From positions 33,259 through 97,258 of the forward strand of contig CALWRA010000002.1 in the NCBI GenBank assembly GCA_944383825.1: DNA of 64,000 nucleotides. The letters are read 5' to 3'. This DNA is from an uncultured Acetatifactor sp. Its GTDB lineage: Bacteria > Bacillota > Clostridia > Lachnospirales > Lachnospiraceae. Made by a program: the position numbers and the translations under genes. Below the pieces are notes generated by a model, which searched no databases, was not told the DNA's origin, and saw nothing but the letters and a program-made list of their open reading frames with translations. Of the stretch, positions 1-64,000 are shown in pieces. Each line of letters opens with the position of its first letter. Within the stretch, counting starts at the first letter, position 1.

Positions 1-15
1 TTTCCAGCACTTGTC

Positions 16-23
16 CATATACT
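16..23 (+). promoter_or_regulatory. possible sigmaE-type -10 element (CATATACT); the -35 would lie outside the window
   Basis: Matches the CATAcanT -10 pattern seen at three complete sigmaE-like promoters elsewhere in the window. Confidence 0.35.
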
Positions 24-96
24 GTAATAAATATGCAGACGCATTGCGGAAAAAAAGACGCATGCGGAGCGAAACAGATACAGGAGGCAGTTGTAT

Positions 97-336
97 ATGG
101 CAAGAGGACATAAAAAGACCCTTGAAGAAAGAATTGCGGCGAAGCAAGAGCTGATAGAGGCGCTGACTACCCGCATTGAGTCGGAAAAAAGAGAGCTGGA
201 GGAGCTTTTTCAGGAAAAGAGAATGAAGGAGCTGGAGACAGTAAGCGATCTGATTTCTGACGCAGGTCTCAGCGCAGATGAGGTTGCAGAAGCGCTGCAG
301 CAATATATTGATGGCCGAATGGCTGATGTATCATAG
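97..336 (+). CDS. small coiled-coil hypothetical protein (79 aa)
   Basis: GGAGG RBS before ATG at 97; E/K/R-rich helical sequence; followed by a terminator. Confidence 0.8.
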   Translation: MARGHKKTLEERIAAKQELIEALTTRIESEKRELEELFQEKRMKELETVSDLISDAGLSADEVAEALQQYIDGRMADVS

Positions 337-364
337 TCCGGGGATTTCCCCGGACTTGTTTTTT
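335..364 (+). terminator. intrinsic terminator
   Basis: AGTCCGGGG-ATTT-CCCCGGACT followed by TGTTTTTT. Confidence 0.85.
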
Positions 365-492
365 ATGAAAAAGTTTATTGATAAAGAATTTACTGAAAAA
401 CACATTTCTGTATTGTGTTTTTCAGGGGAAAGATTGTATACTGATAAAAACAGTTTATCAAACATCTATTGCTTTTCAGAGGGGGAAGGCCG

Positions 493-3168
493 ATGCGGTA
501 TCAAAACGTATTGCGCACACTGAGGTTCAAGGGACAGTGGCGAAGCTATCAAAAAAGAGTGCTTGACAGGGCTGAAAATTATTTGAAGGATAAAAAGATA
601 CATATTGTGGCGGCGCCGGGATCGGGAAAAACCACGCTGGGGATAGAGCTGATTCGTCATCTGGGCAGACCGGCTCTGATTTTGTCTCCAAGTATTAATA
701 TCAGAAATCAATGGATTGCCCGGATAGAGGAGGCTTATCTGCCGGAGGGAACGGATACGGCCGGACTACTCTCGAACACCATCCGCAATCCCGCACTGAT
801 CACTGCCATTACCTATCAGGCGCTTCACAGCTGCATGAGAGGAGTAAGGGACGAGCAGGGAGACGCTGCGGAGACAGACGTTGACTTTTTTGAGGCGATA
901 CACAGCTCCGGTGTCAAAACACTATGCCTGGATGAAGCACATCATCTTCGCAGCGAGTGGTGGAGGGCTTTGGAGGAGCTCAGAGAAAAGGAGCCCGACA
1001 TGACGGTGATTTCCCTGACTGCAACGCCGCCCTATGACGCTTCTAAGGGAGAGTGGGATAAGTATATCGGCCTGTGCGGGCCCATCGACGAGGAGATTAT
1101 CGTACCTGAGTTGGTGAAGGAAGGCAGTCTCTGCCCTCATCAGGACTATGTTTATTTTAATATGCCTACAAAGGAGGAGGCGGACGCAGTGGAAACCTTT
1201 CGAAAAGACGCCGCCTCCGTAGCCGAACAGATTTTTGAGGATGAAGAGTTTGCCGCGGCGATTCAGACGCATGCCGGGCTGCGTCAGCCTATGCAGCACG
1301 CAGAGCAGCTGTTGGAAAAGCCTGAATATTTGTCTTCTCTGCTGGTATTCCTCAATGCAAGGAAACTTCCGTTTTCCAGAGAGCTGCTGCATATGCTGGG
1401 AGCGGGAGACAATATTCCCCAAATAGATTTGCATTGGTTGGAGGTGCTATTGCAGGGCTTTCTTTATGAAGACCCATAGAGTTTTTCCTGCGAGGAGAAA
1501 TACCGGGAAAAGCTGCAGGAGCTCTTAAAAGGGCATGGCCTGATTCAGAAAAGAAAAGTGGTGCTTACCGCCGACGATCAGGTGGATAAAACACTGGTTC
1601 AGTCCAAGGGAAAAATACGCAGCATTGTTATTCTGGCGGGAGAGGAATACAAAAATCTGGGGGAAAAGCTGCGTCTTTTGATTCTTACAGATTACATCAA
1701 AAAAGAATATATGCCCGCGCTGGGGAATAAGGACAAATCCGTAAATGAGCTCGGAGTGGTGCCCATTTTTGAAAATATCCGGAGGGCATATGAAGAAACT
1801 CCTGTGGGAAAAGAGCTGCGTCTGGCAGCGCTTAGCGGCAGCATTGTTCTGATTCCGGATTCGGCCAAAGAGACGTTGACCGCGCTTATGTCCGAAAAGG
1901 GAGTGGGGGGCAGCATAAAGGAATGTGTGGTGCCGGGATATTATCAGGTTTCTGTAAGCGGCAGCGAAGAGACGGCTTCCGGACTGGTGACGGAGGCCTT
2001 CAACAGGGGAGATATCCGGGTATTAGTCGGCACTAAGTCCTTGCTGGGAGAGGGCTGGGATTCGCCCTGTATTAACTCTTTGATACTTGCTTCTTTTGTA
2101 GGCTCCTTTATGCTCAGCAATCAGATGCGGGGGAGAGCCATACGCGTCATGAAACAAGAGCCGGATAAGGTCAGCAATATATGGCATTTGGTCTGTATGG
2201 AGCCGGAGGAGAAGGGAAAAAAATTGAAAGGCCCGGGGGAATCGGCTGATTTTGCCACATTAAAGAGGAGGTTTGAAGGCTTTTTAGGCGTCAACTATGA
2301 GAAAGACGTGATAGAGAATGGACTGGAAAGGCTGTCATTTATCAGGCCTCCTTATACGGCGGAGTCTTTGGAGAAAATAAACGAAAAAATGCTTTCTGCC
2401 GCCGGAGACCGGGAGGGGCTGAGGCGGCGCTGGAAGGACTCGCTGACAGTTCTGAGAGATATGGATCTGGCAGTGGAAGCGGGAGCGGACAAGAATTATT
2501 TCAAACCTGGATTTCAGATGTACAGCGCACTGATTTTGATGATCCTGTGCGGTATTGCCGCTGTTTTCTGCATTGGCGCCCTGTTTGGAATCCTGGCTCT
2601 GAACGCCGGAGGCTCGAGGCTGGGCAACATACTGCTGGTGGTATTGACCATATTGCTGACGGCGGCGATATTCCGCTATGGAGGTAAGGTGCTCTGCATG
2701 GCTACGCCCATGGGATATATGCGTTCCATTGGCAGGGGAGTGCTTGCGGCTCTGAGGGAAACAGGCGCGGTGCTGAGCAGGGATGTGAGCGTTGAAGCGG
2801 AGGACTCCGGAGGATTTATGTGTTATGTGTATTTGAAAAACGGCACGGAGCGGGAGAAGGACGTATTCGCCCAATGTATGTGCGAGATGTTCGGAGAGGT
2901 GGATAATCAGCGTTATCTGCTGAAAGCCAGGAGACCTGTTCCGAAAATCTGCAAATATTATTGTGTGCCGGAGCTGTTCGGCAGAAAAAAAGAGGATGCT
3001 GTACTTTTTGCCGGGAAAGTAGGCAAATATATCGGCGCCTGGGATTTGATTTATACACGCAGCGAGGCCGGAAGAAAGCAGCTTCTGGAAGCCCGCATTC
3101 ATTCCTTTGCCAACAAAAGCGGCCGCTGTACGGGCAAGAGCAAAAAGGTAAAAAGTCCATGGACATAA
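493..3168 (+). pseudogene. SF2 (DEAH/ResIII-like) helicase with C-terminal hydrophobic helices, interrupted by one in-frame TAG at 1477-1479
   Basis: ORFs 469-1479 and 1558-3168 share a frame, and the DNA after the TAG reads open into the second ORF. Motifs: Q motif WRSYQ, Walker A APGSGKT, DEAH, SLTATP in the first half; GEGWD and QMRGRAIR in the second half. Confidence 0.8.
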
Positions 3169-3211
3169 AAAGAGTTCCGGACACCTGAGAAGGTGTAACC
3201 GGAACTCTTTT
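3167..3211. terminator. bidirectional terminator between convergent genes
   Basis: AAAAGAGTTCCGG-ACACCT-GAGA-AGGTGT-AA-CCGGAACTCTTTT, with A-tract and T-tract flanks. Confidence 0.85.
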
Positions 3212-3212
3212 C

Positions 3213-6200
3213 TTAGGAAGCGTTTTCTTCGGTTTCATCTTTTAAATTTTTATGGGCGGTGGATAGCATCAGCTTGATACGATTCAGCTGGTTTACCTCG
3301 CTGGCGCCCGGGTCATAGTCGATGGCCACAATATTGGAGGCGGGATACGCCTTTCTGAGAGCCTTTATAACGCCCTTGCCCACCACATGATTGGGCAGAC
3401 AGCCGAAGGGCTGCGTGCAGACGATATTGGGAACGCCGTCGTGAATCAGCTCCACCATTTCGCCCGTCAAAAACCATCCCTCTCCGGTCTGGTTGCCGAT
3501 GGATACGATGGGCTCCGCAAAGGAGGCGATTTCCCGAATGGGGGTGGGAGGAGTAAAGTGTCTGCTCTTTTTAAACGCTTTTACCGCTGCGCCTCTCAAT
3601 AGATGCTCGATAGCCCAGATACCCATGGAAGACAGGCGGGCGGATTTTTTGCTCATGCCCAGATGATCCGCCTTGTAAATCTGATTGTAAAAGCAGTACA
3701 GCATGAAATCAATCAGATCGGGAACTACGGCCTCGGCGCCCTCCGCTTCCAAAAGTTCTACCAGGTGATTATTGCCCGCCGGGGAAAACTTTACGAGGAT
3801 TTCTCCTACTATGCCTACTCGGGGCTTCTTGATGTCTAAAACGGGAATATTGTCAAAGTCCCGTATGATCTCTCGGCACATGGACTGAAATTTAAACAAA
3901 TTGATATGCTTTGCAGATACAAAATCCTGTACCTTTTTCAGCCATTTGGCGTGTAGAGCGTCCACGCTGCCCGGGGTAGCTTCATAAGGACGCATCCGAT
4001 AGACACAGCGCATAAAAATGTCTCCAAATTCTGCCCCTATGGCGGCCCGCAGCATCAGATCGGCGTTTAAGCGAAAACCGGGGTTTTTTTCAATGCCGGC
4101 CAGATTCAGGGAGATTACAGGAATTTGCTCCATTCCGGCCTTTTTCAGAGCCCTTCTGATAAATCCCACGTAGTTGGTGGCACGGCAGCCTCCTCCGGTC
4201 TGGGACATGATGATGGCGGTCTTGTTCAGATCATATTTGCCGGACAAAAGAGCCTCCATAATCTGTCCGATTACCAGAAGAGAAGGATAGCAGGCATCAT
4301 TGTTCACATATTTCAGGCCAACGTCCACGGAATGCTTATTGTCGTTATCCAGAACCTCAAAATGATAGCCGCAGGCGTTGAAGGCCGGCTGCAGAATCTC
4401 AAAGTGGATGGGCGACATCTGAGGGCATATGATGGTATAATCCCTTCTCATTTCTTCCGTAAAGACTACCTTTTCGATGGCGGAGGAATGAAGAGTGCGC
4501 TCATTACCTTGATTTTCCCTGACTCGGATAGCCGAAAGCAGAGAACGTATTCGGATTCTTGCGGCCCCGAGATTGTTTACCTCATCGATTTTCAGACAGG
4601 TATAAATCTTGTCGGAACCGGAGAGAATATCATTTACCTGATCTGTGGTGACGGCGTCCAGCCCGCAGCCAAAGGAATTTAGCTGGATCAGATCCAGATT
4701 GTCCACGGTTTTTACGTAACTTGCAGCGGCGTAAAGGCGGGAATGGTACATCCACTGGTCGGACACAATCAGAGGTCTCTCCGGAGCTGCCAGATGAGAG
4801 ATGGAATCCTCCGTCAGAACAGCAATGTCATAGGAGGTAATCAGCTCCGGGATGCCGTGATTGATCTCGGGATCAATATGATAGGGACGGCCGGCAAGGA
4901 CAATTCCTCTTTTTCCCGTTTCTTCCAGGTATTTTAATACTTCTTCTCCTTTTTTCTGCATATCCTTCCTTGCGTTTGCCAGCTCATTCCAGGCGTCTAT
5001 ACAGGCGTCTGCTATCTGGTTGGGAGGAATTTCAGTAAATTCCTTTTTCAGAGCCTCCGTAACCGTATCCAGATCCCGGAAGGACATGAAAGGATTGCGG
5101 AAGGTAATCTGCCCGCTTGTGATTTCCTCCACATTATTTTTGATGTTTTCAGAATAGGAGGTAACAATGGGACAGTTGTAGTGATTATTGGCGTCCTCAA
5201 ACTCATTGCGCTCATAAAAGAGAGCAGGATAGAAAATAAAGGTAACGCCCTGACGGATTAGCCAGGTCACATGACCGTGAGCCAGCTTGGCGGGATAGCA
5301 TTCCGACTCGCTGGGAATGGACTCAATGCCAAGTTCATAAATCTTACGATTGGAGCTGGGGGAGAGAATCACCCGGTATCCCAGTCTGGTAAAGAAGGTG
5401 TGCCAGAAAGGATAATTTTCGTACATATTCAAAACTCTGGGGATTCCTACCGTGCCTCTGGGGGCCTTGTCGGCGTCCAGAGAAGGATAGGAAAACAGTC
5501 TGTGAAGCTTATATTCAAACAAATTGGGGACATTATGGGCGTTTTTCTGCCCGCCGATTCCTCGCTCACAGCGGTTGCCGGAGATAAACTGGCGTCCGCC
5601 GGAGAACTTGTTTATAGTCAGGCGGCAACTGTTGGTACAGCCTTTACACTTTGCCATGCTGGTATCAAACTGGAGGGAGCAGATTTTTTCGTAGGAAAGC
5701 ATGGTGGTTTCATAGCCCTCCTCAAACCGCTCTCTTGCGATGAGGGCAGCGCCGAAAGCTCCCATAATGCCGGCGATATCAGGGCGTATCGCCTCACATT
5801 CCGCGATTTTTTCAAAGCTGCGCAGAACGGCGTCGTTGTAGAAGGTGCCGCCCTGCACAACGATATTATTTCCCAGCTCAGAGGCGTCGGAAACCTTGAT
5901 CACCTTAAAGAGCGCGTTCTTGATGACTGAATAGGCCAGTCCTGCAGAAATATCCGCCACGGAAGCGCCCTCCTTCTGAGCCTGCTTTACCTTGGAATTC
6001 ATGAACACGGTACAGCGGGTTCCAAGATCAATGGGATGCTTGGCAAAAAGAGCCGCCTGTGCAAAGTCCTGAACGCTGTAATTCAGGGATTTGGCAAAGG
6101 TTTCGATAAAGGAGCCGCATCCTGAAGAGCAGGCCTCGTTGAGCTGCACGCTGTCCACGGTTCCGTTTTTGATCTTGATGCACTTCATGTCCTGTCCGCC

Positions 6201-7472
6201 AATATCAAGGATACAGTCAACCTTGGGGTCAAAAAAGGCTGCGGCGTAATAGTGAGCTACGGTTTCGACTTCCCCATCGTCCAAAAGGAAGGCGGATTTC
6301 ATCAGAGCTTCACCATAGCCGGTGGAGCAGGAACGCACAATGTTTACACCCTCAGGCATCAGGGAATAGATTTCCTTTAAGGAACGAATAGCAGTGTTTA
6401 ACGGGCTTCCATCGTTGCTGCTGTAGAAAGAATATAAAAGAGAACCGTCCTCGCTTACAAGAGCGATTTTTGTGGTGGTGGAACCGGCGTCAATGCCGAG
6501 AAAAGCATTTCCCTTGTAGGAGGACAGATCCCCGGCTCCCACATGGTGAGCGTCATGGCGGACCTTGAAGGCCTCGTACTCCTGTTCATCTGCAAAGAGA
6601 GGCTCCATTCGCTCTACCTCAAATTCCATCTTGATCTCGGAGGCAAGCTTTCCAACCATTTCTTCCATATTATAGGAAACATCCTCTTTGGCATTGAGGG
6701 CGGAACCAATGGCGGCAAACAAATGGGAGTTGTCCGCATCGATAATATGCTCATCATCCAGCTCTAAAGTGCGGATAAAGGCTGCCTTAAGCTCCGGAAG
6801 AAAGTGGAGAGGACCGCCCAGAAAGGCCACGTGTCCTCGGATGGGCTTGCCGCAGGCAAGACCGCTGATGGTCTGGTTTACTACTGCCTGGAAAATGGAA
6901 GCCGCCAAATCTTCCCTGGTGGCGCCCTCGTTGATCAGGGGCTGGATATCCGACTTGGCGAATACGCCGCATCTGGCGGCGATGGCGTACAGCGATTTGT
7001 AATTTTTGGCATAATCGTTCAGGCCGGATGCATCCGTTTGCAGAAGAGAGGCCATTTGATCAATAAAGGAGCCTGTTCCTCCGGCACAAATGCCATTCAT
7101 ACGCTGTTCCACGTTTCCGTCCTCAAAGTAAATGATTTTGGCGTCCTCCCCTCCCAGCTCAATAGCCACGTCTGTCTTGGGAGCCAGCTCCTTTAAGGAG
7201 GTGGCTACGGCAATGACCTCTTGGGTAAAAGGAACTCCCAGATGATTTGCCAAAGTCAGGCCACCGGAGCCGGTGATCATAGGATGAAGGGTAAGATTGC
7301 CAAGTCTGGCGTAGGCGTCCTGCAAAAGAGATGAGAGAGTTTCACGGATATTTGCATAATGTCTTTTGTAATCTGAAAAGAGAATGTTGTGGTTCTTATC
7401 CAAAATGGCGATCTTAACTGTGGTAGAACCGATGTCAATGCCAAGAGCCGCCGTCATGTTGTTTAATTCCAT
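3213..7472 (-). CDS. multidomain 2-hydroxyacyl-CoA dehydratase activase-like protein (two BcrAD/BadFG ASKHA ATPase domains plus dehydratase-related domains)
   Basis: GIDIGSTT and [11 protein letters not shown]-binding motifs; CAGGTG, CSSGCG, RCGVF and RCTVF Fe-S motifs; LNSFGCG and QPFGC; start reassigned to ATG 7472 after GGAAGG. Confidence 0.88.
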
Positions 7473-7536
7473 ATAATTGCGTCCTTCCTGTTGATTGCTG
7501 AAAAGTGAATGCAATGGTCTGCAGGTTGCATCTGGT

Positions 7537-7565
7537 ATTATACGACACATATCGACAAAATGCAA
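7537..7565 (-). promoter_or_regulatory. sigmaA-type promoter of the activase gene
   Basis: Minus strand TTGCAT-N17-TATAAT. Confidence 0.75.
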
Positions 7566-7709
7566 CGAAGGGGAGAAATGAAAGTTTTATAAACTTTGTT
7601 TACTTATGGTAAGGGGAATGTTAAAATATAACAGGACTGCTGAAACAATATATTCCCATGGGGACACAAAAATGCGAGCATTACGGCGATAGAATGGAGG
7701 ATACGCAGC

Positions 7710-8582
7710 GTGAGTAATTTTGAAAAAAAATTCGGAAAGTATGCCATTCCGAATATTTCACTGGTTTTGATTTTATGTTATGTGGTTGGTTATGTAATCA
7801 ACCTGATTAACGGCAGGTTTTTGAGCTATCTGACGCTGAATCCTTATGAAATTCTTTTCCATGGGCAGATCTGGAGGATTGTGACCTGGGTTATTGTACC
7901 CCCCAGCTCCCTGGATCCTTTTACCATTATTATGCTTTTATTCTATTATAATATTGGAACGACTCTGGAGCGCACATGGGGTACCTACCGATACAATGTA
8001 TATCTCTTTATGGGCATGCTCTTTACAGTTCTGGGCAGCTTTTTATGTCTGGGCTACTATTATATTCTTGGGGCTGCGGACAGCAATGTGGGGCTTTATC
8101 TTCAGATGCAGGGAGAAAGCTTTTTTGCGCTTTATTCTTACATGTTCAGCACCTATTACATCAATATGTCCATATTCCTGGCCTTTGCGGCCACCTTCCC
8201 CGATGTTCAGGTGCTTTTGATGTTTGTGATACCGGTAAAGGTAAAATGGATGGGAATTGTGTATATTGCCTTGATGGTGTGGGAATTTATCGCCACAGGC
8301 AACCTTTTTTCCAGAACGGCCATAGGAGCTTCGCTTTTGAATGTGGCAGTATTTTATCTTCGCAACATAAAGAGAATTCAAATATCGCCAAAGCAGATAA
8401 AGCGCAGGGCGGCCTTTAAACAGGAGGTAAAGCGAAATTCCAGGACGGCCGGACACAGATGCGCTATCTGCGGAAGAACGGAAGCCGACGACCCGACGCT
8501 GGAATTCCGCTTCTGTTCCAAATGCAACGGCAATTATGAGTACTGCCAGTATCATCTGTTTACCCATGAACATGTTAAGTAA
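7710..8582 (+). CDS. rhomboid-fold membrane protein without catalytic dyad (Derlin-like), with a C-terminal Cys/His Zn finger
   Basis: GGAGG + GTG start; GQIWRIVT loop motif; LERTWG; about 6 hydrophobic segments; no GxS or TM6 His; CAIC...CSKC...CQYH...H tail. Confidence 0.65.
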   Translation: MSNFEKKFGKYAIPNISLVLILCYVVGYVINLINGRFLSYLTLNPYEILFHGQIWRIVTWVIVPPSSLDPFTIIMLLFYYNIGTTLERTWGTYRYNVYLFMGMLFTVLGSFLCLGYYYILGAADSNVGLYLQMQGESFFALYSYMFSTYYINMSIFLAFAATFPDVQVLLMFVIPVKVKWMGIVYIALMVWEFIATGNLFSRTAIGASLLNVAVFYLRNIKRIQISPKQIKRRAAFKQEVKRNSRTAGHRCAICGRTEADDPTLEFRFCSKCNGNYEYCQYHLFTHEHVK

Positions 8583-8634
8583 ACAGATATTTTCCTGCGT
8601 GTGCAGGCAAGGCTGAATAAAGGAGAGAGAGGGA

Positions 8635-9396
8635 ATGGACAGGGAGGTTTTGTTTGCGGAAACGCTGCAGCAGATAAAGGAGCTGGCTAAAGAGCAGGGC
8701 GGATATATTGAAGAAGCACAGGTGCGAGATGCGTTTTCCGGCCTTGCGCTGGAGGAAGAGCAGCTTCGTCTGGTTTTTGATTATCTTGCAAAGCATAAAA
8801 TCGGCGTTGGACAGCCGGTGAATCCGGACGATTACCTTACCCCTGAGGAGAAGGATTTTCTGCAGGGGTATCTGGAGGATGTGGCATTGCTCTCCCAGTG
8901 CACGGAACAGGAAAAGCGGATGGTGACGCTGGCCGTCATGGCGGGAGATATGAAAGTCCGCAGCCGGTTGATTGAAATGTATTTAAATGATGTGGCCCAG
9001 ATCGCCAGGCTTTATGCCGGGCAGGGAGCTTACTTAGAGGATCTGATCGGGGAGGGAAACGCGGCTCTGACGCTGGGAGCCGGCATGCTCGTAGGTCTGA
9101 AAGAACCTGAGGAGGCCCAGGCAATGCTGGTAAAAATGATTATGGATGCCATGGAGACGCATATTCAGGAAATAGATGCCAATGACAGGAAGGAAAGCAG
9201 AATTTTGGATAGGGTCAATCTTGTCATGGATAAGGCAAGGGAGTTGTCCCATGAGCTGCAAAGAAAAGTAACGGCTCAGGAGCTGGCACAGGAAACAGGC
9301 ATGCCCTTAAAGAGCATACAGAATGCAGTGCGCATGAGCGGCTTTCAGATTGAGTATATTGCGGATGCGGAGACGAAAGAATTGGAGTGGGAATGA
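8635..9396 (+). CDS. degenerate sigma70-like protein (regions 1.1, 1.2, 2 and 3; no region 4)
   Basis: N-terminal region-1.1-like helices; RLIEMYLNDVAQIARLY..EDLIGEGN resembles RpoD 2.1-2.2; ELSHELQRKVTAQELAQETG resembles region 3. Confidence 0.75.
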   Translation: MDREVLFAETLQQIKELAKEQGGYIEEAQVRDAFSGLALEEEQLRLVFDYLAKHKIGVGQPVNPDDYLTPEEKDFLQGYLEDVALLSQCTEQEKRMVTLAVMAGDMKVRSRLIEMYLNDVAQIARLYAGQGAYLEDLIGEGNAALTLGAGMLVGLKEPEEAQAMLVKMIMDAMETHIQEIDANDRKESRILDRVNLVMDKARELSHELQRKVTAQELAQETGMPLKSIQNAVRMSGFQIEYIADAETKELEWE

Positions 9397-9812
9397 AGCA
9401 GACAATTTACGAAGACTATAAATACTGCATGCAGGACGTGAGCAGCCTGTATGTGGGAGCGAAATACACCCTGGGCGAGATTGTGGAGGCCGAAGATATT
9501 TTGTTTAAATTCAGAGCATTGGTGGAACGCTATATTTTGCCGGATTCACATCCGCAGGATACGTTGGAAAGCCAGCTGTATTATCTTCAGCCACAAAGCT
9601 TTGCCGCGAAAATGTATGGACAGCTTAAGGCCAGGGTGAAGATCAATATAATAGAAGAAAAGAAAACTCTGCTGGGGAGACCAAGGCGGCAGTTTACTAC
9701 CAGGGTGATCGGCGTGGAAGAGCTGGCGAAAATGTCTCCGGAGGAAAAGAAGGAAAAGGGCGTGGTGGTGCAGGAGCTGATCGTGAGCAAGCTGGCCATG
9801 GCGGCGTTTTAG
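9393..9812 (+). CDS. hypothetical protein (139 aa)
   Basis: ATGA overlap with the upstream stop (translational coupling); GGAG RBS. Confidence 0.75.
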   Translation: MKQTIYEDYKYCMQDVSSLYVGAKYTLGEIVEAEDILFKFRALVERYILPDSHPQDTLESQLYYLQPQSFAAKMYGQLKARVKINIIEEKKTLLGRPRRQFTTRVIGVEELAKMSPEEKKEKGVVVQELIVSKLAMAAF

Positions 9813-9820
9813 AAAATATG

Positions 9821-9861
9821 GAATGGATGCCCGCCGGAGCGGGTCGGGAGGTGTAAATATG
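9821..9861 (+). repeat. hairpin-SD leader motif, copy 1 (before the M16 peptidase)
   Basis: GAATGGA-TGCCCGC-CGGA-GCGGGTC-GGGAGG-TGTAAAT-ATG. Confidence 0.8.
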
Positions 9862-12774
9862 AAATTAGAGAAACTGTCAGGCTATGAGATAATAGAGGAG
9901 AAAAAACTGGAAGATATCAGCAGCATAGGGTATCTGTGCAGACATCGCAAGACAGGCGCAAAGGTTGTCCTGATTTCCAATGAGGATGAAAATAAGGTAT
10001 TTTATGTGGGCTTTCGCACTCCTCCAAAGGATTCCGCAGGCACGGCCCATATTCTGGAGCATTCTGTTTTGTGCGGGTCAAAGGAGTTTCCGGTAAAAGA
10101 TCCTTTTGTGGAGCTGGTGAAGGGATCGCTGAATACCTTTTTAAATGCCATGACTTATCCTGACAAAACGATTTATCCGGTGGCCAGCTGCAATGACAAG
10201 GACTTCCAAAACCTGATGCATGTTTATCTGGATGCGGTGTTTTATCCCAACATATATGAAAGGGAAGAGATTTTCAGGCAGGAGGGCTGGCACTATGAGC
10301 TTTCTGAGGAAGGAGAGCTATCCATTAACGGCGTGGTGTATAATGAAATGAAGGGAGCGTTTTCTTCGCCGGATGATGTCCTGGAAAGAGCGATGATGAG
10401 ATCCCTCTACCCGCATACTGCCTATGGGTATGAGAGCGGCGGAGATCCCCAGGATATACCGGATTTGAGTTATGAGGATTTTTTGGATTTTCACAGAAAA
10501 TATTATCATCCCTCAAACTGCTATATTTATCTCTACGGCAGCATGGATATGGCTGAAAAGCTTGCATTTATTGACCAGCACTATCTTTCCCGTTTTGAGG
10601 CCAGAGAAGTGGATTCCTCAATAGAAAAAGAGCCGGCGCCGATGTCTTCAAAGAGGGTGGTGAAGGAATATTCCTTAAACGAGGAAGAGAATGAGGAGGA
10701 CAGCGCGTATTTGTCCTGGAATGTTTCTGTGGGAAGCAGTATGGACAAGGAGCTGTATGTGGCCTTCCAGATCCTTGACTATGCCTTATGTTCCGCGCCG
10801 GGAGCTCCCCTGAAGCAGAAACTGACGGACCTGAAGGTGGGCAAGGATATTTACAGTATTTATGAAAATGGTATCCATCAGCCCTATTTCAGCGTAGTAG
10901 CCAAGAATGCCTCTCTGACCAATGAAAAGAAGTTTCTGGACACCATAAGAGAGGAACTGCAAAGGCTGGTAAAGGAGGGGATTGACAAAAAGGCTTTGCT
11001 TGCGGGTATCAACTACTATGAATTCAAGTATCGGGAGGCGGACTACGGCTCTTACCCCAAGGGACTGATGTACGGGCTGCAGATCATGGACAGCTGGCTT
11101 TATGACGAGTCTAAGCCCTTTATCCATATCGAGGCGCTGGAAACCTTTAAAAAACTTAAGGAAAAGGTATCATCCGGATATTTTGAGGCGTTATTGGATA
11201 AGTATCTTCTGCAGAATCCCCACACTTCGGTGGTGATTTTGAAGCCAAGAAAAGGACTGGCTGGGCGAATGGAGGAAGAGCTCAAAGAAAAGCTGAAGGG
11301 GGTAAGAAAGAGTCTCACAGAAAAGGAGCTTGATCAGATCAGGAAAAAGCAGGAGCTGCTGAGAGCCTTTCAGGATACGGAGGATTCCCCGGAGGATTTA
11401 AGAAAGATTCCTCTTTTGACCAGAAAAGATCTGAAAAAGGAAGCTGCTGCGCTGATTAATGAGGAGCGCCTGATAGGAGATACGAAGCTATTGTACCATC
11501 CGGTATTTACCAACGGAATAGGGTATCTCCGGTTGATTTTCACTGTGAAGGACGTTCCCGAAAAGTACTTTCCTTATATTGGAGTGTTAAAGGGGTGTCT
11601 GGGGCTTTTGAATACGGAGCATTACAAATACGGAGATCTGTTTAACGAAATGAACCTGGTTACTGGCGGTATGGCGGCGGTGAATAATGTTTATGCGTCT
11701 GTGAAGGATCCTGACGACTGCCATGTGACTCTGGAAATAAAGACCAAGGCTCTTTACGAAAATCTCGAAAAGGCTGTGGAGCTGATGGGAGAGATTCTTC
11801 TGACCAGTGACTTTACGGACGCCAAAAGGCTTTATGAGATTCTTGCAGAGGGAAAATCCCGCATGCAGGCTCAGATGATCAGTGCAGGGCATAGTGTGGC
11901 TGTGGGGCGCGCCATGTCCTATGGTAGTGTGTCGGGCGCCATAAGCGAGCTGCTTTCCGGCATTTCCTTTTATCGCTTTGTTGCAGAGCTGGAATCGGGT
12001 TTTGAGGAAAAAAAGAAGGAGCTGATCTGCGCACTTGCGGAACTGGCGCGGCTGATTTTCCGGAAGGAAAATCTGATGGTGGATTTTGTGGGAGATGAGG
12101 AGGCTGCAGAAAGGCTGAAGGAGTCCATTGAGCATTTGAAAAAACGCCTTTACGAAGGCGAAAAGAGCGGAGATGTCTGGCTGCCCCGTCCGGTGAAAAA
12201 AAACGAGGGCTTTATGACTTCCGGGCAGGTACAGTATGTATGCCGGGCGGGCAGCTTCCGCAGAAAGGGCCTTCCTTATCACGGAGCCCTGCGGGCGCTT
12301 AAGGTAATGCTGGGGTACGAATATCTGTGGATGAACGTAAGAGTGAAGGGCGGAGCCTACGGATGTATGTGCGGATTTGGCAGATCGGGAGAGAGCTATT
12401 TTGTTTCCTACAGAGATCCCAATCTGGCAAAAACGCTGGAGGTATATGAGGGGGCTGCCGCCGCCATTGCAGAGTTTTCTGCAGATGAACGGACTATGAC
12501 ACAGTATATTATCGGCGCGGTAAGTGACCTGGACACTCCAATGAATCCCGCAGCCAAAGGACTTTATTCTTTGAACGCCTATATGACGGGTCTAACCCAG
12601 GAAATGCTGCAAAGAGAGAGGGACGAGCTGCTGTCTGCTGTTCCGGAGACGATCCGCGGCTTTTCCGATTATGTAAAAGCATTTATTTCCGAAGAGCTTC
12701 TCTGCGTGGTGGGAAGCACAGGAAAAATAAGAGAGTCGCAAAATATATTTTCTTCCATTGAGAACCTTTTTTAA
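9859..12774 (+). CDS. M16C (presequence-protease/insulinase-like) zinc metallopeptidase
   Basis: HILEH inverted zincin motif, KDPF, LNAMTYPDKT, RVKGGAYG; about 970 aa. Confidence 0.93.
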   Translation: MKLEKLSGYEIIEEKKLEDISSIGYLCRHRKTGAKVVLISNEDENKVFYVGFRTPPKDSAGTAHILEHSVLCGSKEFPVKDPFVELVKGSLNTFLNAMTYPDKTIYPVASCNDKDFQNLMHVYLDAVFYPNIYEREEIFRQEGWHYELSEEGELSINGVVYNEMKGAFSSPDDVLERAMMRSLYPHTAYGYESGGDPQDIPDLSYEDFLDFHRKYYHPSNCYIYLYGSMDMAEKLAFIDQHYLSRFEAREVDSSIEKEPAPMSSKRVVKEYSLNEEENEEDSAYLSWNVSVGSSMDKELYVAFQILDYALCSAPGAPLKQKLTDLKVGKDIYSIYENGIHQPYFSVVAKNASLTNEKKFLDTIREELQRLVKEGIDKKALLAGINYYEFKYREADYGSYPKGLMYGLQIMDSWLYDESKPFIHIEALETFKKLKEKVSSGYFEALLDKYLLQNPHTSVVILKPRKGLAGRMEEELKEKLKGVRKSLTEKELDQIRKKQELLRAFQDTEDSPEDLRKIPLLTRKDLKKEAAALINEERLIGDTKLLYHPVFTNGIGYLRLIFTVKDVPEKYFPYIGVLKGCLGLLNTEHYKYGDLFNEMNLVTGGMAAVNNVYASVKDPDDCHVTLEIKTKALYENLEKAVELMGEILLTSDFTDAKRLYEILAEGKSRMQAQMISAGHSVAVGRAMSYGSVSGAISELLSGISFYRFVAELESGFEEKKKELICALAELARLIFRKENLMVDFVGDEEAAERLKESIEHLKKRLYEGEKSGDVWLPRPVKKNEGFMTSGQVQYVCRAGSFRRKGLPYHGALRALKVMLGYEYLWMNVRVKGGAYGCMCGFGRSGESYFVSYRDPNLAKTLEVYEGAAAAIAEFSADERTMTQYIIGAVSDLDTPMNPAAKGLYSLNAYMTGLTQEMLQRERDELLSAVPETIRGFSDYVKAFISEELLCVVGSTGKIRESQNIFSSIENLF

Positions 12775-12857
12775 AGAATTTCGTCTTTATGATTGAAGGC
12801 GCCAAAAAAGGCGGAAGCGAAGCACAGTGTAGGACGCTTTGAAATGGAGGGAAAAAT

Positions 12858-13853
12858 ATGAGAAAGCAGCAGAAAACAAGGACGAGAAAATTTTTGGCTT
12901 TTCTGGCAGCGGTGGCGCTGCTTACCCTGACCGGATGCGGGGCTGCCTCCGGAAACAGCGCGGCGGAAGGCGCTGTTTCCGCACAGTCTGCAGACAGCAG
13001 GTCTTCCTTTGGGAATGAAATGGCGGCGCAGGATATTTCTGTGACTGGTGAGACCATGGGTGAGGCCGGCTCAAATGCGGGCTTGGGAGATAACGGACAG
13101 ATTCAGGCGTACCAGGGAGAACGCAAGCTGATCAGAAGGGTGAACATGGATCTGGAAACCAAGGAATTTGATCAGGTAATATCCTCTCTGGAAAATGAAG
13201 TATCAGCTCTGGGGGGCTACATAGAATCAATGAATACCTATAATGGCAGCAGCTATACCTCTCACAGAGAGACCCGGTATGCGGATATGACGGTACGGGT
13301 TCCGCAGGAGCTGCTGGATGGTTTTCTGGAAACGGTTTCCGGACTCAGCAATGTTACCCGGCGTTCCGACAATGTGGAGGACGTGACGCTGGAATATGTG
13401 GATATGGAGAGCCGCAGAAATGCCCTCGTCACTGAGCAGGACAGATTGTTGGAGCTTTTGGAGCAGGCTCAGACAGTGGAAGATATTATTACCATCGAAT
13501 CCCGTCTCTCCGAAGTGAGATATGAGATTGAGAGCATGGAATCCCAGCTTCGCACCTATGATAACTTGGTGGATTACAGCACTGTATACCTGAATATCAG
13601 CGAGGTGGAGATATTTACGCCCACCCAGGAGGAGAGTATTTGGGAAAGGATTTCCGGCGGATTTATGGACAGTCTGGAAAATATCGGAAAGGGCTTTCAG
13701 GAATTTTTTGTTGGTTTTCTGATTAACCTTCCTTATTTGTTGGTAGCGGGCATCTTTGCGGCGGCTGTGATTGTGATTGTTCTAAAATGTAGCAAAAAGC
13801 AGACCGTAACCAGAGAGGGCACAAAAAAGCGAGGAACGGAGGAAAAGAAATGA
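12858..13853 (+). CDS. DUF4349-like lipoprotein
   Basis: Lipobox LTGC; RKLIR, DVT.EY.D...R, coiled coil and a C-terminal TM helix. Confidence 0.75.
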   Translation: MRKQQKTRTRKFLAFLAAVALLTLTGCGAASGNSAAEGAVSAQSADSRSSFGNEMAAQDISVTGETMGEAGSNAGLGDNGQIQAYQGERKLIRRVNMDLETKEFDQVISSLENEVSALGGYIESMNTYNGSSYTSHRETRYADMTVRVPQELLDGFLETVSGLSNVTRRSDNVEDVTLEYVDMESRRNALVTEQDRLLELLEQAQTVEDIITIESRLSEVRYEIESMESQLRTYDNLVDYSTVYLNISEVEIFTPTQEESIWERISGGFMDSLENIGKGFQEFFVGFLINLPYLLVAGIFAAAVIVIVLKCSKKQTVTREGTKKRGTEEKK

Positions 13854-14767
13854 GTGAAACTCCTGCGGCAAAATCAGGCTTTGTAACACTGATCGGCAGG
13901 CCAAACGTTGGAAAATCCACATTGATGAACAGTCTCATCGGCCAGAAGATTGCAATTACCTCCAACAAGCCACAGACCACCAGGAACAGAATTCAGACTG
14001 TGCTTACTCTGGAGGAGGGGCAGATTGTGTTTCTGGACACTCCCGGCATTCACAAAGCCAAAAATAAGCTGGGAGATTATATGGTGGGAATAGCGGAGCG
14101 CACCTTAAACGAGGTGGACGTGATTTTATGGCTGGTGGAACCCTCCTCCTTTATCGGGCCGGGAGACCGCCGTATCATTGAACGACTGAAAAAGACGGAT
14201 ACGCCGGTGATTCTGGTGATTAACAAGGTGGATACCGTAAAAAAAGAGGAGCTGATTTTGTCCATTGAAGCTTATAGAAAGGAACTGGACTTTCAGGAGA
14301 TCGTGCCCGTGTCCGCCCTGAAGGGAGACAATACCCGGGAACTGATTAAATGTATTATGAAATACCTGCCTTACGGCCCTTATTTTTATGATGAGGAAAC
14401 GGTTACGGATCAGCCGGTAAGACAGATTGCGGCGGAGCTTATCAGGGAAAAGGCTCTTCGCTTGCTCAGCGAGGAAATTCCTCACGGTATAGCGGTCAGC
14501 ATCGAAAGTATGAAAAGGCGCAGGAAAATATGGGACATTGAGGCCACTATTATCTGTGAGAAGGATTCCCATAAGAAAATCGTGATCGGCAAAGGCGGAC
14601 AGATGTTAAAAAAAATCGGCTCCACCGCCCGGGTTGAGATAGAAAAAATGCTGGAATCTCAAGTGAATCTGCAGCTTTGGGTGAAGGTAAAGAAGGACTG
14701 GAGGGATAGTGATTTCCTTCTGAAAAATTTTGGTTATCACCCAAAAGATGCACAGGGCGGCGAATAG
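13850..14767 (+). CDS. era: GTPase Era
   Basis: GRPNVGKS, DTPG, NKVD, VSA; C-terminal KH domain (EEIPH, IVIGKGG). Confidence 0.97.
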   Translation: MSETPAAKSGFVTLIGRPNVGKSTLMNSLIGQKIAITSNKPQTTRNRIQTVLTLEEGQIVFLDTPGIHKAKNKLGDYMVGIAERTLNEVDVILWLVEPSSFIGPGDRRIIERLKKTDTPVILVINKVDTVKKEELILSIEAYRKELDFQEIVPVSALKGDNTRELIKCIMKYLPYGPYFYDEETVTDQPVRQIAAELIREKALRLLSEEIPHGIAVSIESMKRRRKIWDIEATIICEKDSHKKIVIGKGGQMLKKIGSTARVEIEKMLESQVNLQLWVKVKKDWRDSDFLLKNFGYHPKDAQGGE

Positions 14768-14822
14768 AAAAAATGCAAAATGCGAACCCTAACAGTAGAA
14801 TAAGGTCAGGGGGAAGCAGAAG

Positions 14823-15005
14823 ATGCAGACATTGAATTACTGGAAGCAATTTTTAAATACCGGCAGAATTGAAGACTATTTGACCTATGTAAACAATGAT
14901 AAGCTCCAGACTGGAGAAAGCAGCGCACCGGGAGAGGGGCCTTATGCAGGAGACCATATTTGTAACAGGAATGATATTGAGACAAACGCCTATTGGAGAA
15001 TATGA
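14823..15005 (+). CDS. YqzL-like small protein
   Basis: W..F..TG.I..YL motif and the era-yqzL-recO gene order known from Firmicutes. Confidence 0.6.
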   Translation: MQTLNYWKQFLNTGRIEDYLTYVNNDKLQTGESSAPGEGPYAGDHICNRNDIETNAYWRI

Positions 15006-15594
15006 TAGGCGTATTTGTTTGCTGACAAAAGAAAAAGGAAAAATATCCGCTTTCGCCAGAGGAGCCAGAAAACCGGGGAATCGGCTGTCGGCGGCATCCA
15101 TTCCCTTTTCCTTTGGAAACTTCAGGCTGTATGCGGGGAAGAACTCTTACAATGTGATGGATGCGGAAATTCAGAATTATTTTGAAGAGCTGCGCATAGA
15201 TTTTGAGGGCGCTTATTATGGTATGTATTTTGCCGAAGTGGCGGATTACTATGCCAGGGAGAACAATGACGAACGGGAGCTGCTGAAGCTCCTTTATCAA
15301 TCTTTGAGAGCCCTTTGTGCCCCGGCGCTTCCCAATCCTTTGGTAAAATGTATTTTTGAGCTGAAGGCTATTGCGGTAAATGGGGAATACCCCGGTCCGC
15401 CCCATGACAGACCGCTCAAAGAGGCCACGCTTTATTCTCTTCACTACATAGCGTCCAGCTCTGTGGAAAAGCTTTATACCTTTTCGGTTACGGAAGAGGT
15501 TTTAGAGGAGCTTGTGTCAGTGGCGGACCAGTATAGGAAGCGTTTTATGGACAGAGAATTCAAGAGTCTTGAAATACTGAAAACTCTTTGTTGA
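14944..15594 (+). CDS. recO: DNA repair protein RecO
   Basis: GEYDRR..LLTKEKGKI.AFARGARKP; position after era. Confidence 0.92.
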   Translation: MQETIFVTGMILRQTPIGEYDRRICLLTKEKGKISAFARGARKPGNRLSAASIPFSFGNFRLYAGKNSYNVMDAEIQNYFEELRIDFEGAYYGMYFAEVADYYARENNDERELLKLLYQSLRALCAPALPNPLVKCIFELKAIAVNGEYPGPPHDRPLKEATLYSLHYIASSSVEKLYTFSVTEEVLEELVSVADQYRKRFMDREFKSLEILKTLC

Positions 15595-15619
15595 AAATGT
15601 GATTTAAGTTGGGTATAAT
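15591..15619 (+). promoter_or_regulatory. sigmaA-type promoter for lipoprotein-glyQS
   Basis: TTGAAA-N17-TATAAT. Confidence 0.75.
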
Positions 15620-15665
15620 GGAACTTGTTATTGAGAATATCTGCATGGCAAAATGAGGAGATCTT

Positions 15666-16283
15666 ATGAAAAAATGCAATCAATATTTATCCTGCATCTG
15701 TGTCTGCGCACTGCTTTTTACCGGCTGCGGACAGGTCGGAGTGCCGGATATAGTGGATGTCCCCACAATAGCTGTGGCGGATGACGGTACGGTTACTTCC
15801 TATCTTGTGGGGGTTTTCGATAAGGAGTACTATGATATTGCCGGCCTGACTGAGATGGTGATGGAGGAGACGGAAGCCTATAATGCCCGGAATCAGAGTA
15901 CGGACATACTTCCGGTAGAGGTGGAAAAGGTGGAGGCTCTTTCGGATGGCAGCGATAAGGTGGTGGTGGTCCAGAAATATGACAGCCCCGGAACCTTTTC
16001 GGACTATACCGGCGGAATTTTGTTTTACGGCACGGTGGCCCAGGCACAGGAAGAGGGGTATGATCTGGGGACGGAGCTTACGGATGCGGGAAAGGGGGAG
16101 ACCTTGAGCGCAGAGCAGCTTCTTACGGAGCAGGACAGATATATTCTGATTACGGATCAGCGAGTACAGCTTTACTGCCCGCGTAAGGTGACGCATTTGA
16201 GCGCCGGAGCGGCTTTGTCCGAGGATGGCAGTGTGGACGCTTCCCAGACAGATGGAACGGTCTATGTGCTCATGAGAAAGTAA
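15666..16283 (+). CDS. hypothetical lipoprotein
   Basis: GAGGAG RBS; lipobox FTGC; acidic beta-rich body. Confidence 0.75.
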   Translation: MKKCNQYLSCICVCALLFTGCGQVGVPDIVDVPTIAVADDGTVTSYLVGVFDKEYYDIAGLTEMVMEETEAYNARNQSTDILPVEVEKVEALSDGSDKVVVVQKYDSPGTFSDYTGGILFYGTVAQAQEEGYDLGTELTDAGKGETLSAEQLLTEQDRYILITDQRVQLYCPRKVTHLSAGAALSEDGSVDASQTDGTVYVLMRK

Positions 16284-16316
16284 ACAGTACGCCCGAGGCG
16301 TTGAATGGAGGATATT

Positions 16317-17705
16317 ATGGAGAAGACAATGGACAAAATCGTAGCGCTGGCTAAGGCGAGGGGCTTTGTATATCCCGGCTCTGAAATATATGGGGGGCTT
16401 GCCAATACCTGGGACTACGGCAATTTGGGTGTGGAGCTGAAAAATAATGTGAAAAAGGCCTGGTGGCAGAAATTCATACAGGAAAACCCTTATAATGTAG
16501 GCGTGGACTGTGCCATTTTAATGAATCCTCAGACATGGGTGGCCAGCGGGCATCTGGGCAGTTTTTCCGATCCGCTTATGGACTGTCGGGAGTGTCATGA
16601 GCGCTTCAGGGCAGACAAATTAATAGAGGACTACTGCCAGGAGGAGAAGATCGCTCTTGAGGAAAGCGTGGATGCCTGGAGCCAAGAGAAAATGAAAGAT
16701 TTTATTGAAGAGCAGAAGGTTCCCTGTCCCAGCTGCGGAAAACATAATTTTACGGATATACGCCAGTTCAACCTGATGTTCAGAACCTTCCAGGGAGTGA
16801 CGGAGGATGCAAAGAATACGGTGTACTTAAGGCCCGAAACGGCTCAGGGCATTTTTGTAAACTTTAAAAATGTTCAGAGAACCTCCCGAAAAAAGATTCC
16901 TTTCGGCATTGGTCAGATCGGAAAATCCTTTCGGAATGAGATTACTCCGGGCAATTTTACGTTTCGGACCAGAGAATTCGAGCAGATGGAGCTGGAGTTT
17001 TTCTGCGAGCCTGACTCCGATCTGGAATGGTTCCAATACTGGAGAGGCTTCTGCATCAACTGGCTGAAGAGCCTGGGCATGAAGGACGAGGAGATGAGAG
17101 TCAGGGATCATTCTCCAGAGGAGCTTTCTTTTTACAGCAAAGCCACCACAGACATTGAGTTTCTCTTCCCCTTTGGCTGGGGAGAGCTTTGGGGGATTGC
17201 GGACAGAACCGATTACGACCTGACCCAGCATGCGAATACTTCCGGGGAGGATCTGTCCTATTACGATGACGAGAGGAAGGAAAAATACATTCCTTACGTG
17301 ATTGAGCCTTCTCTGGGTGCAGATCGGGTGGTGTTGGCGTTTTTATGCGCTGCATATGATGAAGAGGAGCTGGAAGGAGGAGATATGCGCACGGTGCTCA
17401 GATTTCATCCGGCCCTTGCGCCGGTGAAAATCGGCGTGCTGCCCCTGAGCAAAAAGCTGAATGAGGGGGCGGAAAAAATATATACGGAGCTTTCCAAAAA
17501 GTACAATTGCGAATTTGACGACAGAGGCAACATCGGGAAGAGATACCGCCGTCAGGACGAGATTGGAACGCCTTTCTGTGTTACCTATGATTTTGATTCC
17601 GAGACAGATGGGATGGTCACCGTCCGCTTCCGTGACTCCATGGAACAGGAGAGAGTGGCTATTTCCGGGCTGGACGCTTATTTCGCGGATAAATTTGCAT
17701 TTTAG
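16317..17705 (+). CDS. glyQS: glycine--tRNA ligase (alpha2 type)
   Basis: [46 protein letters not shown]. Confidence 0.97.
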
Positions 17706-17728
17706 CCGGTGGGAAAGGGTTATGCGGG

Positions 17729-17757
17729 GAGCAGAATCTGGATTCTGCTCTTCTTTG
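17729..17757 (+). terminator. intrinsic terminator after glyQS
   Basis: GAGCAGAATC-TG-GATTCTGCTC followed by TTCTTTG. Confidence 0.75.
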
Positions 17758-17814
17758 TATATGGGCGGAGACTGCGGAAAGTAGTGGGAATCGGCAGACA
17801 GGGAGATTGACATT

Positions 17815-20800
17815 ATGGAATTACTGGAAGTTTTTCAGGTGCTGGGAATCGAACAGACCCGGGATGAGCGTGCCATTAAAACTGCATACAGAGAAAAGCT
17901 GTCGGAGACAAATCCGGAAGAAAACCCGGAAGGGTTTAAAAGATTAAGACGTGCCTATGAGCTGGCCTGCGAGTATGCCAAAAAGAGGGAACAGGAGGAT
18001 ACCGGCGGGGAGAGAGATGAAACTCCTTCAGGCTTGTGGGTGGAAAAGGCCGCAGGAATTTATGGGAACATTAATACCAGACAAATGGAGGAGGCGTGGA
18101 AGGAGCTTTTTGCAGAAGATGTCTTTATGTCTCTTGAGGAAGAAGAAAACTGCAGGCAAAAGCTGTTATATTTCCTGATGGATCATTTCAGACTGCCCAC
18201 TCATATCTGGAAGCTCTTTGACAAAAAGCTGGATATCATAAGTGGAGCCGGAAAATTAAGGGAACACTTTCCGGCTGATTTTGTCCGCTATATTGTCAGC
18301 AAATGCGAGAGGGGAGAGGATGTGGAGTTTTCTCAGTTTGAGGGAGAGCCCGATGCTCCCTATGATCTTTTTCTGCAGTATTATGACAGATGCTGGCAGG
18401 CCATACAGGAGGGAGATCTGAGCCAGGCCGAGGAATACATAAAAAATGCCGACGAATTGAAAATATCTCATCCTGTTATGGAAATATGCCGGGCGAATCT
18501 GTCTGTTAAACAGGGAAATCCCAAGGAAGCTATAAAAAATCTGGAAGCGCTCAAGGGACGTTATCCCGGGGACGCCATGATCTGCTACAACACAGCTGAA
18601 CTTATGTGGAAGAACGGACAAAAAGAAAGGGCGGCTTCCATCTATGAAGAATTAAGGACAGAAAACGCTTCTCATTATATGGCAAATGTGCGGCTGAGCC
18701 AATGGTATTATGAACAGGAGCGCTTCAGGGAGGCCAAGAAGTGTGCGGAAACGGTGCTGGCTTCCGGAGCTGACGAGAGCTTTATGATGCTTCTCTCTCA
18801 GATCAACCGCGAGATAGAAAAAGATCTGGAGAGAAATTACGAAGGCACAGGGGAGAAGGCGTGGGAGGCTGGACTGGAGCTTGGCTGGTGCTATCTGCAG
18901 GATGGCAGGATGTCTGCGGGAATACGTCTGGCGAAGGAGCTGGAGGGAAGAATTCCCCTGGAAAGGGAGGCGGAACGCAAAGGGCTTTTGACCAAGCTTC
19001 TGGTTGAGGAGGCAGAATACGAGGAAGCCATCGAGATGTCAAGACTTTGGCAGAATGCTTTGGAACAAAAAATGGAAGAAAATGAAAGCGACGAAGAGAA
19101 AGAAAAGAATCAGGATCGCATACGTCAGGCACATTTGATTCGGATGCAAAGCTACAGAAATCTGGGCTATCGGGATAAGGATAAGCTGCCTCTTGCAGTG
19201 GCAGAAGCGGAATGCGTCAAAACCGGTACGGCCAGAGACATCGGTTTGCTTTTGGAGATGGCTCAGATATATATGGAGATGGAGGAGTATGAAAAAAGTC
19301 TGGAGCTTGTGAGCAGACTGGTTGAGGATTATCAGGTTTATGCGGTTTACGCTACAGCTCTTGAGGTATACAGGAGGCAGTGGAATGCAGCGGGAGTCAT
19401 TCAGACGGGACGGCAGTGTATTCATTATTTTCCAGGCTATGTGCGTTCTTATGAGCATATGGCAAAGGTGTATCTTGATTTAAAAAATGATCAAGAGCTG
19501 AAAAATCTTCTGGAGGAGGCAGGAAAAAACGGTATCAAAAGTGTGATTCTGGACGCTTACCGGTATCAGATGGAGAGAAGAGAGGAGATTCCCAGCGGGG
19601 AGGAGCTGGACGGAATGCTGAGCGCCTTTCGCAGACAGTATGCGTCAAAGGTTTCTCAGGGCAGCAGGGAGCTGTATGAGAAAGGCCTGCCTATCCTGAC
19701 TACTTATCTTTACTGGTTCCCGGGAACATTTATGCTGGTGGAAAGAGGACTTTTTCACAGGGCGGCCCATCATTATGAGGAGGCAAGGGAGGATTTTGAA
19801 AAGGCCCTTGCGGAGAATCCGGCTCAGCCATATGCTTTGAACGGACTTAGCTTTGTGTATAAGTATTTGGGCAATTATGAAAAGGCATTGTTTTACATAA
19901 AAAAGGCAATCCTGTATAAGGATAAAGAAATCTCACCGGTTATCTACGGGGATATGGGAAACTTGTATCTTCTTCTGGGGGATTATGACAATGCGGCGCA
20001 GGCTTACAGGGAGTACGTAAGTCTGGCGGGAAAAGGCGCTTACCAAATGGAAATGCTTGCGGAATGCCTTGCAAAAGCGGGAAAGGCGCAGGAAGCTACA
20101 GAGGTGTTAAGGGAGGCGTATCCTGCTGAGAAGGACACAATTATTTTGCAGGACAAAATGATTGCTCTTTATCAGGGGGTTGGGCTTGGACAAGGGGCGC
20201 AGGAGCTTTTGGAGCAGTGGGAAAAGCAACTGAAGGAGACGGTTCCCGGCTGGAAGCTGAATTTTTTCGGAAAGCTGCCCAGAGAAAAGGCGACGGAAGC
20301 ATATAAAAAATTTTACTGCAGAAAGGCATGGCAGGAGCTGATGTTCGGAAGCGGCCAGAGGGCGATGAAATGGTTTGACAGATATGTAGCGGCCTCGGAG
20401 CGCAGGGCGTCGGAGCAAAAGAATCATAAGTACGAGGGAGCTTTATGTGACGCTGTTTTCGGCGCAATCTGCTGCGGCGATGAAAAGAGGGGAAAAAAAT
20501 ATGCGGAGAAGTTGAAGAGATGGCTGCTGAAAGAGAAGCAGTCAGACTCAGGGGAATACTACAACAGGGAAAAGGCGCATCTGCAGATTGTTTTTCTGGC
20601 GGCCTATTATACGGAATCCATGGAAACATTGGGAGAAATTCTGGATAAGGAAAAGGAGCTGGAAAACTGTCATTTCTGTACGCACTGCATCTGCAAGGAA
20701 CTGGAGGGAGTAAAAATCCTTTACTTGCTTCGGGCGGGAAAAAGGCAGGAAGCCATGGACAGGCTTGAGAGGAACGAAAAAAAGCTTCCTCAGGATGAGT

Positions 20801-20832
20801 ACATGATAGCCATAAGACATATGAAGGGGTAA
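17815..20832 (+). CDS. J-domain (DjlB/DjlC-like) protein with TPR-like repeats, 1005 aa
   Basis: N-terminal VLGI....D..AIK.AYR......NPEENPEGFKRLRRAYE; repeated helical TPR signatures (e.g. YALNGLSFVYKYLGNYEKAL). Confidence 0.8.
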   Translation: MELLEVFQVLGIEQTRDERAIKTAYREKLSETNPEENPEGFKRLRRAYELACEYAKKREQEDTGGERDETPSGLWVEKAAGIYGNINTRQMEEAWKELFAEDVFMSLEEEENCRQKLLYFLMDHFRLPTHIWKLFDKKLDIISGAGKLREHFPADFVRYIVSKCERGEDVEFSQFEGEPDAPYDLFLQYYDRCWQAIQEGDLSQAEEYIKNADELKISHPVMEICRANLSVKQGNPKEAIKNLEALKGRYPGDAMICYNTAELMWKNGQKERAASIYEELRTENASHYMANVRLSQWYYEQERFREAKKCAETVLASGADESFMMLLSQINREIEKDLERNYEGTGEKAWEAGLELGWCYLQDGRMSAGIRLAKELEGRIPLEREAERKGLLTKLLVEEAEYEEAIEMSRLWQNALEQKMEENESDEEKEKNQDRIRQAHLIRMQSYRNLGYRDKDKLPLAVAEAECVKTGTARDIGLLLEMAQIYMEMEEYEKSLELVSRLVEDYQVYAVYATALEVYRRQWNAAGVIQTGRQCIHYFPGYVRSYEHMAKVYLDLKNDQELKNLLEEAGKNGIKSVILDAYRYQMERREEIPSGEELDGMLSAFRRQYASKVSQGSRELYEKGLPILTTYLYWFPGTFMLVERGLFHRAAHHYEEAREDFEKALAENPAQPYALNGLSFVYKYLGNYEKALFYIKKAILYKDKEISPVIYGDMGNLYLLLGDYDNAAQAYREYVSLAGKGAYQMEMLAECLAKAGKAQEATEVLREAYPAEKDTIILQDKMIALYQGVGLGQGAQELLEQWEKQLKETVPGWKLNFFGKLPREKATEAYKKFYCRKAWQELMFGSGQRAMKWFDRYVAASERRASEQKNHKYEGALCDAVFGAICCGDEKRGKKYAEKLKRWLLKEKQSDSGEYYNREKAHLQIVFLAAYYTESMETLGEILDKEKELENCHFCTHCICKELEGVKILYLLRAGKRQEAMDRLERNEKKLPQDEYMIAIRHMKG

Positions 20833-20838
20833 TCTGAT

Positions 20839-22524
20839 ATGATAGTAGGAATTGATTTGGGAACAACAAACAGCCTGATCGCCTATTTTACGGAGGAGGG
20901 ACCGAAAATCATCCCCAACCGCCTGGGGAAGAACCTTACCCCTTCCGTAGTAAGCGTGGACAAGGAAGGCAATGTTTACGTAGGAGAAACCGCAAGGGAG
21001 AGGATGAGCCTTTACCCGGATTCCGTGGCCATGGCGTTTAAACGCAGTATGGGCACGGAGCGTATTTATGATTTGAGCGGGCACAGATTTAAGCCGGAAG
21101 AGCTTTCCAGCATGGTGCTGCGTTCGCTGAAGGAGGACGCAGAGAGCTTTCTGGGAGAAGAGATTACGGAGGCGGTAATCAGTGTGCCGGCCTATTTTGA
21201 TGACAAGAGAAGAAAGGCCACGAAGAGAGCTGGAGAGCTGGCGGGATTGAAAGTGGAACGTATGATTTCGGAGCCTACGGCGGCGGCGGTGGCCTACGGA
21301 TTGTATGATAAGACAAAGGACACCAGATTTTTGGTGTTTGACTTGGGCGGAGGAACCTTTGACGTTTCCGTGCTGGAGCTTTATCACAACATACTAGAGG
21401 TAAGAGCCGTGGCCGGTGACAATTATCTGGGAGGTGAGGATTTTACAGAAGTCATGGCGAAGCTTTTTCTGCATAAAAGCGGTCTGCAGATGCAGAAGCT
21501 TTCGGAAAAGGATCAGGTCAGACTGTACCGGCAGGCGGAAAAGGCCAAATGCGCCATAAGCGACGGTGAAAAAGTGACAATGACCTTTTTGTACGGTGAG
21601 GAGACAAGGGAAGAACAAATCACGGCCAAGGAGTATGAAGAGGCATGTGAAGAGCTTTTGATGAAAATAAGGGAGCCGGTTAAGAAAAGTTTGGCGGATG
21701 CGGGACTTAAGCTGAGTGATATAGATGAAGTGCTTCTGATTGGCGGCGCAACAAGGCTGTCTATTGTAAGAGACTTTTTAATCAGGCTGTTCCGCAAATT
21801 TCCTGATACTAAGCTGAATCCGGATGAGACGGTGGCTCTTGGTGCCGCCGTGCAGGCAGCCATGAAGGAACGGCGGGAGGAAGTAAAGGAAGTGATTCTT
21901 ACGGATGTATGCTCCTTTACTCTCGGCACGGAGGTGGTGGTGGAATTTGAGGAAGGGAAGTTTGAAGATGGCAGATTCTGTCCCATTATAGAGCGCAATA
22001 CAGTGATTCCGGCAAGCCACACGGAGCGGTTGTATACCGCCAGAGATAATCAGGACAGGGTTCGGGTCAGGGTGCTTCAGGGAGAAAGCCGGTTTGCCCG
22101 CAACAATCTGTATCTTGGGGAGCTGGAGATTCAGGTTCCTCCCGCACCAAAAGGACAGGAGTCCGTGGATGTAACATATACCTATGACATCAACTCTCTG
22201 CTTGAAGTGGAGGTGAAAGTAGTTTCCACCGGGGAAACCAGAAAAATGATTATTAAAGGACAGGACAACCAGATGACTGACGAAGAGATTGCCCGGCGCA
22301 TGGAGGAGCTGTCCTACCTGAAGATTCAGCCCAGGGATCAGGAGGAAAACAGGCTGGTGCTGCTTCGGGCGGAGCGAATGTATGAGGAGACTTTGGGAGA
22401 CAGAAGAAAAAAGCTTGATCATTATATCACGGCCTTTGAGACTGCTTTAAAAAAGGGCAATCGTGAGGAGATTGATCATACCCGTGAGGATCTGAATGAG
22501 ATTTTGGAGCAGGAGGACGAATAA
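20839..22524 (+). CDS. HscC-like Hsp70 chaperone
   Basis: GIDLGTTNS, VISVPAYF, EPTAAA, DLGGGTFDVS, GGATR; 561 aa with a short lid; directly after the J protein. Confidence 0.9.
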   Translation: MIVGIDLGTTNSLIAYFTEEGPKIIPNRLGKNLTPSVVSVDKEGNVYVGETARERMSLYPDSVAMAFKRSMGTERIYDLSGHRFKPEELSSMVLRSLKEDAESFLGEEITEAVISVPAYFDDKRRKATKRAGELAGLKVERMISEPTAAAVAYGLYDKTKDTRFLVFDLGGGTFDVSVLELYHNILEVRAVAGDNYLGGEDFTEVMAKLFLHKSGLQMQKLSEKDQVRLYRQAEKAKCAISDGEKVTMTFLYGEETREEQITAKEYEEACEELLMKIREPVKKSLADAGLKLSDIDEVLLIGGATRLSIVRDFLIRLFRKFPDTKLNPDETVALGAAVQAAMKERREEVKEVILTDVCSFTLGTEVVVEFEEGKFEDGRFCPIIERNTVIPASHTERLYTARDNQDRVRVRVLQGESRFARNNLYLGELEIQVPPAPKGQESVDVTYTYDINSLLEVEVKVVSTGETRKMIIKGQDNQMTDEEIARRMEELSYLKIQPRDQEENRLVLLRAERMYEETLGDRRKKLDHYITAFETALKKGNREEIDHTREDLNEILEQEDE

Positions 22525-22527
22525 GAC

Positions 22528-24555
22528 ATGGGCGGGTGGTGGAAGGCAATTCTGCTGGCTTTGCTGCTGGAGCTGACGCTGTGTCAGTATTCCAGCTGGA
22601 TGACAGCTTTCAATCAGCCCAAGGAGGCAGAAAATATCAATATATATGCAGGCGGCCAATGGAATGAGGACGGGACGCTCACTGTTGAGGATTCTCTGAG
22701 ACTGGAAATTTCCGAAATCAACTGCGAAGTAAACGCTCTGAAAGTAAGATTTACGAGAATGAACGCGGACGGCGTTGAAAAGGAACCTGTAACGACAGTG
22801 TCTGTGTATGCCAGAGATGAGGCGAACGAGGATTACTACGTATTGCCGGACAGGCAGATTTTGAAAGACGTGTCCAAAAGCCAGTATATGAAGCTTCACC
22901 TGTCGGGAGACTGCAAAAGCCTTGTGATTTCCTTTGCAGCTCCCCAGGGGGATATCATCAGAATTGACGAAATTTTGATAAATCCAAGAATACCTGTGAG
23001 CTTTTCGCCTCTTCGTCTGCTTCTTCTTACTCTGACGATTTTTTTTATCTGTGCTGCCCGTGTAAGGGGAAGGCATTATGCCGTTATGTGGTCCGAGAAC
23101 TCACGACTGCAGAAAACCGTTACTCTTGGGGTGATACTTCTGCAGATAGGGCTATTTGCCGGAACCGTTTTTCTAAATCCGGTTTTCAGCAATGTGGAGT
23201 GGGAGCATCATATGCAGTACCATAGGCTGGCGGAGGCGTTGTCCCAGGGGAGGCTTTATCTGGAAGAGCAGCCGCCGGCGTTTCTTTCATCCATGGAAAA
23301 TCCTTATGATTTTGTGATGCGGGATAAAATGGCGGAGAGTGCCGGAGAAAGCTACCTTTGGGATGTGGCTTATTTTGAAGGAAAGTATTATGTATACTTC
23401 GGTGTAGTTCCGGTAATTCTGTTTTACCTGCCCTGGTATCTGGCCACAGGAACACCTTTTCCCACTCATCTGGGCATCCTGATTACAGGCATTGGGTTTA
23501 TTCTGGCTGCGTTTTGGCTTTCCGGAAACCTTGTCAGGAAATATTTCAAAAAAGGAGTTCCTTATCTGGGGTGGCTGCTTGGTACTCTTTTGATGATAAA
23601 CGGCTGCGGAGCCCTGACGATCATGCGCAGGCCGGATTTTTACTCTCTTCCCATCCTGCTTGCCGTGACGCTTTCTGTGTTCGGCATAGGCTGCTTCATT
23701 TCCTCTCTGAGTGAAAACCAGGTGACGGCCTGGAAGCTGGTTGCAGGAGCTCTCAGCATGGCGCTGGTGGCAGGGTGCCGCCCGCAGCTTCTTTTGGGAT
23801 CGCTTCTGGCTATTCCTATTTTCTGGGATGCAGTGTTTCAAAAAAGTCTGTTGTTTTCCAAAAACAGCAGAGGAAGGACTGCGCTTGCAATGCTTGCCTA
23901 TGGGGTGGTGGGAGCGTTTTTGATGTTCTATAATTTCAAGCGGTTTGGCTCTCCCTTTGATTTTGGGGCAACCTATAACCTGACGACCAATGATATGACA
24001 AGAAGGGGATTTGAGCTGGGGCGTCTTCCGCAGGCGTTCTTTCTCTATCTGCTCCAGCCCCCTGCTCTCTCGGCGAGATTTCCCTATTTGCAGCTGACCT
24101 CTCAGTGGACCTCCTATATGGGGAAGGCGATCACCGAAGGTACCTTCGGGGGATTTCTGCCGGCGAATCTGATGGCTGCCTCCTCTTTGTGGTTTCTGGG
24201 CAGAAAAAAATGGTTTTCCAGCAGAACCCTGTACTGGACAGCCGCGCTGGCAGCGGTCCTGGGAATTTTGGTGGTCTGTATTGACGCCCAGGCTGCTGGA
24301 GTTCTGCTTCGGTACTTCAGTGATTTTGGCTGGCTGTTTTATCTTACCGCGCTGATTGCCTGGTTTGCCGCATGGGAGCATAACAGAGGCTCATTTGACA
24401 GGACGATTCTGCTACGCCTTGGAATGAATGCCGCTTTTGCGGCGACCATGGCCTTTTCTCTGCTCTTATTGTTTACGGACAACTCGGATGCTTTGGTGAA
24501 TACGGCGCCTGACGTTTTTTACCGTTTTTACTATGAACTTGCCTTTTGGGTGTAA
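22528..24555 (+). CDS. polytopic membrane protein, possibly GT-C-fold glycosyltransferase-like
   Basis: About 12 hydrophobic segments, a large N-terminal extracytoplasmic loop, WDVAYFEGKYYVYFG loop, RYFSDF near the C-terminus. Confidence 0.5.
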   Translation: MGGWWKAILLALLLELTLCQYSSWMTAFNQPKEAENINIYAGGQWNEDGTLTVEDSLRLEISEINCEVNALKVRFTRMNADGVEKEPVTTVSVYARDEANEDYYVLPDRQILKDVSKSQYMKLHLSGDCKSLVISFAAPQGDIIRIDEILINPRIPVSFSPLRLLLLTLTIFFICAARVRGRHYAVMWSENSRLQKTVTLGVILLQIGLFAGTVFLNPVFSNVEWEHHMQYHRLAEALSQGRLYLEEQPPAFLSSMENPYDFVMRDKMAESAGESYLWDVAYFEGKYYVYFGVVPVILFYLPWYLATGTPFPTHLGILITGIGFILAAFWLSGNLVRKYFKKGVPYLGWLLGTLLMINGCGALTIMRRPDFYSLPILLAVTLSVFGIGCFISSLSENQVTAWKLVAGALSMALVAGCRPQLLLGSLLAIPIFWDAVFQKSLLFSKNSRGRTALAMLAYGVVGAFLMFYNFKRFGSPFDFGATYNLTTNDMTRRGFELGRLPQAFFLYLLQPPALSARFPYLQLTSQWTSYMGKAITEGTFGGFLPANLMAASSLWFLGRKKWFSSRTLYWTAALAAVLGILVVCIDAQAAGVLLRYFSDFGWLFYLTALIAWFAAWEHNRGSFDRTILLRLGMNAAFAATMAFSLLLLFTDNSDALVNTAPDVFYRFYYELAFWV

Positions 24556-24566
24556 TCGGTTTGTTC

Positions 24567-24595
24567 TTGACGCGGACATTTCAGCTATATATAAT
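24567..24595 (+). promoter_or_regulatory. sigmaA-type promoter of alaS
   Basis: TTGACG-N17-TATAAT. Confidence 0.8.
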
Positions 24596-24635
24596 TATAA
24601 AATGCAAGGAATCGGAAAATAGGAGGATAAATCCC

Positions 24636-27290
24636 ATGAAACCATATGGCGTAAATGAACTGCGGAGGATGTATCTTGACTTTTTTGAGAGCAAGGGGCA
24701 TCTGAAGATGAAAAGCTTTTCTCTTGTGCCTCATAACGATAACAGTCTTTTGATCATCAATTCTGGAATGGCTCCCTTAAAGCCTTATTTTACCGGACAG
24801 GAGATACCCCCAAAAAAGAGAGTGACTACCTGTCAGAAATGTGTGAGAACCGGGGATATTGAAAATGTGGGAAAAACTGCCAGACACCTGACCTTTTTTG
24901 AGATGCTCGGCAATTTTTCCTTTGGAGATTATTTCAAGCAGGAGGCCATTGCCTGGAGCTGGGAGTTTTTGACTCAGATAATCGGTATGGAGCCGGACAG
25001 GCTGTACCCCTCCATATACTGCGAAGATGATGAAGCCTTTGAGATCTGGACTAAGGAAATCGGTATTCCGGAGGAAAGAATCACCCGTTTTTACCGGGAT
25101 GAGAACGGTAAATGCGACAATTTCTGGGAGCACGGGGCAGGTCCCTGTGGTCCCTGCTCCGAGATCTACTATGACAGAGGCATAAAATACGGCTGCGGTA
25201 AACCGGACTGCAAGGTTGGCTGTGACTGTGACCGTTTTATGGAAGTATGGAATAATGTGTTTACGCAGTTTGACAACGACGGTCAGGGACATTATACCGA
25301 GCTGGCTCAGAAGAATATTGACACGGGGATGGGGCTGGAGCGTCTTGCGGTTGCAGTGCAGGATGTGGATTCTGTATTTGACATCGACACCATGAAGGCT
25401 ATCCGGGACCGCATCTGCGGGATAGCAGGAACCGCTTACCGCGAGGATGAGGCAAAGGATGTATCTATCCGGCTGATTACGGATCATATCCGATCCTCTA
25501 CCTTTATGATCAGCGATGGAATTATGCCCTCCAATGAGGGGAGGGGCTATGTCCTGCGCCGTCTGATCAGAAGAGCGGCAAGGCACGGAAGGCTTTTGGG
25601 AATTCATGGGAAATTTCTGGCAGAACTGAGCAGGACTGTCATTCGGGAGAGTAAGGACGGCTATCCGGAGCTGGAGGAAAAGCAGGACTTTATTTTGAAC
25701 GTTCTGACTCAGGAAGAGGATAAATTTGATAAAACCATTGATCAGGGGCTGAGCATACTGAATGAAATGGAAGAGGACATGAAGAAAGCAGGCGCTTCTC
25801 AGCTGGCGGGAGAGAATGCCTTTAGGCTGTATGACACCTATGGCTTTCCTTTGGATCTGACGGAGGAGATTCTGGCGGAAAAAGGCTTCGCTATCGACCA
25901 TGCGGGTTTTGCCGCCTGTATGGAAAAACAGAAGGAGCAGGCGCGAAAAGCCCGTAAGGTAACGAACTATATGGGAGCCGACGTTACGGTTTACGAGTCC
26001 ATTGATCCGACTATAACCACAGAATTTGTAGGTTATGACAGACTCCAACATGAATCCAGAATTACTGCTCTGACCACAGAGACGGAGCTTGTGGAGGCTT
26101 TGACGGATGGCCAGGTGGGCACTGTTGTTGTGGAGGAGACCCCATTTTATGCCACTATGGGCGGACAGAACGGAGACATCGGAGTGATTGCCACTGCAGA
26201 TGGCAGCTTTGAGGTGAAGGAGACCATCCATCTGCTCGGAGGAAAGGTGGGGCATATCGGCACTGTCACCCATGGAATGCTGAAAGTGGGCGATACGGCA
26301 TCTCTTACGGTGGATGCCCGAAAAAGGGCGGACACCTGTAAAAATCACAGCGCGACCCATCTGCTTCAGAAGGCGCTCAGGGAGGTGCTGGGCACCCACG
26401 TGGAGCAGAATGGCTCCTATGTGGACGGAGAAAGGCTCCGCTTTGACTTTAGCCATTTTGCCCCGATGACTCAGGATGAGATTCGAAAGGTGGAAGAACT
26501 GGTGAACGAACAAATTTCAGCAAACCTTCCTGTGGTCACTCGCATCATGAGTCTCGAAGAGGCTAAAAAGTCGGGCGCAATGGCTCTCTTTGGAGAAAAA
26601 TACGGTGAGAGCGTGCGCGTGGTGAAAATGGGAGATTTCTCTACGGAGCTCTGCGGCGGTACTCATGTGGCAAACACCGGTTCCATAACGGCATTTAAGA
26701 TCGTCTCTGAAAACGGTGTGGCAGCAGGCGTCCGCAGAATCGAAGCTCTGACGGGAAACGGAGTTTTTGCATATTACAGGAGCCTGGAGAAGATTCTGGA
26801 GGAGGCGGGCAGGATCATGAAGACGGCTCCCGCCTCATTGCCGGAAAAATGTGAGCATGTGATGACTCAGCTAAAAGAGCTTTCCTCTGAGAATGAATCT
26901 TTAAAAAGTAAGGCTGCAAAGGAAGCTCTGGGAAATGTCATGGACAGCGTAAAGGAAGTTAAGGGTGTGAAGCTTCTTGCCGCAAATGTGGACAATGTGG
27001 ATATGAACGGTTTACGGGATCTTGGAGACCAGCTGAAGGAAAAGCTGGGCGAGGGAGTTGTGGTGCTTCTTTCCAATCAGGGCGGCAGGGTCAATATGAT
27101 TGCCATGGCTACCCAGGCGCCCCTGAACGCCGGCGCTCATGCAGGTAATCTGATTAAGGGAATTGCTGCTCTCGTTGGCGGCGGCGGTGGAGGACGTCCT
27201 AATATGGCTCAGGCCGGCGGAAAAAATCCGGAGGGCATTCCAGCGGCTATAGCAGAGGCGGAAAAGGTGCTGGAAGCGCAGCTTTCCTGA
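24636..27290 (+). CDS. alaS: alanine--tRNA ligase
   Basis: [49 protein letters not shown]; AGGAGG RBS. Confidence 0.98.
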
Positions 27291-27294
27291 AAAG

Positions 27295-27321
27295 CTGTCT
27301 CTGCTTTTCCGGCAGAGACAG
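27295..27321. terminator. hairpin after alaS (no clear U-tract)
   Basis: CTGTCTCTGC-TTTTCCG-GCAGAGACAG. Confidence 0.5.
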
Positions 27322-27361
27322 GCAAGTCGTTATAAGATGTCTGCTCAATGGAAAAAAATAG

Positions 27362-27389
27362 TTGACGAATCAAATTTTTGTGCTATAAT
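27362..27389 (+). promoter_or_regulatory. sigmaA-type promoter of rpsU
   Basis: TTGACG-N16-TATAAT with an extended -10 TG. Confidence 0.75.
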
Positions 27390-27480
27390 GTTTAATGTGC
27401 ACGTGGTAAGAGCGTTGTACATAAAGAATAACCCAATCAGTCATGTTACTAGAGGGACTGAAGGGAGGTCGGGTGCAGTT

Positions 27481-27657
27481 ATGTCAAACGTAATCGTAAA
27501 AGAGAACGAGACTTTGGATAGCGCGTTGCGTCGCTTCAAGAGAAGCTGTGCAAAAGCTGGTATTCAGCAGGAGATTCGCAAGAGAGAGCATTACGAGAAG
27601 CCTAGCGTAAAGCGTAAGAAGAAGTCCGAAGCGGCAAGAAAACGTAAATATAATTAG
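27481..27657 (+). CDS. rpsU: 30S ribosomal protein S21
   Basis: [18 protein letters not shown]...[12 protein letters not shown]. Confidence 0.97.
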
Positions 27658-27661
27658 TGAA

Positions 27662-27700
27662 CAAAAGTCCTTAGTCGGTCACGACCGGGGACTTTGTGTT
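27662..27700 (+). terminator. terminator-like hairpin after rpsU
   Basis: CAAAAGTCC..CGGTC-AC-GACCG-GGACTTTG then TGTTTT. Confidence 0.6.
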
Positions 27701-27775
27701 TTGACAACAAAAGGTACGTGGCGTACAGGTTGTCGCTGCAAAATAAGTCCGGATAAAACCGAGGGGTGGATTGTA

Positions 27776-28369
27776 ATGTGGACAAGAGAAATATTCGGAA
27801 CGGATGTGTATCATCTTGTGGCGGCCTTTGTAATTTACAGCATTTTGGGCTGGTTTGTTGAGTCCGTCTATATGTCGTTCTGCAATCGCAGGGTGACCAA
27901 CAGGGGATTTGCAAAAAGTCCCTTTTGTCCAATCTATGGCTTTGGGGCTGTAATTGGGTATCTTCTTCTTGGTCCATTAAAAGGCCAGTATGTAAAACTG
28001 TATCTGGCGGGGGCCATATTGGCTACTGTCTTTGAGTATCTGGTGGGACGGCTGATGATCCGTCTTTTTGGCCAGCTTTGGTGGGATTATGAGAAAAAGC
28101 CGTTTAACTTTCAGGGAATCATCTGTCTGGAAAGTACTGTATGCTGGGGATTTTATGCTGTAGGCATTGTGCATTTTCTGCACGACGTAGTAAACCGTCT
28201 GATCGATTCCGTCAGATTTGATTACGGCGTAAGAACTCTTCATGTGATTTTACTGATTGTGGCGGTGGATTACATAATCCAGCTTCTGAAGGCTTTTCAT
28301 GTGGATGTGAAAGAAAAGCGAGAGCAGATTGCGGACAAATGTTATTCTTTTATCGCGAGGTGGTATTAA
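27776..28369 (+). CDS. putative ABC-transporter-permease-like membrane protein (CmpB/DUF1113 type)
   Basis: IYSILGW..E, NRGF...P.CPIYGFG, EYL.G, WWDY....FN.QG.ICL. Confidence 0.8.
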   Translation: MWTREIFGTDVYHLVAAFVIYSILGWFVESVYMSFCNRRVTNRGFAKSPFCPIYGFGAVIGYLLLGPLKGQYVKLYLAGAILATVFEYLVGRLMIRLFGQLWWDYEKKPFNFQGIICLESTVCWGFYAVGIVHFLHDVVNRLIDSVRFDYGVRTLHVILLIVAVDYIIQLLKAFHVDVKEKREQIADKCYSFIARWY

Positions 28370-28382
28370 TCTTGGCCGAGAG

Positions 28383-28411
28383 GAATATCAGGAGCTGCGT
28401 TTCCATATTCT
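28383..28411 (+). promoter_or_regulatory. sigmaE-like sporulation promoter
   Basis: GAATA-N16-CATATTCT before a DD-carboxypeptidase gene. Confidence 0.55.
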
Positions 28412-28445
28412 TTATTATAAGAAAATATGGGAGCGTGGCTTTTTT

Positions 28446-29606
28446 ATGTGTGGGAGAAGGACAATAGCGGCATTTTGTCTGTGCATTGCTGTATTTTTGA
28501 GTACGGGCTTCAGGGCCCAGGCCAATGTGAGCATAACGGCGCCCTCTGCAATTTTGATAGAGGCATCCACAGGACAGATTATTTTTGAACAGAATGCAAC
28601 GGAGCGAAGGAGCCCTGCCAGCATTACCAAGATTATGACGCTTTTGCTTGCCTTCGAGCAGCTGGAGGCTGGGAAAATAAGTCTGGATGATCAGGTGACT
28701 ACAAGCGAGTATGCCAGCTCTATGGGAGGCTCTCAGGTTTTCCTGGCAGCCGGGGAGGTCCAGACTTTGGATACGATGCTGAAGTGCATTGCAGTGGCTT
28801 CCGGAAATGATGCCAGTGTGGCTGTGGCTGAGCATATTGCCGGCAGCGAAGCGGCGTTTGTGGAAATGATGAATGGAAAAGCAGCGGAATTGGGAATGAC
28901 AGACACTCATTTTGAAGACTGCTGCGGCCTTACGGATTCCGACAATCATTATTCCTCAGCCAAGGATATCGCCATTATGTCCAGGGAATTGATTACAAAA
29001 TATCCCAAGGTTTTTGATTACACTACCATATGGATGGAGGATATTACCCATGTGACCAAGCAGGGGAGCAGCACCTTTACTCTGACCAGCACAAATAAAC
29101 TGCTGAAACAATATCAATGGACCACGGGATTGAAAACAGGCTCCACATCAAAGGCAAAATATTGTGTATCCGCAACGGCGAGCAAGGATGGCATTGATTT
29201 AATTGCTGTTATTATGGCGGCTCCGGATTATAAGATTCGTTTTCAGGACGCTCAGACACTTCTGACTTACGGCTATAACGTATGCGACCTGTACATAGAT
29301 GAAAATCAGGACAGCCTGCAGCCTCTTTTGGTGGAAGGAGGAGTGTCCGATGAGGTGAATGTAAAGTATGCGGGAGAATTCCGGTATTTGGATACACAGG
29401 GGAATGTGTTGGACGGGGTGGAAAAAGTTATTGAGCTGCCACAGACCGTAAGCGCTCCTGTTGAAGAGGGCGCTGAAGTCGGAAAGGCAACATATTTTCT
29501 GGATGGAGCGCAGCTGGGGAGCGTGCCTATATTGTATGCGGAAAGTATAGAAAAAGCAAAATATCCGGATTATCTGAAAAAAATATTTGGCTTTTTCCTT
29601 TTGTAA
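28446..29606 (+). CDS. D-alanyl-D-alanine carboxypeptidase (S11, DacF/DacB-like)
   Basis: Signal peptide; SITK, SGN and KTG motifs. Confidence 0.92.
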   Translation: MCGRRTIAAFCLCIAVFLSTGFRAQANVSITAPSAILIEASTGQIIFEQNATERRSPASITKIMTLLLAFEQLEAGKISLDDQVTTSEYASSMGGSQVFLAAGEVQTLDTMLKCIAVASGNDASVAVAEHIAGSEAAFVEMMNGKAAELGMTDTHFEDCCGLTDSDNHYSSAKDIAIMSRELITKYPKVFDYTTIWMEDITHVTKQGSSTFTLTSTNKLLKQYQWTTGLKTGSTSKAKYCVSATASKDGIDLIAVIMAAPDYKIRFQDAQTLLTYGYNVCDLYIDENQDSLQPLLVEGGVSDEVNVKYAGEFRYLDTQGNVLDGVEKVIELPQTVSAPVEEGAEVGKATYFLDGAQLGSVPILYAESIEKAKYPDYLKKIFGFFLL

Positions 29607-29670
29607 ACGGATGGAATATGCTAAAATGAAAAAGACGCCCTGATCAGAGGCTGCTTTTGCGAGGAGTACA

Positions 29671-30531
29671 ATGTTTGATATTTTGTTTACAATATTAGGT
29701 GTTTTGGCGCTGATCTGCCTGTGGGTTTTAATATTTGACAGCAACCGTTTTGTGGTGGTGCATCACAAAATAGAGGATGAGCGTATTAAAGAGGTATGCC
29801 GGGGAGTGGTTCTGGCAGATCTCCATAACAAATGCTATGGAAGGGAAAACGAAAGGCTGCTTGAAGCCATTAGACAGTGCAGGCCGGATTTTATTCTGGT
29901 GGCAGGAGATATGCTGACTGCTAAGCCCGGGAAAAATCCCGGAGCGGCTCTGCATTTTTTAAAGCTTCTTGCGGCCGAATATCCGGTTTACTATGGAAAC
30001 GGCAATCATGAACATCGTCTGAAGCTGTACCCCCAAAAATACGGACGGATGGGGGAGGATTATGAGAGGGCGTTAAAAGAAATGGGGATCCGGCTTTTGG
30101 TCAATTCCCATATTTCTCTGCCAAATCATGGAATCGTGATTTATGGGTCGCAGATAGACAAGCAGTATTATAAGAGATTCCGAGTGGCACACATGGACGG
30201 CGGGTATCTGAGGAAGCTTTTGGGAAAGCCGGACCGGAACAGCTATAATATCCTGATAGCGCATAATCCAGACTATTTCCCACAGTATGCGGATTGGGGT
30301 GCGGATCTGACGCTTTCCGGTCATGTGCACGGCGGTATGGTGAGAATTCCCATTTTGGGCAAAGGCGTGGTGTCTCCGGGAATTCGTTTTTTTCCAAAGT
30401 ATGATGGAGGCATATTTTACCGGGGCAGAGCATTGATGCTTTTAAGCAGAGGGCTTGGAATGCACACCATTCCCATCAGACTGTTTAATCCGGCGGAGGT
30501 GCTGGCGGTGGACTTTGCGCCGAAACAGTGA
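29671..30531 (+). CDS. membrane-anchored metallophosphoesterase
   Basis: DLHN, GDM, GNHE, HNP, GHVHGG motifs; N-terminal TM helix. Confidence 0.9.
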   Translation: MFDILFTILGVLALICLWVLIFDSNRFVVVHHKIEDERIKEVCRGVVLADLHNKCYGRENERLLEAIRQCRPDFILVAGDMLTAKPGKNPGAALHFLKLLAAEYPVYYGNGNHEHRLKLYPQKYGRMGEDYERALKEMGIRLLVNSHISLPNHGIVIYGSQIDKQYYKRFRVAHMDGGYLRKLLGKPDRNSYNILIAHNPDYFPQYADWGADLTLSGHVHGGMVRIPILGKGVVSPGIRFFPKYDGGIFYRGRALMLLSRGLGMHTIPIRLFNPAEVLAVDFAPKQ

Positions 30532-30562
30532 ATTTGTAGAATCAAGCGAGGCAAGACTGATT

Positions 30563-31309
30563 ATGGCAATACCTGTAAAGCTGGAAGTGTTTGAAGGCCC
30601 CTTGGACCTGCTGCTTCATCTGATCGATAAAAATAAAATAGACATATATGATATTCCGATTACAGAGATTACGGAACAGTATCTGGACTATATCAAACAG
30701 ATGCAGAAGAGTGACATGAATGTGATGAGCGAATTTCTGGTGATGGCGGCCACCCTTATTGACATTAAATGCAGGATGCTGCTTCCGAAAGAGGTAAATG
30801 AGGAAGGAGAGGAGGAGGATCCCAGAGCGGAGCTTGTTCAAAAGCTATTGGAGTACAAAATGTATAAATATATGTCTCTGGAATTAAAGGACCGACAGGT
30901 GGATGCCGCCAGGAATCTGTACAGACGGCAGAAACTTCCGGAGCAAGTGGCCGCATACAGGCCTCCCATAGATTACCAGGAGCTTTTGGGAGATATGACG
31001 CTGTCAAGACTTCATGAGATTTTTAAGTCGCTGGTTAAGCGCCAGGAGGATAAAATAGACCCCATTAGAAGCAGATACGGCAATATTGAGAAAGATGAAA
31101 TCGATATGGAGGCAAAGACCCTGTATGTAGAGGCATATGCAAGGGAGCATAAAAGCTTCAGCTTCCGAAGGCTTTTAGAAAAACAGTCCAGCAAAATGGA
31201 AATGATCGTTACCTTTCTGATTATTCTGGAGCTGATGAAGACGGGGAAAATCAATATCAGTCAGGAGAATATTTTTGACGATATTATTATAACTTCCAAC
31301 GTGGCCTAG
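30563..31309 (+). CDS. scpA: segregation and condensation protein A
   Basis: FEGPLDLLLHLI...IDIYDI; VTFL.ILEL.K. Confidence 0.95.
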   Translation: MAIPVKLEVFEGPLDLLLHLIDKNKIDIYDIPITEITEQYLDYIKQMQKSDMNVMSEFLVMAATLIDIKCRMLLPKEVNEEGEEEDPRAELVQKLLEYKMYKYMSLELKDRQVDAARNLYRRQKLPEQVAAYRPPIDYQELLGDMTLSRLHEIFKSLVKRQEDKIDPIRSRYGNIEKDEIDMEAKTLYVEAYAREHKSFSFRRLLEKQSSKMEMIVTFLIILELMKTGKINISQENIFDDIIITSNVA

Positions 31310-31384
31310 GAAAAATTCCGGGGAGGAAGGGAAGAGTTGGAACTACGGCTTGCGCGGTGCAGGCGGACAGGAGCGGATACATAG

Positions 31385-31954
31385 ATGGAAAGAGAAAAGG
31401 CGCATGCCGTTATCGAGGCTGTGTTGTTTGCCATGGGAGACTCCGTGGAAATAAGCAGGCTGGCTGAGGTGATAGAAGAAGACTCCGGGACTACAAGGGA
31501 AATTCTGGAAGAAATGTCAGAAAGATATGATAAGGATAACAGGGGTATTATGCTGACGCAGTTTGAAAATGCGGTTCAACTGTGCACAAAGCCGGAGATG
31601 TACGAATACCTGGTTAAAATAGCAAGAACTCCTCGGAGAATAACGCTGACAGATACAGTTCTGGAGACGCTTTCCATAATCGCGTACAAGCAGCCTGTAA
31701 CAAGAGCGGAGATTGAAAGAGTGCGTGGAGTGAGCTGTGACCACGCTATAAACAAGCTTTTGGAATACGATCTGATCACAGAGCTGGGACGCCTGGATGC
31801 GCCCGGACGTCCTCTTTTGTTTGGGACAACGGAACAGTTTTTGCGAAGCTTTGGCGTAAAGAGTCTGGAGGAGCTTCCGGAACTAAACCCTGTTCAGGTG
31901 GAGGAATTCAAACAGCAGGCTCAGGCAGAGGTTGAGCTGCAGCTGGACGTATAA
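31385..31954 (+). CDS. scpB: segregation and condensation protein B
   Basis: IEAVLF, LETLSIIAYKQPVTRAEIE, GRPLLFGTT..FL..FG. Confidence 0.95.
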   Translation: MEREKAHAVIEAVLFAMGDSVEISRLAEVIEEDSGTTREILEEMSERYDKDNRGIMLTQFENAVQLCTKPEMYEYLVKIARTPRRITLTDTVLETLSIIAYKQPVTRAEIERVRGVSCDHAINKLLEYDLITELGRLDAPGRPLLFGTTEQFLRSFGVKSLEELPELNPVQVEEFKQQAQAEVELQLDV

Positions 31955-31993
31955 CGGTGGAGATCCGGGAAGACCTTTGGCTGGGAGAGTTGG

Positions 31994-32022
31994 GAATAGT
32001 CCGGATATTCTGGGCATATATT
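31994..32022 (+). promoter_or_regulatory. sigmaE-like sporulation promoter
   Basis: GAATA-N16-CATATATT before a dacB-like gene. Confidence 0.6.
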
Positions 32023-32051
32023 AGTAAAAAATCCCGGAAAGAATTTTGTAT

Positions 32052-33389
32052 ATGATAAGAAGGAAAATAGCGGGGGCGCTGGCAGGCATATTGTTTTTCT
32101 GCATGCAGGCGCCTCTTTTTGTGGCTGCACAGGACATACAGGAAGAGAACGACCCTGCGGCGGACATCTCTTTGTACGCTACTTCTGCGGCCTTGATTGA
32201 TGCAGAGTCGGGAAGAGTGCTCTATGGGAAGAATGCAGATACTCCTATGGCCATGGCCAGCACAACCAAGATTATGACATGTATAATCGTATTGGAAAGC
32301 GGCAGTCTGGAGGATACGTTGCAGGTTTCCTCCTACGCCGCAAGCATGCCGAAGGTAAAGCTGTACCTGAAGAAGGGAGAGACTTATCAGGTAAAAGATC
32401 TGCTTTATTCTCTGATGCTGGAGTCTCACAATGATTCTGCCGTGGCTCTTGCGGAGCATATTGGGAAAAGGTATCTTTCCGAGGAACTGCAGTCTAAGGA
32501 TACCTCAGAATTTACTTCGGAGGAGAGCAAAACGGCGGTGGCGGCCTTTGCCTCTTTGATGAACGCAAAAGCCAGGGAGCTGGGTTGTGAAAATACTTAT
32601 TTTATTACGCCGAATGGACTGGATGCCACGGAAACAATTACCTTGAGCAATGGGGAGACGGTGGAAAGGGAGCACTGCACCACGGCATGTGAGCTTGCCC
32701 GGATTATGGCTTATTGTATTGGAAAATCCCCCCAAAAGGATATGTTTCTGCAGATAACAAGAACGGCCAATTATAGCTTTTCTGCAAACGGAAGAAGCTT
32801 TTCCTGCACAAATCATAACGCCTTCCTGAGCATGATGGAGGGAGCGCTGAGCGGTAAGACAGGTTTTACAAATAAGGCGGGCTATTGCTATGTGGGAGCC
32901 CTTTCCAGTCAGGGAAGAACCTTTGTGGTGGCGCTTTTGGCCTGCGGCTGGCCCAATAACAAAAACTATAAATGGAGCGATACGAAAGAGCTTATGCAGT
33001 ACGGTGTGGATAACTACTTTTACCGTGATTTTTCCGCCGAGGGAACGGCCTTTGACCCGGGAAGGCTTTCTCCCATCCCCGTGGAAAACGGAAGGACAAC
33101 GGTTCTCGGAGAGACTGCGTACACTGAGCTTCAAATACAGGAAGGACAAAGCGGCGCCCCAGGACTCCTTCTTAGGGGAGATGAAAATGTTCAGGTGGAA
33201 TATCAAGTGAAAGATAATCTTCAGGCCCCGGTTGAGAGCGGGGAAGAGGTGGGAAATATTTACTACATAGTGGATGATACCATTTACAGAAAGGACGCCA
33301 TTGTAACAGTGCAAAACGTTGAAAAAATCGACTTTTCATGGTGCTGCAGACAGATCTGCCAACGGTTCCTGCAAAAGAATGCCGGGTAA
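32052..33389 (+). CDS. D-alanyl-D-alanine carboxypeptidase (DacB-like)
   Basis: STTK, SHN and KTG motifs; signal peptide; start uncertain (32046 or 32052). Confidence 0.9.
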   Translation: MIRRKIAGALAGILFFCMQAPLFVAAQDIQEENDPAADISLYATSAALIDAESGRVLYGKNADTPMAMASTTKIMTCIIVLESGSLEDTLQVSSYAASMPKVKLYLKKGETYQVKDLLYSLMLESHNDSAVALAEHIGKRYLSEELQSKDTSEFTSEESKTAVAAFASLMNAKARELGCENTYFITPNGLDATETITLSNGETVEREHCTTACELARIMAYCIGKSPQKDMFLQITRTANYSFSANGRSFSCTNHNAFLSMMEGALSGKTGFTNKAGYCYVGALSSQGRTFVVALLACGWPNNKNYKWSDTKELMQYGVDNYFYRDFSAEGTAFDPGRLSPIPVENGRTTVLGETAYTELQIQEGQSGAPGLLLRGDENVQVEYQVKDNLQAPVESGEEVGNIYYIVDDTIYRKDAIVTVQNVEKIDFSWCCRQICQRFLQKNAG

Positions 33390-33433
33390 AGGCAGGAAAT
33401 GTAAATTTTGTGAAAAAAAATGCAATTCGTTCT

Positions 33434-33461
33434 TTGCGAGTTGCTTTTTTTATGGTATACT
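33434..33461 (+). promoter_or_regulatory. sigmaA-type promoter of the decarboxylase cluster
   Basis: TTGCGA-N16-TATACT with an extended TG. Confidence 0.6.
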
Positions 33462-33561
33462 ACTACCGACATTAATCATGGGGGCATTTGCGTTATTTTG
33501 AAAATGCAACCTTTATTAATTTGTTTTTATATATTTCTATAATAAATGGAGGGCTGAGAGC

Positions 33562-34992
33562 ATGAGTACTACTTCAAAAGCGAGTCAAAGAATAACAGCT
33601 TTACTCGACGACAACAGTTTCGTTGAAATCGGCGGACTTATAACTGCAAGAGCCACTGATTTTAACATGAAACCCAATGAAACTCCTTCGGACGGATGCA
33701 TTACCGGCTATGGAGTAATCGACGGTAATCTCGTGTATGTGTACAGTCAGGATGCGTCCGTTATGAACGGTACCATCGGCGAAATGCACGCGAAAAAGAT
33801 TTCCAATCTTTATGATCTGGCAATGAAAACAGGTGCGCCTGTCATTGGTCTGATTGATTCCGCCGGGCTTAGACTTCAGGAGGCTACTGACGCCCTTGCG
33901 GCATTTGGTGAAATTTATCTCAAGCAAACACTTGCATCAGGAGTAATTCCTCAGATCACTGCTATTTTCGGCGCCTGCGGCGGCGGACTCGGGTTATTTC
34001 CCACACTGACTGACTTCACTTTTATGGAAGAGAAGAATGCAAAATTATTCGTAAATTCCCCCAACGCTCTGGATGGAAATGTAATTACAAAATGTGACTC
34101 ATCTTCTGCAGCATTTCAGTCAAAGGAGAGCGGTATTGTGGATGTGGTGGCTGATGAGCCCTCTATCCTTGCCGGAATCAGGGAACTGATCGGGTTTCTG
34201 CCTGCCAATAATGAGGACAACCTAAGCTTTGACGACTGCACTGACGACTTAAACCGCGCGAGCGCAGAGCTGGCCGGCTGTGTGGGTGACACATCCATTG
34301 CGCTTGCCGTTCTGGGTGATGATCATCGCTTCTTCGAGCTGAAGGCAGACTATGCAAAGGACATGGTAACCGGCTTTATCAAACTGAATGGCGTAACCGT
34401 GGGCGCTGTGGCAAATCGCTGTGAAATCTGTGATGAAGAAGGGAAAGTTGCGGAAAAAATGGACGCGGTTCTGACCAAAAAGGGCTGCGAAAAAGCGGCC
34501 GATTTCGTTAATTTCTGCGATGCCTTCGGCATTCCTGTTCTCACTCTGACTAACGTAAAGGGATACGAAGCAACCCTCTGCTCTGAAAAGGGAATTGCAA
34601 AGGCAGCTGCGAAGCTTACATATGCTTTTGCGAATGCAACCGTTCCCAAGGTGAACGTGATTATCGGAAAGGCGTATGGAACTGCTTATATTGTAATGAA
34701 CTCCAAATCCATTGGCGCAGACATTACAATGGCATGGCCGGATGCGCAGGTCGGAACCATGGACAGTAAGCTGGCTGCTAAAATTATGTATGATGGACAG
34801 GGGGCTGATGTGATCAATGAGAAGGCTGCAGAGTATCAGGAGCTTGCATTGAATGCAAACAGCGCTGCCAGGAGAGGATATGTGGATCAGATCGTGGAGG
34901 TGGCCGACACTAGAAAATATGTGATCGGCGCTTTTGAAATGCTGTTCACAAAAAGTGAGGAACGTCCTGCAAAAAAACACGGAACAGTCTAG
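33562..34992 (+). CDS. acyl-CoA carboxyltransferase-fold subunit (MmdA/12S-like, divergent)
   Basis: DGCITGYG.IDG..VYVYSQD, FCDAFGIP, ATVPK, RRGYVD. Confidence 0.85.
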   Translation: MSTTSKASQRITALLDDNSFVEIGGLITARATDFNMKPNETPSDGCITGYGVIDGNLVYVYSQDASVMNGTIGEMHAKKISNLYDLAMKTGAPVIGLIDSAGLRLQEATDALAAFGEIYLKQTLASGVIPQITAIFGACGGGLGLFPTLTDFTFMEEKNAKLFVNSPNALDGNVITKCDSSSAAFQSKESGIVDVVADEPSILAGIRELIGFLPANNEDNLSFDDCTDDLNRASAELAGCVGDTSIALAVLGDDHRFFELKADYAKDMVTGFIKLNGVTVGAVANRCEICDEEGKVAEKMDAVLTKKGCEKAADFVNFCDAFGIPVLTLTNVKGYEATLCSEKGIAKAAAKLTYAFANATVPKVNVIIGKAYGTAYIVMNSKSIGADITMAWPDAQVGTMDSKLAAKIMYDGQGADVINEKAAEYQELALNANSAARRGYVDQIVEVADTRKYVIGAFEMLFTKSEERPAKKHGTV

Positions 34993-35008
34993 AAAGGGTG
35001 ATTATAAA

Positions 35009-35806
35009 ATGAAGAAATTTTTTGCTTTAGTATGTATGATTACCTGTATCTTTGGTCTGACGGCCTGTGGAAGCGAAAAGGCGCTGACGGAATATGAGCA
35101 GCAGAAGGTAGATTATGCAGAACAGCTTGCGGCCCAGAGAGTGGTTCCGCTGCTGGTGAATTTTATGGATGATGCTGCTGCAGGCACCTTTGCCGAGAAT
35201 ACAAACGAGGAGATTGAATACATCTTCAGCAATGATTATAGCATGAATGTGGATGGATATGCCGTGGCGTCCGCCATAGAATCATACCATTCTGCAGCGC
35301 AGGATATGGGAAGCGTAGTGGGTATCGGAGAAGCCCAGGCCCGGATTGACGATGACCAGATTGTCGTATATGTGCAGGTGGACGGTGAAAAAAAGGACGC
35401 GCAGGCAGAGGTTATCTTCTCCAATGACATGTTTATGATTCTGGAATCTTCGGCTTTAAATCCGGTATCTTCCATGGGAGAGCTGATGACAGGCGCGACG
35501 ATGAACACTCTGGTGGGCATGGGCACTGTATTCTGCGTGCTGATTCTGATCTGTCTGATTATTTCCTGTTTTAAGTTTATTGGAAAAGCGCAGAACACAA
35601 CTTCAAAGAAGGCTTCGGAGGAAGAGAAGAGCGCGCCAGTGGAGCAGAAGGAAGCTCCGGTCATTGTACAGGAGGAAGTTTATGAAGAAACAGACGATCT
35701 GGAGCTGGTTGCAGTGATAGCGGCGGCCATAGCCGCAAGCGAAGGAACGTCTTCTGTGGATGGCTTTGTGGTGAGATCAATCCGTAAGATCAGAAGAAGA
35801 TATTAA
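35009..35806 (+). CDS. OadG/MmdD-like subunit with an N-terminal lipoprotein extension
   Basis: Lipobox LTAC; TM LVGMGTVFCVLILI; C-terminal ELVAVIAAAIAA. Confidence 0.8.
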   Translation: MKKFFALVCMITCIFGLTACGSEKALTEYEQQKVDYAEQLAAQRVVPLLVNFMDDAAAGTFAENTNEEIEYIFSNDYSMNVDGYAVASAIESYHSAAQDMGSVVGIGEAQARIDDDQIVVYVQVDGEKKDAQAEVIFSNDMFMILESSALNPVSSMGELMTGATMNTLVGMGTVFCVLILICLIISCFKFIGKAQNTTSKKASEEEKSAPVEQKEAPVIVQEEVYEETDDLELVAVIAAAIAASEGTSSVDGFVVRSIRKIRRRY

Positions 35807-35847
35807 TAGCGGATGAATGAAATTTTAATATATGGAGGAATTAAGAA

Positions 35848-36252
35848 ATGAAAAATTATACCATTACCGTTAACGGAAACGTATACGACGTAGTTGTAGA
35901 GGAAGGTGCTTCCGTTCAGGCAGCAGCAGCTCCTGTGGCGCCTGCAGCGCCCAAAGCGCCCGCACCTGCGCCAAAGGCAGCGCCCGCTGCACCGGCTCCT
36001 AAGGCACCCGCGGCTCCTGCGGCGCCCAAAGCAGCAGGAAGCGTTAAGATTGAAGCGGGAGCGGCAGGCAAGATCTTTAAAATTGAGGCAAGCGTAGGAC
36101 AGGCAGTGAAGGCGGGCGATCCCGTAGTGATTCTGGAAGCTATGAAGATGGAGATTCCCGTTGTGGCTCCCCAGGATGGAACAGTGGCAAGCATTGATGT
36201 GGCAGTTGGAGATTCTGTTGAAGCAGGCGCTGTGCTGGCTACCATGAATTAG
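35848..36252 (+). CDS. biotin carboxyl carrier subunit
   Basis: EAMKM biotinylation motif; Ala/Pro linker. Confidence 0.95.
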   Translation: MKNYTITVNGNVYDVVVEEGASVQAAAAPVAPAAPKAPAPAPKAAPAAPAPKAPAAPAAPKAAGSVKIEAGAAGKIFKIEASVGQAVKAGDPVVILEAMKMEIPVVAPQDGTVASIDVAVGDSVEAGAVLATMN

Positions 36253-36296
36253 TCAGAAGAACTGATACAGCGAAATAAACAACAGGAGGTCAACAA

Positions 36297-37448
36297 ATGG
36301 AATATATAAGTACTACGCTGAACAACCTGGTTCATCAAACGGCGTTCTTCAGTCTTACCTGGGGAAATTTCGTTATGATTCTGGTTGCTTGTGTTTTCCT
36401 TTATTTAGCAATTCGCCACGGATTTGAGCCTCTGCTTTTGATTCCGATCGCTTTCGGAATGCTGCTTGTAAACATTTACCCGGATATTATGATCAGTCCG
36501 GACGAGGCGGCAAACGGAGCAGGTGGAATGCTGTGGTATTTCTATAAGCTGGACGAACTGGCGATTCTGCCCTGCCTGATTTTCCTGGGGGTAGGAGCAA
36601 TGACGGATTTCGGACCGCTGATCGCGAACCCTCAGAGCTTTTTGCTTGGGGCTGCGGCACAGTTCGGTATTTTTGCGGCATATTTCGGAGCCATTGCGCT
36701 GGGCTTCAATGATATGGCGGCAGCGGCGATCTCCATTATCGGAGGAGCGGATGGACCTACATCCATCTTCTTGGCCAATAAGTTGGGACAGACAGCTATT
36801 CTGGGCCCTATTGCCGTAGCGGCATACTCCTATATGTCTCTGGTGCCGATTATTCAGCCGCCCATTATGAAGCTCCTGACAACGGAGAAGGAGCGCAAAA
36901 TCAAAATGGCGCAGCTGCGTCCGGTTTCCAAGCTGGAAAAAATTCTTTTCCCGATCATTGTTACCATTGTAGTGTGCTTGATTCTTCCTACCACGGCTCC
37001 CCTGGTGGGCATGCTGATGCTGGGAAATCTGTTTAAGGAGTCCGGAGTGGTAAGACAGCTGACGGATACCGCATCCAACGCTATGATGTATATTGTGGTG
37101 ATTATGCTGGGCACGTCCGTTGGAGCAACCACCAGCGCAGAGGCATTTATCAACGCAGACACGCTTAAGATCGTTGCTCTGGGGCTGATTGCATTTATGT
37201 TCGGAACAGCGGCAGGCGTCCTTTTCGGTAAACTGATGTGTGTTGTAACAAAGGGCAAGGTAAATCCTTTGATCGGTTCTGCAGGCGTATCGGCGGTGCC
37301 CATGGCGGCTCGTGTGTCCCAGAAGGTAGGAGCGGAGGCAGATCCTACCAATTTCCTGCTGATGCATGCAATGGGACCGAATGTTGCCGGTGTGATCGGT
37401 ACGGCCGTGGCGGCCGGAACCTTTATGGCTATCTTCGGAGTTTTCTAA
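36297..37448 (+). CDS. Na+-translocating decarboxylase beta subunit (OadB/MmdB family)
   Basis: FEPLLLIPI.FG, GAMTDFGPL, IIGGADGPT, AMGPNVAGVIG. Confidence 0.95.
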   Translation: MEYISTTLNNLVHQTAFFSLTWGNFVMILVACVFLYLAIRHGFEPLLLIPIAFGMLLVNIYPDIMISPDEAANGAGGMLWYFYKLDELAILPCLIFLGVGAMTDFGPLIANPQSFLLGAAAQFGIFAAYFGAIALGFNDMAAAAISIIGGADGPTSIFLANKLGQTAILGPIAVAAYSYMSLVPIIQPPIMKLLTTEKERKIKMAQLRPVSKLEKILFPIIVTIVVCLILPTTAPLVGMLMLGNLFKESGVVRQLTDTASNAMMYIVVIMLGTSVGATTSAEAFINADTLKIVALGLIAFMFGTAAGVLFGKLMCVVTKGKVNPLIGSAGVSAVPMAARVSQKVGAEADPTNFLLMHAMGPNVAGVIGTAVAAGTFMAIFGVF

Positions 37449-37488
37449 GCAGATATAACATTAAAATAAAAATGGAGGAATTAGGTAA

Positions 37489-38916
37489 ATGTCAGAACAA
37501 GTAAAAAAACCGATTAAAATTACGGAAACCATATTACGTGATGCACACCAGTCTCTGATTGCCACCAGAATGCCCACTGAGTTTATGTTGCCCATTGTGG
37601 ACAAAATGGATCAGGTGGGATACCATTCCGTAGAGTGCTGGGGCGGGGCGACCTTTGACGCTTCCCTTCGTTTTCTGAAAGAAGATCCTTGGGACAGACT
37701 CAGAAAGCTGCGCGACGGCTTTAAAAATACAAAGCTTCAGATGCTTTTCCGCGGTCAGAATATACTGGGATACAGGCCCTATGCGGATGACGTGGTGGAC
37801 TATTTTGTACAGAAGTCTATCTCAAATGGTATTGATATCATCCGTATTTTTGATTGCCTGAACGATCTGCGTAATCTTCAGGAGGCGGTAAATGCCACCA
37901 ATAAATTTAAGGTTCAGGAAGGAAGAGGGCATGCCCAGGTTGCTCTCTCATATACTTTGGGCGACGCGTATACCCTGGAGTACTGGACCGATATGGCAAA
38001 GAAAATTGAGGAAATGGGAGCGGACTCTATCTGCATTAAGGATATGGCGGGGCTTTTGGTTCCGTACAAGGCGACAGAGCTGATTACGGCGATGAAGAGT
38101 GCTACAAAGCTTCCTATTCAGCTGCACACTCACTATACGTCCGGTGTTGCCAGCATGACCTACTTAAAGGCTGTGGAAGCGGGCGTGGATGTGATTGATA
38201 CGGCCATCAGCCCCTTCGCAATGGGCACTTCTCAGCCTGCTACGGAGGTTATGGTAGAAACCTTTAGGGGAACCCCTTATGATACAGGTCTGGATCAGAA
38301 CCTTCTTGCGGAAATTGCAGATTATTTCCGCCCTTACAGAGACGAATGCCTTGCAAACGGCCTTCTCAATCCCAAGGTTATGGGTGTGGATATCAAGACT
38401 TTGCTTTATCAGGTGCCCGGCGGTATGCTTTCTAACATGGTAAGCCAGTTGAAGGAACAGAATGCGGAAGACAAATATTATGATGTGCTCAAGGAAATTC
38501 CCAGAGTGCGCAAGGATTTGGGCGAGCCTCCTCTTGTTACGCCGTCTTCCCAGATCGTTGGTACCCAGGCGGTATTCAATGTGCTTATGGGTGAGCGTTA
38601 CAAGATGGCTACAAAGGAGACCAAGGCGGTTCTGCGCGGTGAATATGGGCAGACTGTAAAGCCCATGAGCCAGGAGGTAATAGACAAGGTTATTCCCGGC
38701 GAGGAGAGAATTACCTGCCGCTACGCGGATCTTTTGGATAATGAGCTTGACAAGCTGGAGAGCGAGATGAAGGAATGGAAGCAGCAGGATGAGGATGTGC
38801 TCAGCTATGCGCTGTTCCCTCAGGTGGCTACGGAATTTTTCAAATACCGTCAGGCTCAGCAGGAAAAAGTGGATATGACCCAAGCGGATACAAAAAACGG
38901 AGCATATCCTGTGTAA
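37489..38916 (+). CDS. oxaloacetate decarboxylase alpha / pyruvate carboxyltransferase (no fused biotin domain)
   Basis: LRDAHQSL.ATR, WGGATFD, IKDMAG, HTH, QVPGGM, PPLVTPSSQIVG. Confidence 0.93.
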   Translation: MSEQVKKPIKITETILRDAHQSLIATRMPTEFMLPIVDKMDQVGYHSVECWGGATFDASLRFLKEDPWDRLRKLRDGFKNTKLQMLFRGQNILGYRPYADDVVDYFVQKSISNGIDIIRIFDCLNDLRNLQEAVNATNKFKVQEGRGHAQVALSYTLGDAYTLEYWTDMAKKIEEMGADSICIKDMAGLLVPYKATELITAMKSATKLPIQLHTHYTSGVASMTYLKAVEAGVDVIDTAISPFAMGTSQPATEVMVETFRGTPYDTGLDQNLLAEIADYFRPYRDECLANGLLNPKVMGVDIKTLLYQVPGGMLSNMVSQLKEQNAEDKYYDVLKEIPRVRKDLGEPPLVTPSSQIVGTQAVFNVLMGERYKMATKETKAVLRGEYGQTVKPMSQEVIDKVIPGEERITCRYADLLDNELDKLESEMKEWKQQDEDVLSYALFPQVATEFFKYRQAQQEKVDMTQADTKNGAYPV

Positions 38917-38956
38917 ATAGCGGCTATTCGGTTTGATTTATGAACCATGGCGGCAG

Positions 38957-39010
38957 AGGGGCTGTTGCGGAGAGACTGAGAAATCGGTCGTTCTGCGACA
39001 GCTTCTTTTT
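38957..39010 (+). terminator. long G.U-rich hairpin terminator of the decarboxylase operon
   Basis: 15-bp outer stem, 2x2 internal loop, 6-bp inner stem, GAAA loop, T-tract. Confidence 0.8.
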
Positions 39011-39062
39011 CCCATCCTGCATTTTCGGAAAATACTGCATTGAATGAAGGAGTCCGGCGTTT

Positions 39063-39983
39063 ATGGATAAAGGCAGCGAAGTATTGGGCATGATCAGTGA
39101 AAAATATATGGGGATGAGCAAAAGCCATAAAGCCATTGCTGAATATATCCTGGAACATTATGATCAGGCCGTGTTTATGACTGCGGCAAAGCTCGGAGAA
39201 GCTCTTGGAGTAAGCGAATCCACAGTGGTAAGGTTTTCATCGGCGGTGGGATTTTGCGGTTATCCCGAATTTCAGAAAGCGCTGGAAGAATGCGTAAAAA
39301 GCAAGCTAAATCAAATGCAGAAGATAGACGCCAAATACGGCAGACGACCGCAGTCGGAGGTTTTGGCTTCCGTAATTGCGGCGGATATTGAGAAGCTGCA
39401 GCATACGATGCAGCATATTGATCCTCACGCATTTGAGACGGCGGTGGATATTATTCTTGAGGCTGAGACCATTTATATTATGGGGCTTCGCAGCAATGAG
39501 CCTCTTGCGGCTTTTCTTCATTTTTATCTGAATATGATCAGAAGAGGAGTGGTGCTCATAAACACCACCAGCATAAGCGAGACCTTCGAACAAATGATAC
39601 GTATTAGAGAGAAGGACTGCTTTATCGGAATCAGCTTTCCGAGATATTCCATGCGGACGCTGAAGGCCATGGAGTTTGCAAACGACAGAAACGCCAAAGT
39701 GATTGCAATTACGGACTCGGCCCATTCACCAATGAACCTATACTCCTCCTGTAACCTGCTGGCGAGGAGTGATATGGTTTCCATTGTGGACTCTCTGGTG
39801 GCGCCTTTAAGCGTAATGAATGCGCTGGTGGTGGCGCTTTGCCTGAAACGCCCCCGGGAAGTCAGGGAAAATCTGGAAATTTTGGAGGAAACCTGGAATA
39901 ATTATCAGGTTTATCTCAATGATGAAATCAATTTTATTGATGATGAGCCGACACTGAATGATTCGCTGAAGAAAGAAACATAA
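39063..39983 (+). CDS. MurR/RpiR family transcriptional regulator
   Basis: N-terminal HTH (LGVSESTVVRF...GYPEFQ) plus SIS domain (ISFPRYS, AITDS..SP). Confidence 0.92.
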   Translation: MDKGSEVLGMISEKYMGMSKSHKAIAEYILEHYDQAVFMTAAKLGEALGVSESTVVRFSSAVGFCGYPEFQKALEECVKSKLNQMQKIDAKYGRRPQSEVLASVIAADIEKLQHTMQHIDPHAFETAVDIILEAETIYIMGLRSNEPLAAFLHFYLNMIRRGVVLINTTSISETFEQMIRIREKDCFIGISFPRYSMRTLKAMEFANDRNAKVIAITDSAHSPMNLYSSCNLLARSDMVSIVDSLVAPLSVMNALVVALCLKRPREVRENLEILEETWNNYQVYLNDEINFIDDEPTLNDSLKKET

Positions 39984-39999
39984 GCCGGGTAAAGATAAG

Positions 40000-41226
40000 A
40001 TGGGTAAAATAATTGTAATAGGAGGCGGCGCGGCCGGAATGATGGCAGCAGCCGTAGCTGCTGGACAGGGACATGAGGTGTGCCTTCTGGAGAAAAATGA
40101 AAAGCTTGGAAAAAAAATATATATTACGGGCAAGGGAAGATGTAATGTAACGAATGCTGCGGACAGGGAGACATTTTTTCAAAATGTGTGTACCAATGAG
40201 AAGTTTTTATACGGCGCTTTTTCCAGATTTAACAACCAGGCGGTTATGGAATTTTTGGAAGCGGCGGGATGTTCTCTCAAGATTGAACGGGGAGGCCGGG
40301 TGTTTCCCGTTTCAGATCACGCTTCTGACATTATTGCAGCTTTTGCCAGAGTACTGAAAAAGGAAAATGTAGATATACGGCTGAAACAAAGAGCTGTTCA
40401 AATTCTGACAAAATCGGGGCGTTTTGCCGGCGTAAAACTTGCCGACGGTGAAAAGCTGATGGGAGATGCCTGTATTATCTGTACGGGAGGGCTTTCCTAT
40501 CCCTCTACAGGCTCCACTGGGGACGGTTTTAGATTTGCAGAAGAAACAGGACATAAAGTGATTAAATGCAGGCCTTCTCTTGTTCCTCTCTGTGCAGAGG
40601 AAGAATGGTGCAAAGAGCTTATGGGGCTTTCTCTGAAGAATGTGGCCGTCAGCCTCAGAGCCGGAGGAAAAGAAAAATACAGCGGTTTTGGAGAAATGCT
40701 TTTTACTCATTTCGGAGTAAGCGGCCCCTTGATTCTTTCTGCCAGCAGCTATTATGCAGAGGTGCCGCCGGACAGAGCAGCTCTCTTGATTGACTTAAAG
40801 CCTGCGCTTTCTGCAGAGCAGCTTGATAAAAGACTTCTCAGAGATTTTGACGAAAATAGGGGCAGACAGTTTAAAAATGCACTGGGCGAATTGTTCCCTG
40901 CAAAGCTGATTCCGGTGATGATAAAGCTCTCCGGTATTCGTCCTGAAAAGAGAGTGAATGAAATAACGAAGCAGGAAAGAAGGGCTTTTGCAGAGCTGAT
41001 GAAGAGTCTGCCCCTCACCATAACAGGAACCAGAGGATTTTCAGAGGCCGTGATCACGAAGGGTGGCGTGTCTGTTAAGGAGGTCAATCCATCTACAATG
41101 GAATCGAAAAAAATGAAGGGATTGTATTTTGCTGGGGAGGTACTTGACCTGGATGCGATGACAGGGGGATTTAATCTTCAAATTGCATGGTCTACGGGAC
41201 ATCTTGCGGGGATGTGCGAAGTGTGA
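40000..41226 (+). CDS. HI0933/YhiN-family flavoprotein oxidoreductase
   Basis: GGGAAG, GKKIYITGKGRCNVTN, TGSTGDG, TGGFNLQIAWSTG. Confidence 0.92.
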   Translation: MGKIIVIGGGAAGMMAAAVAAGQGHEVCLLEKNEKLGKKIYITGKGRCNVTNAADRETFFQNVCTNEKFLYGAFSRFNNQAVMEFLEAAGCSLKIERGGRVFPVSDHASDIIAAFARVLKKENVDIRLKQRAVQILTKSGRFAGVKLADGEKLMGDACIICTGGLSYPSTGSTGDGFRFAEETGHKVIKCRPSLVPLCAEEEWCKELMGLSLKNVAVSLRAGGKEKYSGFGEMLFTHFGVSGPLILSASSYYAEVPPDRAALLIDLKPALSAEQLDKRLLRDFDENRGRQFKNALGELFPAKLIPVMIKLSGIRPEKRVNEITKQERRAFAELMKSLPLTITGTRGFSEAVITKGGVSVKEVNPSTMESKKMKGLYFAGEVLDLDAMTGGFNLQIAWSTGHLAGMCEV

Positions 41227-41265
41227 AGGGAAGCGCTGAAAGAGCAGAGGCAGAGAGAAAAACAG

Positions 41266-41294
41266 TGGAAAAACAATGTGACAAATGATATAAT
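41266..41294 (+). promoter_or_regulatory. sigmaA-type promoter of cmk-ispH-rpsA-cheR
   Basis: TGGAAA-N17-TATAAT with an extended -10 TG. Confidence 0.65.
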
Positions 41295-41308
41295 GGAAAA
41301 ATAATATT

Positions 41309-41349
41309 GAATGGATGTCTGCGTCAGCAGACAGGAAGGCATAAATATG
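41309..41349 (+). repeat. hairpin-SD leader motif, copy 2 (before cmk)
   Basis: GAATGGA-TGTCTGC-GTCA-GCAGACA-GGAAGG-CATAAAT-ATG. Confidence 0.8.
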
Positions 41350-42030
41350 GGGTTTAACGTTGCAATAGACGGGCCGGCCGGAGCGGGAAAGAGTACTATC
41401 GCAAAGCTGGCGGCAAAAAAACTGAATCTGATCTATGTGGATACCGGGGCAATGTACCGGGCCATGGCGCTTTTCATGCTGAGAGAAGGCGTAAATCCAC
41501 AGGATACGGAAGCTGTGGAAAGGAAATGCAGGGAGGCTGATATTACCATCGGGTATGAGCCCGGTGAGAATGAATCCCGGGAACAGGTAGTATACCTAAA
41601 CGGCGAAAATGTAAACGCTTATCTCAGAACGGAAGCGGTTGGGAATATGGCGTCGGTTGTCAGCGCCCAGCCTGCTGTGCGCAGAAAGCTGGTCGAGTTA
41701 CAGCAAAGACTGGCGGAGGATAAGGACTGCATTATGGACGGAAGAGATATTGGCACATGTGTGCTTCCAGGGGCCCAGGTGAAGGTTTATCTCACAGCTG
41801 ACAGTAGGGTGCGGGCCAAACGGAGGTTTGATGAGCTTTTCCGTAAGGGTCAGACCTGTGATCTGGATCGGGTTCAGGCGGATATTGAGGAGCGGGATTA
41901 CCGGGATATGCACCGGGAAGCGTCGCCTCTGACACAGGCCGAGGACGCTGTTGTGTTGGATACTTCGGAAATGACGATTGAAGAAGCGGCTGCGGAGCTG
42001 ATGCGTCTTTGCAGGGAAAGGCGGAATTGA
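41347..42030 (+). CDS. cmk: cytidylate kinase
   Basis: AIDGPAGAGKST, DTGAMYR, MDGRDIGT, RD..D..RE.SPL. Confidence 0.96.
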   Translation: MGFNVAIDGPAGAGKSTIAKLAAKKLNLIYVDTGAMYRAMALFMLREGVNPQDTEAVERKCREADITIGYEPGENESREQVVYLNGENVNAYLRTEAVGNMASVVSAQPAVRRKLVELQQRLAEDKDCIMDGRDIGTCVLPGAQVKVYLTADSRVRAKRRFDELFRKGQTCDLDRVQADIEERDYRDMHREASPLTQAEDAVVLDTSEMTIEEAAAELMRLCRERRN

Positions 42031-42878
42031 TGGCTGAGATTAGACTTGCACAGTACGCAGGCTTTTGCTTTGGCGTAAAGCGAGCGGTGGATCAGGTGTA
42101 TGAATTGGCGGAAACTGGGAAAACTATATATACCTATGGTCCCATTGTCCACAATGAAGAAGTAGTAAAAGATCTGGAAAAAAAGGGTGTCCGGGTGCTC
42201 GAGAGCAGGGCGGAACTGGAGGATCTTACTTCAGGCTGTGTGGTGATTCGGGCACATGGCGTGTCCAAGGACATATATGAGCTTTTGGAAAAAAAGAAGC
42301 TGGAATATGTGGATGCCACCTGCCCCTTTGTAAAGAGAATCCACAATATCGTGGAAAGCGAGTGTGAAAAGGGCAGGCACATCGTTATCATAGGAAACGC
42401 CGGACATCCGGAGGTAGAAGGTATCATGGGTTGGTGCTCCGGCGCGGATGTGCTGGAGACTCCTGATGAGGCTTTGGAATATATTCCTCCTGAGGGCAGG
42501 GAAATTTGTATTGTGTCTCAAACGACATTTAATTACAATAAATTTCAACATATAGTTGAAATTTTTCAAAAAAAAAGTTATAATGTTAACGTTGTGAATA
42601 CTATCTGTAATGCTACAGAGGAGCGACAGCGTTCCGCCAGGGCTCTTGCGGCAGAAGCGGACGTTATGATTGTGATAGGGGGAAAGCACAGTTCCAATAC
42701 GAGAAAGCTGTATGAAATCTGCAGCCAGGAGTGTGCAAATACCTATTTTATACAGACACTGGATGACTTGCGTTTAGAGCTACCTAAAGCTGTTCGACTA
42801 GTGGGTATTACTGCCGGGGCTTCCACCCCAAATAAATTAATCGAGGAGGTTCAAAATTATGTCAGAATTAACTTTTGA
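42030..42878 (+). CDS. ispH: 4-hydroxy-3-methylbut-2-enyl diphosphate reductase
   Basis: AGFCFGVKRA, IRAHG, DATCPFV, HPEV, TICNAT..RQ, SSNT, TAGASTP. Confidence 0.96.
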   Translation: MAEIRLAQYAGFCFGVKRAVDQVYELAETGKTIYTYGPIVHNEEVVKDLEKKGVRVLESRAELEDLTSGCVVIRAHGVSKDIYELLEKKKLEYVDATCPFVKRIHNIVESECEKGRHIVIIGNAGHPEVEGIMGWCSGADVLETPDEALEYIPPEGREICIVSQTTFNYNKFQHIVEIFQKKSYNVNVVNTICNATEERQRSARALAAEADVMIVIGGKHSSNTRKLYEICSQECANTYFIQTLDDLRLELPKAVRLVGITAGASTPNKLIEEVQNYVRINF

Positions 42879-44007
42879 ACAAATGTTGGAAGAATCATTT
42901 AAGACAATACACGCGGGAGAGGTAGTTGAGGGCACAGTTATCGATGTGAAGCCAGATGAGATTATACTGAACATCGGATACAAGTCGGATGGCATTCTTA
43001 CCAAAAATGAATATTCAAATGATTCCAGTGTTGACCTGACTACAGTAGCAAAGCCCGGGGATACCATGGAAGTGAAAATCCTTAAGGTGAATGACGGAGA
43101 GGGACAGGTTCTGCTTACCTATAAGCGGCTGGCTGCCGACAGAGGCAATAAGAGGATTGAGGAAGCATATAATAATAAAGAGGTGCTGAAGGCTACGGTG
43201 TCTCAGGTTCTCGAGGGCGGCCTTAGCGTCATTGTGGATGAGGTGAGAATTTTTATTCCTGCCAGTCTTGTCTCAGATACCTATGAAAAAGATTTGTCGA
43301 AATATGCGGGACAGGAGATAGAGTTTGTAATCAGCGAATATAATCCCAAAAGAAGAAGATATATCGGTGACCGCAGACAGCTCGTCACAGCAAGGAAGGC
43401 TGAGCTTCAAAAGGAGCTTTTTGCCAGGATCAAGGAAGGAGATGTTGTGGAGGGCGTCGTAAAGAACGTTACGGATTTTGGAGCGTTTATCGATTTGGGC
43501 GGCGCTGACGGGCTTCTTCATATTTCGGAAATGTCCTGGGGAAGAGTGGAGCATCCCAAAAAAGTATTTAAGGTTGGGGACAAGCTCAAAGTATTGATTA
43601 AGGAGATAAACGGCAATAAAATTGCTCTTTCTCTTAAGTTTGACGATTCAAATCCCTGGAAGGATGCGTCTTCCAAGTATGCGGTTGGAAATATCGTCAC
43701 CGGGAAGGTTGCCAGAATGACGGATTTTGGTGCTTTTGTGGAACTTGAACCCGGGGTGGATGCGCTTTTGCATGTATCACAGATAGCGAAAGAGCATGTT
43801 GAAAAGCCTTCCGATGTGCTTGCCATTGGTCAGGAAATTACAGCCAAGGTGGTGGATTTTAATGAAGAGGAGAAGAAGATTTCTCTCAGTATAAAGGCTC
43901 TGCTTGCACCTGAGCCTGCGGAGGAAGCAGAAGAAGCTGACGAGGATGTCGTTTCCGTTGACATTGATGCGGTGATTGCGGCAGAAGCAGATAATACAGA
44001 AGAATAG
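42859..44007 (+). CDS. rpsA: 30S ribosomal protein S1 (four S1 domains)
   Basis: Repeated TDFGAF..L..G.D.LLH.S motifs; own GAGGAGG RBS. Confidence 0.95.
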   Translation: MSELTFEQMLEESFKTIHAGEVVEGTVIDVKPDEIILNIGYKSDGILTKNEYSNDSSVDLTTVAKPGDTMEVKILKVNDGEGQVLLTYKRLAADRGNKRIEEAYNNKEVLKATVSQVLEGGLSVIVDEVRIFIPASLVSDTYEKDLSKYAGQEIEFVISEYNPKRRRYIGDRRQLVTARKAELQKELFARIKEGDVVEGVVKNVTDFGAFIDLGGADGLLHISEMSWGRVEHPKKVFKVGDKLKVLIKEINGNKIALSLKFDDSNPWKDASSKYAVGNIVTGKVARMTDFGAFVELEPGVDALLHVSQIAKEHVEKPSDVLAIGQEITAKVVDFNEEEKKISLSIKALLAPEPAEEAEEADEDVVSVDIDAVIAAEADNTEE

Positions 44008-44031
44008 AATAATGGACAGGGTGGGATTTTC

Positions 44032-44808
44032 ATGGCTTATGATTATGAGTATTTAAAAAAAGAGATATTTGCCCTTACGGCCATTGATCTGAATGCGTAT
44101 AAGGAGAAGCAGATGAAGCGCCGTATCGACACCTTAATTGCAAAGCATAAGATCGTGGGCTACGATAAATATATACATGCTTTGAAAACGGATAAAGCCC
44201 TGTTTGAGGAATTTGTCAGCTATATAACAATTAATGTTTCTGAATTTTACAGAAACCTGGAGCAGTGGAAAATTCTTGACGAAACCATAATTCCGGAGCT
44301 GGTGCAGAAATTTGGCAAAAATTTGAAGGTTTGGAGTGCAGCCTGCTCTACGGGAGACGAGCCTTATTCTCTTGTAATGGCGCTTTCCCGTCATATACCC
44401 CTAAATCAGATCAGGATATATGCCACTGATTTGGATAAGCAGGTAATTGAAAAGGCAAAGGTGGGACTGTATTCAGAAAAGAGCATTGCTTCCGTTCCCT
44501 CGGATATGAAAAGTAAATATTTTACAAAGGTGGGACCTTCTTACAGAATAGCGGATGCTGTCAAAGAGCGGGTGGACTTTAGAGAACATAACCTTTTAAA
44601 AGATTCATATCCCAGCTCATATCACTTGATTGTGTGCAGAAATGTGTTAATATATTTTACGGAGGAGGCCAAGGATGAAGTGTTCCATAAGTTTAATCAA
44701 TCTTTGACCAAGGGTGGAATACTTTTCATTGGGAGCACGGAGCAGATTATGAATTATAGGGAGATAGGCTTTGACAGAAAGAATTCCTTCTTTTATCAAA
44801 AGCCTTGA
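44032..44808 (+). CDS. cheR: chemotaxis protein-glutamate methyltransferase
   Basis: TINVSEFYR, WSAACSTGDEPYS, ATDLD, HNLL, CRNVLIYF. Confidence 0.95.
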   Translation: MAYDYEYLKKEIFALTAIDLNAYKEKQMKRRIDTLIAKHKIVGYDKYIHALKTDKALFEEFVSYITINVSEFYRNLEQWKILDETIIPELVQKFGKNLKVWSAACSTGDEPYSLVMALSRHIPLNQIRIYATDLDKQVIEKAKVGLYSEKSIASVPSDMKSKYFTKVGPSYRIADAVKERVDFREHNLLKDSYPSSYHLIVCRNVLIYFTEEAKDEVFHKFNQSLTKGGILFIGSTEQIMNYREIGFDRKNSFFYQKP

Positions 44809-44845
44809 TGCGGCGGAGAAGTATGAAACGCTGCCGAATGATTAT

Positions 44846-44877
44846 AAAAAAGAACCTGTCTGAACAGGTTCTTTTTT
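44846..44877. terminator. bidirectional terminator
   Basis: AAAAAAGAACCTGT-CTGA-ACAGGTTCTTTTTT. Confidence 0.9.
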
Positions 44878-44910
44878 GTAATAGAAAATTTGAAGCCTAT
44901 CATATTTTTG

Positions 44911-46014
44911 TTAATAAGAGGAGGCGATCATGGTGAGCACATGATTGGAATATGCGGTAAAGGCTTCTCTGTTTTTTTTCATCTCGTCAGTAAGCTCAAA
45001 GAAAAGCTCCCGACTCTTATAGTCCCGTTTGAAAAAGGGCTCAAAGAGAATTTCCCATTGCGGTAGATAACTGGAAAACTTACGGGTGTAGCAGGTGGAG
45101 GCGGACGCCTGAATGCGATGGGCCTTGTCCACGAATCCGGCTACAGATTTATGAAGAGCCATGTCCTCTTCGGGAAGATAATAATAATCTCTGTAGTTTG
45201 AGTAGAAATATTTTAATTCCTCCTCATAGATCGGAACCTTCAAAGAGGCTGAGTTTTCCTCTCCTCTGAAATAACAGCCTGATGCGGAGGCTGCTACAGG
45301 CTTTGGAAGAGGAGTGGGAGGAATCAGGGTGATGATCAGCTCTTTTCTGCGGTTGCCGTTGACATCGCGATAGGAATTGGCCTGTACTTTTTTGGCTCTG
45401 GGAGAGCCGTTAAGCAGATCATAATAGGCAAGCAGGGGAAGAATTTCCAGCATGCCCCTGAGATCGTCGGCGTTGTGCAGAAAAAGGGCCTTCTGTGCAT
45501 ATTCATTCGGCGATTTTACATATTCATGATAAGTGCCGATAAGCTCTCCTCCTGAAAAAGCATCTTCACGGTTTATGCCCAGAAACCGCTCCAAGGTTTT
45601 CTGCTTGCAGTTGGGAAGTTTAAGGAAATATTTATAGGGACTGATTCTTTTGTAAAGATCAAAACCCTTGAGTTCCTTGAAGCTGTGGTTCAGGGAAAGC
45701 TGACGGCATTTCTGCTCTATAAAGGGAAGGTCAAAATTATTGCCGTTAAAATGTATGAGATATTTATACGATCCGGCAAATTCAAAAAAAGCCTTCAGGA
45801 TGGCGGATTCCTGGCCGTAATCCTCGGCGAGCCACTGTATTGTGCGCCATTTGCCCGCCTGGTGATATGCGCAGCCGATCAGATAGAGATAAGAGGATTT
45901 TGCAGTAAATCCGGTGGTTTCAATATCCAAAAACAATATGCGCTCCAGAGGCGCAAGCTTTTCCAAGGGATAGGATATGGAAAAATTATCTAATGTTTCC
46001 TGAGAAATTATCAT
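44911..46014 (-). CDS. YprB-like RNase H-fold (DEDD) exonuclease domain protein
   Basis: FLDIETTG, FNG..FDLPFI, HN.DD; GGAGG RBS. Confidence 0.85.
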   Translation of the reverse strand: MIISQETLDNFSISYPLEKLAPLERILFLDIETTGFTAKSSYLYLIGCAYHQAGKWRTIQWLAEDYGQESAILKAFFEFAGSYKYLIHFNGNNFDLPFIEQKCRQLSLNHSFKELKGFDLYKRISPYKYFLKLPNCKQKTLERFLGINREDAFSGGELIGTYHEYVKSPNEYAQKALFLHNADDLRGMLEILPLLAYYDLLNGSPRAKKVQANSYRDVNGNRRKELIITLIPPTPLPKPVAASASGCYFRGEENSASLKVPIYEEELKYFYSNYRDYYYLPEEDMALHKSVAGFVDKAHRIQASASTCYTRKFSSYLPQWEILFEPFFKRDYKSRELFFELTDEMKKNREAFTAYSNHVLTMIASSY

Positions 46015-46162
46015 AGGCTCCTCCGACTAATGGTTTAATACTGTACAGATATTGTATTTATCATAGCATAAATTTTAAATTTGCAGTAGTATTTTATTGA
46101 AAAAAATAGTATATTTAAATTACGACCGCGAGCAGGCGGACATACGGAAAGGATGAGAACAT

Positions 46163-47488
46163 ATGGCGAGGTTAACTTTTACCGGGGGCATTCATCCTTA
46201 TGATGGCAAGGAGCTGTCAAAGGACAAGCCTATTCAGGAGATACTTCCCAAGGGAGAATTGGTGTATCCTCTGTCACAGCATATTGGAGCTCCGGCAAAG
46301 CCCATTGTGGCAAAAGGGGACAGAGTTTTGGCAGGCCAGAAAATAGCGGAGAGCGTAGGCTTTGTTTCGGCGCCCGTGCATGCCTCTGTTTCCGGAACCG
46401 TAAAGAGTATAGAGCCCAGAAGAGTGGTAACCGGCGAACAGGTTATGAGCATCATCGTAGAAAACGATGGACTTTATGAGGATGTGGGGTTTTATCCTGT
46501 TGCGCCTGTGGAGAAACTGGACCGGGAAGAAATTCTTCAAATCATTAATGAAGCGGGCATCGTGGGAATGGGAGGAGCAGGATTTCCCACTCATGTAAAG
46601 CTTTCTCCTAAAGAGCCCAGGAAAATAGAATATGTCATTGCAAACTGTGCGGAGTGTGAACCGTATTTAACCTCCGATTACCGGAGAATGAAGGAGGAGC
46701 CGGATAAGCTGATCGGAGGCTTGAAAATGCTTCTGAAGCTATTCGGAAACGCTCAGGGCATTTTGGCGGTGGAAGATAACAAGCCTGACTGCGTTGCCCT
46801 GTTGAAGCAGCTTACAAGGGATGAAAAACGACTCAGTGTAAGAGCTCTGAAAACCAAATACCCTCAGGGAGCGGAAAGACAGCTCATTTATGCCGTCACC
46901 GGCAGAAAGATCAATTCTTCCATGCTTCCTGCAGATGTGGGATGCGTGGTAAACAATGTAGATACGCTGGTGTCGGTGTTCAGAGCCGTAGCTGAGGGCA
47001 GACCTCTTATGGAGCGAATTGTTACCGTGACTGGAGATGCAATTGTCAATCCCAGAAATTTCAGAGTGAGGATCGGAACAAATTACAGGGAGCTGGCAGA
47101 GGAGGCCGGGGGTTTTCGGGGAGAGCCGGCAAAGATTATCTGCGGAGGTCCCATGATGGGATTTGGTATGTTTGATCTGAATGTGCCTGTATCTAAGACA
47201 TCCACGGCGCTGATTGCTTTGTCAAAGGATGAGGTGTCCGCGCTGGAACCCGGGCCTTGCATCAATTGCGGAAGATGCGTTGAGGTGTGTCCTGGAAGGA
47301 TTGTTCCCAGTCTTTTGGCAGATTATGCGGAACGGTTTGACGAGGAAGCGTTTTTGAAGCATAACGGCTTGGAATGCTGTGAATGCGGATGCTGCAGCTA
47401 TATTTGTCCGGCGAAGCGCCATTTGACCCAGGAGATTAAGTCCATGCGGAAAATACAGCTTGCAAAGAAAAAACAGGCGGGGAGGTAG
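46163..47488 (+). CDS. rnfC: Rnf complex subunit C
   Basis: QHIGAPA, G.GGAGFP, N.AECEPY, YPQG.E, two CxxCxxCxxxCP motifs. Confidence 0.95.
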   Translation: MARLTFTGGIHPYDGKELSKDKPIQEILPKGELVYPLSQHIGAPAKPIVAKGDRVLAGQKIAESVGFVSAPVHASVSGTVKSIEPRRVVTGEQVMSIIVENDGLYEDVGFYPVAPVEKLDREEILQIINEAGIVGMGGAGFPTHVKLSPKEPRKIEYVIANCAECEPYLTSDYRRMKEEPDKLIGGLKMLLKLFGNAQGILAVEDNKPDCVALLKQLTRDEKRLSVRALKTKYPQGAERQLIYAVTGRKINSSMLPADVGCVVNNVDTLVSVFRAVAEGRPLMERIVTVTGDAIVNPRNFRVRIGTNYRELAEEAGGFRGEPAKIICGGPMMGFGMFDLNVPVSKTSTALIALSKDEVSALEPGPCINCGRCVEVCPGRIVPSLLADYAERFDEEAFLKHNGLECCECGCCSYICPAKRHLTQEIKSMRKIQLAKKKQAGR

Positions 47489-47493
47489 AAGCA

Positions 47494-48438
47494 GTGAATT
47501 TACGAATGAAGATATCATCCAATCCTCATATCCGCTCCCGTGTTACCACAAATGGGATTATGGCGGCGGTAATCATTTCCCTTTTGCCGGCCGCAGGCTT
47601 TGGCATTTATAATTTTGGTTCCAGAGCAGCGGCAGTGATTTTGGTGACTGTGGCAAGCACGGTGCTGACGGAATTTTTATTCGGACTTTATAAGAAAAAG
47701 ACGACCATAACGGATCTTTCCGCGGTGGTAACCGGACTTTTGCTGGCGCTGAATCTGCCTGTGAATCTGCCCCTGTGGATGGCTGTGCTGGGCGGTATAT
47801 TCGCCATTCTTGTAGTGAAAATGCTGTTTGGAGGTCTGGGGCAGAATTTTATGAATCCGGCGCTTGCGGCAAGGTGCTTTTTGCTGATTTCCTTTCCGGC
47901 CCAGATGACAAATTTTGAATATGACGCTTACACTGGAGCAACCCCCCTGGCTTCGCTGAAGGCGGGAGAGAGTGTGGATGTGTTGGATATGGTGATCGGG
48001 CGGACCGCCGGAACCATAGGAGAGACTTCCATGATCGCTCTGATTGTAGGCGCTTGCTTTTTGATTTTGCTGGGGATTATTGACCTGCGTATTCCCGGGA
48101 GTTATATTGTGAGCTTTGTTTTGTTTGCAGGAATTTTCGGAGGACGTGGCTTTGATCCGGCTTATTTGTCGGCTCAGGTCGCAGGCGGAGGCCTGATGCT
48201 GGGAGCCTTTTTTATGGCTACAGATTATGTGACCCGGCCTATTACCCCCAAGGGACAGTATCTTTTTGGTATTTTTCTTGGAATCATGACGGGGATATTC
48301 CGTATTTTCGGACCTGGCGCCGAGGGAGTGTCTTATGCTATTATTTTGGGAAATCTGCTGGTTCCCCTGATTGAAAAATGCACCATGCCGAGGGCTTTTG
48401 GTGTGAAAAGAGCCTTCAGACAGGGAGGTGGATCATGA
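47494..48438 (+). CDS. rnfD: Rnf complex subunit D
   Basis: SSNPHIR, KMLFGGLGQNFMNPA, FMN-site GATPL, GETS, FMATD. Confidence 0.95.
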   Translation: MNLRMKISSNPHIRSRVTTNGIMAAVIISLLPAAGFGIYNFGSRAAAVILVTVASTVLTEFLFGLYKKKTTITDLSAVVTGLLLALNLPVNLPLWMAVLGGIFAILVVKMLFGGLGQNFMNPALAARCFLLISFPAQMTNFEYDAYTGATPLASLKAGESVDVLDMVIGRTAGTIGETSMIALIVGACFLILLGIIDLRIPGSYIVSFVLFAGIFGGRGFDPAYLSAQVAGGGLMLGAFFMATDYVTRPITPKGQYLFGIFLGIMTGIFRIFGPGAEGVSYAIILGNLLVPLIEKCTMPRAFGVKRAFRQGGGS

Positions 48439-49058
48439 ATAGCAACAAGGATATAGCAGTCATGCTGAAAGAAGCAGGCATTTTATTTGCCATTACCCTG
48501 CTTTCGGGACTGATTTTAGGTTTTGTGTATGAGCTCACAAAGGAGCCTATCCGTATTCAGGAGGAAAGGGCGATTCAGGAGGCATGCTCCGAGGTTTTTG
48601 AAAGTGCGGCACAATTTGAGGAGATTACCTATACACTGAGCGGAGAGCTTTCCCAGGAGCTGACGGCTGACGGCGTGGAGATCGGAAGTGTGTTTGAGGC
48701 TCTGGGAACGGACGGGGGGCTGCTTGGATACGTGGTTCAGACCACGTCAACCGAAGGCTATGGAGGCAATATTGTGCTTTATATGGGAGTTACTCTGGAG
48801 GGAACGCTGAACGGTATTTCCATACTGGAAATCGCTGAAACGCCGGGGCTTGGCATGAAGGCTGAGGATGAGCTGGCCCCCCAGTTTCAGAACAAGCAGG
48901 CGGCTGCCTTTACTTATACGAAAACCGGCAGCGCTTCGGACAGTGAAATTGACGCCATTAGCGGAGCAACCATCACCACGGAGGCTGTTACAAATGCCGT
49001 AAATGGCGGACTGAAAACAGTGGAAGTATTAAGGCAGGGAGGTGAAAGCGGTGAATAA
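48435..49058 (+). CDS. rnfG: Rnf complex subunit G
   Basis: N-terminal TM, GYGG, ETPGLG, FMN-site ISGATIT. Confidence 0.93.
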   Translation: MNSNKDIAVMLKEAGILFAITLLSGLILGFVYELTKEPIRIQEERAIQEACSEVFESAAQFEEITYTLSGELSQELTADGVEIGSVFEALGTDGGLLGYVVQTTSTEGYGGNIVLYMGVTLEGTLNGISILEIAETPGLGMKAEDELAPQFQNKQAAAFTYTKTGSASDSEIDAISGATITTEAVTNAVNGGLKTVEVLRQGGESGE

Positions 49059-49806
49059 AGCAGGTGAAAGACTTTTTAACGGAATCATTAAAGAGAATCC
49101 GACCTTTGTTCTCACACTGGGCATGTGTCCTACCCTGGCGGTGACTACTTCTGCGGTAAACGGACTGGGAATGGGACTTACTACCGCAGCGGTGCTGGCG
49201 ATGAGCAATTTGATTATTTCCATTTTGCGCAAACTGATTCCTGACAGAGTGAGGATTCCTGCATTTATTGTGATTATTGCGTCCTTCGTGACGGTGCTTC
49301 AGCTGCTTTTGGAGGCTTATTTGCCGGAATTAAATTCTTCATTGGGAGTGTATATTCCTCTCATTGTGGTAAATTGCATTATTTTAGGCCGTGCGGAGAG
49401 CTATGCCTATTTTAATTCCCCCATCCCATCGTTGTTTGATGGATTGGGCATGGGGCTGGGCTTTACCTGCTCCCTTACCTGCATCGGTGCTGTCCGGGAA
49501 ATTTTGGGGGAGGGATCGTTTTTTGGACTTGAGCTGATGCCGGAATCTTATACGCCCGTCACCATTTTTATCCTGGCTCCGGGAGCCTTCTTTGTTCTGG
49601 CCATGCTTTCGGCTTTACAGAATTATATAAAAAATTCTGCAAAGCGGGCGGGAAAAAACATGCAGAAGCTTTCTGCAGACTGTGGTGAGGACTGTGCAGG
49701 CTGCGGCGGGGGAGGATGCGTTCATAAGTTTTATGATGCGTCTCCCAGAACCGGGAAGGAAGAGAACGTCACGGAAATAATGGATCTGGAAAAGGAGGAG
49801 AAATAA
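49051..49806 (+). CDS. rnfE: Rnf complex subunit E with a Cys-rich C-terminal extension
   Basis: ENP......GMCP.LAV, RIP.FI, PLIVVNC..LGRAE; start GTG 49051 (or 49042). Confidence 0.93.
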   Translation: MNKAGERLFNGIIKENPTFVLTLGMCPTLAVTTSAVNGLGMGLTTAAVLAMSNLIISILRKLIPDRVRIPAFIVIIASFVTVLQLLLEAYLPELNSSLGVYIPLIVVNCIILGRAESYAYFNSPIPSLFDGLGMGLGFTCSLTCIGAVREILGEGSFFGLELMPESYTPVTIFILAPGAFFVLAMLSALQNYIKNSAKRAGKNMQKLSADCGEDCAGCGGGGCVHKFYDASPRTGKEENVTEIMDLEKEEK

Positions 49807-50391
49807 ATGGAGAGTGTGAGTGAATTATTGATTCTGCTGATTGGCTCTTCTCTGGTGAGCAATGTGGTGCTAAGCCAGTTTCTCGGACTGTGTCCTTTTT
49901 TGGGAGTATCGAAAAAGACCAATACGGCGCTTGGAATGGGAACGGCAGTCATCTTTGTCATTACCCTTGCCAGCGCGGTGGCCGGGGTCATTTACAAATA
50001 CGTGCTGCAGAGGTTTCAGATTGAATATCTTCAGACCATTGTTTTCATTCTTGTGATCGCGGCGCTTGTACAGTTTGTAGAAATGTTTTTGAAGAAGGCC
50101 ATGCCCGGGCTGTATAAGGCGCTTGGGGTTTATCTTCCCTTAATCACTACCAACTGTGCGGTATTGGGAGTTGCGCTGACCAATGTACAGCAGGAATACG
50201 GTATTGTGGCGGGCATTGTAAACGGGTTTGCGACAGCGGCAGGCTTTACCATCTCTATTGTAATTCTTGCAGGGCTGCGTGAAAAAATGGCGAATAATGA
50301 TGTGCCGGAGTCTTTTCGGGGAATGCCCATGGTACTTTTGACGGCGGGGCTTATGGCAATTGCGTTCTGCGGATTTTCCGGACTTCTGTAG
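49807..50391 (+). CDS. rnfA: Rnf complex subunit A
   Basis: QFLGLCPFLG, LPLITTNCAVLG, GLRE. Confidence 0.95.
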   Translation: MESVSELLILLIGSSLVSNVVLSQFLGLCPFLGVSKKTNTALGMGTAVIFVITLASAVAGVIYKYVLQRFQIEYLQTIVFILVIAALVQFVEMFLKKAMPGLYKALGVYLPLITTNCAVLGVALTNVQQEYGIVAGIVNGFATAAGFTISIVILAGLREKMANNDVPESFRGMPMVLLTAGLMAIAFCGFSGLL

Positions 50392-50406
50392 GAGGGAGAG
50401 CGGCGT

Positions 50407-51204
50407 ATGAGTATAACTGGAATTGTTACGGCGGCGGTCGTAGTAGGGATTGTAGGTATTTTTGTGGGACTCTTCCTGGGAGTGGCAGGCCTTAAATTTA
50501 AGGTGGAGACGGATGAGAGAGAAGAAGCAGTGTTGGCGGCGCTTCCCGGGAATAACTGCGGCGGCTGCGGATTTGCAGGCTGCTCGGGACTTGCGGCGGC
50601 CATTGTAAAAGGGGAGGCTCCAGTGAATGCCTGTCCTGTTGGAGGGGAAGCGGTGGGTAAGGCCATCGGAAAGATCATGGGGGTGGATGCGGCAGAATCC
50701 AAAAAAATAGTAGCTTTTGTCCATTGCCAGGGGGATTGTGAAAAAGCCGGGACGGATTATGACTATTGCGGAGCTGAGGACTGCCGTATTATGAGCTTTG
50801 TACCCGGAGGAGGGCCAAAGACCTGCAGCAGCGGGTGCCTGGGATTTGGATCCTGTGTGAAGGAGTGTCCCTTTGACGCCATTCATGTGGTAAAGGGTGT
50901 GGCGGTAGTGGACAGAGAACAGTGTAAAGCATGCGGCAAATGTGTTCAGGCGTGTCCCCGGCATTTGATTTCGCTGATTCCCTACGAGGCAAAGGTGGCA
51001 GTGGCCTGCAGCTCGGCGGAAAAGGGGCCTGTGGCTGTGAAAGCCTGTCAGACAAGCTGTGTGGGCTGCGGCGTCTGTGTGAAAGCCTGCCCGCGGCAGG
51101 CTGTGAAGCTGGAAAATTTCCATGCTGTGATTGATCAGGAAAAGTGTGTGGGCTGCGGTATCTGTGAACAGAAGTGCCCAAGAAAGGCAATTGTAAGAAT
51201 CTGA
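50407..51204 (+). CDS. rnfB: Rnf complex subunit B
   Basis: LPG.NCG.CG..GC and multiple ferredoxin CxxCxxCxxxCP motifs. Confidence 0.95.
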   Translation: MSITGIVTAAVVVGIVGIFVGLFLGVAGLKFKVETDEREEAVLAALPGNNCGGCGFAGCSGLAAAIVKGEAPVNACPVGGEAVGKAIGKIMGVDAAESKKIVAFVHCQGDCEKAGTDYDYCGAEDCRIMSFVPGGGPKTCSSGCLGFGSCVKECPFDAIHVVKGVAVVDREQCKACGKCVQACPRHLISLIPYEAKVAVACSSAEKGPVAVKACQTSCVGCGVCVKACPRQAVKLENFHAVIDQEKCVGCGICEQKCPRKAIVRI

Positions 51205-51228
51205 TTTTAATATAAGAAGAATAGTCAT

Positions 51229-51269
51229 GAATTGATGCCCGCTGAAGCGGATAGGGAGGTGTAAATATG
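51229..51269 (+). repeat. hairpin-SD leader motif, copy 3 (before the GH25 gene)
   Basis: GAATTGA-TGCCCGC-TGAA-GCGGATA-GGGAGG-TGTAAAT-ATG. Confidence 0.8.
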
Positions 51270-52382
51270 CGTTTGCCGGAGGATTACAACGATCATTCCG
51301 GTCTTACTCCTACAGTGTTCTCGGCTATTGTGGCGGTGACGCTGTTTGTGGGTGTGATTTTGGCGGCTGTGCTTTTGATAAATAACCAAAGACCTGCAAG
51401 AGCACAGACAAATAAACAGAAAAGCGTTTTTGCGGAGGAGATAGAGGAGGAGGGAAGCTCTGTAGATACGGGAGAGCCTCTCAGAACGGATGAAATCCTT
51501 ACAGGAAGCACTCTGAGTCCGGATGATCTGGATTTCTGGGATCTGTATCCCGAGGAGACCGCACAGGCTCCTGAGCCTGAGAAAGAGAGCGTTGAGGAGA
51601 CTGTTGAGAATGACCCGGCGTCTGATGGGAAACATACTCTGATTAAATATGCGGATGGAGAGGAGGAATGGTTGTTGATCAGTCCATATCTTCCAAAGCA
51701 CGAGTATGATTTTACCAAGCTGGTATATCAGTCCAATTTGATGAAGTATTATGAGGAGGGCAACCTTGTCTCTTTCGTAGGGGCCGACATATCCAAAAAC
51801 CAGGATTACGTGGACTTTGTAGAGTTGAAAAAGGCCGGAGTGGACTATGTGATGCTGAGAGTGGGGGCCCGGGGATATGGCAGCGGACAGCTGGTTCTGG
51901 ACGAATATTTTGCCGACAATATCAGGCGAGCCTCTGACGCAGGTCTGGAAATCGGCGTTTATTTCTCATCTCAGGCCATAACAACTGATGAGGCCGTTGA
52001 GGAAGCGAATATGGTTCTGGAGAATATCAGGGATTACAGTATTACTTATCCGGTGGCTTTTCGTATGGAATCTGTAGAGAATGACGCCTCCAGAATAGAC
52101 AGCCTGAGCAAATCCGAGAAGACGGAGATTGCCAGAGCTTTTTTGGATGCCGTGCAAAACGCGGGCTACAAGCCCATGCTGTACGGGAATAAGGAGTGGC
52201 TGCTCAAGCAGATTGATTTATCTAAGCTGACCTCCTATGACATATGGCTTTCTCAGGAGGAGGATATTCCGGATTATCCTTATAGATTTACCATGTGGCA
52301 ATATACGAAAAAGGCATCTATAGATGGGATAGCAGGGAACGCCAGCTTGAATATTAGCTTTATCGATTACTCGGAAAAATAA
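51267..52382 (+). CDS. membrane-anchored GH25 muramidase-fold protein
   Basis: N-terminal TM, acidic linker, GADIS..Q, ..RVG.RGYG.G, YF.SQA, W.SQ, MWQYT. Confidence 0.88.
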   Translation: MRLPEDYNDHSGLTPTVFSAIVAVTLFVGVILAAVLLINNQRPARAQTNKQKSVFAEEIEEEGSSVDTGEPLRTDEILTGSTLSPDDLDFWDLYPEETAQAPEPEKESVEETVENDPASDGKHTLIKYADGEEEWLLISPYLPKHEYDFTKLVYQSNLMKYYEEGNLVSFVGADISKNQDYVDFVELKKAGVDYVMLRVGARGYGSGQLVLDEYFADNIRRASDAGLEIGVYFSSQAITTDEAVEEANMVLENIRDYSITYPVAFRMESVENDASRIDSLSKSEKTEIARAFLDAVQNAGYKPMLYGNKEWLLKQIDLSKLTSYDIWLSQEEDIPDYPYRFTMWQYTKKASIDGIAGNASLNISFIDYSEK

Positions 52383-53188
52383 TTCAATATTTTCGGAGAT
52401 ATTTCCAGGCTGGAATAAATTTCCGCATATTGGGAGGGAGAAATGCCATCAATATAATTTGGGGTAAATTTTTTGGAGACTCCGTTTTTTTTCAGACAGT
52501 CAATGGCTTTGTTGTAGGCAATGGCGGCTTCTGTCTCCGTAAGATATTTCCCGATCAGATAATTTCCTCTGATGTGGATACGGGCGGTATAAAGATACCG
52601 CCCGTTTTTTTGCCTCTGGGGGCGGACACCATGATAAATGTTGTGTATCTTGAGATTTTCCCGGCGAAAGTCCGTGGGATCATTATTGATAAAGGAAAAA
52701 TCTACTCCGCAGACCGCGTAATTTTTGATGCCGTAGCGAGAACGAATATTCACCTGCATACCGTAGTCCGCGACAAAATAGTGATTGCCCCGGCACATAA
52801 TTTTGTGGGAGGAGTAATAGAAAAGATCGTCGGGGTCAAACTTCAGAACGTGATCCGGGGAAAGATAGTAATAAAACAGCTTTTGGCCTATATATATGGG
52901 ATTGCCGAAATAGATGCCGTTGTCCCGGAAGTTTAAAAGACACACCCATTTTTCAAAGGGCAGAGGAGAATTTTCAGAGTATGATTTCAAAGTGACAAGG
53001 GAGTCCTCCAGCAAGCGCCGTCCCTCCAAATAGGCAAAATGGGCCTTTTCAGGACAGGAAAAGCTTCCCAGACTGATATGCTTTCGCCGGTAGGTCAGGG
53101 AAGAACGATAACAGATCTCTCCGTTTTTCCGAAGGGAGGAAAAAACACCTTCATAATGCAGTTCAGATCCATTCTCATACCTCTTCAT
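52367..53188 (-). CDS. tandem AP2-like domain protein with a degenerate central HNH-like segment
   Basis: Two Y.GV....KNG...Y...I...LG.F/Y...E.A..AY repeats flanking FINNDPTDFRRENL; GAGGTG RBS before ATG 53188. Confidence 0.6.
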   Translation of the reverse strand: MKRYENGSELHYEGVFSSLRKNGEICYRSSLTYRRKHISLGSFSCPEKAHFAYLEGRRLLEDSLVTLKSYSENSPLPFEKWVCLLNFRDNGIYFGNPIYIGQKLFYYYLSPDHVLKFDPDDLFYYSSHKIMCRGNHYFVADYGMQVNIRSRYGIKNYAVCGVDFSFINNDPTDFRRENLKIHNIYHGVRPQRQKNGRYLYTARIHIRGNYLIGKYLTETEAAIAYNKAIDCLKKNGVSKKFTPNYIDGISPSQYAEIYSSLEISPKILNYFSE

Positions 53189-53255
53189 AAATAAGATCAC
53201 CTCATCAAAAGATAATATCATTATAACATTATTTTTTCAAATAGGAACATTTTAG

Positions 53256-53284
53256 AAATATTTTTAGGACTTGCTTCATAAACT
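53256..53284 (+). promoter_or_regulatory. sigmaE-like sporulation promoter
   Basis: AAATA-N16-CATAAACT before a CwlJ/SleB-like gene. Confidence 0.55.
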
Positions 53285-53331
53285 AATATATGGTTGGAGA
53301 AAAACTCCAACGGAAAGGGTATAAATGCATT

Positions 53332-53952
53332 ATGTATAAAAAGGCCGTTAGCGCTTTGGCGCTTGTGAATTTATTGTTCCTGTTTGGATTTATCTGTCTG
53401 AGGGGAACACAGATCAACAGGCTGGCATCAGAGCCCGCCCATCAGATAAAAGCGGATGAAAGTCTGCTTGCGGACAGCGAGAGCAGCAGTATTGGAATCG
53501 TATATGTGGCGGCATCCGGGCAGAGGGTTGTGGATTTTAGCGTTCTGGAAAAAGAGCTTGCATATGATCTGGAGGAAAAGGATCTGGAGATGCTTCTCAG
53601 GATCGTGGAGGCGGAAGCGGGATGTGAAGATGAGGAAGGAAAGCTGCTTGTGGCAAATGTAGTTTTAAACAGAGTGGTCAGCGAAAAATTTCCGGATACT
53701 GTCTCCGATGTAGTGTTTCAGCGGGAAAACGGCGTGACACAGTTTTCTCCTGTATCCAACGGAACCATATGGAGTGTGGAAATTAGTGAAGAAACGGTTG
53801 AAGCCGTTGGACGTGCCCTGGAAGGGGAGGATATTTCTCAGGGAGCCCTTTATTTTGCTGCCAGAGAATATGCGGACAGCAGTAAAATGAAATGGTTCGA
53901 CGATAATCTGACTTTTCTTTTCAGGCATGGAGGACATGAATTCTTCCGGTAG
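53332..53952 (+). CDS. SleB/CwlJ-family (Hydrolase_2) cell wall hydrolase
   Basis: RIVEAEA, VANVVLNRV.S..FP.TV..V.FQ, QFSPV, GALYF, GGH.FF. Confidence 0.9.
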   Translation: MYKKAVSALALVNLLFLFGFICLRGTQINRLASEPAHQIKADESLLADSESSSIGIVYVAASGQRVVDFSVLEKELAYDLEEKDLEMLLRIVEAEAGCEDEEGKLLVANVVLNRVVSEKFPDTVSDVVFQRENGVTQFSPVSNGTIWSVEISEETVEAVGRALEGEDISQGALYFAAREYADSSKMKWFDDNLTFLFRHGGHEFFR

Positions 53953-54026
53953 AGGAGAGCCGTAGCAAAAGCGCAGGAACAACGGAGCGGACCATGACGG
54001 AACTCCCGGGGCGGCCGTGAAAGTAA

Positions 54027-54055
54027 TTGCGCCCTCTTTGAAATTATGCTACAAT
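54027..54055 (+). promoter_or_regulatory. sigmaA-type promoter of thrC-deoC-peptidase
   Basis: TTGCGC-N17-TACAAT with an extended TG. Confidence 0.7.
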
Positions 54056-54074
54056 ATTTCATATTTGGGTCCTT

Positions 54075-54115
54075 GAGGCCATGCCCGCTGGGGCGGGCAG
54101 GGAGGTAAAAGTATG
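54075..54115 (+). repeat. hairpin-SD leader motif, copy 4 (before thrC)
   Basis: GAGGCCA-TGCCCGC-TGGG-GCGGGCA-GGGAGG-TAAAAGT-ATG. Confidence 0.75.
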
Positions 54116-55600
54116 GAAGTATTGTATAACAGCACGAGAAGCCAGGAACAAGCAGTAAAAGCTTCGGAGGCAATTCTGAAGGGCCTTTCCGAAGATGGGG
54201 GGCTTTTTGTACCGGATCATATTCCGGCCCTGGACATAAGTTTCGGAGCCCTTGCCGATATGAGCTATCAGGAAACCGCTTATGAGGTGATGAAGCTTTT
54301 TCTTACGGATTTTTCTGAAGATGAGTTAAAGGATTGCATCGACAGAGCTTATGATGCCAAGTTTGATACGGAGGGAATCGCGCCTCTCAGAGAAGCGGAT
54401 GGAGCGTTTTACCTGGAGCTGTTCCACGGCCCAACTATTGCCTTTAAGGATATGGCTTTGTCCATTCTGCCCCATTTGCTGATTACCTCAGCCCGAAAAA
54501 ATCATATCAAAAATGAAATAGTGATTTTGACAGCCACCTCTGGAGATACCGGAAAAGCGGCCCTTGCAGGCTTTGCAGGTGTGGAGGGGACGCGGATCAT
54601 CGTATTTTATCCCAAAAACGGCGTCAGTCCCATTCAGGAAAAACAGATGGTGACCCAGAAGGGTGAAAATACTCTGGTGGTGGGAATCCACGGCAATTTC
54701 GATGATGCGCAGACGGGGGTTAAGAGGATTTTTTCGGACAAGGCTCTTGCTGAGGAAATGGAGAAAAAAGGCTATCAGTTTTCCTCGGCCAACTCCATTA
54801 ATATCGGCAGACTTGTGCCCCAGATATGCTATTATGTTTATGCCTATGCAAGACTGCTCAAGGCTGGAAAAATTGCGGAGGGAGAAAGGATCAACGCAGT
54901 GGTTCCCACTGGAAATTTCGGTAATATTCTGGCGGCTTTTTATGCTAAAAACATGGGGCTTCCCATTGGCAGACTGATCTGTGCGTCCAATGAAAATAAG
55001 GTGCTGTATGATTTCTTTCGCACAGGCGTGTATGACAGAAACAGGGAGTTTGTGCTGACCTCATCCCCGTCCATGGATATTTTGATCTCCAGTAATTTGG
55101 AAAGGCTGATTTACCGTATAGCGGGGAATGATTCGAATGAAAATAAAGAGCTAATGGATGCTTTAAACGGGCGGGGACGATATGAGATCACGGAGGCGAT
55201 GAAGAAGCAGCTCTCCGAGTTTTACGGGGGCTATGCTGATGAGAAGGAGACCTCGGAAGCTATCTCCAAAATGTACGGAGACTGCGGATATGTGATTGAT
55301 CCCCACACAGCGGTGGCTTCGGCCGTTTACCGTAAATATGAGCAGCAGACGGGAGACCATACGAAGACGGTCATAGTTTCTACGGCCAGTCCCTTTAAAT
55401 TTACCAGAAGCGTCATGGAAGCTATTGATCCCAAATATGAAGGTATGGATGATTTTGCTCTGGCTGACGAGCTTTGCCGCATTGCCTGTATAAAGGAGCC
55501 TAAGGCCATCGAAGAGCTACGGACTGCGCCGGTGATACATGACAGGCAATGCCAGGTGGGTGAAATGAAAAACGTGGTGCGGGAATTTTTGGGACTGTAA
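54113..55600 (+). CDS. thrC: threonine synthase
   Basis: GL..DGGLFVP, ELFHGPT.AFKD.AL (PLP lysine), ATSGDTG, NSINIGRL, PTGNFGN. Confidence 0.96.
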   Translation: MEVLYNSTRSQEQAVKASEAILKGLSEDGGLFVPDHIPALDISFGALADMSYQETAYEVMKLFLTDFSEDELKDCIDRAYDAKFDTEGIAPLREADGAFYLELFHGPTIAFKDMALSILPHLLITSARKNHIKNEIVILTATSGDTGKAALAGFAGVEGTRIIVFYPKNGVSPIQEKQMVTQKGENTLVVGIHGNFDDAQTGVKRIFSDKALAEEMEKKGYQFSSANSINIGRLVPQICYYVYAYARLLKAGKIAEGERINAVVPTGNFGNILAAFYAKNMGLPIGRLICASNENKVLYDFFRTGVYDRNREFVLTSSPSMDILISSNLERLIYRIAGNDSNENKELMDALNGRGRYEITEAMKKQLSEFYGGYADEKETSEAISKMYGDCGYVIDPHTAVASAVYRKYEQQTGDHTKTVIVSTASPFKFTRSVMEAIDPKYEGMDDFALADELCRIACIKEPKAIEELRTAPVIHDRQCQVGEMKNVVREFLGL

Positions 55601-55629
55601 TATACAAACCATATGGAAAAGAGGAGATT

Positions 55630-56292
55630 ATGACAGCGGAAGAGATATTTGGAAGGGTGGATCACACACAGCTAAAGCCCTATGCTGACTGGCAGGACAT
55701 CAGAAAACTCTGCGAGGAGGCCATAGAATACGGGACTGCCAGTGTGTGCGTGCCGCCTTCCTATGTGAAGAGGATACATGATACATATAAGGACCGTCTC
55801 AATATATGCACCGTGGTAGGCTTTCCTTTGGGCTACAGCGTCACAGAGGCGAAAAAGGCGGAAATATGTCAGGCTTTGGCCGACGGCTGCAGTGAGATTG
55901 ACATGGTGGTAAATATCAGTGATGTAAAAAATGGCAGGTATGATAAGGTGGAAGAGGAAATCAGGCAGCTGAAGGAGGTCTGCGGAGACCATATCCTTAA
56001 GGTGATAGTGGAGACCTGTTATCTGACCGAGGAGGAAAAAATAGCTATGTGCAGGGCGGTTACCAATGGAGGAGCCGACTACATTAAGACTTCAACGGGA
56101 TTTGGGACGGATGGCGCTCGGAAGGAGGATGTGGAGCTGTTTCAAAAGCATATTGGACCGAATGTGAAAATTAAGGCTTCGGGAGGCATTTCAACCCTTC
56201 AGGATCTGGAAATGTTTCTGGAGCTTGGCTGCGACCGCATCGGAACTTCAAGAGCCGTTGAAATTGTTCAGGCCGCCGGCGCTATGATGTGA
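55630..56292 (+). CDS. deoC: deoxyribose-phosphate aldolase
   Basis: DHT.LK, VVGFPLG, EIDMV, LKVI.ET, IKTSTGF, KASGGI, RIGTS. Confidence 0.96.
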   Translation: MTAEEIFGRVDHTQLKPYADWQDIRKLCEEAIEYGTASVCVPPSYVKRIHDTYKDRLNICTVVGFPLGYSVTEAKKAEICQALADGCSEIDMVVNISDVKNGRYDKVEEEIRQLKEVCGDHILKVIVETCYLTEEEKIAMCRAVTNGGADYIKTSTGFGTDGARKEDVELFQKHIGPNVKIKASGGISTLQDLEMFLELGCDRIGTSRAVEIVQAAGAMM

Positions 56293-56330
56293 AGCGCACA
56301 GTTGTCGGAGGGAAAGGCAAGGTGACGGAA

Positions 56331-58127
56331 ATGATAAACAAGGTGATTGCTCAACGTCTTCAAAGGCTGCGGGCATTGATGAAAAATAAAGGTGTGGACT
56401 ATTTTATGGCCCCCACTGCAGATTTCCATAATTCGGAATATGTAAACGATTATTTTAAGGTGAGAGAATTCTTTTCCAATTTTTCAGGCTCCAACGGAAC
56501 CCTGCTGGTATGGCAGGAGGGAGCAGGGCTTTGGACGGATGGACGTTATTTCATCCAGGCGGAAAGGGAGCTTGCCGGCACCGGGATAGAGCTTTTCCGG
56601 ATGCTGAATGCCGGAGTGCCTACCATCGAAGATTTTTTAAAAGAGCGGATGCGGGAAGGGGATACCCTTGGTTTCGATGGCAGAGTGATTTGTGCATTGG
56701 AAGGTAAAAAATATGAAAGAGAATTGAGTGAAAAGAAAATTAGAATTGCCTTTCAGGAAGATCTGGCGGAGAGCATATGGGAGGACAGACCAGCTTTTCC
56801 GGCTGGCAGGATAACCGTCCTGGATGAGAAAATTGCCGGAAAAAGTCTGGACGAGAAGCTGAAAGAAACCCGAAGAAGGATAGGAGAGGAAGGGGCTGAG
56901 AGCCTGCTGCTCACAAAGCTGGATGATTTGATGTGGCTGTTCAATATCCGGGGCTGCGATGTGGAATGCAATCCTGTTGCAATGTCTTATGGATTTATTA
57001 CCATGGATAAGGCCGTTTTGTTTCTCAGGAAAAAAGCCATGGATATGGACACGGAAAAGTACCTGAGTCGTCACAAGATTCAGGTGGAGGACTATGACAG
57101 CATTACAGATTATTTGAGAGGCCTGCCAAAAAATTTGAAGGTTATGGCAGATCCCAGGCATTGCAGCTATCTGCTTTACAGGATCCTGTGTGAAAGGTGT
57201 ACACTCGTGGAAAAACGAAATCCCACAGAGCTGCTGAAGGCTGTAAAGAATCCGGTGGAGCTGGCCAATATGGAAAAAATCTATTTAAAGGACAGCGTAG
57301 CCGTTACCAAATTCATTTACTGGCTGAAAAGTAATATCGGCAGGGAGCAGATTACAGAGGTTACGGCGGCGGATTATCTGGAAAAACTTCGCAGGGAGAT
57401 TCCGGAATTCCTGGATTTGTCCTTTCCTACCATTGCCGGCTATAAGGCCAACGCGGCGATGATGCACTATGAGGCAACTCCGGAAGGCTGCGCCGTGCTT
57501 GCGCCTGAGGGAATGCTTTTGGTGGATTCCGGCGGACAGTATATGGGCGGCACCACCGACGTGACAAGGACGATTGTGCTGGGGCCGGTCAGTGATGAGA
57601 TCAAAAGACATTATACGCTTGTGGCGGCAGGAATGCTTCAGCTGTCGGCAGTCCGATGGCTTCATGGCTGTACGGGCCGCAATCTTGACATCCTTGCCCG
57701 CCAGCCTATATGGGATGAGGGACTGGATTATCAGTGTGGAACAGGACATGGCGTGGGCTATATTCTGAATGTGCACGAGGGCCCTCAGAATATACGCTGG
57801 CGTTTTGCGGAGGGCATGACGGAGGCTGTGATAGAAGATGGCATGGATATAACTAATGAGCCGGGAATCTATATTGAGGGAAGCCATGGCATCCGTATTG
57901 AAAATGTCATGATAGCCAAAAATGATTTAAAAAATGAATACGGGCAGTTTATGCATTTTGAAACACTGACCTGGGTGCCCATCGACAGGGAGGGTGTGGA
58001 TGAGAAATATATGACGGAAACGCAGAAGCAGCTTTTTTTCCGGTATCAGAGAGAGGTATACAGAAGAATCTCTCCTTATCTGACAACGGAGGAAAAAGCC
58101 TGGCTGAAAGAGGAGACCGGCTCCTGA
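56331..58127 (+). CDS. Xaa-Pro aminopeptidase (M24B, ~600-aa type)
   Basis: SNF.GSNG, WTDGRY, DSGGQY..GTTD.TRT, HGVG, HEGP, NEPG, IRIEN. Confidence 0.93.
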   Translation: MINKVIAQRLQRLRALMKNKGVDYFMAPTADFHNSEYVNDYFKVREFFSNFSGSNGTLLVWQEGAGLWTDGRYFIQAERELAGTGIELFRMLNAGVPTIEDFLKERMREGDTLGFDGRVICALEGKKYERELSEKKIRIAFQEDLAESIWEDRPAFPAGRITVLDEKIAGKSLDEKLKETRRRIGEEGAESLLLTKLDDLMWLFNIRGCDVECNPVAMSYGFITMDKAVLFLRKKAMDMDTEKYLSRHKIQVEDYDSITDYLRGLPKNLKVMADPRHCSYLLYRILCERCTLVEKRNPTELLKAVKNPVELANMEKIYLKDSVAVTKFIYWLKSNIGREQITEVTAADYLEKLRREIPEFLDLSFPTIAGYKANAAMMHYEATPEGCAVLAPEGMLLVDSGGQYMGGTTDVTRTIVLGPVSDEIKRHYTLVAAGMLQLSAVRWLHGCTGRNLDILARQPIWDEGLDYQCGTGHGVGYILNVHEGPQNIRWRFAEGMTEAVIEDGMDITNEPGIYIEGSHGIRIENVMIAKNDLKNEYGQFMHFETLTWVPIDREGVDEKYMTETQKQLFFRYQREVYRRISPYLTTEEKAWLKEETGS

Positions 58128-58182
58128 GATAAAATAGCCTGGCAACAAGAAGGATGAATTTTTTTTCTGGCAAAAATTTCAG

Positions 58183-58211
58183 TTGTAATATGCTTCCGAA
58201 TTGGCTATAAT
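58183..58211 (+). promoter_or_regulatory. sigmaA-type promoter of the 6S RNA
   Basis: TTGTAA-N17-TATAAT with no ORF or RBS downstream. Confidence 0.8.
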
Positions 58212-58223
58212 ATAAATAACCTG

Positions 58224-58409
58224 AAATGACCGATAACTCTTGTTCGTTTTGAACCTACATTTACTTTAAACGGGATTCCTATATCGCCAGGCAGCTGTCA
58301 AGCCCTCACTTCAGGCGTTTTGGCCGGAAGGATTGGAAGGGAAGGCAAAAGTTTGGTTGCGGTTGCCCACCTAGCATTGCTAGGAGTCAAAAAACAGGAG
58401 GCGGCATTT
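58224..58409 (+). ncRNA. ssrS: probable 6S RNA
   Basis: About 185-nt rod: AAATGACCG pairs CGGCATTT, CTCTTGTT pairs AACAGGAG, TTTTGA pairs TCAAAA; then a large central bubble with a small 3' hairpin CCTAGCA-T-TGCTAGG; own promoter and terminator. Confidence 0.8.
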
Positions 58410-58464
58410 TGGGGGATAAAAGAAGAAGCGTCACGTCAAAGTGCCGCCATCGTGAACAAAAGAA

Positions 58465-58494
58465 GAAGAGCAGTCCGTTTGGGCTGCTCTTTTC
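58465..58494 (+). terminator. intrinsic terminator after the 6S RNA
   Basis: AGAGCAGTCC-GTTT-GGGCTGCTCT-TTT. Confidence 0.85.
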
Positions 58495-58536
58495 AAATAA
58501 TAGCCTGAAATGGCAGGAAAAATGTGAGGATATGAA

Positions 58537-60492
58537 TTGAACGACAGGAAAGCGCCGCGCAATGGCAGACTGAACAAATCCCAGAGGATGCAGAGGAAAG
58601 CTTTCATCTGCACACTTGGCATTATTCTGCTTCTCATATTGCTTCTGGGACGTTTTATTTTGTTTTTGATACATAGGGAAAGGGAGCCCGAACCGGATGA
58701 GCATATACCGGTTGTAGAGCTTTTAAAAAATGTATGGATCATGGAGGCAGATGAAGAGGGTCTGCTTGTTTTTCATGAAGGGGAAAAGGAGCGTTATCCC
58801 TATGGCGTTATTTCCGAAACGCCGGACAATGCCAGAGAACAGATTGCAGATATTACCTTAACGGATGGTGCCGTTTCGGATATTTCCCTAAAAACTGAAA
58901 AGATTAACGGTAAAATATTGAGCGCTGATTCACAAGCGATAGAAGTGGAGGGCTATGGGCGACTGCCTCTTGCATCGGATTATAAGGGCTACAGAATATA
59001 TTCAAGCCTGGAGATGTGCACTGTTTCTGATTTGAGCTTCGGTTACAGCTTTACAGATCTGGTAATGGAAAATGGAGAAATTTGCGGTCTTCTTATGGTG
59101 AAGGAGGAGGCCATGGAATATATCCGGGTTCTGATAAAGACGGGGGATTTTGGCGGTATGCTTCACGACAGCCTGGTGATTACGGCAGATACGGACTTTA
59201 CCATTCAATACGGGGGATACGACGATTTGAAGCAGGAGACGTATGCTGCGGGTGAAGAGATTACGATAGATCTTGCGAGTCCGTACTTTTCGTCCGACAG
59301 AATTACCATTTCGCCCAATGTGCTTACCGGGAAGATCATCCTGGGAAACGTAAACCGCAGCCAGGGAATCCCCGGGTACAGAGGGAGAATGGAGCTTTTG
59401 AAGACGGCGGATGGAATTGCTCTGGTAAATGAAGTGCTTTTGGAGGAATATCTTTACAGCGTTGTGCCAAGTGAGATGCCTTCGTCCTATCCGGAGGAAG
59501 CGCTGAAAGCACAGGCGGTCTGCGCCAGAACTTATGCCTATGGTCATATGATAAGGGCCGCATATCCTGAATACGGCGCGCATGTGGATGACAGCACCTC
59601 TTATCAGGTATATAATAATATATTGGAGCAGGAAAGCACTACAACGGCGGTTAAGGAAACCTACGGACAGCTGCTTTTTACCCAGGAGGGGGGACTGGCG
59701 GGCACCTATTATTATTCCACTTCCTGCGGAGTGGGGAGCGATGCCAATGTGTGGAAAACCCAGGAGGCCAAAACGCTGAATTACCTTAAGGCAAAGTCGG
59801 TAAATGCCGAAGCTGTGGAGTCGGAAATGATAAAAGAGACGTCTGCAGATCTACAGGACGCTGCAAATAAGCAAGCAGATCTGGGAGAGCAGCTTAAGGA
59901 GGAAGAAGCCTTTGACGCTTTTATCAGATCCAAAAATGCTTCTGATTTTGAGGTGTCGGAAGGGTGGTACCGCTGGACCTATCAGGTGAATAAGGTGGAT
60001 ACAGAGCGTATGCTTACTTTGCTTCAGAGCAGGTATGAAGCAAACGAAGATTTGGTGCTTACTCTTGAAGAAGGGGAGTTTGTAAGCCTTCCGATAACGG
60101 AGCTTAAGACTCTCACAGGGCTTTCCATAGTAAAGCGGGGAAGCGGCGGCATTGCGGATGAGCTTCTGATTGAAACAGGGGAACACACTTATAAAGTAAT
60201 TTCGGAGCATAACATCCGCTATGTGCTCAATGACGGCGAGAGTAAAATACTCCGTCAGGATGGAAGCCAGGTGGTTTCTCCCTCTCTTTTGCCAAGCGGA
60301 TTTTTCATTCTGGAGCCCAGAATGGAAAAGGAAATCGTGTCAGGCTATACGCTGATCGGGGGAGGCTTTGGACATGGAGTGGGAATGAGTCAGAACGGCG
60401 CAAGAAACATGGCTGGAAACGGTTATACCTGTGAGGACATTTTGTACTATTTTTATGAGGACTGTACACTGCAAAACATTTATCAGTCGTGA
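58537..60492 (+). CDS. membrane-anchored SpoIID/LytB-domain protein
   Basis: N-terminal TM; LEEYLYSVVPSEM, EALKAQAVCARTYA, YQVY, YYSTSCG, GHGVGMSQ.GA. Confidence 0.9.
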   Translation: MNDRKAPRNGRLNKSQRMQRKAFICTLGIILLLILLLGRFILFLIHREREPEPDEHIPVVELLKNVWIMEADEEGLLVFHEGEKERYPYGVISETPDNAREQIADITLTDGAVSDISLKTEKINGKILSADSQAIEVEGYGRLPLASDYKGYRIYSSLEMCTVSDLSFGYSFTDLVMENGEICGLLMVKEEAMEYIRVLIKTGDFGGMLHDSLVITADTDFTIQYGGYDDLKQETYAAGEEITIDLASPYFSSDRITISPNVLTGKIILGNVNRSQGIPGYRGRMELLKTADGIALVNEVLLEEYLYSVVPSEMPSSYPEEALKAQAVCARTYAYGHMIRAAYPEYGAHVDDSTSYQVYNNILEQESTTTAVKETYGQLLFTQEGGLAGTYYYSTSCGVGSDANVWKTQEAKTLNYLKAKSVNAEAVESEMIKETSADLQDAANKQADLGEQLKEEEAFDAFIRSKNASDFEVSEGWYRWTYQVNKVDTERMLTLLQSRYEANEDLVLTLEEGEFVSLPITELKTLTGLSIVKRGSGGIADELLIETGEHTYKVISEHNIRYVLNDGESKILRQDGSQVVSPSLLPSGFFILEPRMEKEIVSGYTLIGGGFGHGVGMSQNGARNMAGNGYTCEDILYYFYEDCTLQNIYQS

Positions 60493-61361
60493 TGGGCAGA
60501 CTGTGGGAAAGGGACTTTCAGTTGCGTAGGCTATTTGTGATACTGCGGGATTTCTCCGCACAGATGAAAAAACAGAATATCAGCGCTTTTGCGGCGAGCA
60601 CGGCATTTTTTTTGGTGCTGTCCATTGTACCCATGCTGATTTTAATATGTACCATCATTCCTTATACACCCTTGACGGAGGAAAATCTGGTGATGGCAGT
60701 CACAGATCTGACTCCTGACAAAGTGGATTCTCTGGTGGAAAGTCTGATAGGGGAGGTCTATGATAAATCTGCAGGGATCCTGTCCGTTGCCGCCATTGCT
60801 ACGGTGTGGTCGGCGGGAAAAGGAGTTCTGGCGTTGATAAGGGGATTGAATGCCATAAACGGCGTGGAGGAGGACAGAAATTATATAGTGGTCCGTCTGG
60901 TGGCCTCTCTTTATACGATTGTGATGCTCATTGTGCTGATATTGTCCTTGTTTATCATGGTGTTCGGCAATCAGCTTGTGAGCCTGATCCTTCACAGAGT
61001 GCCTCAGTTTCAGGTATTTGTGTCTTTCCTGATGAATTTTCGTTTTTTACTGGTGTGGGTCATCCTTACGATGCTGTTCAGCGCGGTATATGCATATGTA
61101 CCCAATGAAAAGCTGGCGATAGGAGAGCAGGTGCCGGGAGCCACTTTCGCCGCTGTGGGGTGGAGTGTCTTTTCCTGGGGGTTTTCCATGTATGTGGGAA
61201 GATCGGACTCCTACAGCATTTACGGCAGCCTTTCCCTCATCATTATTGTCATGGTTTGGATGTACTTTTGCATGTATATTATTATGGTAGGGGCCTATCT
61301 GAATCGGTATTTCCGCTCTGTAAACAGAGTGCTTGCCAGTCGGCACAGGCAGGAGGAGTGA
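60489..61361 (+). CDS. YihY/BrkB family membrane protein
   Basis: AA..AFF..LSI.P, WSA.KG...L..GLN, YSIYGSL..III...W.Y. Confidence 0.88.
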   Translation: MMGRLWERDFQLRRLFVILRDFSAQMKKQNISAFAASTAFFLVLSIVPMLILICTIIPYTPLTEENLVMAVTDLTPDKVDSLVESLIGEVYDKSAGILSVAAIATVWSAGKGVLALIRGLNAINGVEEDRNYIVVRLVASLYTIVMLIVLILSLFIMVFGNQLVSLILHRVPQFQVFVSFLMNFRFLLVWVILTMLFSAVYAYVPNEKLAIGEQVPGATFAAVGWSVFSWGFSMYVGRSDSYSIYGSLSLIIIVMVWMYFCMYIIMVGAYLNRYFRSVNRVLASRHRQEE

Positions 61362-61406
61362 GTGGAAAGAGTCAAAGGATAAGAACTGGCTTTGGAAATT
61401 TTTCTG

Positions 61407-61435
61407 TTGACATTTCCCGCCAAAGTCACTACAAT
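61407..61435 (+). promoter_or_regulatory. sigmaA-type promoter of pheST
   Basis: TTGACA-N17-TACAAT. Confidence 0.85.
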
Positions 61436-61449
61436 AATGTCTAATAGAC

Positions 61450-61750
61450 AAAAGGCAATGATGGCACATAGTAGCGTTTCATTTTCTTACAGAGAGAGGA
61501 AGCCGTCGGCTGTAAGCTTCCTTAAGTTCAGGTGAAGTGTCGAAATTCCTGCCGGAGCCGCCAAAAGGAACGGGTTACATGGATTCGCAGCGTGTTGATG
61601 CGGGCGGATAAACCTGAGTAGTTTTGGACGCAGGCTGCGCGTTAGGCAGAAAAAGAGAGTCCCTTTGATCATGTCTGTCAAGGGGGAAGATGGGTGGTAC
61701 CGCGGTGAAATATCGTCCCTTGCTGAAATCTGCAGCAAGGGACTTTTTGT
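61450..61750 (+). promoter_or_regulatory. T-box riboswitch (Phe specifier)
   Basis: AGAGA and GCTG stem-I motifs; GAAA-TTC specifier at 61546-61548; T-box GGGTGGTACCGCG; TCGTCCCT; terminator CCCTTGCTG..CAGCAAGGG-ACTTTTT. Confidence 0.93.
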
Positions 61751-61788
61751 GTGGAAAAGAATAAGAGGTTAGCGGCTGCGGAATAGAT

Positions 61789-61829
61789 GAATGTATGTCC
61801 GCCGAAGCGGACAAGGAGGTATAGCGATG
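61789..61829 (+). repeat. hairpin-SD leader motif, copy 5 (before pheS)
   Basis: GAATGTA-TGTCCGC-CGAA-GCGGACA-AGGAGG-TATAGCG-ATG. Confidence 0.8.
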
Positions 61830-62846
61830 AAAGCCAAATTAGACCGGATCAGAGAACAGGCGCTGGAACAGATTAAAGGCTGTGATACAGTGGAAAAACT
61901 TAATGACATCAGAGTGGGTATCCTCGGAAAGAAAGGAGAGCTCACCAGTGTGCTGAAATCCATGAAGGAGGTGGCTCCACAGGAGAGGCCCCAGGTGGGA
62001 CAGTGGGTCAATGAAGCCAGACAGGAAATTGAAAAGGCTCTGGAAGCATCCAAAACAAGGATGGAGAAGGCTCTTCGGGAGGCAAAGCTGAAAGCGGAGG
62101 TGATAGATGTAACGCTTCCGGCAAAAAAGGCTCAGATTGGACACAGGCATCCAAATTCCATAGCTCTGGAGGAAGTGGAGCGTATTTTTGTAGGTATGGG
62201 CTATGAGGTGGTGGAAGGCCCTGAGGTGGAGAAGGATTATTATAACTTTGAGGCGCTCAACATACCGGCGGATCATCCTGCCAGGGATGAACAGGACACT
62301 TTTTACATTACGGGAGACATCCTGCTGCGCACACAGACCTCTCCGGTACAGGTTCGTGAGATGGAAACCGGAAAAATGCCCATACGCATGATTGCCCCCG
62401 GGAGAGTGTTCCGGGCGGATGAAGTGGATGCCACGCATTCTCCATCCTTCCATCAGGTTGAAGGGCTTGTGATAGACAAAAATATTACTTTTGCGGATTT
62501 GAAGGGAACATTGGCGGAATTCGCGAAAGAGCTGTTTGGAGATCAAACGAGGGTAAAATTCCGGCCCCATCATTTCCCTTTTACGGAGCCCAGTGCAGAA
62601 ATGGATGTGACTTGCTTTAAGTGCGGCGGCAAGGGTTGCCGGTTCTGCAAGGGAGCCGGCTGGATTGAAATTTTAGGCTGCGGCATGGTGCATCCCAGGG
62701 TTCTTGAGATGAGCGGCATAGATCCCCAGGATTATTCAGGCTTTGCTTTTGGCGTAGGGCTGGAGCGTATTGCTCTTTTGAAATATGAAATTGACGACAT
62801 GCGTCTTCTGTATGAAAACGATATTCGTTTTCTGAAGCAGTTCTAG
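61827..62846 (+). CDS. pheS: phenylalanine--tRNA ligase alpha subunit
   Basis: HPARD.QDTF, LRTQTSPVQ, PG.VFR.DE.DATH, FHQ.EG, FPFTEPS, GFAFG.GLER. Confidence 0.98.
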   Translation: MKAKLDRIREQALEQIKGCDTVEKLNDIRVGILGKKGELTSVLKSMKEVAPQERPQVGQWVNEARQEIEKALEASKTRMEKALREAKLKAEVIDVTLPAKKAQIGHRHPNSIALEEVERIFVGMGYEVVEGPEVEKDYYNFEALNIPADHPARDEQDTFYITGDILLRTQTSPVQVREMETGKMPIRMIAPGRVFRADEVDATHSPSFHQVEGLVIDKNITFADLKGTLAEFAKELFGDQTRVKFRPHHFPFTEPSAEMDVTCFKCGGKGCRFCKGAGWIEILGCGMVHPRVLEMSGIDPQDYSGFAFGVGLERIALLKYEIDDMRLLYENDIRFLKQF

Positions 62847-62887
62847 TAAAAGAATAAAGACCGCAGCAAAAAGAAAGGAATGGATAT

Positions 62888-64000
62888 ATGAATACAGCGT
62901 TGTCATGGATTAAGGCATATGTGCCGGAGCTTAACTGTACGGATCAGGAGTACTGTGACGCGATGACTCTAACCGGCACAAAAGTAGAGGGATATAAAAG
63001 ATTGGACAAAAACCTGGAAAAAATAGTGGTGGGGCAGATTATGTCCATTGAAAGGCATCCGGATGCGGATAAGCTGATTGTCTGTCAGGTGAATATCGGC
63101 TCCGAGGCCGTTCAGATTGTGACTGGAGCCTCCAATGTGAAGGAAGGAGATAAGGTGCCGGTGGTGCTGGCGGGAGGAAAGGTTGCGGGTGGCCATGACG
63201 GCGGGCCCCTGCCGGAAAATGGTATTCCCATTAAGGCGGGCAGGCTTAGAGGCGTGGAATCAAAGGGCATGATGTGTTCCATTGAGGAGCTGGGCTCCAA
63301 TACGGATATGTATCCGGATGCGCCCGAAGAAGGGATTTACATTTTAAAGCCGGATGCAGAGGTGGGCGCGGATGCGGTCAGCCTTTTGGGATTAAGGGAT
63401 ACGGTATTTGAATACGAGATTACCAGCAACCGTGTGGACTGCTACAGTGTGCTGGGCATTGCCAGGGAGGCTGCCGCAACTTTCCGTAAGCCTTTTGTAC
63501 CGCCGGTTGTGGCAGAGACGGGAAATGAGGAGGATGTAAACGACTATGTCAGCGTGGAGGTAAAGGATCCTGATTTATGCGCCCGCTACTGTGCCAGAGT
63601 CTGCAAAAATATCAAAATCGGCCCTTCTCCCGAATGGATGCAGAGAAGGCTTGCGGCCAGCGGCATACGTCCCATAAATAATCTGGTTGATATAACGAAC
63701 TATGTTATGGAGGAATACGGACAGCCCATGCATGCCTACGATCTCCGCACAATATCCGGCAATAAGATTATTGTGCGCAGGGCAAAGGACGGCGACGAGT
63801 TTCAAACACTGGATGGGCAGCTCCGCAAGGTGGACAGTCAGGTGCTGATGATCTGCGATGCAGAAAAGGAAATCGGCATTGCGGGTATTATGGGCGGTGA
63901 GAATTCCAAGATTACGGATGATGTGCAGACAGTGCTTTTTGAGGCGGCTGTTTTTAACGGCCCTAATATTCGTAAATCAGCCAAGAGAGTTGGTCTTCGC
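62888..64000 (+). CDS. pheT: phenylalanine--tRNA ligase beta subunit (5' part, runs off the window)
   Basis: Translated by eye from ATG 62888: HPDADKL..CQV, IVTGA.NV, LRGVES.GMMCS..EL, EITSNR.DC, RP.NN.VDITNY, YGQPMHAYD. Confidence 0.95.
   Translation, partial: MNTALSWIKAYVPELNCTDQEYCDAMTLTGTKVEGYKRLDKNLEKIVVGQIMSIERHPDADKLIVCQVNIGSEAVQIVTGASNVKEGDKVPVVLAGGKVAGGHDGGPLPENGIPIKAGRLRGVESKGMMCSIEELGSNTDMYPDAPEEGIYILKPDAEVGADAVSLLGLRDTVFEYEITSNRVDCYSVLGIAREAAATFRKPFVPPVVAETGNEEDVNDYVSVEVKDPDLCARYCARVCKNIKIGPSPEWMQRRLAASGIRPINNLVDITNYVMEEYGQPMHAYDLRTISGNKIIVRRAKDGDEFQTLDGQLRKVDSQVLMICDAEKEIGIAGIMGGENSKITDDVQTVLFEAAVFNGPNIRKSAKRVGLR

Follow-up and report, generated by a model that had tools for sequence, protein, structure and literature searches.

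Why do five genes of one bacterium, which share no pathway, begin behind what looks like the same short leader? The genes lie in the window, by which we mean the whole 64,000-nt stretch of DNA analysed here, from an uncultured chicken-gut bacterium of the genus Acetatifactor (Lachnospiraceae). A first-pass annotation, made from the letters alone, had described a hairpin that runs directly into a Shine-Dalgarno (SD) sequence ahead of each gene. Among the explanations it listed were a palindromic DNA operator and a miniature repeat that donates a ribosome-binding site (RBS). On balance, and with moderate confidence, we think that the element is a dispersed repeat of a Lachnospiraceae subclade that sits against start codons and supplies the RBS of the gene, much as MIRUs do.

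Five copies of one hairpin-SD module

The five copies were found where they had been reported, all on the + strand (Table 1), and they have one geometry: a 7-bp hairpin with a 4-nt loop, an SD that follows without a gap, a 7-nt spacer, and ATG. The solo form of the element is about 46 nt long and consists of an AU-rich flank with TTGAATGNA, the GC hairpin and its loop, a strong SD, and the AU-rich spacer. Similarity across these ~46 nt extends to non-structural positions. The 3' boundary of this cassette is exactly the start codon, and its orientation is always that of the gene. The upstream sequence GAATGGATG is the same in copies 1 and 2 and is one base off in copies 3 and 5, as had been noticed; the flank of copy 4 diverges most among the five. 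The stems had been described as covarying, which is true of the three perfect ones (TGTCTGC/GCAGACA, TGCCCGC/GCGGGCA, and TGTCCGC/GCGGACA). The other two stems are imperfect: GCGGGTC in the copy at 9821 makes a G.U pair and leaves one base pair open, and GCGGATA in the copy at 51229 has one C.A mismatch.

Table 1. Copies of the element in the window and in flanking DNA of the same species. Scores are from a covariance model built from 18 copies; the mini-ORFs (+ strand) are putative and were read from the sequence.
Copy and gene	Span	Strand	Sequence (from position)	Flank	Hairpin (5' arm, loop, 3' arm)	SD	Spacer	Start codon (ATG)	Putative mini-ORF	Hairpin free energy (kcal/mol)	Score (bits)
Copy 1, M16C/PreP-like peptidase	9816-9861	+	GAATGGATGCCCGCCGGAGCGGGTCGGGAGGTGTAAATATG (9821)	ATATGGAATGGA (9816-9827)	TGCCCGC CGGA GCGGGTC (9828-9845)	GGGAGG (9846-9851)	TGTAAAT (9852-9858)	9859-9861	9827-9856	-10.3	54.1
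Copy 2, cmk (Pfam Cytidylate_kin)	41304-41349	+	GAATGGATGTCTGCGTCAGCAGACAGGAAGGCATAAATATG (41309)	ATATTGAATGGA	TGTCTGC GTCA GCAGACA (41316-41333)	GGAAGG (41334-41339)	CATAAAT	41347-41349	41315-41344	-10.8	52.4
Copy 3, GH25 muramidase, after rnfB	51224-51269	+	GAATTGATGCCCGCTGAAGCGGATAGGGAGGTGTAAATATG (51229)	GTCATGAATTGA	TGCCCGC TGAA GCGGATA (51236-51253)	GGGAGG (51254-51259)	TGTAAAT	51267-51269	51235-51264		54.9
Copy 4, thrC	54070-54115	+	GAGGCCATGCCCGCTGGGGCGGGCAGGGAGGTAAAAGTATG (54075)	TCCTTGAGGCCA	TGCCCGC TGGG GCGGGCA (54082-54099)	GGGAGG (54100-54105)	TAAAAGT	54113-54115		-13.1	50.1
Copy 5, pheS	61784-61829	+	GAATGTATGTCCGCCGAAGCGGACAAGGAGGTATAGCGATG (61789)	TAGATGAATGTA	TGTCCGC CGAA GCGGACA (61796-61813)	AGGAGG (61814-61819)	TATAGCG	61827-61829	61795-61824		55.0
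ligA copy	flanking DNA	gene strand			TGTCCGC TGAA GCGGACA	AGAGAGG					52
M18 aminopeptidase copy	flanking DNA	gene strand			imperfect						42

The core pattern TGYCYGC-N4-GCRGRYN-RGRAGG has five exact matches in the window. If up to two mismatches are allowed, dinucleotide shuffles of the window average 0.10 matches, and no shuffle reached 6. Chance is excluded as the origin of the five copies. A generic search for hairpins directly followed by an SD and then a start codon recovered four of the five at real gene starts, and its remaining matches sit inside ORFs; the GH25 copy was missed because of its stem mismatch. With the covariance model, true copies score 41-63 bits and chance matches at most 17 bits. 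Run over the whole window with filters off, the model found exactly five copies (50-55 bits), and the next match on the + strand scored 11.6 bits. Its minus-strand matches are palindromic echoes of the same copies (16 bits or less).

The copies occupy varied contexts, as the first-pass annotation had said: promoter-like sites (cmk and thrC), mid-operon gaps (the M16C and GH25 genes), and a T-box terminator (pheS). Copy 1 takes up the entire 46-nt gap behind the upstream stop codon (9810-9812), and the gene that follows has the Pfam domains M16C_assoc and PreP_C; Pfam bears out the names of the genes in general. Copy 2 starts about 10 nt downstream of a promoter-like TGGAAA-17-TG-n-TATAAT (41266-41294). 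The GH25 gene starts 62 nt past the upstream stop codon, and copy 4 lies downstream of a conserved -10 box, TGCTACAAT. In the pheS leader, there is a T-box at 61449-61723 with a terminator at 61715-61743, and copy 5 begins 40 nt past the end of the terminator stem.

The fixed geometry of the element has a consequence for annotation: it creates in-frame upstream ATGs and hence false 12-codon N-terminal extensions. The ORF list begins three of the genes at 9823, 41311, and 61791, and the true starts are 9859, 41347, and 61827. The view that these extensions are not coding holds up, as gene callers in other assemblies from this species take the shorter starts and copy 3 has an in-frame TGA.

The hairpin is part of the predicted minimum-free-energy fold of all five leaders (-6 to -13 kcal/mol). 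The duplex of SD and anti-SD has a predicted energy of -8.5 to -15.8 kcal/mol, if the anti-SD tail is the generic Firmicute one that we assumed; the window does not contain the 16S rRNA of the host. In every copy, the conserved helix stops right 5' of the SD, which lies outside it. Since the SD is never within the conserved helix, we rejected an SD-sequestering riboregulator, such as an RNA thermometer or a small translational riboswitch. An internal promoter (TTGAAA or TTGAAT as -35 and AATATT as -10) was rejected on its spacings of 11 or 27 nt. Pairing of the AU-rich flank with the spacer in a long-range helix is not conserved among copies, and CsrA sites were ruled out on loops that lack GGA.

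Chicken-gut metatranscriptome contigs cover the GH25, thrC, and pheS copies at a depth of about 1-6 and yielded no transcript ends that could be used. At this depth, a single adapter-joined fragment ends at 51252, inside the hairpin of the GH25 copy.

Occurrence in other genomes and age of the copies

In a collection of 5.8 billion sequences, no other protein exceeds 82% identity to the ThrC of the host, and the closest named source by this protein is Candidatus Acetatifactor stercoripullorum (81%). We added same-species flanking DNA to the window (9.5 kb on the left and 8.8 kb on the right; 18.4 kb), and further copies do exist there: one ahead of ligA and one ahead of the gene for an M18 aminopeptidase, each with a 7-nt spacer (Table 1). 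This gives seven copies per 82.4 kb, or about one gene in ten, in a region built around a window that had been picked for having copies. Strains of the host species all carry the copies. By extrapolation, the host species seems to carry an expansion of the element, because representative genomes of other Lachnospiraceae had no more than one or two strict-pattern matches each. The first-pass annotation had proposed a lineage-wide element, which the relatives contradict: there was no copy of 40 bits or more in ~119 kb from the nearest relatives or in 1.08 Mb from 80 more distant ones.

To find members elsewhere, we scanned 185,579 representative genomes with the pattern GAATGNATGNNNGCNNNNGCNNNNNRGRAGG, which leaves five of the seven stem pairs free. 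There were 78 matching loci versus about 70 expected by chance. Eleven matches, in ten loci, are from Acetatifactor, Eisenbergiella, or uncultured Lachnospiraceae. Ten of these have all seven stem pairs and one has six, and they continue with GGGAGG and a start codon. The other matches, which are from other phyla, have two to six pairs, lack the GGGAGG-start context, and score 17 bits or less with the covariance model. The scan also yielded two new compensatory stems (TGCCTGC/GCAGGCA and TGTGCGC/GCGCACA). In the alignment behind the covariance model, three stem pairs show double-sided changes, and the pairing collapses once the partner column is shifted by 1-3 positions. This alignment was partly chosen for pairing, so the genome scan with its free stem is the cleaner test. 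Two candidates were set aside: a locus from Anaerobium (L007) matches the pattern with six of seven pairs, yet the covariance model gives no match, and a CRISPR-DR27 match (L011) is repetitive coding DNA.

These results bear on the idea that the element is a DNA operator for a dimeric transcription factor. The sequence TGCCCGC-N4-GCGGGCA forms a perfect palindrome of 18 bp, and the cmk and thrC copies do lie just downstream of promoter-like sites. But other copies are in mid-operon gaps or behind the T-box terminator, and it is the SD and start codon, not promoters, that fix the position of the element. A symmetric site would also have no need of the strict gene orientation. Furthermore, the half-sites change together (as in TGTCTGC/GCAGACA and TGTGCGC/GCGCACA), so it is complementarity that has been kept, not a recognition sequence. 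We consider an operator extremely improbable.

The element matches no known RNA family, in agreement with the first-pass annotation, which had not recognized it as one: there was no Rfam 15 match at the element in the window, in the thrC copy, or in six loci that carry arrays (see below). At gathering thresholds, the only Rfam 15 matches in the window were the T-box and 6S RNA. An E-value search with the thrC copy gave RF01356, a CRISPR repeat hairpin, at 18.3 bits (the gathering score is 35), and a spurious lncRNA match. Searches of the literature on Lachnospiraceae and Firmicutes found no described hairpin-SD repeat. Viral contigs scanned for the dominant form gave 0 matches, and blastn of a two-unit array against plasmid and phage collections returned nothing relevant.

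Gene order near thrC and the M16C gene is conserved in the nearest relatives, and orthologous junctions can be compared. Between rnfB and the GH25 gene, the gap in relatives is short and holds a plain AAGGAGGAA and a spacer. The window has a 42-nt module instead, and similarity to the relatives restarts exactly at ATGCG. No target-site duplication is visible at this junction, although one could be missed because the relatives are so diverged. In the closest relative at pheS (88% identity), the gene is preceded by a plain SD, AGAAAGAGGAAAAGC-ATG. In relatives, thrC shares the promoter and has another hairpin (GCCGC-TCAC-GCGGC) and another SD; the covariance model scores these sites at 9 bits or less.

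The M16C site has a different history. The closest relative there (L169, 78% identity) has GAATTG-TCCCA-AAAG-GCGGGCA-GGAGG-TATATGT-GTG, at 14.8 bits, which is recognizably a remnant of the element: the 5' arm has collapsed, while the 3' arm survives along with the SD and the 7-nt spacer. In a second relative, the junction is longer than and dissimilar to the others, with GAATGA and a TTGAAT..ATTCAA hairpin. Elsewhere, one orthologous copy is present in two species (L020 and L051) with flanks that are ~95% identical. Copies within the host species are near the family consensus, and copies in relatives have drifted. Taken together, these comparisons indicate that the copies differ in age: some were gained in the host lineage, and at least one (M16C) is older than the species split. 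Mixed ages are the behavior of a repeat family rather than of a conserved cis-regulator.

Covariation does not prove function at each locus, as several stems are decaying and the M16C orthologue in a relative lacks the 5' arm. The hairpin is imperfect in three of the seven copies of the host species (GH25, M16C, and M18), which, with the collapse in L169, argues that it is dispensable for expression at individual loci. As for mobility, we found neither a transposase nor a target-site duplication, and no polymorphism for presence or absence. Of the variants and joints listed from four DNA runs, none was inside the three elements examined, a comparison of low power.

Overall, that the five sites form one family is solid, and that the family is a repeat that donates an RBS is well supported. 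As can be read directly from the sequences, the cassette provides the SD and its spacing for the genes it serves. Together with the replacement between rnfB and the GH25 gene, this means that it behaves as a portable translation-initiation cassette.

Putative mini-ORFs, tandem units, and possible functions

The element contains a putative mini-ORF. In copy 1, its ATG sits where the hairpin begins on the 5' side, nine codons run across the hairpin and the SD, and a TAA 2 nt before the ATG of the gene ends it. Copies 2, 3, and 5 have similar mini-ORFs (Table 1). Across 15 copies, 14 have the ATG at the 5' hairpin base, with its A outside the helix, and 13 have a TGA (in UUG|A) 7 nt ahead of that ATG. 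The mini-ORFs are 9-11 codons long and hold the hairpin and the SD. Ten of the 14 end close to the gene start, either 2 nt ahead of it (seven copies) or in an ATGA or TTGA overlap (three more). Stops between the SD and the start codon lie in the frame of the mini-ORF in 11 copies versus three and one in the other frames; because the copies are related by descent, neither these in-frame stops nor the stem covariation count as independent events.

In several genomes, a larger unit of 62-70 nt has the hairpin-SD module as its second half. The order within the unit is an SD, 7 nt, a second hairpin that opens with TTG, a linker (A)TATTGAATGNA, the GC hairpin, and the next SD. The second hairpin takes the forms TTGAAAG..CTTTCAA, TTGGAA..TTCCAA, TTGAACG..CGTTCAA, and TTGAAAAATG..CATTTTTCAA, so it also covaries. 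An alternative pairing of the 3' arm of hairpin A with TTGAATG was rejected because it is lost where hairpin A covaries (L040). Units are repeated in tandem at L040 (three units of 64 nt), L073 (at least four units of 70 nt), L031, and L039. For example, the bioY leader has three tandem units downstream of a promoter and a BirA-operator-like repeat; tandem units also precede flagellin and NifS-like aminotransferase genes, and a pyruvate kinase leader has one and a half units. There is no tandem array in the window, and the ligA copy of the host keeps the end of the two-hairpin linker, TCAAATATTGAAT. Mouse-gut metatranscriptome contigs, which are sparse, cross the flagellin array at L031 uninterrupted. 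These arrays are not CRISPR repeat arrays: the "spacers" within an array are identical, and the RF01356 score is about half the gathering score.

In the arrays, a short ORF begins at the opening TTG of the first hairpin and runs to the TGA described above (or to a TAA). One can thus see in the unit a chain of an SD, a mini-ORF, a stop, a mini-ORF that holds the next SD, a stop, and the gene; such chains are described for MIRUs (PMC12548453) and are built into synthetic bicistronic designs. Such short tiling ORFs might pass ribosomes along by termination and reinitiation. The hairpin, for its part, would fold alone in the mRNA and leave the SD and AUG free, which would insulate the RBS from upstream sequence. 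The hairpin and a bound 30S subunit might also block 5'-to-3' decay, following the logic of RNases Y and J. RNase Y sites have characteristic features, and their cleavage products can be stabilized by hairpins and shielded from RNase J1 (bioRxiv 10.1101/2023.03.12.532304); a strong SD with an initiating ribosome also blocks RNase J1 (PMC5737220). At the level of sequence, the UUG|A in the AU-rich flank, the hairpin, and the distal AU-rich tract match the features of an RNase Y maturation site like that of cggR/gapA. A relay of mini-cistrons and a stabilizer against RNases Y and J would both fit the element.

Rather than a selfish repeat, the element might be a post-transcriptional module selected by the host, which would provide a processed, RNase J-resistant 5' end and a context-independent RBS. 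Its repeat-like spread would be secondary, and it would be to these genes what the cggR/gapA maturation site, or the aprE and STAB-SD stabilizers, are to theirs. The fixed distance of the TGA of UUG|A in 13 of 15 copies would fit this, as would the parallel with RNase Y sites in the AU-rich flank, hairpin, and AU-rich tract, and so would a hairpin that adjoins an SD predicted to be strong. Compensatory stem variants inside one genome and arrays in the leaders of flagellin and pyruvate kinase genes point the same way. However, the nearest relatives do not conserve the element at orthologous genes. At the M16C gene of L169 its hairpin has decayed, and at three genes of the host the hairpin is imperfect. 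Also, neither high expression nor coherence is obvious among the genes served, and the sparse metatranscriptome contigs have no supporting RNA ends. We think that this explanation is rather unlikely.

The diversity of those genes supports the earlier statement that they share no pathway. In the host species, they encode the M16C peptidase, Cmk, GH25, ThrC, PheS, LigA, and the M18 peptidase; in other genomes, they encode aldose epimerase, an FtsX permease, DUF4956, flagellin, a class-V aminotransferase, BioY, and pyruvate kinase. This lack of a functional theme also weighs against a post-transcriptional regulon, in which the hairpin would be the site of a lineage-specific RNA-binding protein or of a hairpin endoribonuclease (Cas6/Csy4-like or other). 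The sequence of the element is conserved along with its structure: the GC/GC closing pairs are invariant, the U-A and G-C pairs at the stem base vary little, and conservation extends to the TTGAATGNA flank. Such a factor might also explain why the copies in the host species stay near the consensus while those in relatives have drifted, and it would fit the weak likeness to the CRISPR repeat hairpin. But the loop varies freely, the search pattern itself partly imposed the GC/GC invariance, and the CRISPR likeness is undercut by a score far below the gathering score and by the identical "spacers." No candidate factor was identified. We give this possibility little credence.

Among the options first listed, the comparative evidence thus favors the miniature RBS-donating repeat and disfavors the palindromic operator. 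We prefer the repeat because similarity extends to non-structural positions, because the boundary falls at the start codon, because between rnfB and the GH25 gene the module stands in the place of the plain SD of relatives, and because there are tandem arrays. A bolder version of this reading, which we put forward tentatively and think somewhat doubtful, is that the element represents a new class of mobile element, aimed at the start sites of translation. It would overwrite native RBSs and multiply as tandem mini-cistron relays in 5' UTRs. With copies on the order of a hundred, it would standardize initiation for about a tenth of the genes of one gut Lachnospiraceae species and give a hairpin-recognizing factor a substrate for their joint control.

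If the element is an RBS-donating repeat, then RBSs are not always shaped gene by gene, as a short repeat can replace them wholesale. The tandem arrays could differ in copy number among strains, like VNTRs. A compact and portable hairpin-SD cassette from gut Clostridia is also a candidate expression part.

Comparison with known repeats and leader elements

Several kinds of known elements resemble this one in part. Like REP and BIME sequences, its copies are short, GC-rich, imperfect palindromes that are dispersed and able to act as structures in mRNA. REPs, in contrast, occur in either orientation, frequently as inverted pairs, and most of them lie 3' of a gene or where convergent genes meet. 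We rejected REP/RAYT-type palindromes because all copies of our element are 5' of genes, in a single orientation, and with an SD. A MITE was rejected as well, as the only inverted repeat is the internal hairpin; the ends of the element (ATATTGAATG... and ...TATAAAT) are not mutually inverted.

The 5' stabilizers of Firmicutes (aprE, cryIIIA STAB-SD, hbs SD, cggR/gapA, and glnRA) also combine a 5' stem-loop with a strong SD. As sequence features, our element also has the G|A of RNase Y maturation sites, within an AU-rich stretch that is single-stranded, and their AU-rich tract beyond the hairpin. These stabilizers are single, gene-specific leaders, whereas our element is one family at many unrelated genes and also occurs in tandem.

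Synthetic biology offers another parallel. In its insulated RBS parts, a Csy4 or ribozyme hairpin is placed directly 5' of the RBS. Like these parts, our element is a standard cassette that might make initiation independent of upstream context. In the bicistronic design, a short leader cistron holds the next SD and ends at the next start (PMC12548453). The synthetic parts are engineered, and in solo copies the natural mini-ORF has no SD of its own. If our reading is correct, then the element is a natural counterpart of insulated and bicistronic RBS parts.

The element appears to be new, in that it was found in no Rfam family and in none of the literature searched, and the nearest known kind are the MIRUs. 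According to the summary in PMC12548453 of Supply et al. 1997, MIRUs insert at start codons and contain an internal ORF that is coupled to the gene. Both elements are short (tens of nt), dispersed, intergenic repeats that are co-oriented with genes, are located at start codons, and can occur in tandem. In the host species, all seven copies stop 4-8 nt short of a start codon on the gene strand, as do all gene-proximal copies elsewhere. The small internal ORFs of MIRUs have stops that are at or overlap the downstream start, which keeps the gene translated; the putative mini-ORFs of our element may be coupled in this way, though the arrangement is only partly kept (10 of 14 copies). MIRUs are described as lacking dyad symmetry and as relying on the coupling of ORFs. 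In contrast, our element contains one or two GC/AU hairpins and brings a strong SD of its own, at a fixed 7 nt, and it is from a different phylum, so we claim the likeness to MIRUs only as an analogy. If the analogy is apt, then this element is a second and phylogenetically remote case of the MIRU strategy, that is, of insertion at start codons without silencing the gene.

Element-like sequence around M16C and thrC

The dispersed repeat in question is a GC hairpin with an abutting Shine-Dalgarno sequence (SD) and a 7-nt spacer that ends at the start codon. In a relative (L169), the orthologous copy before the M16C peptidase gene has decayed: its 5' arm has collapsed, whereas the 3' arm (GCGGGCA), SD, and 7-nt spacer survive, followed by a GTG start codon. 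In the window, the gap between the M16C gene and the following gene, of the DUF4349 family, contains TGATTGAAGGCGCCAAAAAAGGCGG, then GGAGGGAAAAATATG. This sequence bears just a loose likeness to the layout of the element, and the covariance model of the element (R1) scores 9.8 bits over one part of it. Either strong degradation of a former copy or chance may account for the likeness.

In the nearest relatives, the equivalent place in the thrC leader holds a different small GC hairpin, GCCGC-TCAC-GCGGC, and in one of them (L163) a 21-nt insert splits it. The model scores these hairpins at 9 bits or less (true copies score 41–63 bits and chance matches at most 17 bits). They could be old, diverged copies of the element, they could have given rise to the family, or they could have no relation to it. 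For the thrC leader in the window, a long helix is predicted (-35.1 kcal/mol; z-score -5.6), with UACAAUAUUUCAUAUUU, from the -10 box onward, pairing with AAAGUAUGGAAGUAUUGUA at the start-codon region. Because part of the 5' strand is probably upstream of the transcription start, this helix may be absent from the RNA.

Features discussed in this part, with their coordinates
Feature	Locus	Positions	Strand	Details
Decayed element copy before M16C	L169	9966-10003		78% protein identity
M16C to DUF4349-family gap	window	12775-12857
thrC leader	window	54050-54135	+
thrC-leader GC hairpin	L162	9940-10003
thrC-leader GC hairpin	L165	same
thrC-leader GC hairpin	L163	9950-10003
6S RNA	window	58215-58419	+	RF00013, 56.5 bits
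Tandem array	L040	2500-2760
Tandem array	L073	1-260	-
Tandem array	L031	3376-3502
Tandem array	L039	370-477
FMN riboswitch	L020	7826-7965		RF00050, 98.6 bits
PhdYeFM antitoxin/ParE toxin gene pair	L166	104-655		same species, ~9 kb left of window

Start codons and transcripts

At 9823, 41311, and 61791 in the window, a second ATG directly follows a TGA, 4 nt 5' of the ATG at the base of the hairpin. This second ATG shares the reading frame of the gene and gives rise to ORFs extended by 12 codons, which are a likely cause of misannotated start sites in this clade.

Among metatranscriptome contigs over the region, 6S RNA far exceeds every other feature in abundance, with a word depth of up to ~2800 (versus 0–6 in its neighbours). 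One contig (run X29), joined to Illumina adapter sequence, starts at 51252, a position within the GH25 hairpin's 3' arm; this lone fragment end is too little to interpret.

Tandem arrays of the two-hairpin unit

The fuller, two-hairpin unit (62–70 nt) also occurs as tandem arrays in 5' UTRs. (The FMN riboswitch listed in the table is from an Acetatifactor MAG locus and has no relation to the element.) At L040, a promoter and an inverted repeat that resembles a BirA operator (GTAAACC..GGTTTAC) lie upstream of three units, which are followed by bioY.

Follow-up and report, generated by a model that had tools for sequence, protein, structure and literature searches.

A two-AP2 chromosomal protein of Lachnospiraceae, probably descended from an HNH-AP2 homing endonuclease

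Introduction

Free-standing homing endonucleases of the HNH_3 (HNN)-AP2 kind have been described in Xanthomonas phage Xop411, where they are represented by p17, p31.1, p42.1 and p55.1 (PMC2248197). Phages also carry degenerate genes of HNH-AP2 type, such as those of group V of the Xoo phages and the broken hegG and hegJ of T5 (PMC2248197). In prophages of Bacillota, the CasPR anti-CRISPR repressors combine CapR with AP2 and perform sequence-specific silencing without cutting (bioRxiv 10.64898/2026.02.23.707548).

The gene considered here lies in a window of 64,000 nucleotides, the whole stretch of DNA that was analysed, from an uncultured Acetatifactor sp. (contig CALWRA010000002.1). An earlier note, made from the letters of this window, had read its product as two AP2 domains separated by an inactivated HNH nuclease. 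We compared this protein and its relatives with the systems mentioned above.

Results

The gene and its family

52367..53188, minus strand: coding sequence of the AP2 / HNH-remnant / AP2 protein, 273 aa, stop codon 52367-52369 (open reading frame and translation)

The ATG at 53188 is preceded, 9 nt ahead, by the ribosome-binding site GAGGTG. Another ATG, at 53221, would give a longer reading frame, but it falls within the conserved -10 element, which makes it an unlikely start. Three peptides quoted in the earlier note are all found in the translation exactly as given there.

Homologs of the protein form 6014 clusters at 90% identity in a set of 5.8 billion proteins, and every name given to these 6014 homologs is 'hypothetical protein'. 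Relatives are encoded in at least 546 species genomes. Searches of the window protein against Pfam, NCBIfam and PADLOC gave no usable match, and an Rfam search over 51000-54300 gave none.

Two AP2 domains

53006..53155, minus strand: N-terminal AP2-like domain (AP2-N), residues 12-61
52484..52636, minus strand: C-terminal AP2 domain (AP2-C), residues 185-235
52370..52483, minus strand: conserved C-terminal tail, residues 236-273

In the AF2 model of the whole protein (pLDDT 92.3, pTM 0.80), both domains consist of a three-stranded antiparallel sheet on a C-terminal helix, as AP2 (PF00847) requires. The elements are strands 15-19, 25-33 and 36-43 with helix 46-61 in AP2-N, and strands 188-192, 198-205 and 209-215 with helix 218-234 in AP2-C. 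The tail, in which N244, Y245, Y254 and Y258 are conserved in the family alignments, is modelled as two short helices. Foldseek with the whole model retrieved the AP2 domains of TEM1 (E 4.5e-3, probability 1.00) and WRI1 (E 7.8e-3, probability 0.91). When the family profile was compared with the sequences of solved structures, the best match was the second AP2 of WRI1 (7wq5), located at AP2-C (E 6.8e-7). AP2-N aligned by hhalign with the AP2 of phage HNN-AP2 endonucleases at 95.9% probability (E 5.9e-9), and it is also matched by PHROG HNH-endonuclease families (phrog_99 at 1.4e-7).

The internal duplication pointed out in the earlier note is real and well above chance: residues 9-66 match residues 181-240 at E 5e-05 (BLASTP), and the sub-alignments of AP2-N and AP2-C match each other at 97.1% probability, E 5.8e-11 over 53 columns (hhalign). 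The two AP2 domains proposed there are thus borne out by fold and by profile.

The Pfam AP2 model did not match the window protein at E up to 10. It matched 10 of 23 relatives, with a best E of 9.3e-10; the gathering cut-off of 33.3 bits was unreached, the three best relatives shown scoring 29.9, 29.8 and 23.8 bits. One close homolog carries a precomputed PF00847 match. At the level of sequence profiles, the family clearly reads as AP2. The YRG-type first strand and the RAYD-type helix (AAxAYD) are recognisable in YEGV...AHFAY and YHGV...EAAIAYNKA, and G14/V15, G187/V188 and A221-A228 hardly vary, if at all, in the family alignments. Several canonical AP2 DNA-contact Arg/Trp positions appear replaced, as far as the sequence can be read.

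An HNH_3-box remnant and the loss of catalytic residues

52637..52957, minus strand: central domain, residues 78-184 (107 residues), between both AP2 domains
52646..52708, minus strand: HNH_3-box remnant GVDFSFINNDPTDFRRENLKI, residues 161-181 (colinear hhalign, shuffle controls, weak Pfam HNH_3 matches)

The central domain is closed by a box of the pattern F-x-N-x-D-x-x-D-F-R-R-E-N-L, which keeps the structural HNH_3 arrangement N-G-x-x-x-D-x-R-x-x-N-L followed by AP2, N178-L179 included. From the box through AP2-C, the protein is colinear with phage HNN-AP2 endonucleases (hhalign, 96%, E 4.4e-9), with high posterior across the box. In this alignment SF-INND-PTDFRRENL of the 273-aa protein stands against DH-INGx-xxDNRIxNL of the phage proteins, followed by a 16-residue gap and then by AP2; the box contributes about 10.7 score units above column shuffles (z ~5). 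Taken alone, residues 158-184 scored 24.0 against 13 phage HNN-AP2 endonucleases (E 1.3e-4, hhalign), exceeding all 60 column shuffles (mean 9.8, sd 2.5, maximum 18.2). The resemblance of residues 161-181 to HNH_3, suspected earlier by eye, is therefore above chance. Weak Pfam HNH_3 matches fall at the same position in 6 of 23 members.

None of the catalytic His (D-H), the Asn of D-N-R and the third ligand of HNH_3 (PF13392) is present at the aligned positions. The profile alignment places F166 (52691-52693) at the catalytic His and F174 (52667-52669) at the metal-binding Asn. Position 166 is Phe in 82 of 82 species and in 22 of 23 deep members, the remaining one having Thr. Position 174 is Phe or Tyr in all 82 species and Phe, Tyr, Leu or Met in the deep members, while position 164 is Tyr or Phe in all 82, with a His in one of the 23 deeper members. 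The structural box residues N168, D173, R175 and N178 are invariant across the 82 species, and R175 is changed to Ser in a single deep member out of 23.

The earlier note had proposed that both catalytic positions were replaced by aromatic residues, and this holds throughout the 82 species (F166, F/Y174). As to the His-to-Phe change, the residue is indeed lost, but the ungapped profile alignment places the site at F166 and not at F164, which the pairing of VDF with VDH had implied. No close homolog carries a His at the aligned position; an intact His in close homologs would, according to the earlier note, have spoken against its reading. In addition, the 16-residue gap coincides with the helix of the phage proteins that comes after N-L-R and supplies the third ligand (Asn or His), and only 6 residues lead from N-L to the Y-H-G-V of AP2-C. 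This indicates, at the level of aligned sequence, that the helix bearing the third ligand was deleted.

Could the protein still act as a site-specific nuclease or nickase through non-canonical residues? Some HNH relatives tolerate variation (HNN, HNK), one deep member has a His at position 164, and the box has further His residues close by. Nevertheless, an invariant Phe at the general-base position in 82 species, Phe, Tyr, Leu or Met in place of the Asn and the absence of the third-ligand helix all argue against cutting, as does the behaviour of the gene, which is a single-copy core gene under purifying selection and in fixed synteny, unlike homing endonucleases. We consider such activity very improbable.

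The central domain

No other part of the protein is as conserved as the central domain: its mean column entropy is 0.86, versus 1.3 for either AP2 domain, and 33 of its 107 columns are invariant (82 species). Being more conserved than the AP2 domains, it would have a role beyond that of a linker. Modelled alone, it reached a pLDDT of 92.3.

Foldseek of the isolated domain against the PDB gave a best E of 0.13 and no HNH. Whole-model fold matches in BFVD are mostly HNH + AP2 endonucleases, down to E 2e-11, and include HNH-AP2 proteins of 139-170 aa aligned along their full length. Against PHROGs, the central domain alone matched no HNH family, and the unnamed phrog_3973 matched 3 members only. 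A comparison of the central-domain profile with PDB sequences returned only de novo TIM barrels, which are spurious summed matches and were discarded.

The beta-beta-alpha-metal fold of a dead HNH, as suggested in the earlier note, was thus not recovered, the isolated central domain having no significant PDB match. Since, moreover, the third-ligand helix is apparently deleted, we regard the HNH part as a sequence-level remnant in a larger conserved domain and not as an intact dead fold. Consequently, the HNH ancestry rests on the 15-25-residue box, colinearity and topology.

On another view of the same data, function would reside chiefly in the central domain and would not consist in recognising a DNA sequence: the domain could bind a protein partner or RNA, or be an enzyme whose active site is new, with the AP2 domains as mere tethers. 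Its being the most conserved part, the lack of a solved-structure match and the many conserved charged residues (K80, D89, R133, Q145, R151, D163, D173 and R175) agree with this. On the other hand, most of the residues invariant across the family are of structural kinds (N, P, Y, F, G), the cluster of charged residues D118/D120/D121/H128 is variable among deep members, and no family library returned a catalytic match, which makes this explanation unlikely in our opinion.

Distribution, gene order and selection

Among the best 80 loci, all but one of which are labelled Lachnospiraceae or unclassified, the gene has a GH25 neighbour in 79 and a SleB-like neighbour in 68, in one fixed order; orientation is constant except at one rearranged locus. 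The reading frame is intact in 82 of the 82 family coding sequences analysed, and dN/dS is 0.04-0.10 for the closest pairs. The gene thus behaves as a core gene, with conserved synteny and strong purifying selection, and no mobile genes are found nearby, in agreement with the core chromosomal location proposed in the earlier note.

The mobile, patchy, phage- or intron-associated distribution expected of HNH_3/HNN-AP2 homing endonucleases was not observed. A search of 2.9 million viral contigs gave only 2 matches to the family, weak or partial, and a plasmid collection gave none, so the patchy phage-like pattern that would have contradicted the earlier reading is not found. One viral-contig match (L116) is an unrelated single-AP2 phage protein beside a serine recombinase. 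Two matches labelled 'Bacteriophage sp.' were not established as phage; one of them was examined and proved to be a piece of bacterial chromosome carrying citrate synthase, MCP, thrC and aconitase genes.

Phages often carry HNH-AP2 genes that have degenerated (PMC2248197), and the gene might accordingly be what is left of a selfish homing endonuclease gene in decay, serving no function in the host. This is contradicted by the intact frames, the low dN/dS and the relatives in hundreds of species genomes, together with the invariant third of the central-domain columns and a conserved promoter; we find it hardly credible.

In deep clades, the neighbours of the gene are housekeeping genes: thrC and leuD in Roseburia-type relatives, panD and thrC in relatives of the P0129 clade, a CheX-like gene and metG in the P0131 relative, and acpS and a response regulator in the P0314 relative. 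thrC and a pair of CheY-like and CheX-like genes recur beside deep relatives and represent a candidate functional link. The CheY-like and CheX-like pair was looked for in the window and is absent from it.

Promoters and an antisense hairpin

53198..53228, minus strand: the gene's own promoter and ribosome-binding site, with the extended -10 TGTTATAAT at 53220-53228 and GAGGTG at 53198-53203 (consensus match only)
53255..53284, plus strand: SigE-type promoter of the divergent Hydrolase_2 (SleB/CwlJ-like) gene, GAAATATT, 14 nt, CATAAACT
52580..52612, plus strand: terminator-like hairpin and T-run, within the AP2-C part of the coding sequence and antisense to it

TGnTATAAT/TATACT is found upstream of the gene in many listed relatives, the Roseburia-type locus included. 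This conserved extended -10 is of housekeeping type and looks vegetative from its sequence. The element at 53255..53284 is one that we take to be SigE-type, going by the published B. subtilis consensus. It is recognisable in most relatives with the same gene order, which agrees with the divergent Hydrolase_2 gene and SigE-type promoter described in the earlier note. The intergenic element GCAAGTCCnnAAAATAT, written on the strand of the gene, was considered as a binding site of the protein itself and dropped because it reads as the SigE-type promoter and its spacer is unconserved at distance.

Fragments of the gene are present in gut metatranscriptome assemblies, in low-depth, unstranded contigs that may include DNA. 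Three small metatranscriptomes cover the AP2 protein gene and not the hydrolase gene, which is weak evidence.

These observations bear on whether the protein is devoted to regulating hydrolases of the spore cortex or the cell wall, binding the shared intergenic region and controlling the divergent SleB/CwlJ-like gene and perhaps the convergent GH25 gene. The frequency of both neighbours in the best 80 loci speaks for such a role, as do a divergent Hydrolase_2 neighbour in a relative of 50% identity and the conservation of the intergenic element, part of the promoter spacer included. However, the SigE-type promoter explains this conservation, and the spacer is unconserved at greater distance. 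The gene order is confined to one clade and that one 50%-identity relative, the Roseburia-type, P0129, P0131 and P0314 deep relatives having no hydrolase neighbour. The vegetative-looking promoter of the gene and, weakly, the three metatranscriptomes point in the same direction. We therefore think it improbable that the hydrolases are its dedicated targets.

The hairpin, whose 11-bp stem includes 7 G-C pairs, carries a T7 run and lies about 200 nt beyond the stop of the convergent GH25 gene. Many relatives have it as well, with changes occurring in pairs. Compared with synonymous re-codings of the same peptide, its folding is better by more than 2 sd in 32 of the 82 species.

Discussion

We consider that the 273-aa protein probably goes back to an HNH(HNN)-AP2 homing endonuclease and is now chromosomal and inherited vertically; the ability to cut would have been lost and the protein kept as a putative DNA-binding protein. 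With its cutting residues lost and two AP2 modules kept, it is most likely a protein that binds DNA and leaves it uncut. The two AP2 modules would be held in one polypeptide by a rigid and highly conserved central scaffold, and such an arrangement suggests that a bipartite DNA site is read, as by plant double-AP2 factors. A reader of this kind, presumably expressed from the housekeeping-type extended -10 promoter, could act as a transcription regulator or an architectural protein; the roles of transcription factor or nucleoid protein that the earlier note had put forward are both conceivable. The central domain may provide a third DNA contact or a partner-binding surface.

A fuller scenario, which we propose tentatively and with less than even confidence, is that of a Lachnospiraceae-wide, housekeeping-expressed DNA-binding regulator or architectural protein, derived from a domesticated HNH-AP2 protein whose dead core became the scaffold between AP2 readers. 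In this scenario the coding sequence would, in about 40% of species, also serve as the intrinsic terminator of the convergent gene on the other strand, and amino-acid changes would preserve the pairing of the hairpin.

If confirmed, the passage from a selfish nuclease to a host DNA-binding factor in bacteria would provide a clean example of domestication, and the protein would stand as a living intermediate on the path from endonuclease to transcription factor that has been proposed for AP2 domains. Bacteria would also offer a parallel, still recognisable as such, to the way in which plant AP2/ERF factors have been proposed to have arisen. The family is among the more conserved unnamed proteins of Lachnospiraceae, a dominant gut family, and a domain architecture is now available for it that Pfam and NCBIfam miss.

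Comparison with known systems

The protein resembles phage HNN-AP2 endonucleases in the colinear succession of the HNH_3 box (x-N-G-x-x-x-D-x-R-x-x-N-L) and AP2, and in a similar order of elements before the box (strand, strand, short helix with a conserved Arg); the fold matches of its whole model are proteins of that kind. It differs from them by the replacement of His and Asn by Phe, by the missing third-ligand helix, and by an additional N-terminal AP2 domain with its linker. Its gene is a single, syntenic bacterial core gene under strong purifying selection and is not mobile.

Like the degenerate phage HNH-AP2 genes, it has lost nuclease residues or domains of an HNH-AP2 ancestor. Unlike those genes, which are truncated and decaying in mobile genomes, it is full-length and present in hundreds of species, and its central domain is the best conserved.

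With plant double-AP2 factors (WRI1, PDB 7wq5; the ANT/AP2 group), it shares the presence of two AP2 domains in one chain, and a bipartite site is expected of both. The short conserved linker of the plant proteins is replaced here by a 107-residue HNH-derived domain, and several canonical DNA-contact Arg/Trp positions differ; the relation is at the level of domains only and implies no orthology.

Finally, CasPR offers a precedent for a homing-endonuclease-derived AP2 domain serving as a DNA binder in bacteria, although CasPR proteins differ in having a CapR zinc module, one AP2 and sometimes HTH domains, and are prophage-borne and dedicated to counter-defence.

Genomic context of the AP2 gene

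The AP2 gene, from a bacterium of the chicken gut, has ordinary chromosomal neighbours: rnfC-B and a GH25 gene on one side and, on the other, a divergent Hydrolase_2 (SleB/CwlJ-type) gene followed by thrC and deoC. No second copy is present within the 64-kb window, and a defence-system search with the AP2 protein gave no match.

Features of the AP2 gene and its neighbours (window coordinates)
51267-52382, convergent to the AP2 gene: GH25 gene (Pfam GH25 match)
52367-53188, minus strand: open reading frame of the AP2/HNH-remnant protein, 273 aa
52580-52612, plus strand: terminator-like hairpin, 11 bp with 7 G-C pairs, plus T7, antisense to codons of AP2-C (the C-terminal AP2 domain)
preceding ATG 53188, minus strand: ribosome-binding site GAGGTG
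53220-53228, minus strand: extended -10 of the AP2 gene, TGTTATAAT, a conserved element
53255-53284, plus strand: SigE-type promoter of the divergent Hydrolase_2 gene, GAAATATT-N14-CATAAACT
53290-53952, plus strand: SleB/CwlJ-like Hydrolase_2 gene

A longer frame from ATG 53221 is an unlikely start, because this codon sits within the conserved extended -10, with GAGGTG following before ATG 53188. The convergent AP2 and GH25 genes share 16 nt at their 3' ends (52367-52382); two relatives share 23 nt there, and in a third a 21-nt gap separates the genes.

Distribution and conservation of the family

We found 6014 relatives in a set of 5.8 billion proteins, every named one being 'hypothetical', and 368 family representatives in a 50%-identity library. 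A relative is present in at least 546 species genomes, and Roseburia hominis has a family member. Of the best 80 loci, almost every one carries the label Acetatifactor, Waltera or Lachnospiraceae bacterium; a few are assigned only to 'bacterium' or Bacillota, and one assembly is labelled Bacteroidaceae. GH25 lies beside the family gene in 79 of these 80 and the SleB-like gene as well in 68; a single rearranged locus excepted, the arrangement of the window is kept, so that gene order is essentially fixed. Values of dN/dS for the closest pairs are 0.04-0.10 (Nei-Gojobori). The central domain is the best conserved part of the protein (mean column entropy 0.86 versus about 1.3 for each AP2 domain), with 33 of its 107 columns invariant.

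A search of a plasmid collection returned zero family matches, and 2.9 million viral contigs yielded a partial family match at the end of one contig and a single-AP2 protein that is unrelated. Two other matches are labelled 'Bacteriophage sp.'; the one examined proved to be a chromosome fragment. The earlier note had placed the gene in the core chromosome without mobile context, and gene order, dN/dS, neighbours and the plasmid and viral searches all agree with this. The AP2 gene is thus a vertically inherited, non-mobile host gene under purifying selection. A decaying relic is contradicted by its presence in at least 546 species genomes, the dN/dS of 0.04-0.10 and the conservation of the central domain.

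Among deeper relatives, a SleB-like neighbour occurs in one 50%-identity relative and is absent elsewhere. The idea that the protein is a dedicated regulator of the adjoining hydrolase genes has the gene order of a single clade as its sole basis. Around the deep relatives, thrC and a CheY-like/CheX-like gene pair recur in variable arrangement.

Gene order near deep relatives (P, proteins; L, loci of relatives)
Roseburia-type locus: response regulator, CheX-like gene, thrC (divergent), family gene, leuD-like gene
P0129 clade: panD, family gene, thrC
P0131: response regulator, CheX-like gene, family gene, metG
P0314: acpS (4-nt overlap), family gene, response regulator, CheX-like gene
CheY-like (125 aa) and CheX-like (295 aa) pair: L107 2595-3862; L111 2954-4221; L113 6925-8184; L005 2037-3305

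In four deep clades the pair adjoins family members or lies close by, preceding the gene in some arrangements and following it in others; the 64-kb window lacks it. It may reflect a functional link or merely old synteny; both recurrences are leads only.

Transcription

The minus-strand promoter of the AP2 gene, TGnTATAAT/TATACT, is conserved, also at the Roseburia-type locus, and points to housekeeping-type transcription. Metatranscriptomes from three runs contain low-depth contigs over parts of the AP2 gene and none over the hydrolase gene, weak evidence given that the contigs are unstranded and possibly DNA-containing. As the earlier note proposed, the AP2 gene is divergent from a spore-cortex-type hydrolase gene (Hydrolase_2) with a SigE-like promoter: GAAATATT-N14-CATAAACT fits the Bacillus subtilis SigE consensus. 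The element is recognisable in most relatives of the same gene order, its spacer being kept among close relatives only. It would put the transcription start near 53291, and the true start codon is therefore probably ATG 53332 (MYKKAVSALA...) and not 53290. The leader contains a possible 7-bp stem, GTTGGAG-aaaaa-CTCCAAC.

The hairpin at 52580-52612 lies about 200 nt beyond the convergent GH25 stop, within the AP2-C codons for QKNGRYLYTAR. Many relatives also carry the hairpin and T-run, where changes occur in pairs and in some cases alter amino acids: GRY/YTAR in the window (GGGCGG, CCGCCC) is GQY/YTVR elsewhere (GGACAG, CTGTCC). Its folding exceeds that of synonymous re-codings of the same peptide by more than 2 sd in 32 of 82 species, and at most 1% of re-codings match it in 22 species. 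The hairpin probably serves as terminator for GH25 from an antisense position inside the AP2 gene, which would give the two convergent transcripts an overlap of about 245 nt.

Two AP2 domains

The three peptides quoted in the earlier note are all present in the 273-aa protein, and the two stretches of the internal duplication are homologous (BLASTP E 5e-05; profile-profile 97.1%, E 5.8e-11, 53 columns). The window protein has no match in Pfam or NCBIfam. Of 23 diverse members, 10 match Pfam AP2, the best with E 9.3e-10; the scores inspected fall below the gathering cut-off. The family profile matches Arabidopsis WRI1 (7wq5) at its second AP2 domain (E 6.8e-7). The N-terminal domain, AP2-N, is matched by PHROG HNH-endonuclease families (1.4e-7) and, in profile comparison, by the AP2 of phage HNN-AP2 endonucleases (95.9%, E 5.9e-9). 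We modelled the whole protein with AlphaFold2 from an alignment of 23 sequences; the model has high confidence (pLDDT 92.3, pTM 0.80) and folds residues 15-61 and 188-234 each into a three-stranded sheet with a packed helix. Foldseek against the PDB returned AP2 structures only, TEM1 (E 4.5e-3, probability 1.00) and WRI1. Profiles, model and structure search therefore support the two AP2 domains first suggested from sequence. Six distant members of alignment A2 (P0132, P0150, P0153, P0156, P0159 and P0166; 35-44% identity, about 350 aa) have a third AP2 at the C-terminus and share the dead HNH box.

HNH remnant in the central domain

Phage Xop411 of Xanthomonas encodes the HNN-AP2 homing endonucleases p17, p31.1, p42.1 and p55.1 (PMC2248197). 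Against a profile of these four and viral-contig relatives (identity down to 35%), residues 165-235 are colinear with the phage enzymes (96%, E 4.4e-9), S-F-I-N-N-D-P-T-D-F-R-R-E-N-L pairing with D-H-i-N-G-x-x-x-D-N-R-i-x-N-L at high posteriors. After this box a 16-residue gap stands opposite the phage last-ligand helix (t..eN..N), and AP2 follows. The score of 56.2 fell to 45.5 (sd 2.0) when the columns of residues 161-182 were shuffled, and the box alone scored 24.0 (E 1.3e-4) against a mean of 9.8 and a maximum of 18.2 in 60 column shuffles. Both controls support this alignment; independent, weak Pfam HNH_3 matches fall at exactly the box residues in 6 of 23 members.

Residues of the HNH_3 box in 82 species
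166, catalytic His in HNH_3: Phe in 82 of 82
174, metal-binding Asn in HNH_3: Phe or Tyr
N168, D173, R175, N178, structural box residues: invariant

The 23 deep members (35-60% identity) have F at position 166, apart from a single T, and one of F, Y, L or M at position 174. The replacement of His by Phe was thus correctly predicted, although the equivalent residue is F166 and not the F164 that the first pairing implied, which leaves the conclusion unchanged; that of Asn is borne out at position 174. All three catalytic positions are lost in the family. A residual, non-canonical nuclease activity would be a rival to a nuclease-dead protein.

In BFVD, the matches to the whole model were mostly HNH endonucleases and AP2 proteins (best E 2e-11), including HNH-AP2 proteins of 139-170 aa aligned end to end. 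Modelled alone, the central domain (pLDDT 92.3) gave nothing significant against solved structures in the PDB (best E 0.13, no HNH), so the beta-beta-alpha-metal fold was not confirmed; with the last-ligand helix deleted, it would be incomplete anyway. Before the box, the model has strands 136-141 and 144-147, a short helix 148-152 (with conserved R151) and strand 164-166, an order that appears to match the HNH_3 layout. A low-confidence stretch of the alignment, GNHYFVADYGMQVNIRSRYGI opposite GY..v.l.gk.y.aHRLAW, agrees with this order of secondary structure. Alternatively, the central domain may have a function that does not involve DNA.

Origin and possible role

The protein has an AP2/HNH-remnant/AP2 architecture. 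Most likely it descends from an HNH-AP2 homing endonuclease and, nuclease-dead, has been retained by the lineage for binding DNA. With its two AP2 readers held on a rigid and conserved scaffold it would bind without cleaving, and a bipartite DNA site would be expected; we infer that the protein binds DNA at such a site and serves as a regulator or an architectural protein. The earlier interpretation, a domesticated dead homing endonuclease, is partly supported: the AP2 pair, the box homology, the lost residues and the non-mobile gene speak for it, but the beta-beta-alpha-metal fold was not recovered. We regard the protein as a domesticated, truncated HNH-AP2 derivative of double-AP2 architecture.
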